A stretch of DNA of 64,000 bases from Hemiscyllium ocellatum. Its lineage: Eukaryota. A program made the position numbers and the translations under genes. Within the stretch, counting starts at the first letter, position 1. The number at the start of each line of letters is the position of its first letter. The stretch spans positions 8,384,004 to 8,448,003 of the forward strand of contig NC_083402.1 of NCBI RefSeq assembly GCF_020745735.1, given 5' to 3'. Below the pieces are notes generated by a model. It searched no databases. It was not told the origin of the DNA and saw only the letters and a program-made list of their open reading frames with translations. This document shows, piece by piece, positions 1 to 64,000 of this stretch.

Positions 1-95
1 GGTTAGATGGGCTTCAGATTGGCATGACTGGTCGGCGCAACATCGAGGGCCGAAGGACCTGTACTGTGCTGTAATGTTCTATGTTCTATGTTCTA
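1..95 (+). mobile_element. CR1 LINE 3' end with (ATGTTCT)n tail
   Basis: gagggccgaaggacctgtactgtgctg...atgttctatgttctatgttcta matches the CR1 3' ends at about 19730-19790 and 28730-28790. Confidence 0.85.
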
Positions 96-112
96 ACCCT
101 TAGCAGAAACCG
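93..112 (-). pseudogene. 5' stub of a Siglec-15-like V exon paralog, interrupted by the CR1 insertion
   Basis: Bases 96-156 align with 23007-23062, the V1 acceptor region. Minus strand reads cctcacag|CG GTT TCT GCT AAG GGT TAG (AVSAKG*) versus cctcacag|CT TTG TCT GCT AAT GGT TGG (ALSANGW). Confidence 0.8.
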
Positions 113-594
113 CTGTGAGGGGAAAGACTGGGAGAGAGAGGATATGAACACAGCACTGGGACAGATATCAGTGTGTGGGACTGAAACTTGGAGACTCCAT
201 TCTGAGTGTGTTATTTAATGAGAACAGGTTTCGCAGCTATAATGAGAGGGAGTGAACAATTAGTAATGTAAATTCATGAGCAATCCAATACACTGGGGAC
301 AGAGTTTCAGTTCCCACCATGGCAGCTGCTGGAAATTCAATTCAGTTATTACATCAGGAATTAAACACCACTCTAATGGGAACCACGAAATCATGATCAA
401 TTGTTGGAAAAAATCCATCTGGTTCACTGATGTTCCTCAGAGAAGGGAAATACCGTCCTTACCCAGTCTGACCTGCATGTGACTCCAGTCCCACAGCAAC
501 AGAGTCAAATCTGAAACTCCCACATCAATGACAAAGAGAGACACTGAGTTGGACGAAACCAGAACAAAATGTGAAAGGAAAGTTATAGGTATGT

Positions 595-1425
595 GCAACA
601 TAGAACCAGACCCTTCAGTCCAACTTGTCCATGCCCATCAGATATCCTGAATATCTTTTCTGAACCATTTTGAGTTTTCCAGCAACTTTCCTACAGCAGG
701 GAGGTCATAAATGAATGCAGTATTCCAAAAGTGGTCTAACCAGCATCCTGTACAGCCATGACAAGACATCTTCATTCCTATACACAGAGACTTCAACAAT
801 AAAGGTGAGTTTACCAAGTGCTTCCTTTATTCATCAGTCGACCCTATGACTCTACTTTCAAAGAACAATGAACCTGCACTCCAAGGTCTCTTTGTTTGGC
901 AACACTCCCCAGTACCTTACCAGGAAGTGTATAAGTCCTGCCTTGATTTGCCTTAACAAAATGCAACACCTCAAATATATCTAAGTTAAACTCCATCTGC
1001 CACTCCTCAGCCCATTGGCCCATCTGATCAAAGTCCCATTCTACACTGAGATAACCTTCTTTGATGTCAACTACACCTTCAATTTTGGTGTTATCTGGAA
1101 ACTGACTGATCATTTCTATGATATTCACATCCAAGCCATTTATATAAATGACAAGAAACAGTGGATCCAGCACCGATCTTTGCAGCACACCGCTGGGTAC
1201 AGGCCTCCAGTCTAAAAAGCAATCCTGCACCACCACACTCTGTGTGCTATCTTCAAGCCAGTTATGTATCAAAATGGCTAGTTCCCCCTGTATTCCATGT
1301 GATCTAACCTTGTTAACCAGTCCCTCATGCAGAACCTTGTCAAATACCATGCTGAAGTCCATTAAGGCTATGTCCACCACTCTCCAGTCATCAATCATCT
1401 TCATCACTCCTTCCTAAAACTCAAT
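595..1425 (-). mobile_element. CR1 LINE RT fragment
   Basis: ORF 844-1407 shows degenerate CR1 RT motifs (MDFSMVFDKVLH, GVLQRSVLDPLFLVIYIN, QWAEEWQMEFN). Confidence 0.9.
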
Positions 1426-1676
1426 GAGTCATGTCATGTCTGAACATGTCCTACTGATCCACACATTGTCAGAAGCTATACAAATGTACAAGAATCCCAA
1501 TAGGATGACCCGAACACCCAAAGTGCCTGACAGACTGTGACTCAGGACAGAAGTGAGCCACACCAGCATTTTTCAGTAACAGTTAAAATAATTCCATTAA
1601 TTAATAATTCCACTAATAAGAACAGTGAAAGAAAAGGATTTTTAATTAATGTTCCTGAACTGCGCTCCTTCAAAAC

Positions 1677-1704
<28 letters not shown>
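1677..1704. repeat. (CA)n microsatellite
   Basis: About 14 perfect CA units. Confidence 0.95.
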
Positions 1705-1707
<3 letters not shown>

Positions 1708-2119
1708 ACAATTAAGACAGAGAAAAGATAAATGATTTATTTTTTTACTATGAGTGAAAAAAGAATGTAGACAGGGTAACAGGCTAAACAGAACACTGAA
1801 AATAAAAGTCCTGACCACAAGATGGAAGGATCGCTCTCTCTCACAGTCCTTGTGTTTTTTAGCAGGAATGAGATGCTGTGTTCTGGACAGAGATGGTCAT
1901 ATGTCAAATCCAACGGCCAATCAGGTGAACTTAGGACTTTTCTTTTCAGATTACTTGTGTTTTTTCTGCTTTACTCTATAGTAATGGGGGAGAGTTAGAG
2001 CTTGCTGCTTTCTCTCTGTAGGCTCTAGATACTTTACACTTTCAGGAACGTATAACTTTATAACAGCACAGTTCAACCAATCAGACAGCAGTTGCTAAGC
2101 AGAATTTTCTTAACTCGAA

Positions 2120-2935
2120 ATATTATCATGAAGTCCAATGGCAAAAGGTCAAACATGAGCAAGGGAATCTCCAGATGACTACCCACTGCCACAATCCCCC
2201 CACTCCCAGGCTTCTGATCATGTTTATCACCACTTGGAGGAAGCACTGAGGTCAACACTGGCACAGAATGTACTCTGGGTGGGAGACGTCACTGTCCAAC
2301 ACCAAGACAGACTCAGCAGCTTTACTACTGCCTGAGCTGGTGGAATCTGAAATGACATAGCTCTTGGACTGGGTCTGTGGTGGGTGGTGAGGGAACCAAC
2401 AAGAGAGAAAAGCTTGACCTTGTCCTCAGCCGACTATCTGCCTATTACAGGATTGGGAGGAGTAACTACCACACAGTCCCGTGGAGACAAACTCCCATCA
2501 TCACATTGAGGTACATCCCCATCATGTATGGCACTAGCCCTGTGTTAAATGGGACAGTCTTTGAACAGATCGAGCAAATCAATTCTGGGATCCCTGAGAC
2601 ACTGTGGACCATCAGTACAGCAGAATTGGGCTGTAACACAATCTCTAAACTCGGCCTGTAATTTTCCCCCACTCAGCCATTAACATCAAGTCAGGACATC
2701 AATCCTGGTTCAATGAACAATGCAGGAGGGGATGCCAGGAACAGCACCATCAAACCTGAAAATGAGATGTCAGCTATAAAACAGGGTTACTTCCATGTCA
2801 AACAGCATGAGCAGCAATGGATGCTCAGGGGTAAGTGATTCCATTGTCAGTGCATCAGATATAAGCTCAGCAGACCTGTCACATGCAGTTGTGAATGGTT
2901 GAGGACAATTAAGCAACTAACAGGAGTGTGAGTCT
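2120..2935 (+). mobile_element. Degenerate LINE ORF2 fragment (endonuclease end and downstream)
   Basis: TNKREKLDLVLS...IGRSNYHTV resembles the C-terminal motifs of APE endonucleases (LDLVL, SDH). Confidence 0.55.
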
Positions 2936-2940
2936 CCACA

Positions 2941-4797
2941 AATAGACAATAGACAATAGACAACAGGTGCAGGAGTAGGCCATTCTGCCCTTCGAGCCTG
3001 CACCACCATTCAATTTGATCATGGCTGATCATCCTTAATCAGTATCCTGTTCCTGCCTTATCTCCATAACCCTTGATTCCACTATCCTTGAGAGCTCTAT
3101 CCAACTCTTTCTTAAACGAATCCGGAGACTGAGCCTCCACTGCCCTCTGGGTCAGAGCATTCTACACACCAACCACTCTCTGGGTGAAGAAGTTTCTCCA
3201 CATCTCTGCCCTAAATGGTCTATCCCATATTTTTAAGTTGTGTCCTCTGGTTCGGCACTCACCCATAGCGGAAACATCTTTCCTGCCTCCAGAGAGTCCA
3301 ATCCTTTAATTATCTTATATGTCTCAATCAGATCCCCTCTCAGTCTTCTAAACTCAAGGGTATACAAGCCCAGTTGCTCCAGTCTATTAGCGTAAAGTAG
3401 CCCGCCATTCCAGGAATTGACCTCGTGAACCTACGCTACACTCCTTCAATAGCCAGACTGTCTTTCCTCAAATGTGGAGACCAGAACGGCACACAATATT
3501 CTAGGTGCAGTCTCACCAGGGCCTTGTACAGTTGCAGAACAATCTCTTTGCTTCTATACTCAATCACTTTTGTTATGAAGGACAGCATGCTATTAGCCTT
3601 CTTCACTACCTGCTGTACCTGCATGCTTGCCTTCATTGACTGGTGTACAAGAACACCCAGATCTCTTTGTACTTCCCCTTTACCTAACTTGACTCCATTT
3701 AGGTAGTAATCTGCCTTCCTGTTCTTGCCACCAAAGTGGATAACCATACATTTATCCACATTAAACTGCATCTGCCATGCATCTGTCCATTCACCTAACC
3801 TGTCCAGGTCACCCTGTAATCTCCTAACATCCTCCTCACATTTCACCCTGCCACCCAGCTTTGTATCATTATCAAATTTGCTAATGTTAATATGAATACA
3901 ATCTTCTATATCATTAATATATATTGTAAAAAGCTGCTGTCCCAGCACTGATCCCTGCGGTACCCGACTGGTCACTGCCTGCCATTCCAAAATGGAGCCA
4001 TTTATCACTACTCTTTGTTTCCTGTCAGCCAACCAACTTTCAATCCAAGTCAGTACTTTGCCCCCAATACCATGCACCCTAACCTCCAATGTGGGTCTTT
4101 ATCAAAGGCTTTCTGAAAGTCCAGGTACACTATATCTACTGGATCTCCCTCATCTATCCTCAAAAAATTCCAGATTAGTCAAACATGATTTCCCCTTCAT
4201 AAATCCATGCTGACTCTGACCTATCCTGTCACTACTATCCAGATGTGTCATAATTTCGTCCTTTATACTAGACTCCACCATCTTTCCCACGACTGCGGCC
4301 AGACTAACTGGTCTATAATTGCCTGCTTTCTCTCTCCCACCTTTCTTAAAAAGTGGTATAACATGAACCACCCTCCAATCCGCAGAAACTGATCCTGAAT
4401 CTATCGAACTCCGGAAAATAATCACCAATGCATCCACGATTTCTCACGCCACCTCCTTCAGTACCCTGCGATGTAGACCATCAGGCCCCAGGCACTTAGC
4501 AACCTTCAGACCTAACAATCTCTCCAACACCAATTCCTGGCAAATATAAATTCCCTTCAGTTCAGGTCCTTCAGCCACTATTACCTCAGGGAGATTGCTT
4601 GAGTCTTCCCCAGTGAACACAGATCTGAAGTACCAATTCAATTCTTCTGCCATTTCTTTGTTCCCCATAATATATTTCCCTGCTTCTGACTTCAAGGGCC
4701 CAATTTTAGTCCTAACCAAATTTTTGCCTTTCACATACCTAAAAAAGCTTTTACTACCCTCCTTTATATTTTTGGCCAGTTTACCTTCGTACCTCAT
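2941..4797 (-). mobile_element. 5'-truncated CR1 LINE (ORF2 RT region plus 3' tail)
   Basis: (acaatag)n tail at 2941. ORFs 3436-4089, 4150-4437 and 4444-4815 carry VPQGSVLG, SQHGFMKGKSCLTNL and ANSMLSFI motifs. Confidence 0.93.
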
Positions 4798-6740
4798 CCC
4801 CATCCCCATCCTCAATGAGGGGGAGCCCTGCTCATCAGTGCAAATGATCGGGCTGAAGCATTCCCAAATAACTTGACTCAGAAAATGTTCACAACATCAT
4901 AGGTGATTCCTTACCCAGCAGGCAAATATAATTCAGTGGGTCAGCATTCACGTGTAGTTAGGGCTAGGGTCAGAAATCATGGGATCTAGTGCTGTTCCTC
5001 ACACAGCCCCTGACCCAACCTCCAGGACCTACACTCGCTTCCACTGACCTGACACAGTGAACACCCTTCTTCAATCCTGATGTACTGTCCACCCCTGTCC
5101 TGGAGAGACCTGACCAAGTAAGGATGGCAGAGACAAAAACAGAAATTGTGGGAAAAACTCAGCAGGTATGGTGACATCTGTGGAGAGAAAGCAGAGTTAA
5201 TGTTTTGGGTCCAGTGAGACTTCTTCAAAAATGAAATGATCAAAAACAGTGGACTGAGAGGAGTGTGAGTCTTGCAGCTGCTCCTGAGATTCAGATTTAT
5301 TTCCAAATTTACTTTCAGATTTCTTACATTTATTAAATGTCAGTAATATTAACTTTTTATTTGATTCATTTTTAGCTCTTTTCTCATCAAAAATGCGAAA
5401 GAAACAAAACAAACTGACACAATTTTTTATGAAATGGAGTTTTATCAATGGAAGTTTTGGACAGGCCCACATGTGGACTGTTCAGTCTTTTTCCACTATG
5501 AAATTATGAGAGAGACGTTTTTAAACTCACTGAAGCAATTTTTTTAAAAATTGCTGAGGAATGTTTTGTTTCAAACCAAGTTGTGTTTACACACCTCTTG
5601 GACAGACTGACACGTGGGATTTTATTTTTAATCAGAACATGATAGCTGTCTGCTGGACCACTTGTGCTTAATATTAACTCTTTGGATAAAGAAAGGTAGT
5701 TTATTTTAGAGATAATATGCTATTGTAAGTTGCTTCTTTTTTGACTTAATGACATTGAGGGCATGCAAGAGACGCAGAGTGAGATGGCCAGTAGATTTCG
5801 AGAGGTGATAACACAGCAGGATCAGTCAGATAGAAGGATGACTGTCAGGAAAGGTAAGAAGGTAGTTCAGAAATCTCTCATACTGTTGAAAGTATAATCT
5901 CTCAGAGGAAATTAGACAGGACAGTCAGATCTTGGGCTCTAAAAATGAATCTTATATTTGGAGGGGTTTGACAAAATTTAAAAGAATAATTTTTGTCGTT
6001 GATTCTCCTGTCAAGGGCACAGACAGGAGGTTCTGCAGCAGTGAGCATGGATCTAGGATATTATACTGTTTTCTTGGTGCTAGGATTAAGGACATTGCAA
6101 AATGTTTGACACATATGTTAAAGGGAAAAGTGAGATACCGGAAGTTTTTGTACACATTAATGGGAATGACATTGTTAGGGAAAGAATAAAGGCTTTACAC
6201 AGTGAATATCAGAGGTTAGGTCGAAGATTAAAAAAAACCCGACCCTCAAAAGTAGTAATCTCTAATTTATTACCAGAGCCAAGCTCAGATGAGGGAACAA
6301 AAGGATAAAGGAGACAAATCAATGGCTGAAGAGGTGGTGTAATGTTCAGGGATTCAGATTCTTGGATCACTGCGATCTCTTCTGAGGCAGAAAAGACCAT
6401 TCACAAAATCCATCCTTTGTTTCAACGGTAGTGCTTTCGGGAACAATGTGTGAATAAAGAGATGGAGGTTCCAGTCAGGGATAAAAAAGAATCATACACT
6501 AAATACAAACAACTGGATCCAATCGGATCTGTTGCACTGTATAATGACTGTCAGGACATTCATAAGAGAGAGATCTGGAAATCAAAGAAAAGATATGGGA
6601 TAGCCTCGGCAAATAAGGTTAAGGATAATCCAAAGGGATTCTATAAGTACATTAAGACCAAGACAGCAACAAGAGATAGAGTGTAAGCCTCCTTAAAAAA
6701 CAGAGGTTGCCTTTGTGTTTTAGATTCCCTACAATGTGGG

Positions 6741-7035
6741 GAGCATGGTGGCACAGTGGTTAGCACTGCTGCCTCACAGCACCACAGACCTGAGTTCAAT
6801 TCTACACCTCATTTTGGAGTTTGCACATTCTCCCCGTGTCTGCGTGGGTCTCCTCTGGGTGCTCCAGTTTCCTCCCACAGTCCACAAAATGTGCACTTTT
6901 GGTGAATTGGCTAAGCTAAAATTGACAGTAGTGTTACGTGAATGGGCCTGGGTGAGTTGCGCTTCGGCGGGTCGGTGTGGACTTGTTGGGCTGAAGGGCC
7001 TGTTTCCACACTGTAACTAATCTAATCTAATCTAA
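6741..7035 (+). mobile_element. tRNA-derived HE1/V-SINE
   Basis: A-box tggcacagtgg, B-box-like gagttcaattc, V-domain ggagtttgcacattctccccgtg, (tctaa)n tail. Confidence 0.9.
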
Positions 7036-7292
7036 TGTGGAAACAGGCCCTTCGGCCCAACAAACCCACACTGACCTTCGAAAGAGTAACCCACCCAGAC
7101 CCATTTCCACTGACTAATACACCTAACACTATGGGCAACGTAGCATGGCCAATTCACCTAACCTGTACATCTTTGGACTGTGGGAGGAAACCCTCACCAC
7201 ACAGGGAGAACATGCAAACTCCAGCTGCCTGAGGCTGGAATTGAACTCAGGTCCCCGGTGCCAGTGCTAACCACTGAGCCATCATGCCACCC
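7036..7292 (-). mobile_element. HE1/V-SINE (host of the SINE above)
   Basis: Reverse-complement SINE body. Its tail start (tagattccctaca) lies at 6721-6733, on the far side of the inserted copy. Confidence 0.85.
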
Positions 7293-8724
7293 CTCAGGAG
7301 ATGGGAGAGATATCAAATGAATATTTTGTGTCAGTTTTTACTGTGGAGAAAGAAGTGGAGACGAGAGAATTCTGAGAAATAAATACTAACATTTTGAAAA
7401 CAGCGTGCATTACAGAAGAGAAATTGTTAGAGGTCTTCGAAAATATAAATATAAATCTCTGAGACGTGATCTACTCAATCCCAGGACTTTGTCAGAAGTG
7501 AAGAGGAAATTGCTGGGCCCCCTGCAGGAACATTTGTATCGTCCATGAATAACAGTCAGGTGCTGAATGAGTGGAGAGTGGCTAATGTTCAAGAAGGGAA
7601 GTCAGGAGAAGCCTGGGAACTTCAGACCTCTGAGTCTGACTTCAGTGGTGAGTAAGTTGTTCAGAAATCTTGGATTTATATGCATTTGGAGAGGCAAGGA
7701 ATGATTCGGGATAGTCAGCATGGTTTTGTGCAAGGGATATCGTGTCTCACAAACTTGATTGAGTTTTTGAAGAAGTAAACAAGAAAATTGATGAGGGCGG
7801 AGAGATTAACATTGTTTACTTAGACTTTGGTAAATCCTTTGACAAGGTTCCGCATGGTAGACTAATTAGTGAAGTTAGATCCCATGGGATTCCGGGTGAG
7901 CTTGGCAAGTGGATGCACAATTGGCTGAAAGGCAGAAGACAGAGAGTGACGGTGGAGGGAGGGTTTTGTTCTGGAGGCCTGTGACCAGCAGAGTTCCACG
8001 GGGATCAGGGCTGGGCCAACTTTTGTCAGTCATTTACATGAACAATTTCGATGAGACTACAAAAAGCATGTTTTGCAAGTTTGTGGTTGATACCAAAATT
8101 GATAGAATATTGAACAGTGAAGAAGGTTATCTTAGAATACAAAAAGATCTTAATCAAATGGCTCAATGGGCTGAAGAGTGACAGATGGAGTTGAAGATAA
8201 GTGTGGGGTATTGCATTTTGGAAAAACAAACAAAGGGAAGACTTACACAATTAAAAGTAGGGCCTTGGGTCGTGCTGGAGAACAGAGACCTAGGGATTCA
8301 GGTACAGAATTCTTCCAAGTTTGCATCATCTATATATACGGTGGTTCAGCACGCTTGCCTTCATTGCTCAGACCTTTGATATTCGGAGTTGGGATATTAT
8401 GTTCAGGTTAGACAGGATGCTGGTGAGTCCTCTATTGTGTCCAGTTCTGGTCACCCTGTTATTGCAAGGATATCATTTAGCTGGAGAAGAGATTTACCAG
8501 GATGTTGCAAATAAAGCAGGCCTTGAGTTATTGGAAGAGTCCGGAGCAACTAGGACATTTCTCACTGGTGAGTACAAGGTTGAGAGGTGACCTTATCAAG
8601 ATCGATAAAAGCATGAGGAATATAGATAAGGTGAATAGCAGGTGTCTTTTTGCTCAGGTGGGAGATTTCAAGACTGGGGCATATCTTTAAGGTGAGAGGA
8701 GAAAGATTTTAAAAAGACATAAGG

Positions 8725-9118
8725 AAGGAGGCTGAGGGGTGACCTGATAGAGGTTTACAAAATTACGGGAGGGGCATGGATAGGATAAATAGGCAAAATC
8801 TTTTCCCTGGGGTTGGGAAGTCCAGAACTAGAGCGCGTAGGTTTAGGGTGAGAGGGGAAAGATAGCAAACAGACCTAAGGGGCAACTTTTTCACGCAGAA
8901 GGTGGTACGTGTATGGAATGAGCTGCCAGAGGAAGTGGTGGAGGCTGGTACAATTGCAACATTTAAGTGGCATTTTTTGGGTATATGAATAGGAAGGATT
9001 TGAAGGGATATGGGCTGGGTGCTGGCAGGTGGAACGAGATTGGGTTGGGATATCTGGTAGGCATGGACGGGTTGGACCAGCGGGTCTGTTTCCAAACTGT
9101 ACATCTCTATGACTCTAT
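8725..9118 (+). mobile_element. Short CR1 3' fragment nested in the older CR1
   Basis: RRLRGDLIEVYKI...FTQKVVRVWNELP motif and (ctatga)n tail. Confidence 0.85.
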
Positions 9119-9290
9119 GCCTCTAAGGGGCAGTTTTTATTTTGCACAGAGAGTGGTTCATGTGGAATGAACTTCCAGAGGAAATGGTGGATGAAAAAGA
9201 AATGTTTGGAGGGATATGTACAAAGCGCAGGTAGGTGGGTCTACTTTAGTTTGGGATTATGGTCAGTGTGGACTAGTTGAACTGAAGGGT

Positions 9291-10025
9291 AAAAAATGAA
9301 GTCTGCAGATGCTGGAGATCACAGCTGAAAATGTGTTGCTGGTTAAAGCACAGCAGGTCAGGCAGCATCTCAGGAACAGGAAATACGACGTTTCGAGCAT
9401 AAGCCCTTCTTCAGGAATGGGAGAGAGTTTGCCAAGCAGGCTAAGATAAAAGGTAGGGAGGAGAGACTTGTGGGAGGGGCGATGGAGGTGGGATAAGTGG
9501 AAGGAGGTCAAGGTGAGGGTGATAGGCCGGAGTGGGTTGGGGGCGGAGAGGTCAGGAAGGAGGTTGCAGGTTGGGAGGGCGGTGCTGAGTTGAGGGAACT
9601 GACTGAGACAAGGTGGGGGGAGGGGAAATGAGGAAACTGGAGAAATCTGAATTCATTCCTTGTGGTTGGAGGGTTCCCAGGCGGAAGATGAGGCGCTCCT
9701 CCTCCAGTTGTCGTGTTGTTAAGTTCTGCCGGTGGAGGAGTCCAAGGACCTGCATGTCCTCAGTGGAGTGGGAGGGAGAGTTAAAGTGTTGAGCCACGGG
9801 GTGGTTGGGTTGGTTGGTCCGGGCGGCCCGGAGGTGTTCTCTGATGCGTTCTGCAAGTAAGCGGCCTGTCTCCCCAATGTAGAGGAGGCCACATCGTGTG
9901 CAGCGGATGCAATAGATGATCTGTGTGGAGGTACAGGTGAACTTGTGGCGAATATGGAAGGATCCCTTGGGGCCTTGGAGGGAAGTGAGTGTGGAGGTGT
10001 GGGCGCAAGTTTTACATTTCCTGCG
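9291..10025 (-). mobile_element. 5'-truncated Penelope-like element (GIY-YIG C-terminus plus pLTR)
   Basis: ICCIRC..CGLLYIGETGR / VAQHFNSPSH / EEERLIFRLG motifs. 15-bp TSD gttgaactgaagggt at 9276-9290 and 10026-10040. Confidence 0.93.
9382..9418 (-). ncRNA. Minimal type I hammerhead ribozyme motif in Penelope pLTR
   Basis: CUGAAGA-A-GGGC(UUAU)GCUC-GAAACGUC, matching the CUGANGA/GAAA core with GUC cleavage triplet. Confidence 0.7.
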
Positions 10026-10039
10026 GTTGAACTGAAGGG

Positions 10040-10505
10040 TCTGCTCCTGTGCTGTATGACTCTATAACTGATTATAGCTGGGGAAAGGTTGGTATAGATG
10101 CTGAAGATGGGGAGGGGGGAGGAGGCAGGAGTAAACACTCAGTGGGAAGGGACCCCAGACAGAGAGAAAAACAATTGGACAGACAAACGAAAGGAGAAAG
10201 GTCGGCCTGGGAGAATGAACAGCTGCTGATGGGGACCATGCGTCACTGACAATGGATTGTTTTGGTAGTAGCCCATGTGATGACAAGGCCTGGTGTGTGG
10301 GGATTGGGGGAAGGAGGTAGGAGAAGGTGCTGAGGCCCTAAAATTATTCACCCCAATATTGAGTCCAGAAGGTCACTGGGTCCCCAAAAGCTGGAGTGTT
10401 GATCTGGCAAGCAACTGGATGCTCAGCATCATTTTTGCGGACGAACATTTCGGTTCTGCAAAGTGGTCACCCAGTCTGTGTTTTGTTTACCCAATACAGA
10501 GTTAG
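10040..10505. mobile_element. Older Penelope-like fragments
   Basis: Purine-rich 3'UTR-like sequence and a LYWVNKTQTG / QLLARSTLQL GIY-YIG-like remnant on the minus strand. Confidence 0.5.
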
Positions 10506-11660
10506 AAGTGGACTGTGCAAAGTTGGTGGATTATTAGCAGCCCTGAGCCTGCGTGAGGTGGTGCTGATGGAGAGAGAGGGCTCAATATTATGCATATGGC
10601 AACACATGACACTGAGTGTGAATGGCAGATTTCATTCTCTAAATCAAGTCACCATATTCCTACCAGACCATGGGCTGCTTTCTCTTGAGAGAGAGAGAGA
10701 GACAGACAGATAGAGACAGAGAGAGACAGAGAGAGAGAGAGACAACTGGTGGTGGTTTAACCTGAGGGCCACCACACCCCAGTGAGGGGAGAGTTGAGAA
10801 GGAAGGTGCTTCATGGTCACCTGAGTCAATGTGGGGATTGAGCCCACACTGTTGGCATCACACTGCATTGCAAACCAACCGTCCAGCTAACTAACCAAAG
10901 CCCAGATTCCCTAAAGTGTATGATTGAATCAGATCGGCTTTTCCAAATCTCAATGGTCACATGTAACCATCAGGTTAGCATTTTTTTCAAATTCCAGATT
11001 TTAAAACAAATCACCTTCTACTGTGGTGGGATTTGAACCCATGGCCCGAGGATTGGGTGTCTGGATTAGTCACCAATGACAGTAACAGTAACAGTAACAG
11101 TAACAGTATACCACCAACTCCTGTTATAACCCATTGGTGAATGCAGGGCTAGGATAGGTCCCACGTGGCTGTGATTCCTCACACAGTCAGATGGACACTG
11201 TGGGAATGTACTTGCACTGATGGAACTATTCCTGATGAAGGTTGTAACCAAGAGGGACACATTAGTCTGTAGCACCTTCCTGTTCAAGGAGATGATCTTA
11301 ATGCCAGTATAACTTTGAGTCATTTGGAGATTGAACTAAATATTCTGAGTGTGTCAATGTCTTTCAATACTGACATCAGAATGGACCTAAAAATATCAGC
11401 ACATCATAGTACTTTAAATATTGAAAAAAATTAAATTTGAAACCAAAAGCTAAAATACTACAGATGCTGGACATTTTAAATAAACATCAAAATGCTGCAA
11501 ACACTCAGCAGGGCAGACAATACCGATGGAGAGAAACAGGGTTAATGTTTTAGTTCCATGTCTTTTCACCAGAAAATCAAATCACAAAACATTCACAGAA
11601 TCTGTTCCACTCTCACTGTGCACCTTCTACAGGCTGAAGAATGTGGGAACGGTTTCTTAC

Positions 11661-12008
11661 CATGTACCTGCAGCCGAGTCTCTTTCTGGATCAGATACTG
11701 AGAATCAGGTTCTGACCTGTATTCCACCAGACACAGGTAAGTGTGATTGTCCCTCACACTCAGCTGGTTTATCCTGGTTGAGACGTTTCCCTCCTCTGGG
11801 TTCCCGATGAGCTCGTACCGATTTCCACCGTGTACAGTTGTCCAATTTCCCTGTGATTGGGCTGTAAATGTAACAATGTGTTGGTAGGGCTCCTTTCTCA
11901 TCCAGGTAACAGTGGTCAGGGTGTGGGAGTCCCAGCGACTGAAGATACAGGGTAAAGTGACTGAATCTCCCTCTGTCCCACTCACCACTGAGACATTTTC
12001 CTGAGAAG
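11661..12008 (-). CDS. Ig V-set exon (V2), Siglec-like fold without the essential Arg
   Basis: 348 nt, phase 1-1, acceptor tgtcctttcctcag, donor G|gtaaga. Open frame with VTLPC...VTWMRK...RYELIGNP...DNHTYLCLVE...TRLQV. Confidence 0.9.
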
Positions 12009-12232
12009 CTGAGGAAAGGACAAACATCAGAATGGGTGAGGTCAGTGTGCAGAAGTTCTTATTTCAATATGTTCTCTTCCTTTCAACTTCACAATAAAAT
12101 TAACAATTAAAGACTCCACTCACATCTCTAACAGGTCTGTCCTAGACATTCCCCAACAAGAGTCACCCTGATCAAAATGTCTCCTCGCCACTCAATTTGA
12201 AAACCTTGATTACAAGATTAAAAATCAGACAT

Positions 12233-12684
12233 CACCAGGTTATAGTCCGAAGGTTTAATTTGAAGCACTAGCTTTTGGAGCGCTGCTCCTTCATCAGGTG
12301 ATAGTGGAGTATAAGATTGTAAGTCACAGAATTTACAGCAAATTTTTATCGTGTGATGTCACTGAAATTATATGTTGAAAAAGACCAGGATAGTTTGTTA
12401 AGTCTCTCGTCCGTTAGAATGACCATGTTGGTTTCAGTGCTTTTATATGCAAATCACAATTCTTTTCTAAAAGCTCCATTCTCAAGTGAACTTTAACAAT
12501 TGGTGTCTGTCAGCCCAGATAATGTATTGAAGGTGTGAGCTCCCCTGGGTGGTACTGTCTGTGCCACAATGTTTAGACTGATTCTCTTCTAACAAAATGA
12601 ATTTGTTGAAACTTCCATGGATTCCTGCAGTTTTTTGAGCAAAATATGATGAAACTCTGAAAGTACAAATTCACCCCACAAACT

Positions 12685-12722
<38 letters not shown>

Positions 12723-14288
12723 TGCGGGAGTGGTTGTGAGTGTCTGTAAAAGAGTGTGTGCATGTGTGTGTGTGTGTTTGTGCGGGAGTGGTTGTGAGTG
12801 TCTGTAAAAGAGTGTGTGCATGTGTGTGAGTGTGAGTATAAAGGGGTATAAGTCTGTAGGAGGGCGCATGTGTGAGTGTGGGAGTGTATGAGAGAGGATC
12901 TGCGTGTGTGTGTGTGTGTGTGTGTGTGTCTTGTGTGTATGTGTGTCTCTGTATATGTGTGTGTAAAGTGTTCTCTGACTGGGGATGAGGGGAACACCCC
13001 TGTCTGTTGATTGCTGTACGGTGCCCATCCATCCGTTGCCATAGCCCCTGCTTGGTCTCACCAATGCAGCATGCCTCAGGGCATCCTTGCCTGCAGCGAA
13101 TGGGATAGACAACGTTGGCTGAGTTGCATGAGTACCTGCCACATACTGCAGTCTGGGACATTCAACCTTGGACTTTCAGGTGACCATCCTCCAAGGCGGA
13201 CTTCGGGACAGGCAGCAACAAAAAGTGGCCGAGCAGAGGCTCTTGGCCAAGTTCGGTCCCCATGGGGATGGCCTCAACTGGGATCTTGGGTTCATGTCAC
13301 ACNNNNNNNNNNNNNNNNNNNNNNNNNNNNNNNNNNNNNNNNNNNNNNNNNNNNNNNNNNNNNNNNNNNNNNNNNNNNNNNNNNNNNNNNNNNNNNNNNN
13401 NNNNNNNNNNNNNNNNNNNNNNNNNNNNNNNNNNNNNNNNNNNNNNNNNNNNNNNNNNNNNNNNNNNNNNNNNNNAAACACACACAGAGACACTCCTACA
13501 GACGCACACATTTACACACAAACACACACACACACACAAACAAACACAGACACTCTCACACACACACACACACAGACACTCTCTCTCATACACACACAGA
13601 CACTCCGACGGACACATGAGGCAGACCCTCTCTCATATGCTCACACATACATTCACACAATCACACATGCCCCTCTCACAGACGTATACCCCTTTATACT
13701 CACACACATGCACACACTCTTTCACAGACACTCACAAACACACCCTCCCCCCCTTCCACACCCCTGCCCACCCCCCCTCCCCGACACACACACACACACA
13801 CACACACGGACGCGGACGCGCACACATGCACATATAAGTTTGTGGGGGTGAATTTGTACTGCAGTGTTACATTTTACATTGCACAAAACTGCATGAATCC
13901 ATGTAAGATTCGATAAATTCAATTTTTTTAGATGAGAATCAGTCTAAACATTATGGCACAGACAGTATCACCCAGGGGAGCTCACACCTTCAATGCATTA
14001 TCTGGGCTGACAGACACCAATTGTTAAAGTTCACTTGAGAATGGAGCTTTTAAAAAAGAATTGTGATTTGCATATAAAAGCACTGAAACCAACATGGTCA
14101 TTCTAACGGATGAGAGACTTAACAAACTATCCTGGTCTTTTTCAACATATAATTTCAGTGACATCACACGATAAAAATTTGCTGTAAGTTCTGTGACTTA
14201 CAATCTTATACTCCACTATCACCTGATGAAGGAGCAGCACTCCAAAAGCTAGTGCTTCCAAATAAACCTGTTGGACTATAACCTGGTG
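12233..14288. mobile_element. Divergent inverted pair of Penelope-like 3' ends spanning an assembly gap
   Basis: 12233-12690 is the near-identical reverse complement of 13825-14288. GIY-YIG remnants CNSANVVYPIRC..IGETKQ (-) and VTILQGG..EQRLLAKFG (+). TG/CA-rich UTRs. Degenerate hammerheads at 12266-12300 (-) and 14220-14254 (+). Confidence 0.88.
13303..13475. other. Assembly gap (173 N)
   Basis: Run of N. Confidence 1.
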
Positions 14289-15040
14289 CCGTGTGACCGC
14301 TGAAGGTACTTACAGATCGGATCCATTGAACCCTCCTGAATTCATTCATGCAGAACCCTCCGCCCGTTGCTCAAAGTTAATTTTCTTTCAACAAGGTCAA
14401 GGATTTTACAGCCTCCCCCCTCACTCTGTTGCTCAAACACATTCAAAGTATTGACCACACTCTGTGTGAAGGAGAGCCCCTGGTGTCATTCCTAATGTAA
14501 CCATTCACCAGCTCCAACCTGTGACCTTTGAAATGAGCACAGGTTAATTTAAACTCAGTGTTCAGATTACATTTTCCTACACTGAGTAAAATATTTGGGT
14601 GCAGGAGAAGGGGGATAACCAGCCATGTGGCTGTTTGCTGCATGAACTTAAAAGAGGAGCTATGAGATTAAATGTTTCCTCATCTCAATTTACATAGAAA
14701 ATCCGTTATTTTGCAAATGTTCCCCTGTTTGACTTCTGTTCACAAGAACAAATATCCTCTCAGAATCTGTCTTGTCAAACTCCTCAGCATCTTGAGGAAA
14801 GGTCACTCTGCCTGAAATGTTAACTCTGATTTCTCTCCACAGGTGCTGCCAGACCTGCTGAGCTTTTCCAGCAATTTCCATTTTTGTTTCTGATTTGCAG
14901 CATCAGCAGCTTTGTTTTCGGTTTTTCCTCAGGATGTTCTTTGTTTCATTTATTTCTCCTTTTGTTTTATTCCATCATGGGTGTCGCTGGCCCGGATTAT
15001 GTGCATGTATTGTCCATCCTGATTGCCCAGGTGAAGCTGC

Positions 15041-15773
15041 TGTTATGAGACGGCGTTGAAGCCTTCTGCTAATTAAACCAAACACCCAGAAAAGCCCACC
15101 TCACATCGCCATCTGTTAAAGTATGAGGAACAGAGAACTCCCAAAATTCACTTTTATATAAAAAATGTATTCTTTAACTCTCAAAGTGTACCTTAAACAA
15201 CAACTATTTCCAACTCTTAGCCTCCTTTCTCTAAACCGCTTGCTATCTGTCTCCAACTCTATAACAATCTACTGTTCCAATAACCACCTGTATTAAAATT
15301 ACATCAGCTTCATTACAAGACCACACAGTGGCAGTTATTATTGGTGTGTTTCTTCTTTCAGCTCAAGATCTCCCTGAGTTGTCTTCTGTCTTTCACTGCA
15401 AAGATGTTTCATATGAGAAAGCTCCCTTTGATAGAGAATGTTTTGAATGGCAATTTCTTTCTGTCTAACTTTCAAAATGTCTGCTTTTTTATTACCCCAA
15501 ACATCAGGTAGTTTCATTGTTTCGAAGTTGGCAAAAACAATAAATTCAAACTCATTTTGTATCCTGGGGCATAATTTAAACTGATTGATTAGATTCAAAT
15601 TATGGACAAAACAATTGAGGTATCTAGTTTACAGCTAAATGTTACATATTTTCAATTTTCCAGTACACTCTGAGACTGCTCGTCAGTCACATGACAGGTG
15701 CCTGCACGTTCTCAGTGCAGAACAGCTTACACTCTCGCTTAAAGGTACAGTACGCACCTTCAACTTCATAACA
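15041..15773 (-). repeat. 3' LTR of the Gypsy element
   Basis: TGTTATGA...TCATAACA terminal inverted repeats, preceded on the minus strand by a G-rich PPT (plus-strand aacccccccaaag at 15774-15786). Confidence 0.9.
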
Positions 15774-18682
15774 AACCCCCCCAAAGAAAAAAAATGAACC
15801 ATCATAATGAAAAGATGTCTCCATTTTTTGCCTAATTCTTAAGCCCATGACAATGAAATACATAGGATATTAACTTAAGTTCATATTAATTTCCTCACAC
15901 ATATGTATAACATTGGTATCTGTTCAATTTTATTTAAAATTTATCCATTAAACTTGCGATAATGTTGTATAGCCAGTACCAAACTCAATAATTCCTTTTC
16001 AATGGTAGAATATTTTTCTCTGGTGGGTGTTGAGTTTCTTTGAAAAGTAACCAACTGTCTATTCAATTCCACCATCACCTTCCTGTAGCAGTATAGCCTC
16101 AAGTCCAATATCATGAGCATCGATTGCAACTTTGAGTGCAATATTTGGTGCAGCTAAAACTGGAGCCACGGTTAATACAACTCTTACATTGTCAAGTGCC
16201 TCCTGGCATTGTTCCATCCACCGAAATGTTGTGTTCTTCTTCAGGAAATCCGTGAGTGAAGTCACTACCCTGCTGACATTTGGAACAAACTTCCAGGAGA
16301 ATCCACTTAGTCCCCAAAATCAAAGCACTTCTTTCTTTGAGGTTGTTTGTGGAAATTCCTCGATGGTCTTTGTCTTTGCATTCCTGAGGGTCAACCTTTC
16401 ATGACCGATGTTATCTCCCGATAATGTCTCCTCTGCCTTCGCAAATTGTGTTTTCTTTAATTTTATTACCGTTTAGCTTCTCTTAATCGTTCAAAGAGCT
16501 GTGTGCCAACTGTACCATGTGATCTTTCCATGGCTCACTAAAGATCACTGCACCATCCAGATATACTGCACAGTTTGTTAACACAGCCACACCTCTGTTT
16601 ATGAGCTTTTTAAATGTGGCTGCGTGTGTTCTTCATTCCAAAGGGCAGCACTTTGAATTGACATAACCCATTTGGGGTGACAAACGCAGAAATTTATTTC
16701 ACTTTCTCTGATAAAGGGATGACAATGCCCAAACAGTAAGTCCAACTTTGTGATGTAAGGGGCTGGTTAAACTTTCTCTATACAGTCCTCCAATGTTAGT
16801 ATTGATCTGAGTCTGATTTTGTAATGGACTTGACCTTCCAATGGTCCACGCAACTAACACAATCATCGAACTCCACTTGCTTTGACTCAGTTCGATGATA
16901 GCTTCATTGAGCATTGCATCCACTTCCTTCTGGATCTGTGTGGCTTTGAAAGGATTAAGCCTGTAGGTGTGTTGTTTTATTGGAACAGCATTCCCTACTT
17001 CTACCTCATGCACAATAGGATCAGGCCTCTCCATCATATTCCTGCATATGTCCTTATACTGCTGCAACAATCCTTTCAACTGGTTCTTTGTTCCTGGGAC
17101 AGATTGTACACTAACCTATCCCATCTCCTCAAGGACTTCTTTATTGTTTAATGTATTTTAAGGCAATCAAACTGCACAACATGAGATTTGATTCCTCACT
17201 CTGTGGGGCAGTAACTAACACCTGTTCCTCCAGTTCCCCCTCTCTATTATAATAATGTTTCAACATATTCACATGACATTCCCAATTCAGTGTTTTTCCT
17301 GTCCAGCATCTTTACCAGATAGTTTACCTGACTCAACTTTTTTCTCAATTTGTCAGGGACCATAGAACCTGACTTTGAAAGCATATCCTGTCATTGGTAA
17401 CAATACTAACACGTCATCCCCACGGGAAATTTTCTGAATTCCGGAGTTTTTATCTGCCACCTGCTTCAATCTACACTGCACCCTCTTTCAGTGCTGTTTA
17501 GCTAACTCATCTGCCTGATTTAATCTCTCTCACCTCTGATACATAATCCATGTGTGTGACCTCTGACTTCTGTCCTGTCTATTTCTCTTTAATTAATTTC
17601 AAAGTATCTCTCACTTCATGTCCGAATATTTACTTAAAGGGAGTGAACTGAGTAGCTTCATTTGAGCCATCTCTAATGGCAAACAATATGAATGGGATAC
17701 CTTCATCCCAATCAATCAGGTAATCCTGACAGCACATTCTTAACATGGGCTTCAGGGTCTGATGCCACCTTTCCAAAGCTTCCTGAGTTTCAGGATGATA
17801 TGCACTTGGTTTAATGTGCTGTATGCCTCATCTATCCATGACTTCTTTAAACAGATGAGCAATAAAATTAGACAATGGTCTGACTGAATCTCTCTGGGTA
17901 GCTCATACCAAGTGAAGAAAGCTACTAACTCCTCTACCACCCATTTTGTCTTAATGCTCCGTAATGGAATTGCATCCGGAAATCTGGGAGACACACCCAT
18001 TATGGTTAGCAAGTACTGGTTCCCACTTATAGGGAGGGAACCTACACAATCATTATAACTAACATGAAAGGTTCTTCAAACGTGGGAACTAGCAACAAAG
18101 GTGTTGGGTTTACTGCTTTGGCTCACCGACCACTTGGCCTGTATGACACATACAGCAAAAGTTAACAACATCTTTGTGCATCCCAGGCCAATACAACAGC
18201 TTTTGTACCTTAGTCTGAGACTTCCTTACACTGAGGTGACCTCCTACTGGGAGTTCATGTGCTCTATGGAACATCTCCTGTCTGTATGCTACCAGCAACA
18301 CAATCTGGTGCAAGTTGAGTGATATGAGTTTTTAAACTCGTCAGCAGAATAACCTCTCCCAGAGCCTCAAAGGTCCTATCTATCTTTAAAGCACGTACCC
18401 ATCTGTCAAAATGACTGATTAATTCTTTCAAACTCAATACAAATCTGACTTGGTTCCTTCTTTATATTTCTGAACCACTGTCTATACATTTCTCATAAGC
18501 ACTCAATATAGCCTGTTTGACATCATCATAATCTCTTGACCCCTCATCTGACAGCACTGCAAATACCTCACTCGCTCTGCCTACCAGCTTATTCTGAACT
18601 AGCATTACACAGAGGGTCCCTGACCACTCCCTATGCCGAGCCAAATTGTCAAATGAAATAAAAAAGTTTTCATCAAAATGTG

Positions 18683-18869
18683 CGGGTGAAAAAAGAGGTC
18701 TGCAGATGCTGGAGATCACAGTTGAAAATGTGTTGCTGGTTAAAGCACAGCAGGTTAGGAAGCATCCAAGGAATAGGAAATTCGACGTTTCGGGCATAAG
18801 CCCTTCATCAAGGTCTTATGCCCGAAACGTCAAATTTCCTATTCCTTGGATGCTGCCTAACCTCTGTGC
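18683..18869. mobile_element. Palindromic mini-Penelope pLTR insertion inside gypsy gag
   Basis: Fold-back centred near 18810. 14-bp TSD ttcatcaaaatgtg at 18669-18682 and 18870-18883. Confidence 0.88.
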
Positions 18870-19007
18870 TTCATCAAAATGTGGCAGAGCTTTGACATAT
18901 TTGTATATATCACGATCTTCATTCTTCATCTCCATCCTGTTAACTTGGCTTTCCTGACTAATTCACAACTTCCAAAGTGCAAATTCTCTCTCCCTTTCCT
19001 TTCTCTT

Positions 19008-19315
19008 TTAGATTAGATTAGATTACTTACAGTGTGGAAACAGGCCCTTCGGCCCAACAAGTCCACACCGACCCACCGAAGCACAACCCACCCATACATT
19101 TACCCCTTACCTTACACTACGGGCAATTTAGCATGGCCAATTCACCTGACCCGCACATCTTTGGACTGTGGGAGGAAACCGGAGCACCCGGAGGAAACCC
19201 ACGCAGACACGGGGAGAATGTGCAAACTCCACACAGACAGTCACCTGAGGCGGGAATTGAACCCAGGTCTCTGGCGCTGTGAGGCAGCAGTGCTAACCAC
19301 TGTGTCACCATGCCG
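19008..19315 (-). mobile_element. HE1/V-SINE (young, CpG-rich)
   Basis: (ttaga)n tail, V-domain, A and B boxes on the minus strand. Confidence 0.92.
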
Positions 19316-20071
19316 CGCTCTCTTTGCTCTGCTAACAACATTCTTTCTCTTTCTTTTTTACTCTCTTTTTCCTTTCTCTTTCATCTCTTTCTCTCTCCCA
19401 TTCTTCTCTTTCTCTCTCTCTCTGTCTCTTTCCCTCTATTTATTGTCTCTCTCTCTTCATTTCTTCTCCTTTGGCTCTTCTTTCCTTTTCTTTACCTTCT
19501 AACTCCATTTTCCTCAATTGTAAACTAAATTTTTCTAACTCTCCTGCACTTCTCTGTTTCTCTGACACACCAAAGTGCTTGACTGACTCCCTTACAATTT
19601 CAGCTTCCCCATGTCCCTGCTTAGATCCAATTCTCAGGGAGATTTAAACAATCCTTTGATAAGAACATGGATGATGATGGGATAGTGTAGAGGGATGAAC
19701 TGAGAATAGTTCACATGTCGGCACAATATCGAGGGCCGAAGGGCCTGTTCTGTGTTGTATTGTTCTATGTTTTATGTTCTATGTTCTAACCTCAATGCTA
19801 ATTCTAAAAGTATGACCTTTTGCTGATTTTTCTAAACTTTCTTGGCAAATTTGGAACCATTTTCAAACTGCAGAACGTCTTCAGCAATTTTAAGAGCCAT
19901 TTCTCTCACTTTTAATTTAACCAACCACAAATAACTGAAATTAAACCAATTCTCTCACCTACATTTTCTTTAAAGATCTCGGACACTAATCGGCAAGTGT
20001 TCAAATCTGCTGGGATCTTTTGTACCCAAATCTTTCCAAATCTCAGACTGGATCTGTCTGAACCCGTCCAA

Positions 20072-20089
20072 ATCGCAGATGAGCCCCCA
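20072..20089 (-). promoter_or_regulatory. tRNA-Pro primer-binding site
   Basis: TGGGGGCTCATCTGCGAT versus canonical TGGGGGCTCGTCCGGGAT, 3 nt from the LTR edge. Confidence 0.8.
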
Positions 20090-20092
20090 AAC

Positions 20093-20771
20093 TGTAACGA
20101 CATGGTGGTAAACCCCTCTGCTAATTAAACCAAACACCCAGAAAAGCTCACCTCACATCGTAATCTGTTAAAGTCTAAGTAATAGAGAACTCCCAAATTC
20201 CACTACTTAAACAAATAAATCAATTTATTCTTTAACTCTCAAAGTGAACATTATACAATAACTATTTACAACTCTAAGCCTCGTTTCCCTTAACTGCTTG
20301 CTATCTGCCTCCAACTCTACAACAATGTACTGTTCCAATAACCACCTGTATTAAAATTACATCAGGTTCATTACAAAACCACACAATGGCTGTCATTGTC
20401 AGTGTGTTTCTTCTTTCAGCTAAAGATCTCCTTGGGTCGACTTCTGTCTTTCACTGCAAAGATGTTTCATATGAAGAAGGTCCCTTTGATTGAGAGTGTT
20501 TTGTACGGCAGTCTCTCAATGGCAGTTACTCTCTGTCTAACTTTCAAAATATCTGCTTTTTATTTTATACCCCAAACATCAGATTGTCTCATTAGTTTGA
20601 GGATGGCAAAAACAATAAATTCAAACTCGATTGGGTTTTAGTATTCAGGGGGATAATTTAATCTGACTGTTTAGATTCAAATCATGCTCAAAACAACTGA
20701 GGTATCTCGTTTGCAGTGAAATGTTACATATTTTCAATTTGGCCAATTAAACTGTTGGAAGCTGTCAGTGA
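20093..20771 (-). repeat. 5' LTR of the Gypsy element (outer end interrupted by a LINE tail)
   Basis: Colinear homology to 15041-15690; broken at 20772 by a (gaatt)n-tailed insertion. Confidence 0.85.
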
Positions 20772-20944
20772 CTGAATTGAATTGAATTGAATTGAATTTA
20801 TTGTCACATGTACCGAGGCACGGCGAAAAGCTTTGTCTTGTGAGCAGTACAGGCAGATCACAGAGTTAAGTTGCATAGATAGTAAATAATAGGTAAACAA
20901 CAGAAAAATCAAAAAGACAGGTACAGGCGAATGTGCCTGTTGTT

Positions 20945-22020
20945 AACATCAAGGCTGTATTTGAGCGAGTGCAGCATCAAGGAACCTGAGCAAAAGTGAA
21001 TCCAGTGGGAAGCTGAGGGGGGAACCTCCATGGGTTTCTGTCAGACCTAGCACAGAGGAAGCTGGTTGTTGTTCTTAGCGATCAGTCATCTCAGCTCCAG
21101 AACATCTCTACAGGAGTTCCTCAGGTTAGTGTGTCCTTGGTCTAACCATCTTTAGCTGCATCATCAATCACCCTCCCTCCACCATAAGGTCAGCAGTGGG
21201 GATGGTTGTTCACTGATGAACATGGGATACAGGAGAACATCTCCACCTACAAGCTTCCCTCCAAGACACTCACCATCCTGATTGGGGAATATTTCATCAT
21301 TCCTTCAGTGTCACTGGGACAAAGCCTTGGAAATCCTTTACCAACCGTATCGTGAATGTCTCTGCAGCTGAGTGAATACAGCAGTTCAAAAAGGCAGCTC
21401 ACCATTCCCTTCTCCAGGGCTGGCCAATAAAGGCTGACTGTGCATGGGACACCCACATCCTCTTGGACAATGAAAAGATAGTTCCATGTCAGGATGGCCT
21501 GTATCTGATGTCATTTTTCACTGAGGTCTTCAAGGTCCCTACTTTGGAAGGTGCTGGTGGAGGAAATGTTGCTGTCTTGCTGCAGTGCATTTTATAGTTA
21601 TTTTTATTCCCACAATGATGTTAGGATGGGATTTCCAGGATTTTGATCCAGTAATAATGACAGAGCAGTGATATATTTTCCTGCACTGTTCCAGGCAAGT
21701 GGAAGGTATTTCATCACACTCCTGACTGGCCAATAGGCTTTGGAGTCAGGAGGTATGTTAATTCATAGGATTCTGAGCCTGTGACCTGCTCTTGCAGCCA
21801 CAGTTTCATTTGCACTCCTGGGTTCACTCCTTATCCACAACTGAGGGGCAGTTAAGAGTCAAATACATAACTGTGGGTATGGAGTTACATGTAGGTCAGA
21901 TCGGGTAAGGATAGCAGATTTCCCTCCCAAAAGGACATGATTAACCCAGATTCTTTTTTAATGGTGATGGTTACACAGTCATTATTAGACTAGTTTTCAG
22001 TTCTAGATATTTTCAAATTC
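20945..22020. mobile_element. LINE RT fragments in both orientations
   Basis: GVPQVSVSLV / IFSCIINH-type RT remnants on plus to about 21480, then an opposite-strand fragment. Confidence 0.55.
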
Positions 22021-22387
22021 AAATTTCACAATCTGCCACAATCCCCAGGACATTAGCCTCTGGCGAGGACAGCTCCCCCCATTTTCTCCTCAGCCAATAG
22101 AGGTGGAGGACAGCAACAGTGAGGTTCTCGGCCAATGTGAGCTGAGGGTTCCTTCACCCTGAGATGAGCTCATCCAGTGAGGGCTCAGGGGGTGCCAGGT
22201 CTCTCTTGTCCTCACCCAAATGCTGATAAAGCTGGACCCTCATTGATGGGGATCTTGGAGCTTGGATTGTCAGTGATGTTTTCTCTGTTCCCCATCCCAG
22301 AGCAATGAAGCCAGTTTGAACGTGATAATGAATGAGTGTGACTGTGGGAGGTTTCAAAGATGGTGATGGAATGGTCTCTAAATCCCA

Positions 22388-22396
22388 GTCATGTCA

Positions 22397-22432
<36 letters not shown>

Positions 22433-22480
22433 CCCTCTACCTCTTTCTCGCTCTTTCTGTCTGTCTCTCTCTCTCTCTCT
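22388..22480. repeat. (CT)n-rich microsatellite
   Basis: Imperfect CT tract; similar tracts at 10682-10742 and 19320-19500. Confidence 0.9.
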
Positions 22481-22636
22481 TTGTGCCCCTCTGTCTCTGT
22501 CCTTCTCACTGCCTCCTGCCTGAGACCAACTGGAAGAGCCCAGGAGAAGGAAAGAATCCAAGAGCTCCCGGACCTGGTGGAGCCTGTCCCCATTGAGCTG
22601 TCAGGGCAGTGACACCATCAGAACATTGTTCCTCAC

Positions 22637-23023
22637 CTTTCACTTCCAGGCGTGTTCCTTTTCTAGATCCAAACTTTTCAATATTGAGCTCCACACGACA
22701 CCGATAGGAACCAGCATCCTCCCGGCTCAGTCCCTCCATCATTATTGAGGCATCTTTGTTGGTGAGGTTCCCCACGAATCTGAATCGATTCCCACCGTCC
22801 CGCTGTATCACATTCTCACACAGCTCACCCTGGGAATGGTCTGGACCAGGATCTGTACAGTTAAAGATAAAAGCCCGTGTTTCCTCCTTGTACCATAAGA
22901 TGGAGCCAGTGAGTGTGAGGTTAGTGTCAGGGTGGGTGAAGCTGCAGGGTAAGACAGCGGAGCCTCCTTCCTCAGCCCACACTCCATCCACGATCGTCAT
23001 TGACCAACCATTAGCAGACAAAG
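22637..23023 (-). CDS. Siglec-15-like Ig V-set exon (V1) retaining the sialic-acid-binding Arg
   Basis: 387 nt, phase 1-1, acceptor ctctcccctcacag, donor G|gtgagg. SAVLPCSFTHP, extra Cys pair FNC...GELC, RFRFVGN and YRCRVE parallel the Siglec-15 motifs AAVLPCTFTHP, FRC...SELC, RFRLLGN and YFCRVE. Confidence 0.9.
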
Positions 23024-23779
23024 CTGTGAGGGGAGAGAGAGAGGATATGAACACAGCACAGACACCAAACAGTGAGGTAAAACACTGAATCTGTTATTTA
23101 GTGAGAAAAGATATAATATGATACAATTGTGATTTCTGAACAGACTAGTGACAGAGTGGAATGAGCTCCGGGCTGGATACAAGACAGGTCTTCAGGTGGT
23201 TTGTAAACATCCTGAGGTTAGACTTGGTGGTGTGGGGGCGGGGGGTGGGGGGGGGGGCGGGTGCGGGGAGGACCCACAGTGATGTGAAGAGCAGGACTCA
23301 GGGCCCTCCCTGCAGAACCTTTTCTATTTCCTATCACCTTCTATTCTATTACCGAGCCAGCCTTCAGCAACCTGGCTCATTCATCAGGCGTAGCAGAGGG
23401 ATGGGGGATGCAGTGGAAGTATTGTTGGGGTGTGGTGGGGGTGGGGGGGTGGGGAGCGGGGGTTGGATACAGAGAGACATGAAGATGGAAAAAAGTAAAC
23501 TGAAGTAAAAAAGTAAACTCACCATTGTGCAAGAGAACTCCTGTCTCATTAAAGGAAGTTATGACTGGTAATGATTTAACCTAAGGGTCACTCTGCCTCA
23601 GACAAGGGGCAAGGTTGAGAAGATTGGATTTTCATGGTCACCTCAGACAATATGAGAATTAAACATCCCTTGCTGGCATCACTCCACATCACAGACCAAC
23701 TGTCCAGCCAACTGAGCTAACTGACAGTGACATGGCAATCCAAGTCAATCCAGAAGGCAGTGTGAATATCATCAAGGGA

Positions 23780-25090
23780 GGGCATAAGGGAGTGTGGCAT
23801 TTACTTGTGAGTAAGGCAGACGAGCTGAGGGTGTAGGTTAATGAGTGGGGATGAGATATTGTTGTTATCACACAGACATGGTTGAGAGTGTGACAGGATT
23901 GACAGCACAATGTTCCGGGCTATCGAACTGTGAGATGAGGCATGTAGGGGGAGGGGGAATGTCAAAGAGAAGAGGGTGTTGCAATATTGATGAAGGAGTT
24001 AATCACTGACATAAGATGGATGATATCTTAGAATGTTCCTGAAATGAGGTCACATGGTACAATGTAAAAACAAACCCCCATCACAACACTCTGTCTCTTA
24101 CCATCAAGCAAACTTTGTATCCAACTGGCATTCTCTCCCTGAATCCCATGCCACCTAACTTCACTAATTAGTCCACCATGTGGATCTTTGACAACAGCTT
24201 TACACAAGTTCATGTAAACAATATCTCCCCCTCTGCCCTCACTGGTCTTTTGGTTACATTTTCAAAATCTCAGTCAAGTTTGTGACACATGATTTCCCCT
24301 GCACAAAGCCACTTTTATGTTTTTCAAGACCTCCAACACTTCCTCTTCAGTAAAGTGAATTGCTTTCAAGACATTAATATTTATTTGCTCGAGTTGCCTT
24401 GCGTCAATTTCTTTCTCCACAGTAAAAACTGATGCAAAATATTTGTTTAGGATATCTCCCCCCTCTCCTCTGGTTCTACACATAGATGACCTCATTGATC
24501 TTGAAGAGGCCCTATTCCCTCCCTGGATGCTCTCTGGTTTCTAATGACTTCGTAGAATACCTTTGGCTTATCCTCAGCCTTATCTACTGAGGTTATCTGA
24601 TGTCGACTTTTTGCCCTCCTGATATCCCTCATAAGAATGCCCCGATCACCCTTATATTCTTCAAGTTGTCTATACCTAATACATGACTCTTTCATATTCT
24701 TAACCAGAGCCTCAATATATTTATTCATCCATTGTTCCCTCATCTTACTGGCCTTACCCTTCACTCTAACAGGAGCACAGTGTCTCTGAATCCTTGTTAT
24801 TTCACTTGCCAATCATCCCTTCACCTGTTACCCTATTGTTCAAGGGTGGTAGTGATAAACCAGGAGAGTACAAGCCAGTGAGGCCAACATCAATGGTGGG
24901 GAAAATATCGGAAACAATTCTGAGGGACAGAATGAATCATTACTTGGAGAGACAAAGGTTAATCCAGGATATTTAGCATGAGTTTGTAAAGGAATTTGAT
25001 TGAATTGGATTTGATGGAATTTTAGAGGAGGTGACTAGGTCTGAAAATGAGAATAATATAGTTGATGTTGTGTACATTGACTTCAGTAAG
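23780..25090. mobile_element. Stack of CR1 fragments in alternating orientation
   Basis: GIQGENASWIQS (-), DILNKYFASVFT (-), KPGEYKPVRPTS (+) motifs. Confidence 0.8.
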
Positions 25091-25619
25091 CTTCACTTAA
25101 GGATGTCTCACTCAACTGAATCTCAGCATTTTCACCAGATAGGATTCTCTCTGTCTCTCTATGAAATGCATTAACATAAACTAACTCATTGACTTTTTCT
25201 CTCCCTCCTCATTTGAGTACTGAAACAGCTTCAGACTTATTTTCAACGCTGAAGTTCTGGAGATTTTATTACAACTCTCAACCTGGAGACATTCGGAATT
25301 TTTTCAAACAACTATTCTTCCAACTTCTCTTCTTCTGAACTCAGCTGACTGGTGGTACTCAAGGATCTGTTTGTATCGACTGTAAACCTCACCTTGGTAA
25401 ATATTCAGCAATGAACTCTCCAGGTCACTTATCTCCAGGACACTTTCTCAGTGTCTTTACTTCACTGTTCCAGATCACATTCTGACCCTTTGTTTCAAAT
25501 GAACAAGTCACTTTCACAGAACTGAAACCAAAAACCTCTTTTCACTCCACTTTTGATTCCACATTCTGAATGAACAATAATATTTTTGTTCATCCCACTG
25601 TGCCCTCTAGTTCTTGATC

Positions 25620-25760
25620 CCTTCATGAGTGGGTACGGTCTCTATCTACCTACACTATCCTGAGCCTTTATGAGTGGGTACGGTACCTCTCTATCTACAC
25701 TATCCTGAGCCTTCATGAGTGGGTATGGTGTCTCTCTATTGACACCATCCTGTTCTTTCA
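25620..25760. repeat. 45-bp minisatellite, 3 copies
   Basis: ctt(c/t)atgagtgggta unit starts at 25621, 25666 and 25711. Confidence 0.85.
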
Positions 25761-26999
25761 TGATTTGGAACATCTCAATCAAACCTTCCCTCAGCCTTCC
25801 CTTTGGCCCAAATCCATTCTGACCTCAGTTATTCTGATGTCTCCAATTGTGAAATTCAAGGGGAAATATTCTATCCACTCTATCTAACGATTGCATGATT
25901 TGGAATATCTCTTTTCAATTATCCCTTTGTTATGTTCTTCTCTTCGATGCAAAAATAACAGGCACACACAGGATCAGTGTGTATGTGACACAATAATGTG
26001 TGTTTGTATATGAAGGGAATATTTTGATTGACTGGGATGTGATCTTTATTGTCAATCGGACTTTGATTTTGCTGCTTCAGACTGTCTAACAAGTCATGGG
26101 GCTGACCCATCATATGCTGATGAAGGATGTAATGATTGGCAGCAGTTTAAGGTGTATGTTGTCACAACATCTCCTATGTAATAAAGTGTTAGAATTGACT
26201 CTCAAACTTCTCTTAAAGGGCCATCCAGTGAATTAGGATCCATTAATGATGACAACCTCTCGTAGAGTCCTGTGTAGGCTGAAGGCGAAACCTAATGTGA
26301 CTTGAACCCAGAGCTTCTTGAAGCAGGGACATTCCCCACTGCACCACAACAATGTCCTACATATTGAACAGGACATAAGCTCAATGTCAAGATCACTTAG
26401 CTCACCAAGACCATAATACTGACTCCCCGTGACAACCCAGCAATCCTCCCTCCCTTACGGCCCGATAGGTAACAGTGCTGAAGCCAGAGGCAGCTAAACC
26501 CAACGACATCGGAAAAGCTTCAAAAAAAGATTGACATGAATTGTACGAGATTGGAGTGGTTTACTAGGAGATTCCATGAGGGAAGATTATTGCTACAAAA
26601 CCACATATTGAAGCTGTGAAGAAAGACCGGAACAAGGTCATTGCTCAGTATTGTACTGAAAAGTGAAGATTCTGTGTGATTCACTCAAAACAACTGACTG
26701 CCAATACTGGGGGTGCAATGGCAGAGTTGTCTTGTCAGGAGGCTATAAATCTAGAGATCCAGGTCATTTTCTGGGGTAATGGAGTTCAAAGCCCTCCATA
26801 GTAGAGTTTCATTTTTTTAAAAATCTGGAATTAAGAGTCTCATGATGACCATAAACTCTTGGGAAGGAAATTTGTTCTTCTTATCTGGTTGGTTCACATT
26901 GCTTAATGATGGAAAAGGAAACATTGCTATCAGCTCTTCAAAACTTTGAAATTTATGTCTGATATGGAATTAATGAGACAATAGTTTTTGCTAATTATA

Positions 27000-28790
27000 A
27001 TCCGCTTATCTTTGTAGAAAAGCTTAAAGATAAGATTTCAGGTTATACAGATGGAGCTTAGATCTGCAGATGGAGAGGTGCCAGAAGACAGGAGGAAAGC
27101 CATGATTCAAGAAGTGAGCAAGGGATTAACCAGGTATCTACAGGCCAGTCAGTCTAACCTCGGTGGTTGGGAAACTATGGAAGCAATTCTGAGGGGCAGA
27201 ATTCATCTACGCTTCAGAGGTGGAGATGGATCAAAAACAGACAGAATGGTTTTGTTAAGGAAAGCGAGGCAGAAAATGGGATACGATAGGCTGTTTAGCC
27301 TGACCTCGGTTATTTGAAAGATTTTACAGTCCAACATTAAGAACGAGATTGTGGAGAAGAACAAGTTCTTGAGGAGGTGATAAGACAGGTCGACAAAGGT
27401 CAAGCAGTTGATATGGTGTATATGGACTTCAGCAAGGCATTTGATAAGCTTCCACATAGTAGGCTCATTCAAAATGTCAGGAAGTATGGGATACAGGGAG
27501 ATTTGTCTATTTGGATTCAGAATTGGTTGGCTAACAGAAGGCAGAGTGAGGCTGTCGATGGAAAGTATTCTGCCTGGAAGACAATGATGAGCGGCGTCCC
27601 ACTGGGCTCTGCTCTTTGTAGTTTTAAAAAATGACTTGGATGAGAAGGTTGTGGGGTGGGATAGTAAATTTGCAGTTGACATAAAGTTTAGAGGTGCCGT
27701 TGATAATATTGAGGGTTATTGCAGGCTGCAGCGCGACATAGACAGGATGCAGATCTGGGCTGAGAAATACAAGGAGTTCAACCTGGATAAATGTGAAGTG
27801 ATGCATTTTGGAAGGTCAAAATCGAATGATGAATATAGGATTAAAGACAGGATTCTTGGCAGTGTAGAGGAACAGAGGGATCTGGGTGTGCAAGCACAAT
27901 GATCCCTCAAAGTTGCCACCCAAGTGGATAGGGTTGTTAAGAAAGCATATGGTGTTTCGGCTTTCATTAACAGGGGGATTTAGTTTAAGAGCCGTAAGAT
28001 TTTGCTACAGCTCTACAAGTCCCTGGTGACACTTGGAATATTGTGTCCAGTTCTGGTCGGCCTACTATAGGAAAGATACAGAGGCTTTGGAGAGGGTGCA
28101 AAGAAGGTTTACCAGGATGCTGCCTGGACTGGAGAGCTTGCCTTATGAAGAAAGGTTGAATTAGCTCGGACATTTCTCTCTGGAGAGAAGGAGGACGAAA
28201 GGAGACCTGATCGAGGTGTACAAGATAATGAGATGATTTGGAGATGCCGGTGTTGGACTGGGGTGTACAAAATTAAAAATCATACAACAACAGTTTATAG
28301 TCCAACGGGTTTAATTGGAAGCACACTAGCTTTCGGCACGATGTTCCTTCACCTGATCACTTGATGAAGGAACGTCGCTCCAAAAGCTAGTGTGCTTCCA
28401 GTTAAACCTGTTGGACTATAACCTGGTGTTGTGTGATTTTTAAGATAATGAGAGGAATAGATAGAGTCAATAACCAGAGACTTTTCCCCAGGGCATGATT
28501 GACTGGTACGAGGGATCTTAGTTATAAGATGTTAAGAGAAAGATATTGAGAAGATGTCAGAGGTAGGCTCTTTACACAGAGAGTTGCGAAAGCAAGGAAT
28601 GCATTGCCAGCAGTGGTGGTGATGGAAGCAGAGCCATTAGGGACATTTACGTGATTGCTGGACATGAACATGCATAGCCGTGAGTTGAGGGGTGTGTAGT
28701 TTACGTTAGGATTAAACATTGGCACAACATCGTGGGCCGAAGGGCCTGTTCTGTGCTGTACTTTGTTATGTTCTATGTTCTAAGTTCTAA
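27000..28790 (+). mobile_element. CR1 LINE RT region and 3' tail, split by a palindromic insertion
   Basis: VDMVYMDFSKAFDKLPH, LQRDIDRMQIWAEK motifs and (gttcta)n tail near 28785. Confidence 0.9.
28234..28441. mobile_element. Palindromic mini-Penelope pLTR (AGCU-hammerhead family)
   Basis: Fold-back centred near 28355. 12-bp TSD aagataatgaga at 28222-28233 and 28442-28453. Confidence 0.85.
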
Positions 28791-29950
28791 GTACAGTTGG
28801 CAGTTCAGAAAACAAATGCAATGTTAACATTACATCCGAGAGGGTGTAAATACAAGGCTAGGGGGTGTATTGCCTATGCTGTATAAGGCTATATCTGGCC
28901 AGACCACATTTGGAATATTGACAGCAGTTTTGGGCCCCATATCTGAGGATGGAGCTGTTGGCATTGGAAGAGATCAAGGAAGTTACAAGAATGACCCAGG
29001 GGACTAAGACTTGTTATGATGAGTACAGATTCTGGGTCTGTACTCAAGGGAGTTTAGGAGGATGAGGGGGATCTGATTGAAACTTACAGAATACTGATAG
29101 GCCTGGGTATCATGAACGTGAAGATGTTTCTACTCGGGGGAGAGATGAGGACCCAGGGGCACAGCCACAGAGTGCAGGGTTAGATTTGAGATGGGGAAGA
29201 ATTTCTTCAGTTTGTGCTGAGAACTCATTACAACTCATTGCTGCAGAGGGCTGTGGAGGCCAAGTCATTGAGTGTATTTCTGACAGGGTTCTTGATCAGT
29301 CAGGGGTTCAAGGGTGTTATGGGGAGAAGGCAGAGAATGTGTTTGAGGAACATATCAGCCATGATCACAAACAGAGCAGACTTGATTGGTCAAATGGCTT
29401 AGTTCTACTCCAATCTCCTACGGTCTTATATCTAACCAACAGAACTGAATTTGTTTGAAGCCAAGACCAGGTGTGCAGATGAGGCAATGATTTTGATGTT
29501 GTCTACTCAGACTTCAGCAAGGCTTTTATCAATCTCCACATGGGAGACTGATAGCAAAGGTCAGAGCCCACGGGATCCAAGGACATTTGGCAAATTGGAT
29601 CCACAATTTGCTGACTGGCAGGAAGTAGAAGATGAAGGATGAGGGACCTTTATCCGACTGGATGTTTGTGTTCACTGGGGGCCCACCGGGGTAGGTGTTG
29701 GGACCCTTGTTGTCTGTGGTTTATATCAATGATATAAACTTATATGTAGGCAGATTGATTAACAAGTTCACAGAGGATAAACAACTTGCTGGGGTGATAA
29801 ATAATGAAAAGCATAGCCTTTGGCAGAAAGAAACTATTTACAGGCTGGTCATGAGGTATATGAGGGCAAGTGCTGGATAATCAGATTAGAATAGATAGGT
29901 GACCAGCACAGATTCAAAGGGCGGAATGGCCTTCTGTGCTGTTAACTTCT
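28790..29950 (+). mobile_element. Old CR1 3' fragments
   Basis: LARPHLEY-type and LGPLLSVVYINDI motifs. Confidence 0.75.
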
Positions 29951-30169
29951 ATAAGCTGATCACCATGTAACTCTAAATTATCTGCCATTTCCCTGTTCCA
30001 TGTTCTAAATTCCCAACTTTTTCCCTCACGCAGTTCCACAATTATTTTCTTTCTCTGTACATGCTCAGAGCAACGATTGCTGTTAGTTTTCCTAATGCTT
30101 GTCCAGTTACTGTCATCCCAATTCTCTCCACCTTTACGATCTTTATTGGCATCTGCAGTTGGTTTAGAA

Positions 30170-32330
30170 TCACAGAATCAGACGGTGCAGAAGTGGCCCA
30201 TTAAGACTGGACCACCAAAATATATCCTACCAACACAAGTCCCACTTTCCTGCACTCAGCCAATAGCCTTGAATGTTATGACACCACAAGTTTTCATCCA
30301 AATAATTTTTACAAGTTGTGGGTTTTCCTGCCTCAACTACCCTCTGAGGCAGTGCATTCCAGAGTTCCACCACACTCTGGGTAAAATAGCCTTTCCTCAA
30401 CTCCCCTCCAAACCTCCTGCCTTCACTTCAAAATGGTGCTCCTTGTTATTGACCCTTCAACTAAGGGGAATAGCTGCTTTATATTCACCTGACCATACCC
30501 CTCATAATCTGAGAAACCTTGATCAGTCCCCCCTCAACCTTCTCTGTTCCAAAGAATACAGCTCAGGTTTATCCAGCCTGTCTTCACAGCTGGACTGGTC
30601 TATCCCAGGAACATCCTGGTCAGCCTCCTACAGTGCGGTCACATCCTTCTGATCATGTGGTGACCAGAACTGCTCACCCTATTCCAGCTGTGACTAAACC
30701 AAACTTCTGTACAGCCACAACATGACCTCAGTGCACCTATAATATATGCTACAAGTGATAAATGCAAGTCGCCCATATGCCTTCATAACTCCCTGTCAAC
30801 CTCTCCTGCCATCTTAAAGGGATCTGCAGACAAACACAACCAAGAATTCCCTGGTCATCTGAGCTTGCTAGTATTCTCATTCATTGGCTACTCCCTTGTC
30901 TTGATCCTTCTTCTGAAGTGTGTCACCTCAAATTTGTAAGGGTTAAATTCCATTTGCCATTGATCTGCCCATCTTATCAATCCATTTGTATCCTCCCATA
31001 ACCTAACAGCTCTCTCCTCACTGTCAACTACCCAGCCAATCTTTGTCTCATCCACAAATGTACAAATCATTCCCCTAACATGCCCATCCACATAAATTAT
31101 GAACATCACAAACAATGAAGGACCCAGCATTGATCCCTGTGGTACACAAGTGCACACCAAGCTCTAGTCACACAAACATTCTTCAATCACCATCCTTTGT
31201 CTCCTGTCCTTGAGCTAATTTTGAATCCAACTTCCCAAATTACCTTGGATCAGACAAGTGTTTGCTTTCTTTATCAGTTTCCCAAGTGGAACTTTCCCAA
31301 AGACCTTGCTGAAATCCATATGAAAAACATAACTGCCCTACTCTCATCCAAACACTTGGTCACCTCCTCAAAATATTCCACCAGGTTTGTAAGGCATGCC
31401 CTCCCTCTGACAAACCCACACTGACTATCCCTGATTAAAACTTGTTTCTCAAAATGGAGATTAATCCCCTACTTCACTGTTTCCATCAGTAATTTCCCTA
31501 ATACTAATGTTACACTCACTGTCTATAGTTCCCTGTTCTATCTCTGCCAGTCTTCTTGTCAAGTGGAACCACTGGCTGTTGTCCAATCCTCTAGTATCTC
31601 CCTGTCGCCAGAGACAATTTACTGTTTTGGATCAGAACCCCTGTAATTTCTTCCCCCATCTCCCACAGGAGGCTGATATACAACTGCCCTTGGTGATTTA
31701 TCCACTTTTACAAAGCCAGAACCAACAATATCTCCTCACTTTATATATCAATCTGCTCAGGAGCTTCACAGTCAATCTTCTTGAATACTTTACTCCAGGG
31801 TAAGGTCAGATGTAAAATATTCACTTAACCCTCTACCATTGTCCTCCAGCTGCATGTACAGGTTGCCCCCTTGGTCCCTAATAGGCCTGACTCTCTCCCC
31901 AGTTATTCTCTTCCCCTTGATACACTTGTAGAATTCTGGGATTCTCCCTCATCTTTCCCGCCAGTGTTTTCACAGAATTCTCTTTGCTCTCCTATTGCTT
32001 TTTGAGACCCCCCTGAACTACCTGCACTCCCCTCGGGTCTGTGTTGTTTTACCCATTTCATACCTGTTGTACGGCTCTCTATTCCTTTTTATCCAGTTTT
32101 GAGTATTCCTTGGCATTTCTGGTTCTCTGGTCTTGTTATTCTTACATTTCACAATTTCTAAAACAATGTCTCGACCCTCTGGCCTCGCACTGGATTTTCT
32201 GTTTGACGTATGTTAGTTTTTGTTTGGATACTCTCCTTGACCATCTTTGTTCACCTCAGGTAGTTTCTCCGTCTCATCAACTTTTTCAGAATAAATTCAC
32301 ACTCAGCTTTGGGAAATCGCAATTTTAATG
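30170..32330 (-). mobile_element. Degenerate CR1 LINE ORF2
   Basis: VPQGSMLGPSLFVMFI..RWADQWQMEFN (30888-31160) plus upstream ORF2 remnants. Confidence 0.85.
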
Positions 32331-32569
32331 TCTGTCATCGGTCACCTTACTTTCTACTTTCCCCATTCCCTGAACTGATTCCACATCATGAACTCTTGTA
32401 CTTGTATCACTCCTCATCACCACACTGATACCCTCCTTTATTAACAATGTGACCCCAACTCCTTTCACTTTTTGACTGTTTTTCCAGACAGAGATAAAGA
32501 GCCCAAAGTTGAAATTTTTTAACTTTATTTGTTAAGCTGCTGTTAATTTCTACTACATCTTTAAAACGT

Positions 32570-35500
32570 AGAACACAGAACAATACAATGACATACAGGC
32601 CCTTCGGCCCTCAATGTTGCACCAACCTGAAGCCCATCTAACCTACACTATTCCATTATCATCCATATATTTACCAATAACCATTTAATAGCCCTTAAAG
32701 TTGGTTAGTCTATTACTGTTGCAGGTGGGGCATTCCATGCCCTTCCTACTCTCTGAGTAAAGAACCTACCTCTGACATCTGTCCTCTATCGATCAACTCT
32801 CAGTTTAAAGCTATGTCCCCACGTGCTAGCCACCACCATCCGAGGAAAAAGACTCTCACTGTCTACCTTATCTAATTCTTTGATCATCTTATATTCTCTA
32901 TTAGTCACCTCTCAACCGTCTTCTCGCTAACGAAAACAGCCTCAAGTCCCTCAGCCTTTCCTCATAAGACCATACCAGGCAATATCTTCGTAAATTTCCT
33001 CTGAACCCTTTCCAAAGCTTCCACATCCTTCCTACAATGTACTGACGAGACCTGTATGTAATACTCCAAGTGTGGCCGCACCAGAGTTTTGTACAGCTGC
33101 AACATGACCTCTTGTTCTGAAACACAATCTCTCTCCCAATTAAAGCTAACACACTGTAAGCCTGCTTAAAAAACCTATCATCCTGGGTGGCAACTTTCAG
33201 CGATCAATGCACATGGGCATCGAGATCTCTCTGCTCATCCACATTACCAAGAATCTTACCATCAGCCCAGTACTCTGTATTCCTATTACTCCTTCCAAAG
33301 TGAATCACCTCACACTTTTCCACATCAAACTCCATTTGCCACATTTCAGCCCACCTCTGCAGCTTATCTATGTCCCTCTGTAACCTATAACATCCTTCAG
33401 CACTGTACACAACTCCTCTGACTTTAGTGCCATCTACTTACCCACCCTTCTACACCCTCATCCAAGTCATTTATAAAAATGACAAACAGTAGTGGCCCCA
33501 AAACAGATCCTTGGAGTACACCACTACTAATTGAACACCAGGATGAACATTTCCCATCAACCACCTCCCTCTTTCTTCTTTCAGCTAGCCAATTTCTGCT
33601 CCAAACTGCTAAATCACCCTCAAGCCCATGCCTCCGTATATTTTGCAATAGCCAACCATGGGGAACTATATAAAACGCTTGACTGAAATCCATATATACC
33701 ACATCAACCACTTTATCCTCATCCACCTGTTTGGTCACCATCTCAAATAACTCAATAAGGTTTTGAGGCATGACCTACACTTCACAAAAACAGTGTTGCC
33801 TATTCCTAATCAATTTATTTCTTTGTGGATGATTATAAATCCTATCTCTTATAATCCTTTCCAACATTCACTCACACCCAAAGTCAGGCTCACTGGTCTA
33901 TAATAACCAGGTTATCTCTATTCCCCTCTTGAACAAGGGGACAACTGTTGCTATCCTCCAGTCTTCCGGCACTATTCCTGTAGACAATGATGACATAAAG
34001 ATCAAAACCAAAAGCTCTGCAATCTCCTTCCTGACTTCCCAGAGAGTCCTTGGATAAATCTATCTATTTATCTATTTCCACACTTTCTCGCATTGCTAAC
34101 ACCTTCTCCTAATGATTTCCCAGTTTGGATCAGACATTGGCTCACTGGAAGAAGACAGAGGATAGTGGTTGATGGGAAATTTTCATCCTAGAGTTCAGTT
34201 ACTAGTGGATGTACCGCAATGATCAGTTTTGGGGCCACTGCTGTTTGTCATTTTTATCAATGACCTGGATGAGGGCATAGAAGGATGGGCTAGTAAATTT
34301 GCAGATGACACTAATGTCAGTGGAGCTGTGGACAGTGCAGAAGAGTGTTGCAGATTACAGAGGGACAAAGATAAGCTGCAGAACTGGGCTGAGAGGTGGT
34401 AAATGGAGTTTAATGTGGAAACGTCTTGTCTAATAGTCTGCACCTCAGTATTCTCCTCGACAACAATGTCTTTTTCCTGTGTGAATACTTTGATTAGATT
34501 AGATTCCCTACAGTATGGAAACAGGCCATTTGGCCCAACATGTCCACAGCAACACTCCGAAGAGTAGCCCACCCATACACATTTCCCAACCCTATATTTA
34601 CCGATGACCAATGCACCGAACACAATGGGCAATTTAGCATGACCAATTCACCTGACCTCTCCATTCTAAGAATATGAGAGGAAACTGGAGCACCCAGAGA
34701 CAACCCACACAGACACGGGGAGAATGTGTAAACTCCACACAGGCAGTCGCCTGAGGTGGGAATCGAACCCAGGTCCCTGGCGCTGTGAGGCAGCAGTGCT
34801 AACCACTGAGCCACTGTGACACCCAGACGAAGCATATTAATTTAACGCCGCTCCTATCTCTTCAGATTCCACACACAACTTCCCACTACTGTCGTTGACT
34901 TGCCCTAATCTTTCTGTTGTCATCTTTTTATTCCAGATACACTGAAAGGAAGCTTTAGGGGTTCCTTGATCCTACCTGCCAAAGAGTTCTCATGCCCCCT
35001 CCTGACTCTTCTTAGCTCTCTCTTTTGGTCCTTCCTGCCAACATCAAGTAACAATCAAGTGCCCTATCTGAGTCTCCCATCACATCTTTCCATCAGTCTC
35101 CTTCTTCCTCTTGACAGGAGCTTCAACTTCTTTCATAAATCATGGTTCCTTCACTGAACCACGTCCTCCCTGCCTGACAGGGACATACTTATCAAGGACA
35201 CGCAGGAGCTGTTCCTTGAACAGGCTCCACATTTCAATTGTGACCATCCCCTGCAGTTTCGTTCCCCATCTTATGCTTCATAAATCTTGCCTCATTGCAT
35301 CATAACTGCCTTTACCCCAGCTATAACTCTTGCCCTGCAGCATATACCTGCACCTTTCCATCACTAAAGTAAACTTAACTGAATTGTGGTCACTGTCACC
35401 TAATCTAACAGCTGGCCCAGTTTATTGCCCAGTACCAAATTCAATGTTTCTCTGTACATCTCCTACTCTTTCCCATCACACTTTGATTATCATTCACCCC
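32570..35500 (-). mobile_element. CR1 LINE with nested plus-strand CR1 fragment (about 34120-34425) and SINE
   Basis: Tail at 32570. RT ORFs 33204-33410 and 33424-33771; ORF2 continues past the insertions to about 35500. Confidence 0.85.
34491..34825 (-). mobile_element. HE1/V-SINE
   Basis: Same tail, V-domain and boxes as the other copies. Confidence 0.9.
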
Positions 35501-36373
35501 TTCAATACCCTGCATTATCTGCTCTCTCTTTTTTTTTGATTGGTTGACAGGAAAACTAATAAAACATGGATAATTATGAGTGCTCAGATAGGATAGGGAA
35601 GAAGGTCCTTTCTTCATTCATACTGTGGTCAGTAAACAGGAAAGATAGATTTAAGGTCAGAGATAGAGGGTGAGAGGAGACTTAACAGATTCTTCCTCAT
35701 GTAGAGGTTAATAAGAGTCTGGAACTCACTGCCTGAAAGGGCGGTTGAGTTATAAACTCTGGTAACATTTGTACTTCAATGTTCATTTGCATTTCTATTT
35801 GCCTCTTCAGTAGCCTGCACCTCTGCTCTGTCATTTCTATTTTTCCGAATCCCTGCAGTGTGAAAACAGGAGATTTGACCCAACAAATCCACATTGACCC
35901 TCTGAACAACATCCCTTTTTGATTTTCAAAATTCCCTCCAACTGAATCCCACCTCCCAACGTGATCTCCACCCCACTAATTACATTAAAGCCCTCAATAA
36001 GTTGGTTAAGAAGGCTTTTAGATGGAGAGCTGCAAAATGGGAGAAGTAGAGTGAGATCATCGTTGACTGATACAGACATGATCACCCAAAATGGCCTCCT
36101 TCTGCACTGTAAATGTCTAAGGTTGATGAGTCTACAAGGAAAACATGAAGGAATAAATCATCACGCTCGGAATAGTCAATTGTCACTGCTTTCATTTTTG
36201 ATAAAACAAATGATTTCTCCCTGATGAAGAAACCGCAGTGAAGGAAAAGGCACATCGTGCTGAGCAGTAACAGTTTGGGAACTAAATACCAGACAGCAAA
36301 CAGACCATCAAGGAGGAGGCAATTCCATGATGAACAAAGTGGATTTGAAAGGTCAGTATTAGAAAGTACTTAC

Positions 36374-36403
36374 TGTGACCCCGTACTGAGACTGACAGCA
36401 GGA
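36374..36403 (-). other. Candidate 30-nt microexon of unknown role
   Basis: ctctctctgtttgtctttctgcag|30 nt|gtaagt, consensus splice signals in non-repeat DNA. Confidence 0.5.
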
Positions 36404-36849
36404 CTGCAGAAAGACAAACAGAGAGAGACCTCATCGTTAATATTTCACCATTTCATCCTTCTCACTCACTTACTCTTGTCCTTTTACAGAAGTTACTTGA
36501 CTTCCTGCCAAATAAATGTGAGGCAATCATACACGATACGAACAACAAACGGGAAGTCCATGTACGGTCAGTAGGAGCTGAGAGAATGACAAAGCTATTC
36601 TAAAACAGAGGCACCAACCACAGCAACCGTTCAGAAAAAGCTTCCAACACAATTCTCAAAATCATCAACTTCAGCATCAAACACTCCGTGAGCTGGGGCA
36701 GGACAGTGTTAAAGACAGAGTAAAGCTCTTTCAGCACTGTCTCCATCAAACACTCCCAGGACAGCCACAGCTCAGGGTTGGATCCAGAGTAAAACTCCTT
36801 CTACTTTTTAAAATTGAAATTAACCAGAAGGAAAGCACCTTTACATTGT

Positions 36850-37445
36850 CCCCCCGAATGGGTACAAAGACTCAGGAGGCAGACAGGATCCAGGCACGTG
36901 GCCAATGTTTATTCAAGTAAAAACCAGTTCGTGCAGGGAGATGACCAAAGGGCCCTTTCTCATACACCCGCTCTCTCTCAGACACACACACACACATACA
37001 CTCCCCACACTCACAACCAAGCACAAATCCTCTCACAGGCTTATACACTGTCACACTCACACAGACTACCAAGTACGCACACATGCAAACACACACTCTC
37101 AAGCACTCACATTCACACCCACACATACACACTCAAGTGCAAACACTCACACTCTCTCGTTCTCTCTCTCTCTGTCCCTCACATGCTCACACACATTTAT
37201 ATTGGGTGAATGTGAATTTGCAAAAGTGCAGGAACATTCCATTTTGTCAAAAAGTCCACAACTGCAGGCAGTCAATGCAGGCAGCTAATCCATGTAACAT
37301 TTTATAAATTCCTACTTTGGAAATAGAACCAGTCTGACTCAAGATTGGAATACAGACAGACTCTAACCTCGCACCTTTAATGCATTAACTGAACTAAGAT
37401 GTCACCTTTTACTCTAAAAGTGTAAGTTATCTCAAGAATGTGATT
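36850..37445 (+). mobile_element. Penelope-like 3' fragment with CA-rich UTR
   Basis: Related to 13476-14030 (CA-rich UTR followed by gtgaatttg...gcattaactg). Confidence 0.65.
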
Positions 37446-37454
37446 TTTTTTAAC

Positions 37455-40400
37455 AGTACAGCACAGAACAGGCCCTTCAGCCCACGATGTTGTGCCAACC
37501 ATTGATCCTCATGTAACGTAAACCTAATGTACGAACCCCAAAATGTCTGTGACCATATGCATGTCCAGTAGTCTCTTAAATATCCCCAATGACCTCGCTT
37601 CCACACCTGCTGCTGGCAACACATTCCATGCTCTCACAATTCTCTGCATAAAGAACCCACCTCTGACATCCCCTCTATACTTTCCGCCAAACAACTTAAA
37701 ACTATGACCCCTCGCGTTAACAATTTCTGCTCTGGGAAAACGTCTCTGGCTATCAACTCTATCTATGCCTCTCATTATCTTGTACATCTCAATTAGGTTC
37801 CCCTCTCTTCCTTCTTTTTTCCAATGAAAAAGGTCCGAGCTCAGTCAACCTCTCCCCATAAGATAAGCCCTCCAGTCCAGCAGCACCCTGGTAAACCTCC
37901 TCTGAACCCTCTCCAAAGCATCCACATCTTTCCTATAATAGGGCAATCAGAACTAGACACATTATTCCAAGTGCAGTCTAACCAAAGTTTTATAGAGCTG
38001 CAACAAGATCTCATGGCTCTTAAACTCAATCCCCCTGTTAATGAAAGCCAAAACACCATATGCTTTCTTAACAACCCTGTCCACTTTGGGTGGCAATTTT
38101 AAGGGATCTATGTACCTGCACACCAAGATCCTGCTGTTCCTCCACACTGCCACGAATCCTGTCTTGAATCCTGTACTCAACTTTCAAGTATGACCATCCA
38201 AAATGCATCACTTCACATTTATCCAGGTTGAACTCCATCTGCCACCTCTCAGCCCATCTGTGCATCCTGTCAATGTCACGCTGCACCTACAACAGTCCTC
38301 TATACTGTCAACGACATCTCCAACCTTTGTGTCATCTGCATACTTGCTAACGCATCCTTCAATCTCCTCATCCAAGTCATTAATAAAAATTACAAAGAGT
38401 AGAGGCCCAAGAAAAGAACCCTGTGGAACACCGCTCACCTCCAGGCAGAATACTTGCCTTCCACTACCACTCGCTGTCTTCTGTCGACGAGCCAATTCTG
38501 TATCCAGACAGCTAAATTTCCCTGTATCCCATTCCTCCTGACCTTCTGAACGAGCCTATCCTGGGGAACCTTATCAAATGCCTTACTGAAGTCCACATAC
38601 ACCGCATCCACCGCTCGACCCTCATCAACTTGTCTCGTATCATCCTCAAAGAACTCAATAAGATTTGTGAGGCATGACCTTCCCCTCACAAAGCCGTGCT
38701 GACTGCATTTGGTCATGCCATGACCTTCCGGACGGTCATAAATCCTATCTCTCAGAATCCTTTCTAACATCTTGCAGATGGCACACATGAGACTGACTGG
38801 TCTGTAATTGCCAGGGATTTCCCTATTTCCTTTCTTGAAGAAAGGAATTTACATTTGCCTCTCTCCAGTCCTCAGGTATGACTCTGGTGGAAAGCAAGGA
38901 TGCAAAGATCTTCGCAAGTGGTGAAGCAATCACATTTCTCGCTTCCCAAATCAGCCAAGGACAAATCTGGTCTGGCCCTGGTGACTTGTCAATCTTAATG
39001 TTTGTCAAAATTTTCAGCACATCAGCTTCCTCAATCTCTATCCATTCCAGCATGCTTACCCGCTCCTCAATGGTTTCATTCACTATAAGGTCCTTTTCTT
39101 TCGTAAATACAGAAACATAAAACTCATTCAGGGCCCTCCCTATCTCCTCAGACTCTATACACAAGTTCCCTATGCTATCTCTGATCGGCCCTACTCTTTC
39201 TTTGATCATTCTCTTATTCCTCACATACATGTAAAATGCCTTTGGATTCTCCCTAATCCTTCCTGCCAAGCCTTTCTCGTGCCCCCTCCTGGCTCTCCTC
39301 AGACCACTTTTGAGCTCTTTCTTCACCTGCCTGAAATCCTCTAGAGCTGAACAAGACCCTAGCTTCTTCCACCTTACGTAAGCTGCCTTCTTTCTTTTGA
39401 CGAGAAGTTCCTCTGCTCTCATCATCCAATGTTCCTTTATCTTACCCCTTCTTGCCTGTCTCAGAGGAACACAGTTATGCATCACTCGCAACAACTGTTC
39501 CTTAAACATTCTCCACATGTCTGTAGTGCCCTTCCCATGGAACAATTGCTCCCAGTCCATGCTTCCCAACTCACATCTGATAGCATCATAGTTTCCTTTT
39601 CCCCAATTAAATATCCTCCCATTGTACCTGCTTCTCTCGTTCTCCATAGCTATGTAGAATGTGAGGCAGTTGTAGTCATTATCACCAAAATGCTCTCCCA
39701 CCGCAAGATCTGACACCTGCCCCGACTCATTGCACCAAATCCAAAATGGCTTCTCCCCTCATTGGCCTGTCAACGTACTGAGTTAGGAAACCCTCCTGAA
39801 CACACCTTACAAAAACAGCTCCTTCCAAACCATCTGCTCGAAGGAGGTTTGAATCAATATTGGGAAAGTTAAAGTCACACATTACAACAATCCTATGACA
39901 TTCATACTTTTCCAAAATCTGCTGACCTATGCTTTCTTCAATCTCCCTGCTGCTATTGGAGGGCCTGTAGTAAACCCCTAATGAGATGACTGCTCCCTTA
40001 CTGTTCCTAATTTCCACCCATACTGACTCAGTAGGCAGACCATCCTCGACAATGGTAGCTTCTGTAGCTGTGATACCCTTTCTGACTAACATTGCTACAC
40101 CCCCTCCTCTTTTTCCCCCCTCCCTATTCTTTTTAAATGTTCTAAACCCTGGAACGTCCAGCAACCATTCCTGCCCCTGAGAAACCCACATCTCTGTAAT
40201 GGCCACAACATCATAGCACCAGGTACTGGTCCATGCTCTAAGCTCATCACTTTTATTCCTGATACTCCTTGCATTAAAGCAAACATACTTGAACCAATCC
40301 TTTGGTTCTTTCCCAGGAAATTCCTTCCCACTGGCTCGCAACCTCTTGCTATTGCCTCATCTTCATCAACTCTCACCACCGGTATAAAGCTCAGGTTCCC

Positions 40401-41560
40401 ACCCCCCTGCCATACTAGTTTAAACCCTCCTGAACCACTCGAGCAAACCTCCCACCCAGGACATTGGTCCCCTTCCAGTTCAGGTGCAACCCGTCCTTCA
40501 TGTGCAGGTCCCACCTTCCCCAGAAGACATCCCAATTATCTACATATCTGAAGCGCTCCCTCCTACTCCAGCTGTGCAGCCACATGTTAAGCTGCGCCCT
40601 CTCCCTGTTCCTCGCCTCTCGTGTCACCAGTAGTAAACCTGAGAACACTACTCTGTTCGTCCTGCTCTGCAGCATCCACCCTAACTCCCTGAAATCACTT
40701 TTTATATCCTCAATCCTTTTCCTGGCTATATCATTGGTGCCAATATGCAACACAATTTCTGGTTGTTCGCCCTCCCCTTTCAGAATCATATACACCCAAT
40801 CGGAGACATCCCGGACCCTGGCACCAGGAGGCAACATACCTTCCGGGAATCCCCATCCTGACCACACAATCTCCTGTCAATTCTCCTAACATTCGAGTCC
40901 CCTACCACTTGTGCTTTTCTATTCTGCCCCCCTTCCCTTCTGGGCTCAGTGCCAGAGAACTGACCACGATGGCTTTCCTCTGGTCGGTCATTCCCCCCCG
41001 CCAGCAGTATCCAAAACGATATACTTATTGCTGAGGGGAATGTCCACAGGGGATCTCTGCACTGTCTGTCTGTTCCCTTTCCTCCCCCTGACTGTAACCC
41101 ATCTATCCTTATCCTGAGCCTCAGGAGTGACCAACTGCCGGTAACTCCTCTCAATTACCCCCTCAGCCTCCCGAATGATCCACAGTTCATCCAGCTCCAG
41201 CTCCAATTCCCTAACACAGTTTTCACGGAGCTGGAGTTGGGTGCACTTCCCGCAGATGTAGCCAGCGGAGACGTGTGTCATGTCTCTCACCTGCCACATT
41301 CTGCAGGAGGAGCAAGCCGCCTTGCTAATATATATGGTCACTTACTTTCCTTCCCAGCAGCCCCTCTGGTCCGTGTCACTTCCCCCACTGCTCCCACTCC
41401 TACCGTGGAGGAAAAACACCACCGGTCACTCCCGGTAAGTAATGTTAAACATCTCCTTTACCTTAGCTGTAGCCTTCCTGGTTCACCTTACCTCCGCTGC
41501 TGCTCCCACTCTAAAAGGTCGCTGGCGTCGAAGGGTAAGTACTTATAGTCACTCCTTTCC
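37455..41560 (-). mobile_element. Near full-length CR1 LINE (ORF1 zinc finger and esterase; ORF2 APE and RT), frameshifted
   Basis: CSSCRMW..CGKCTQLQL (40988-41341), VLHIGTNDI esterase (40415-40867), NARSIRNK..VAITE..GVYYRP..DFNFP APE (39727-40341), RT ORFs to 37524. Confidence 0.95.
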
Positions 41561-41584
41561 TTTGAGAGGAGTTCTGGGATTTAC

Positions 41585-41777
41585 ATAATAATGAACCTAA
41601 AACTGTAACACCAATCTAGGTTTGATCAATCTATTGTTTCAGTTGCATGATCTTTTGCTATAAATTCTGTGCCTGATGATCCTGCTCCACAGCGACCTGA
41701 TGAAGGAGCAGCGCTCCGGAAGCTCCTACTTCCAAATAAACCTGTTGGACTCGAACCTGGTGCTGTGTGATTTTTAA
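41585..41777 (+). mobile_element. Penelope pLTR fragment with degenerate hammerhead
   Basis: cctgatgaaggagcagcgctccggaagct...aataaacctgttggac...gtgtgattttta, same family as 14220-14288. Confidence 0.8.
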
Positions 41778-43230
41778 CTTTGTCCCATGTAAGACACTTC
41801 CAGTTTGCCGAGCTGTGCTTTCTTTGGTTTTATTTTTAATCCAGAAGCTACAATGGTTTTTAACGTTTTCAGTCCTGTCTTGTAGTGTTTTCCCTCAGCA
41901 GTAGAAGCAACCAGCATATCGTCAACCTATTGTCATCTTACACACTCTGTTTTGGGAACTTTTGCTATTACATCTGCCATTGCCTGGTGGAATATAGCAG
42001 AGCTAATGAGGAGCCCTTGTGGTACTCTTGTCCAGGTGTACTGTCAGTCACCTGTGGTAAAGGCAAATATATATTGGTGTTTGGGGTCTATAGGCAGAGT
42101 CCAGAACCCGTTTGCTATGTCTAGGATGATAAAGGTCTTGGTTTCTGACCCGATATTGTTTATTATAGTGTTGGGATCTGCAACACCAGGCTCCAGTTTA
42201 TCTACATATTTCTTTAGACTGCTATAGTCAGTCGTTATTCTGTATGATCCTTCGGGTTTCTTCACTGGCCCATTTTCGGAGTTTGTGGTGGAACAAGTTT
42301 CTTTTATTATTCCCTGTTTCTCCAAACCGTTCGCAATCTCTTTAATTGCCTCAACAGCTTCAGGTCTGATGGGGTACTGTCTTTCATGTGGGTGTACATT
42401 CCCAGGAATTTCAGTCGGTGTTATGTCCAATCTCCCTCACTGGGTTTTGGGGGTTGGTCATAATTTGGGACACATCATCGCCAATTTGTGGTCGGGGTTC
42501 TCGGAATCCCATTCCCACTCTATTGTGACAGCACGGATACTCTTAAGGAGGCAGGCAATCCTTGTCTTTCCACATTTAAACTGGTGAGCCCATTTTGGCC
42601 TCTCGCACATCAATTATGGCTCCAAATTATTCCAATAAATCCATCCCCAGGACACCACCTTCAGTATTTTTACACACATAAATAGGAGAATTAATTACAC
42701 AATCAGCTATTTTTATTTGAAGCAGTTGGCTGAGAGTGGCTGGTTGAATCCCACTACTCCCTCCCTGTACTTTTAAATTTTTATTTGATAATGGTAAATC
42801 CAAATCTGTAATACAGATAGAGGCTCCAGTGCCTATGAACATACTGAACGGCCGGCCCCCTAACAGCGTGCTTATATACACCTGGTTATCCCCTTCTACT
42901 TGTCCGAGCACCACAAGCCATCACCTGTTCACGATTAGTTTCGGCAGGTCTCTTGCTGTAAATTGTATGACAGTCCTCTCACTGCTGTTGCCATTGGCAA
43001 CCGGCTGGGTGTTTCCGTGATTCTGCCTTGGTCCCTGTCCGTGCCTGCCTCCCCTGGGGAACCAGCAGTTCTCTCTGTTGTGTCCTCGTTCTCCACTACT
43101 CTCACATTTCTTATTGTGGCAGTTCTTGGTGAAGTTATTGCACACAAATCACTCTCGTTCCTTCAGCTGCTTCGGGCAGGCCCCCTGTCTGTGTGTATTC
43201 CCTGTCACTACTTCTCGTTTTTATTCATGC
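41778..43230 (-). mobile_element. Retrovirus-like gag-pro-RT remnant (class III/spuma-related or lokiretrovirus-like)
   Basis: Gag knuckle C-ES-S-GERG-H-NREN-C, protease FIGTGAS..VLGMDLL, RT QYPI..PVKKPEGSYR..LDIANGFW..QYTWTRVPQG..Q*VDDML (41918-41926)..GLKIKPKKAQLG. Confidence 0.85.
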
Positions 43231-45801
43231 AGGGAATGAGAGCATCACTGACAGGGCCAGCATTGATTGTCCATCCCTAATTGCCCAGAGGGCAGTTAAG
43301 ATTCTGGATTAGTGGTGCTGGAAGAACACAGCAGTTCAGGCAGCATCCGAGGAGCGGTAAAATCAACATTTTGGACAAAAGCCCTTCATCAGGAATACTA
43401 CAGATTGTCTCACACCAAAGTACCTTTACAATGAGCAAATCTTATCATCTGGAATTAAAGATTCACTCATGTGTTGGAACAGTGTATAGAAGTTCATTCT
43501 GGCAAAAAACTGCAATCCCAAACATGGTAATTTCTGGAATGAAAATTTTACCCAAGTCCAAACACAGCACGGAGACAATTCCAAAAGCTTTTACCAAGCT
43601 TGACGAACCAACTCCTTAAATCAACATTTTGTCACAGACTTCTGCCATGCACAACCACTGATAGTTTCTTAAATGGACATTATATTAACCAGACTGGCTC
43701 ACATATGGCATATATCACACTTCCAAAGCACCAAACATTTCTAAAATGCAAACTAACTTCAACATAACCCCAGATCTAAAGTTCCAAGAAACAAAAACAC
43801 ATAAATTGCCCAAGACAACATTTTGCAAACAACACTCGTGCATTCAAACCAAACCACAAAGAGTTAACCCTTCGACAAGGTTCAGTGAACCAGCCCTGTG
43901 CAGAAATTCAGTCTTCCCCTCTCACTTTTTCACGGATGAACACTGCAGCTATTTCAGATTAATTCTGTTCCTTTTTTGTATTCTGCTTAAACAGAGCCAC
44001 AAAGATGATTAACCCATTGGTCCCTTTTTCTTTCTTTGACCCAGCCACCAAGCTTCCTGTTCTGATTCAGTTCCCTCCCTATTCCATCAGTCCTCTACCA
44101 TATCTTTAATTAAGGTTTTATTTTTCTCAAACACAGACTGATCTGGAACCCACTGGGTTTTTCTTTTCAGTTCTATCCTGCCATTAACTCTCCCGGCTGT
44201 GTCTGATTCCATTTAGAGTCAGAGTCATACAGATATACAGCATGGAAACACCCTTCGGTCCAACCCGTCCATGCCGAACAGAGATCCCAACCCAATCTCC
44301 CTGGTAACCCAGATCCCCCTGTATTGCTGAAGGAACAGTGACTGGGGACACACATGGAGGCTGCTATCCTGGACTGTCCGTCCTGAGCACACATTGTGGG
44401 GATAAGGGGTGAGCCAGGGTCACAGATCTCTGCTGAGTTAATCACTAATCCGTGTGGAGAAAGATACAAATGCAGTGAGTCTGGTTTGACTTTAAAACCA
44501 AGCACAGGTCTTAATAGAATAAAGAAATCAGTTGTGGATGCTAAAGCCAGTCTGTGGTTTGCATGTTATTTCTTTAGTTTCCATACTTTCCTTCTCAGAC
44601 CCCTGACGCTTTGGATTGTATCTTGTGTCTTTTTGGTAAGTCCAAGTAGCACTAAGTGTTTTGGGCATTGTTACCTGCCTCTCTCTCATTCCAGGAGAAA
44701 AACAGCCTGCAAAGGGGCAGAAAGAGTCAAGACAGAGAGTGTGCTGCTGATCATTTGGTTCCTCATCCCTTATATGGAGAGCATCCTGACTCTGACTGCC
44801 CCGAGCAGGGCCAGGACAGATCGGAGGCTGCACTCGGCTGGGTGTACCAGGGCCCCCTGAGAAAGGCTGTCTCCCTGACTCAACTGAGGATGACAGACAA
44901 CTGTAACAAGCTTCCTGTGTCTGTGCTAAATGCTGAATGTGACAGGTGGGAAGGCACTATCTCCACCACAATGACATTACATTGATAATCTTAAAACAAT
45001 GAGTATGAAGAGACACTGCAATACCTACAGCGATATGTCCAGCCAGCTTTGAACACTCGGCATTGCAGGAGCTGCAGTACATCATTCAGGGGATGACATT
45101 TTAATGATAACCAGCACACTTCCCTTGGAGATTTGATTTTTATTTTTACAACATTCTTCGGTTGTTACTTAAATCAATTTGATTTCATGGATTGTCAAAA
45201 AGAAAGAGCACAAAGATTAATTTGCTGAAAGTGTCTGGGTGTTCAGACTTTATGCTGTCCATGGGAAAATGCTGATATCCATTATTAAGGAGATGGGATC
45301 AGGATTTAGATAATCATAATGCAGTCAGGCAGAGTCAACGTGGTTTGTTAAAAGGGAAATAATGTTTTATGAATTTATTAGAGTTCTTCAAGGAGGTGAC
45401 AATCAACATGGAGAAAGGGATCGCTGTAGAATACCAGGATTTCCAAAAAGTGTTCAGTAAATGTTTATCATGTGTTGATGGGATATTGGATGTGGGTTGG
45501 GCCAGCATTTATTGCCAATAGGTTCATGAATGTTCTTCAAGGAATGGAATCTGCTGTCTTTCCCAGGTCAGGCCTGTGTCTGGATTTGGTTCTACACAAT
45601 GTGGTTAATTGTTTGAGGTGAATCTTGCATTGCTTTGTCGGTGTACAAATTGCCTCAGGATTTTTGGAGAGACTCCCGCTATGAGGACAAATGAGACTTT
45701 TCACTTAATCTTACCAAATGTACATCATTACCCACCCCGTTCCTGTGGCATTCCGCACATCCAATTCTATCCCTATTTTACCAAGGGCTATTCCTGAAAC
45801 A

Positions 45802-46019
45802 GCTGCAAGTGTGTTGCTGGTCAAAGCACAGCAGGCCAGGCAGCATCTCAGGAATAGAGAATTCGACGTTTCGAGCATAAGCTTCATCATTCCTGATGAA
45901 GGGCTTATGCTCGAAACGTCGAATTCTCTATTCCTGAGATGCTGCCTGGCCTGCTGTGCTTTGACCAGCAACACACTTGCAGCTGTGATCTCCAGCATCT
46001 GCAGACCTCACTTTTTACC
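45802..46019. mobile_element. Young palindromic mini-Penelope pLTR
   Basis: 84-bp perfect inverted repeat (45799-45882 / 45903-45986). TSD ctattcctgaaaca at 45788-45801 and 46020-46033. Confidence 0.92.
45889..45924 (+). ncRNA. Intact minimal type I hammerhead ribozyme
   Basis: AUUC-CUGAUGA-A-GGGC(UUAU)GCUC-GAAACGUC-GAAU; predicted cleavage after 45920. Confidence 0.8.
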
Positions 46020-48950
46020 CTATTCCTGAAACAACTCACCACTCACCAGGAAACCACTGAAAGACCAGGATCCCATGTGCCCTCACCGCATTCAGTGCAG
46101 ACGATTGTTAAATAAAAACTGAAAGAACTGTGGATGCTGTAAATCAGAAACAAAAAGGGAAGTTGTTGGAAAAGCTCAGCAAGTCTGACAGCATCTGTGA
46201 AGAGAAATCAGGGTTAATGTTCCGGATATGGTGACCCTTCCTCAGACTATTGTTACACTGACATGAGAGATGATGACAGCATCATTGGGTGTTGCACAAA
46301 TAATGGTTCATCTTTGGCCAACATTCACCTCTTTCTAAGTCTGTGACAATAAGCATCTGCATCATTGAGGAGCCAGTGTTCAATTGGCATTACCAATGGC
46401 AAGGTGCCAATTACTCTGACCCAGCAGATGACCCCTCTCCATGTGTGCTCTGCATGGTTTGCAAATGGATGTTGAAATGACTGCAAATTAAATGTAACTG
46501 GAGTTTGCAAACACCTGCTTCATGTAATTTATCCTTCAATGTCCTGGCATTCAGTAGAGGTGGATCCCAGGCTTTTACTGTCAGATTGACATTGTCCCCA
46601 TCTCTCCTGGGTCACTGGCCCAGCCATTTCCCAGTTCCATTTCATATTTAGAGAGTGGTAAGTGCTGGCAGGGAATGCAGTTCACGGTGGACACTGTCAG
46701 CATTGGGCTCTGCCAGATCACTAGGTACACGGTCTCACACCTCCATGTCCCCTTTATACCTCACACCACCTGACAGCCCCTGTCCACACATTTTCTGACG
46801 TGAATCCCCACCACAATGAACTTCACCAATGACTGTCCTCCCTGCCCCGAACCTTGACATTACACCTTAGTGATGTCTACTCTGCCCCTCGACATTCCCC
46901 CTGTGGAGACCATGATGGTGGTCACTGGCAATACGAACCACCACCCCACCCCATGGCCTGACATACCCTCCGGTCCTGTTCCATATTCATTCCCTTCCCC
47001 CCATACACCTTGAGATGCCATCGCTGATCATCATTCTTATCCCAAACTCCACAAGTCCCTCTGCCTTTCCCCACTTGGCCTCAACTCCCCCACCCCTTTT
47101 AGCAATGATTCCCTCACTGTGTCTCCTGAACAATCAATGGACCGGTTCCCAGGACCGTATTCACCCCAAATCTCTGAGTGACTTTGACAGACAGCCCCTG
47201 GAACATGACTGGTCAGACCCCTGACCACTCCTGGACTAACAACACGAGGTTCTCCTGACTGAAGCTGCTGGCCCCACAGCATTGACTGTCGCCCTCTCCC
47301 TGGGCTGCAGGCAGACAGATTTGCTGATGGTGCCTGGCCTGAGCTGGTGACCTCTTCATTTGCCTGGCCTGAGGTCCAGCCCCCACCCAGTTTCTGACAA
47401 GGCCATCTAGTTGAATAAACATGCAGTGTGTTTGCTTGTGTGGGCAGCTGGCACATGCTGCAGTTGTCAGAGTGAAATCTCCAATTGTGCCTTAAGATGT
47501 CATTGCATGTTGAATAGATCCTGTCAGACAAGTATGGTAAGGAGCCGGTCTGTGAACCTGTGCAGAAGACCCTGTCAAAACAGCAGTAGAGAGAGCCTTC
47601 AGCTCTGGCTAAAGCAGCAATGCACTAACTGGCATGGCCAGGAACAGCCTGGCAAGGTGAGGAAAGGAAAGGAATGGATACTGTGAGCATGCAGGTTGGT
47701 ACTAACCGAGCAAGTGCTGAGAGAACAACAAGTGAGCAACCCTGAGATCAAAAACAAGCAAAGAATTGAGAGCGCTGGAAATCAGAAACGGAAGCAGAAA
47801 CTTCTGGAGCTGGACTGGCAGCAGCTGTGGAGAGAAAGCAGAGTTAATGTTTCAGGGCCAGTGATCATTCTTCAGAACTGATTGCACATAGGAAAGGGTT
47901 GGTGTCTACACCAAAGAAGGGGTGGAGGGAAGGAGATGGAGTAAATGATAGCTGGAGATAGAACCCAGAGAGAGATTTGGTTGGGCAGATAAAAGAATGG
48001 GCAATGGTCAGCCTGAGAGAATCAAGAGCTGCTGATGGGGACCACTAGTGGCTGACAATGGATTATTTGAGGTTGCAGCCCACGTGGTGATAAGGCCTGG
48101 TATGTGGTCCCTGCTCCAATCTGTGAGCTGAGTACCTATTACTCTGCACAAACTGGCCCTGCAGTAAGCTTTCAATGTTAGTTGCCCCCAGTGTGGGTCT
48201 GTGCTTTCAAAGTGACCCATCAATGTATCGGAGAGCTGCCATGAAGATGGAGAGGGGCTGGTAAATGTCGGGATGCCAATGTCTGTGGATGATGGTGTGT
48301 GTGGACGATGCCTGTGGATCATTCCCTGAGACGCTGCTTGGTCCTGACCAGCGTGGAGGCTCCTCACAGCCAGCGGTGAGCTGAAGTCTCCAGGCACCTG
48401 CTCTGTCTTCCATGTTGAGGATTCACCATGTCTAACTTGATCAGCATGTTTGGTAAGACAGGAAGCTGAATGTTAGTCAGTAAGGTTTGGGCAGTAATAA
48501 GACATTTAAAAAGTTATAATGCCCCTTAATTCCCAATTTACTGCTGCCCAGTGAGTGACCTGCCTCACTGCTCAGCAAATCCATAAAAGATGCAGTGAGA
48601 TGCTCCCGATACCGGGATAGACCTCAGCGCACTTCTCATCTGATTCCACCATAAAGTTGATCTTGGCTCATCACTCAGGCCCCTGTAAGATTCTGTGACA
48701 CTGGGGGTAGACCTAAAAGAACCTCTGGTCACTATTCAAACTTCTCCCTTACATTTTGGTCAATGTTTATTCATGAACTGACATCAGTACCTGGTTGTTA
48801 GCACAATGCTGTTTGTTGGGAAATGAAGAGTGAAGCAGACTGAATGAATTAAATGTATCTTCAAACTTAAACAAGTCACAATCTGAAAAACAATAATTGT
48901 TCCTTTCTGTGTCAGAGAGATGGAGTGATCAACATCATTAGCAATGATAT

Positions 48951-49250
48951 GATTAGATCACCATCAGTGTGGAAACAGGTCCAACAAGTCCACACTGACC
49001 CTCCGAAGAGTAACCCACCCAGACCCATTTCCCTCTGACTAATGTACCAAACACTATGGGCAATTTAGCATGGCAAGTACACCTGACCTGCACATCTTTG
49101 GACTGTGGGAGGGAATCGGAGCACCCGGAGGAAACCCATGCAGACACACGGTGAATGTGCAAACTCCACACAGACAGTTGTCTGAGGTTGGAATCGAACC
49201 TGGAACCCTGGTGCTGTGAGGCAGCAGTGCTAACCACTGAGCCACCATGC
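48951..49250 (-). mobile_element. HE1/V-SINE
   Basis: Tail, V-domain, A and B boxes. Confidence 0.9.
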
Positions 49251-50595
49251 CATCCACATGAATGCATATTTTTTTGATTTCTTAATGTTTACTGAGTGAT
49301 CCAGAAAACCATTATTAAAAACATTCTCAACGTACCAGGGTGTCCAGCTCAAAATGTCCAGGGGAAATAGGATAAGCAACGAAAGCTGAACCACATTAAC
49401 AAAAAGACACCAATAGAGATACATAATATTTATGTAAACTATATCGATAGACCACAGACATACATCAATATCATATTACACCTAGATGGATCTTTTTACA
49501 TCTCACTGAGGTAGCATTTTGGAAATCAAGCTTCACTATTCCCAAGGTCATCACAAAAGTTGGGAGATTTTATAGAAGTTCACAAAATTCTCCACTTCAA
49601 CTGAGTTTTCGACCCAGATTGCCAGGAAGCACAGACTACATTTCTGGACTTACAAAGATTACTATTTTTCACAAATAAATAGACATGAATTCCAGAGAAA
49701 TAATGACAAACCATTGACATATAACGCCACTCGTTAAAACTCTAAGATCCTCATGAACGAATTCCCCTTAAATCCGCACACATACACATACAGACAGGAA
49801 TGAAACATTCATCATTGATTTGAAGGAAAACACAGAAAGCAGTTTCAGTGGTCCCAGTTCACAGGATCCGCTGAGATGATGCTTGTGATCAGAATGCTAC
49901 TTCCTTCTCCTTCTCCATCTTCCATGTGCAGATGTTGTCACTGGTTTACACGAGACACAGGGTGGCTTATATTGGCCTGACTTATTAATCAAAGGTCAGA
50001 GCTTATTGCAACTGCTAAAAGAAAAGAAAATAAGCTCAGTGTCCTCAGAGTTAAAGTAACTTTTATTGCAGGTAACAGAGCTGATGATGATCAGTTCCTG
50101 AACTGGTGATGGTTTGATGGCTTCTCCCGATAGTGTTCACATCCACACAAGCTGTTCAGTTACCTGGGAAGCAATCAAATCATTGCTGGCAGCATGAAGT
50201 TTTTGTCATTGATTACTAGTCATTAGTACAAAGACCAGTCAGATACTTGTTGCCAGCTGAATCTCCATTTGTACACGCCCTTGTCTCCATCTCGTCTGCA
50301 CCTTCTGCTGCTGTCTGACCCAGCAGCTGTGTAAACAGTACTTACAATGAGTGTCAGGTTACTTGCTTTCAAAAACATACAGTATTCCTTAAACAATCCT
50401 TAGCTTTCAAACAATTCTAATCCATCTCAGTCTAGAAAGATAAAAAGACATAGACTTTATAAAATATAAAAACTTTTGAAGAATATTTATGTCAATTTTA
50501 GGAGCTGGTGAATCCCATGATGCTCCTTGAATTTGATCTGGGAAGCAGTGTAGCCTCAGTTACACAGGTTCATTACTTCCAGTAAATACTCACTC

Positions 50596-50630
50596 CTAAT
50601 GTGTGTCCATAACAGCTGCATAGGTTACAT
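50596..50630 (-). CDS. Last coding exon of an ITIM-bearing receptor tail (DVTYAAVMDTH*)
   Basis: Acceptor tctgtatctttctagcag, phase 1, VTYAAV ITIM, TAG at 50596-50598, then GA|gtgagt. Confidence 0.8.
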
Positions 50631-62819: not shown

Positions 62820-63055
62820 GGAGAAAGTGAGGACTGCAGATGCTAGAGATCAGAGTCGAAGAGTGTGGTGCTGGAAAAGCACAGCTGGCCAGGCAGCATC
62901 TGAGGAGCAGGAGAATCAACGTTTCAGGCATAAGCCCTTCATCAGGAATGAGCCTCATTCCTGATGAAGGGCTTATGCCTGAAACATCGATTCTCCTGCT
63001 CCTCGGATGCTGCCTGGCCGACTGTGCTTTTCCAGCACCACACTCTTCAACTCTA
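62820..63055. mobile_element. Palindromic mini-Penelope pLTR with two head-to-head hammerheads
   Basis: Fold-back centred near 62953. 12-bp TSD atttctgcagtg at 62808-62819 and 63056-63067. Confidence 0.9.
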
Positions 63056-63769
63056 ATTTCTGCAGTGTAAAATTTTAAGAACTGTAAAAGAACAGAAATC
63101 AAGAAGTGCAGAAAGGTGCAAAGGAATCCCTGCAGAAATGATTAATAGTGGTACAGTGAAAATGTCCCTGCACTCGTACAGTAATTCAGAAGCTTCAAGT
63201 AATTCAGCAGACAAGGTTTTGTATCGTACCATGGCAGATGGTGAAAATTTAATTCAATGAAATCTGAAATTAAAAGCTAGTCTAATAGTGACCATATAAG
63301 GACCGTTGGGTCTTGTAAAAAACCATTTAGTTCACTGATGTCCTTTATGGAAGGAAAACTGCTGATTTTACTTGGTAAGGCCTACATGTGATATTCTCCA
63401 GACTCAGGGCAATGTGATTAACTCTGAGCTGCAATCCGAAATGACTCAGCAAACCACTGGAAGCAAAACATTAACTCTGCTTTCTGCCCACAGATGCAGG
63501 CAGACCAGCTGGGTTTCTCCAAAACCTGCTTTTTTTTTAACAAGCCACTCAGATTAAGGGTAATTAGGGATTGGAAAAAAATGCTAGCCCAACCAGTGAC
63601 ATCCACATGCCATGAATGTACAAAGTAAAAGTGACTAACTCAAGTGGGTGGAAAGGAAAACAGCTGGAAGTGTTTTTGAGCACAGAGTATTACCAGTTGA
63701 GAAACAGGGACGGCTGCAACTTTGATTACTCAAACAACTAAGTGAATGAAAAAGACCTTGGCAGGGTGC

Positions 63770-64000
63770 TTTAGATTAGATTAGATTACTTACAGTGTGG
63801 AAACAAGCCCTTCGGCCCAACAATTCCACACCAACCCGCCGAAGCAGCGCCCACCCTTACCCCTAACCTAACATTACACGCAATTCACCTGACCCGCACA
63901 TCTTTGGACTGTGGGAGGAAACTGGAGCACCTGGAGGAAGCCCACGCAGACACGGGGAGAACGTGCAAACTCCACACAGTCAGTCCCCTGAGTCGGGAAT
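63770..64000 (-). mobile_element. HE1/V-SINE cut by the window end
   Basis: (ttaga)n tail and V-domain. Confidence 0.9.

Follow-up and report, generated by a model that had tools for sequence, protein, structure and literature searches.

Genes at the Locus

The window is the whole 64,000-nucleotide stretch of Hemiscyllium ocellatum DNA analysed here. The stretch 22637-23023 on its minus strand is exon 2 of LOC132826572, an immune-receptor gene of the epaulette shark that is called gene B below. It is an open exon of 387 nt with phase 1 at both ends, an AG acceptor and a GT donor. An earlier sequence-only reading had placed a lectin domain at 22637-23023, and these coordinates are the exact limits of the exon.

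Three coding exons of gene B lie in the window, all on the minus strand. Exon 1 (36374-36434) begins with the ATG at 36434, encodes the signal peptide MRSLSVCLSAVLLSVSVRGH that starts the protein P0207, and ends at a GT donor at 36373-36372. Exon 2 encodes V1, a V-set domain of the Siglec-15 type (P0207 residues 21-150). Exon 3 (11661-12008) encodes a second V-set domain, V2 (residues 151-265). All splice sites of gene B in the window are AG/GT. Splicing of 36434-36374, 23023-22637 and 12008-11661 gives 265 residues, and all 265 are identical to the N-terminus of P0207 (XP_060698522.1), the H. ocellatum LOC132826572 product, which carries the RefSeq label “uncharacterized protein”.

P0207 is a type I membrane receptor. 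Its signal peptide is followed by V1 and V2, then by an uncharged transmembrane (TM) segment and about 115 residues of cytoplasmic tail. The TM segment, VYSLVIPLLILLLLLIISIIVIIFITF, contains no charged residue. The tail contains the motifs ILYAEI, CTYASI and VTYAAV, of which ILYAEI and VTYAAV are its two canonical ITIMs. TM segment and tail are taken from the RefSeq model, where they lie outside the window. LOC132826572 spans 73.6 kb (GCA_020745735.1), and the window holds its first 36 kb. Because of this span, the TM and tail exons fall beyond the window, and a tblastn search with family tails (word size 2, E up to 1000) found none below 11661. Two hydrophobic stretches considered as TM exons are spurious: 1736-1662 is a TG microsatellite, and 11148-11014 is SINE-like.

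A second gene, gene A, ends inside the window at higher coordinates than the V1 exon, likewise on the minus strand. Its tail comprises six AG/GT-bounded exons that splice to the peptide YTQKIEHTTSLKRNDPGSSSIPETDQVQQTTIPDQDSSILYAEIDSNRTAQPDSCTYASIVFDSNRKVQDDKSLSVAESEETDVTYAAVMDTH and a stop, with the motifs ILYAEI and VTYAAV. The membrane-proximal cytoplasmic exon (61835-61874) encodes (G)YTQKIEHTTSLK. Next comes 58803-58864, encoding RNDPGSSSIPETDQVQQTTIP, which has tblastn matches to family tails. The first ITIM, ILYAEI, is carried by 53376-53423 (DQDSSILYAEIDSNRT), which matches the P0195 and P0207 tails at 94% identity. The exon at 51262-51315 (AQPDSCTYASIVFDSNRK) is 83-91% identical to family tails; its YxxI motif does not fit the canonical ITIM. 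It is followed by 51132-51173 (VQDDKSLSVAESEE) and by the last coding exon (50596-50633), which has an AG acceptor, encodes (T)DVTYAAVMDTH with the second ITIM, VTYAAV, and ends in the stop codon TAG at 50598-50596. This last exon is 82-83% identical to family C-termini.

The splicing of the gene A tail is validated by the orthologue model of a bamboo shark, P0274. That model reads “KGDKSL” at the junction of 51173-51132, which suggests a nearby alternative acceptor in gene A, possibly 6 nt downstream at 51167. A degenerate mini-exon (GNKRFTISASED) at 53248-53283 lacks usable splice sites, being flanked by “aat” on the acceptor side and “ac” on the donor side. Its equivalent is used in paralogues, where it reads GGKRFTNSLSE, and is skipped in P0274.

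Gene A is probably LOC132829859, as judged from a peptide match: the product of 61874-61835 is identical to the C-terminus of P0226 and occurs nowhere else among the roughly 320 proteins compared. P0226, its RefSeq product, has the same V1-V2 ectodomain as gene B. The sequence-only reading had proposed an ITIM-tailed gene immediately upstream in the same orientation and had noted that an unrelated ectodomain in this gene would speak against a receptor family. Six intact tail exons between 61874 and 50596 bear out the first point, and the ectodomain proves to be a related one. The gene that contains the V1 exon is itself ITIM-tailed as well.

At the start of the window, in intron 3 of gene B, lies a relic of a further V1-type exon (95-156, minus strand). 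It is 80.6% identical to 23006-23059 (blastn, E 9e-12) and consists of about 18 nt of the start of a V1 exon (95-112) and the intron upstream of it (113-156). The alignment suggests that weaker intron similarity runs on towards 260. Directly after “...AVSAKG” there is an in-frame stop. The relic is truncated by the end of a dispersed repeat, a transposon tail, at 1-96. Six other copies of this repeat occur in the window at 74-89% identity (blastn), for instance at 19717-19781 and 28721-28783; neither a direct-repeat finder nor an exact-match search with the window start picked them up. By these alignments the element at 95-156 is a dead, transposon-truncated exon, and it does not appear in the RefSeq protein, since P0207 consists of V1 and V2 only. 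The stub at 93-112 that had been read as a paralogue is thus homologous to V1, but it is no working gene.

The neighbourhood raises the question whether exon 22637-23023 might itself be a non-functional duplicate. The region is rich in repeats and holds both the V1-type relic at 95-156 and the dead mini-exon of gene A. The exon, however, has an open frame, intact splice sites and every structural residue, and it matches exactly a RefSeq model spliced over introns of 13 kb and 10 kb. That it is a pseudogene exon is therefore hardly credible.

The V1 and V2 Domains

Residues of V1 are numbered here within the exon; adding 20 gives the precursor numbering. The B-F cysteines are C27 and C109, and an extra pair is formed by C56 and C69. 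RFRFVGN occupies positions 80-86 and YRCRVE positions 107-112. Together with W7 and F118, the two cysteine pairs and R110 are the key residues of the domain. Each of the Siglec-15 hallmarks that had been named for 22637-23023 (B-F disulfide, extra cysteine pair, RFRxxGN, and the arginine of YxCRVE) is present.

The best match of V1 among sequences in the PDB is human Siglec-15 (7zoz_A, HMMER E 2.2e-13), and the next is CD33 (E 1.5e-6), with bit scores of 53.6 and 31.4. The Pfam V-set family is matched at E 2.9e-13. In the HMMER alignment to 7zoz_A, the cysteines and R110 of V1 align with C64-C142, C95-C104 and R143, as described for the Siglec-15 crystal structure (PMC10264397). R110, W7 and F118 correspond to human R143, W44 and Y154. 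Thus W44, C64, C95, C104, C142 and R143 are kept in V1, and Y154 is replaced by phenylalanine. Human Y87, which hydrogen-bonds the O9 of sialic acid, is an arginine in V1.

Structure prediction gives a similar picture. The AlphaFold2 model of V1 has an overall pLDDT of 83, and Foldseek places 7zoz_A first; Siglec V domains make up all of the top 22 hits and nearly all of the list. The model is weak at residues 61-80 (pLDDT 55-58), a stretch that contains C69, one partner of the extra disulfide, whose modelled geometry is thus tentative. In the ESM Atlas the neighbours are generic V-set domains, such as nectin and CD22-like ones. As aligned, V1 is a Siglec-15-type V-set domain in which both disulfides, the arginine and two aromatic ligand contacts are kept.

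V2 reads YLCLVEY, with a leucine where V1 has the essential arginine, and lacks the extra cysteine pair. It is 33% identical to V1 (E 3e-11) and matches the Pfam V-set family at E 1.5e-17. Its best PDB match is again the V domain of Siglec-15 (E 5e-10); domains of the polymeric immunoglobulin receptor (pIgR) come second. On this similarity V2 arose long ago by internal duplication of a Siglec-15-type V domain and has lost the arginine; it probably serves as a spacer.

A Multigene Family in Elasmobranchs

An exhaustive protein search returned 317 matches, the closest of which are dozens of elasmobranch proteins. Homologues at E<=1e-5 amount to 90 cluster representatives, almost all of them from sharks, rays or skates. 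H. ocellatum alone has at least 15 RefSeq loci of the family, 12 of them on one chromosome of 153.6 Mb. The multigene family that had been suspected is therefore real, and the absence of V1 paralogues, which would have counted against it, is not what was found. Members of the family have up to six domains (P0278). Some members carry the RefSeq name “polymeric immunoglobulin receptor-like”.

When TM segments and tails are classified, as the sequence-only reading had advised, two signalling types emerge. One combines an uncharged TM segment with an ITIM tail, the other a TM lysine with a short tail. The consensus (S/I/V/L)xYxx(I/V/L) behind an uncharged TM segment is found in P0207, and gene A encodes it in exons 53423-53376 and 50633-50596. 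Paralogues of gene B such as P0234 and P0214 have the TM lysine, and the TM motif of the lysine-bearing sister genes is IPLGxK, as in true Siglec-15.

The two types have very similar ectodomains. Within a species, ectodomain identity between the activating and the inhibitory type ranges from 68 to 96%. In H. ocellatum, P0234 (TM lysine) and P0207 (ITIM) share 77% of V1 and 84% of V2, and in Heterodontus the values are 89-90% for V1 and 94-96% for V2. On the V1 tree the types are interleaved, with 9 changes of signalling type over 35 rows. Similar ectodomains joined to opposite signalling modules within one genome are what defines paired receptors. The near-identity of ectodomains between ITIM-bearing and TM-lysine sisters suggests that the family works as paired inhibitory and activating receptors.

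Between elasmobranch orders, V1 identity falls to 50-60%. The key residues are conserved all the same: among 204 family domains, W7 is kept in 185, C27 in 198, C56 in 195, C69 in 191, C109 in 202 and R110 in 183. An aromatic residue at position 118 is also retained across the family. Of the 73 V1 domains found in ITIM-bearing proteins, 72 have the arginine; of the 47 in TM-lysine proteins, 8 have lost it.

Relation to Siglec-15

In the V1 tree, the family forms one clade of 44 sequences with support of 100/100. Siglec-15 of bony vertebrates forms a second clade (99/88), and chondrichthyan proteins of V-V-C2 architecture a third (99/93), both distinct from the family. The order of these three clades is weakly supported (77/14). 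In the protein search, chondrichthyan and lungfish V1-type proteins rank highest; the named relatives from other vertebrates that come below them are Siglec-15 proteins from birds, mammals, frog, teleosts and paddlefish.

V1 shares many features with Siglec-15 (7ZOZ, and the proteins of birds, frogs, teleosts, gar and lungfish). Both have the B-F disulfide, an unusual C'-C'' disulfide, the F-strand arginine, the N-terminal tryptophan, a G-strand aromatic residue and the motif RFRxxGN. The TM motif PLGxK of Siglec-15 recurs in the activating paralogues of the family. The differences lie outside V1. The second domain of gene B is a V-set duplicate and not a C2-set domain, its TM segment is uncharged and followed by an ITIM tail, and the gene is multicopy and fast-evolving, whereas Siglec-15 is a conserved single-copy gene.

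Membership in established groups is divided. The N-terminal V-set domain with Siglec fold, F-strand arginine and A- and G-strand aromatics that marks a Siglec is found in V1; the C2-set domain expected to follow is absent, with no such domain between V2 and the TM segment of P0207. V1 likewise has both V-domain disulfides of the Siglec-15 orthologue group. P0207 lacks the TM lysine and short tail of that group, and instead of a conserved one-to-one gene there is a separate clade with at least 15 loci.

A better candidate for the orthologue exists. A separate, conserved chondrichthyan gene encodes two V-set domains, a C2-set domain and a TM segment with lysine (P0297 in Heterodontus, P0290 in Pristis, P0026 in Callorhinchus), and this gene is a better Siglec-15 orthologue than gene B. 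Its domains are of the V1 and V2 types, as in the family, and its V2 domains cluster with those of the family in the tree. The C2-set domain, which gene B does not have, is retained. In sharks and rays the TM segment reads MLCLIPL[IV]KFLLLLITGIILF, with a tail of 11-12 residues, and its motif type LC(L)IPLxK is common to the activating members of the family; the TM-lysine version of the chimaera is more divergent. The near invariance of TM segment and short tail across sharks and rays suggests a gene that is conserved and not amplified. In P0290 and P0297 the V1 arginine is lost and replaced by leucine.

Could exon 22637-23023 nevertheless belong to the shark orthologue of Siglec-15 itself? 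Its best solved relative is human Siglec-15. Yet P0207 has neither a C2-set domain nor a TM lysine, carries ITIMs and has many paralogues. In the tree, each of the three V1 clades stands apart with good support, and the highly conserved V-V-C2 gene suits the role better. Such an orthology is very improbable.

Comparison with Other Receptor Families

A parallel in overall logic is provided by the CD33-related Siglecs of mammals, with pairs such as Siglec-5/14 and Siglec-11/16. Like the shark family, they form a fast-evolving tandem cluster, combine ITIM-bearing members with DAP12-type activating members, and show near-identical ligand-binding domains within a pair and occasional loss of the arginine. 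Their ancestry is different. V1 matches Siglec-15 at E 2e-13 and CD33 at 1.5e-6, and so its nearest V domain is not of the CD33 type. The shark tails carry CTYAxI and VTYAAV instead of LxYAxL and TEYSEV-type motifs, and the architecture is V-V instead of V-C2n. An expansion independent of the CD33-related Siglecs had been suggested beforehand, and the tree that had been called for agrees with it: the family clade (100/100) stands apart from the CD33-type and bony-vertebrate Siglec-15 domains.

Another set of likenesses is found in “Siglec-15-like” ITIM models from caecilians, newt, eel, sturgeon and paddlefish (P0271, P0272, P0316, P0317, P0320 and P0115). These join a Siglec-15-type V domain to an uncharged TM segment and a two-tyrosine tail, as do the ITIM members in sharks. 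Their architecture is V-C2 and they are few-copy as far as seen, in contrast to the multicopy V-V family of sharks. The caecilian and newt tails read (D/E)xCTYADI ... (E/D)VTYA(A/T/V)V, close to the shark DSCTYAxI ... VTYAAV. The shark and caecilian tails align over 43 residues with a pairwise E of 1e-5, a match confined to short motifs and thus a lead and not a result. VTYAxV-type ITIMs occur in unrelated receptors too.

Elasmobranchs are already known to possess one multigene set of modular Ig receptors, the MDIRs of skates, which have either ITIMs or a charged TM segment (PMC3031540). MDIRs are reported to resemble CD300, pIgR and TREM and not Siglecs. It is conceivable that the two families are the same. 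MDIRs have one to six Ig domains. In a skate they are described as multigenic, with activating and inhibitory forms similar to pIgR, CD300 and TREM (PMC3031540). The RefSeq names after pIgR, the pIgR domains in second place among the PDB matches of V2, and family proteins with up to six domains such as P0278 are in line with such an identity. V1, however, is clearly similar to Siglec-15 and not to CD300 or pIgR. Furthermore, the 90 and 35 named representatives of two family searches include no Raja eglanteria protein, although other skates are present. The identity of the family with the MDIRs is thus quite improbable.

No published description of an elasmobranch Siglec-15-like family was found in the literature. 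The novelty lies in the interpretation, as the genes are already present in RefSeq as automatic models.

Proposed Function

The data support the view that V domains of the Siglec-15 type gave rise, in cartilaginous fish, to a family of many genes, some inhibitory and some activating, as had been conjectured from the single exon. Gene B is accordingly read, with a probability of roughly three in four, as a member of a tandemly amplified elasmobranch family of Siglec-15-type paired receptors, with V1-V2, an uncharged TM segment and an ITIM tail, that would damp leukocyte activation. The analysis establishes the identity of the gene, its exons, domain homology and motifs, and the size and two signalling types of the family; ligand binding, signalling and expression are predictions.

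The mechanism would start with the binding of a sialylated ligand by V1, for which lectin activity is predicted. In Siglec-15, the essential arginine forms a salt bridge with the carboxylate of sialic acid. After ligand binding, the two ITIM tyrosines of the gene B product would be phosphorylated and would recruit SHP-type phosphatases, which in turn would damp the activation of the leukocyte bearing the receptor. The TM-lysine sister receptors presumably pair with a DAP12-like adaptor.

A different ligand is also conceivable. The family may consist of paired receptors whose V1 no longer reads sialic acid and instead recognizes a protein or pathogen ligand, by analogy with KIR, LILR, SIRP and PILR-type receptors; the arginine would then be a structural leftover. 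V1 diversifies fast by lineage, as its 50-60% identity between orders indicates, and interleaved signalling types, as seen on the tree, are a usual trait of paired receptors driven by pathogens. The replacement of Y87 and the 8 TM-lysine V1 domains without arginine fit as well. Zebrafish Siglec-15, with its arginine kept, is reportedly a poor binder of the glycans tested (PMC7226832), and thus conservation of the arginine is no proof of lectin activity.

Such a change of ligand is at odds with the retention of the arginine in nearly every ITIM-bearing protein and in 183 of 204 domains overall, and with that of W7 and the aromatic residue at 118. Retention of the arginine over several hundred million years, with losses mainly in activating copies, is the pattern of the sialic-acid-binding CD33-related Siglecs, and the pattern in the shark family resembles it. 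The loss of sialic-acid recognition is therefore considered unlikely, and a sialylated ligand remains the preferred reading.

Evolutionary Significance

The tail motif DSCTYAxI ... VTYAAV shared with the caecilian and newt models suggests that the inhibitory arm may be ancient rather than an invention of sharks. One tentative scenario, on balance doubtful, extends this idea. The ancestor of jawed vertebrates would have had a pair of Siglec-15 genes, one activating with a TM lysine, the other inhibitory with an uncharged TM segment and a CTYAxI...VTYAAV tail. The pair would have been amplified in elasmobranchs to a fast-evolving cluster of megabase size, and amniotes and most teleosts would have kept the activating gene alone.

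If this scenario is true, the elasmobranch cluster fills the role of the mammalian CD33-related Siglecs, and paired receptors have been using sialic acid to recognize “self” for more than 400 million years. Likewise, the lone, conserved activating Siglec-15 of textbooks would be a derived state.

Siglec reviews and fish studies describe non-mammalian vertebrates as having only four conserved Siglecs, and Siglec-15 as a single, activating, DAP12-coupled receptor (PMC7226832; bioRxiv 10.64898/2026.08.25.746757). An elasmobranch family with ITIM and TM-lysine members would alter both statements. Fast-evolving paired Siglec-like receptors would not be confined to mammals, and they would have at least two origins, from different Siglec ancestors.

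Siglec-15 is a current target of immunotherapy. The V1 domains of the family, some of which have lost the essential arginine, form a natural set of variants in which Siglec-15 ligand specificity can be studied. For shark immunology, its members are candidate innate checkpoint receptors, and the family provides a way to date the origin of inhibitory sialic-acid sensing.

V1 and its likeness to Siglec-15

V1 is a Siglec-15-type V-set domain encoded by exon 2 of gene B (LOC132826572). The exon is open over its 387 nt (23023-22637, minus strand), has cacAG before it and GTgagg after it, and is in phase 1 at both ends. The sequence-only reading had placed the domain at 22637-23023, which are the exact exon boundaries, with AG acceptor and GT donor. 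Its 129 codons, with a split first codon read as Ala, include four cysteines (27, 56, 69 and 109) and the motifs RFRFVGN at 80-86 and YRCRVE at 107-112.

When V1 is compared with all PDB sequences by phmmer, human Siglec-15 (7zoz_A) ranks first (E 2.2e-13) and CD33 second (1.5e-6). In the phmmer alignment, W7 of V1 corresponds to W44 of human Siglec-15, C27 to C64, C56 to C95, C69 to C104, C109-R110 to C142-R143, and F118 to Y154. In the human structure, C64-C142 is an inter-sheet bond and C95-C104 an unusual bond in the C'-C'' loop; R143 forms a salt bridge with sialic acid, W44 and Y154 provide CH-pi contacts, and Y87 bonds the sialic-acid O9 (PMC10264397). The residues named there are the same positions that align with V1, with the sole exception of Y87, whose place in V1 is taken by Arg. 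An AlphaFold2 model of V1, built from a 75-sequence alignment, has a mean pLDDT of 83 and is weak at residues 61-80. In a Foldseek search of the PDB with this model, 7zoz_A comes first, followed by sialoadhesin, CD33, Siglec-7, -8 and -10, and MAG. Given the alignment, the conserved residues and the Foldseek ranking, the Siglec-15 hallmarks of V1 are real and far beyond chance. Those originally listed (B-F disulfide, extra Cys pair, RFRxxGN, Arg) all fall on matching positions of 7zoz_A.

The gene, its exons, the domain homology, the motifs and the structure of the family are direct observations. By analogy with other Siglecs, V1 would bind a sialylated ligand through R110 (R130 in the precursor). 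The main rival explanation is that V1 was re-tasked to a ligand other than sialic acid. In its favor, Y87 is poorly conserved and is Arg in V1, and zebrafish Siglec-15 has been reported to bind glycans weakly (PMC7226832).

Gene B

Searching the window by tblastn with retrieved relatives places a signal-peptide exon at 36434-36374 and a second V-set exon, V2, at 12008-11661, both on the minus strand. The three exons spliced together encode 265 residues, of which 265/265 are identical to the N-terminus of P0207 (XP_060698522.1), the RefSeq product of the gene, labeled “uncharacterized protein isoform X2” of Hemiscyllium ocellatum LOC132826572. Gene B spans 73.6 kb in assembly GCA_020745735.1, and its TM and tail exons therefore lie beyond coordinate 1. 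Because they are outside the window, sensitive window searches below 11661 find no TM or tail exons of gene B and hit nothing but a microsatellite and a stretch resembling a SINE.

In the RefSeq model, the V domains of P0207 are followed by a stalk, an uncharged TM VYSLVIPLLILLLLLIISIIVIIFITF, and a tail with the canonical ITIMs ILYAEI and VTYAAV and, in addition, CTYASI. Gene B is thus itself of the inhibitory type. This corrects the initial picture of V1 beside an ITIM gene: the neighbor stands, and the gene of V1 has an ITIM-type tail of its own. As in known ITIM receptors, the ITIM tyrosines would recruit SHP phosphatases and so damp leukocyte activation.

V2 shares 33% identity with V1, and the solved domain closest to it is again the V domain of Siglec-15 (E 5e-10), not the C2 domain. 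Leu stands at the position of the essential arginine (YLCLVEY), and the extra cysteine pair is absent; the WxxxEPY motif, in which human Y87 lies, is retained. V2 derives from an early duplication of a Siglec-15-type V domain and, judged by these features, is not a lectin domain.

The 10-kb intron between V1 and V2 holds long ORFs with retrotransposon pol features at about 15900-18400 (minus strand), namely reverse transcriptase, RNase H and integrase-like stretches. It also holds an assembly gap of 173 N (13303-13475), with TG/CA-type microsatellite on both sides whose translation gives long runs of C-V or H-T. A repeat at 9323-10029 carries a GIY-YIG-like ORF (9555-10061, minus strand) and has an inverted copy, 87% identical, at 59171-59875 within an intron of gene A.

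A paralog stub had been noted at 93-112. Positions 95-156 do match 23006-23059 at 80.6% identity, covering roughly the first 18 nt of a V1-type exon and its upstream intron. The V1-type homology thus holds; a working paralogue does not, the stub adjoining a dispersed repeat (1-96, with six further copies in the window) and running into a stop codon. Some paralogues have more than two domains, such as P0195 (V1-V2-V1-V2) and P0278 (six domains). The simplest reading of the stub is a dead exon for a third domain, lying in intron 3 of gene B.

The upstream gene

Gene A, probably LOC132829859, lies upstream on the same strand. Between 61874 and 50596 (minus strand) lie six exons with AG/GT boundaries that encode a complete tail with its stop codon and the motifs ILYAEI, CTYASI and VTYAAV. 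The first of them encodes YTQKIEHTTSLK. Among about 320 retrieved proteins, only P0226, the V1-V2-TM product of H. ocellatum LOC132829859, contains this peptide, at its C-terminus. The P0226 model ends in SLKR-stop (61833-61840) by read-through of the donor site (AAA AG/GTAG, giving KR-stop). The bamboo-shark orthologue model P0274 has the same exon chain. The intact exons, the P0226 match and the usage in P0274 establish that the upstream ITIM-tailed gene is real and, as its V1-V2 ectodomain shows, of the same family as gene B. The H. ocellatum annotation probably misses its inhibitory isoform.

Between the two ITIM exons of gene A lies a mini-exon homologue, GNKRFTISASED (53283-53248, minus strand), in which both splice sites, the AG acceptor and the GT donor, have been lost; its equivalent is still used in paralogues such as P0207 (GGKRFTNSLSE). 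At 51167-51173 (minus strand), two in-frame acceptors 6 nt apart are possible (cag/TTCAAG/ATGAC), giving ...NRK-VQDDKSL or ...NRK-DDKSL; orthologue models have KGDKSL. A tandem repeat at 56703-57444 has a unit of about 325 bp at 98% identity. A repeat-derived ORF at 41105-41317 (minus strand; ...CSSCRMWQVRD...ELELELDEL...) aligns with the last 70 residues of several Narcine family models (P0010 and isoforms), and these ray gene models probably run into a transposon.

A multigene family with two signaling types

An exhaustive HMMER search yields 317 matches, 62 of them at E<=1e-10. Named cluster members, together with a word-indexed search using a full-length family member, give about 90 representatives at 90% identity from sharks (Hemiscyllium, Chiloscyllium, Stegostoma, Rhincodon, Heterodontus, Scyliorhinus, Mustelus, Cetorhinus, Carcharodon, Heptranchias, Pristiophorus) and from rays and skates (Narcine, Hypanus, Hemitrygon, Mobula, Leucoraja, Amblyraja, Rhinoraja). 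The proposal that Siglec-15-type domains are multigene in cartilaginous fish is borne out by at least 15 loci in H. ocellatum alone, 12 of them on the window's chromosome.

The genes are already RefSeq models, under inconsistent automatic names (Siglec-15, -10, -12, JAML-like, pIgR-like, A33-like, CD33-like, HAVCR1-like, sialoadhesin-like). Skate MDIRs, reportedly described by Cannon et al. in 2006, are possibly an earlier description of the family; Raja eglanteria proteins are absent among the named family matches. In the literature searched, no description of the family was found. Fish Siglec papers give only Siglec-1, CD22, MAG and an activating Siglec-15 (PMC7226832), and Siglecs go unmentioned in a review of cartilaginous-fish immunity from 2019 (PMC6795676).

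Classification by TM and tail separates two types. Inhibitory members have an uncharged TM and a tail about 100 residues long, with [VI][TI]YA[AE]V at its end. Activating members have a TM lysine, in (I/L)PLGxK(T/L)LxLLVM, and a tail of 10-25 residues; this motif is similar to the one in true Siglec-15 (bird VPLGIKVLILLV, teleost LPLGAKVLLLL). By analogy with Siglecs and ITIM receptors, the activating members may signal via a DAP12-like adaptor. Within a species, ectodomain identity between the two types is 68-96%; V1 identity between different orders is only about 50-60%.

The essential arginine is kept in 72/73 V1 domains of ITIM proteins, whereas 8/47 V1 domains of TM-lysine proteins have lost it, counts that are not phylogenetically independent. 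The asymmetry recalls the CD33-related Siglec pairs of primates. The arginine is missing in, among others, the activating genes of H. ocellatum, which read CYVEL, and of C. punctatum, which read CHVEL. Among TM-lysine members, the replacement is Y in P0234, H in P0232 and P0004, L in P0290 (Pristis) and P0297 (Heterodontus), and S, C, G or K in others.

Relationship to Siglec-15

A maximum-likelihood tree of 70 V1 domains, Siglec-15 sequences included and V2 domains as root, separates the window's family (44 rows, support 100/100, long stem) from bony-vertebrate Siglec-15 (99/88). A third clade (99/93) holds chondrichthyan V-V-C2 proteins; the order among the three is supported at 77/14 only. 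The V-V-C2 group shares the V1-V2 arrangement with the window's family but keeps the C2 domain typical of Siglec-15, which the family lacks. In its lysine-type members from sharks and rays, the TM MLCLIPL[IV]KFLLLLITGIILF is almost invariant and the tail has 11-12 residues; the chimaera TM-lysine anchor is more divergent. As a candidate Siglec-15 orthologue, the V-V-C2 group fits better than the window's family.

On the same tree, the activating or inhibitory state requires 9 changes over 35 scored rows. These reflect either repeated exchange of signaling modules or homogenization of ectodomains within lineages. Both processes are typical of paired receptors.

Models that combine a Siglec-15-type V domain, a C2 domain and an ITIM tail also occur in caecilians, a newt, eels, sturgeon and paddlefish. 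The caecilian and newt tails, (E/D)xCTYADI...(E/D)VTYA(A/T/V)V, are close to the shark DSCTYASI...E(N/D)VTYAAV. The likeness of these short motifs suggests that an inhibitory Siglec-15 paralogue may be older than the split between cartilaginous and bony vertebrates.
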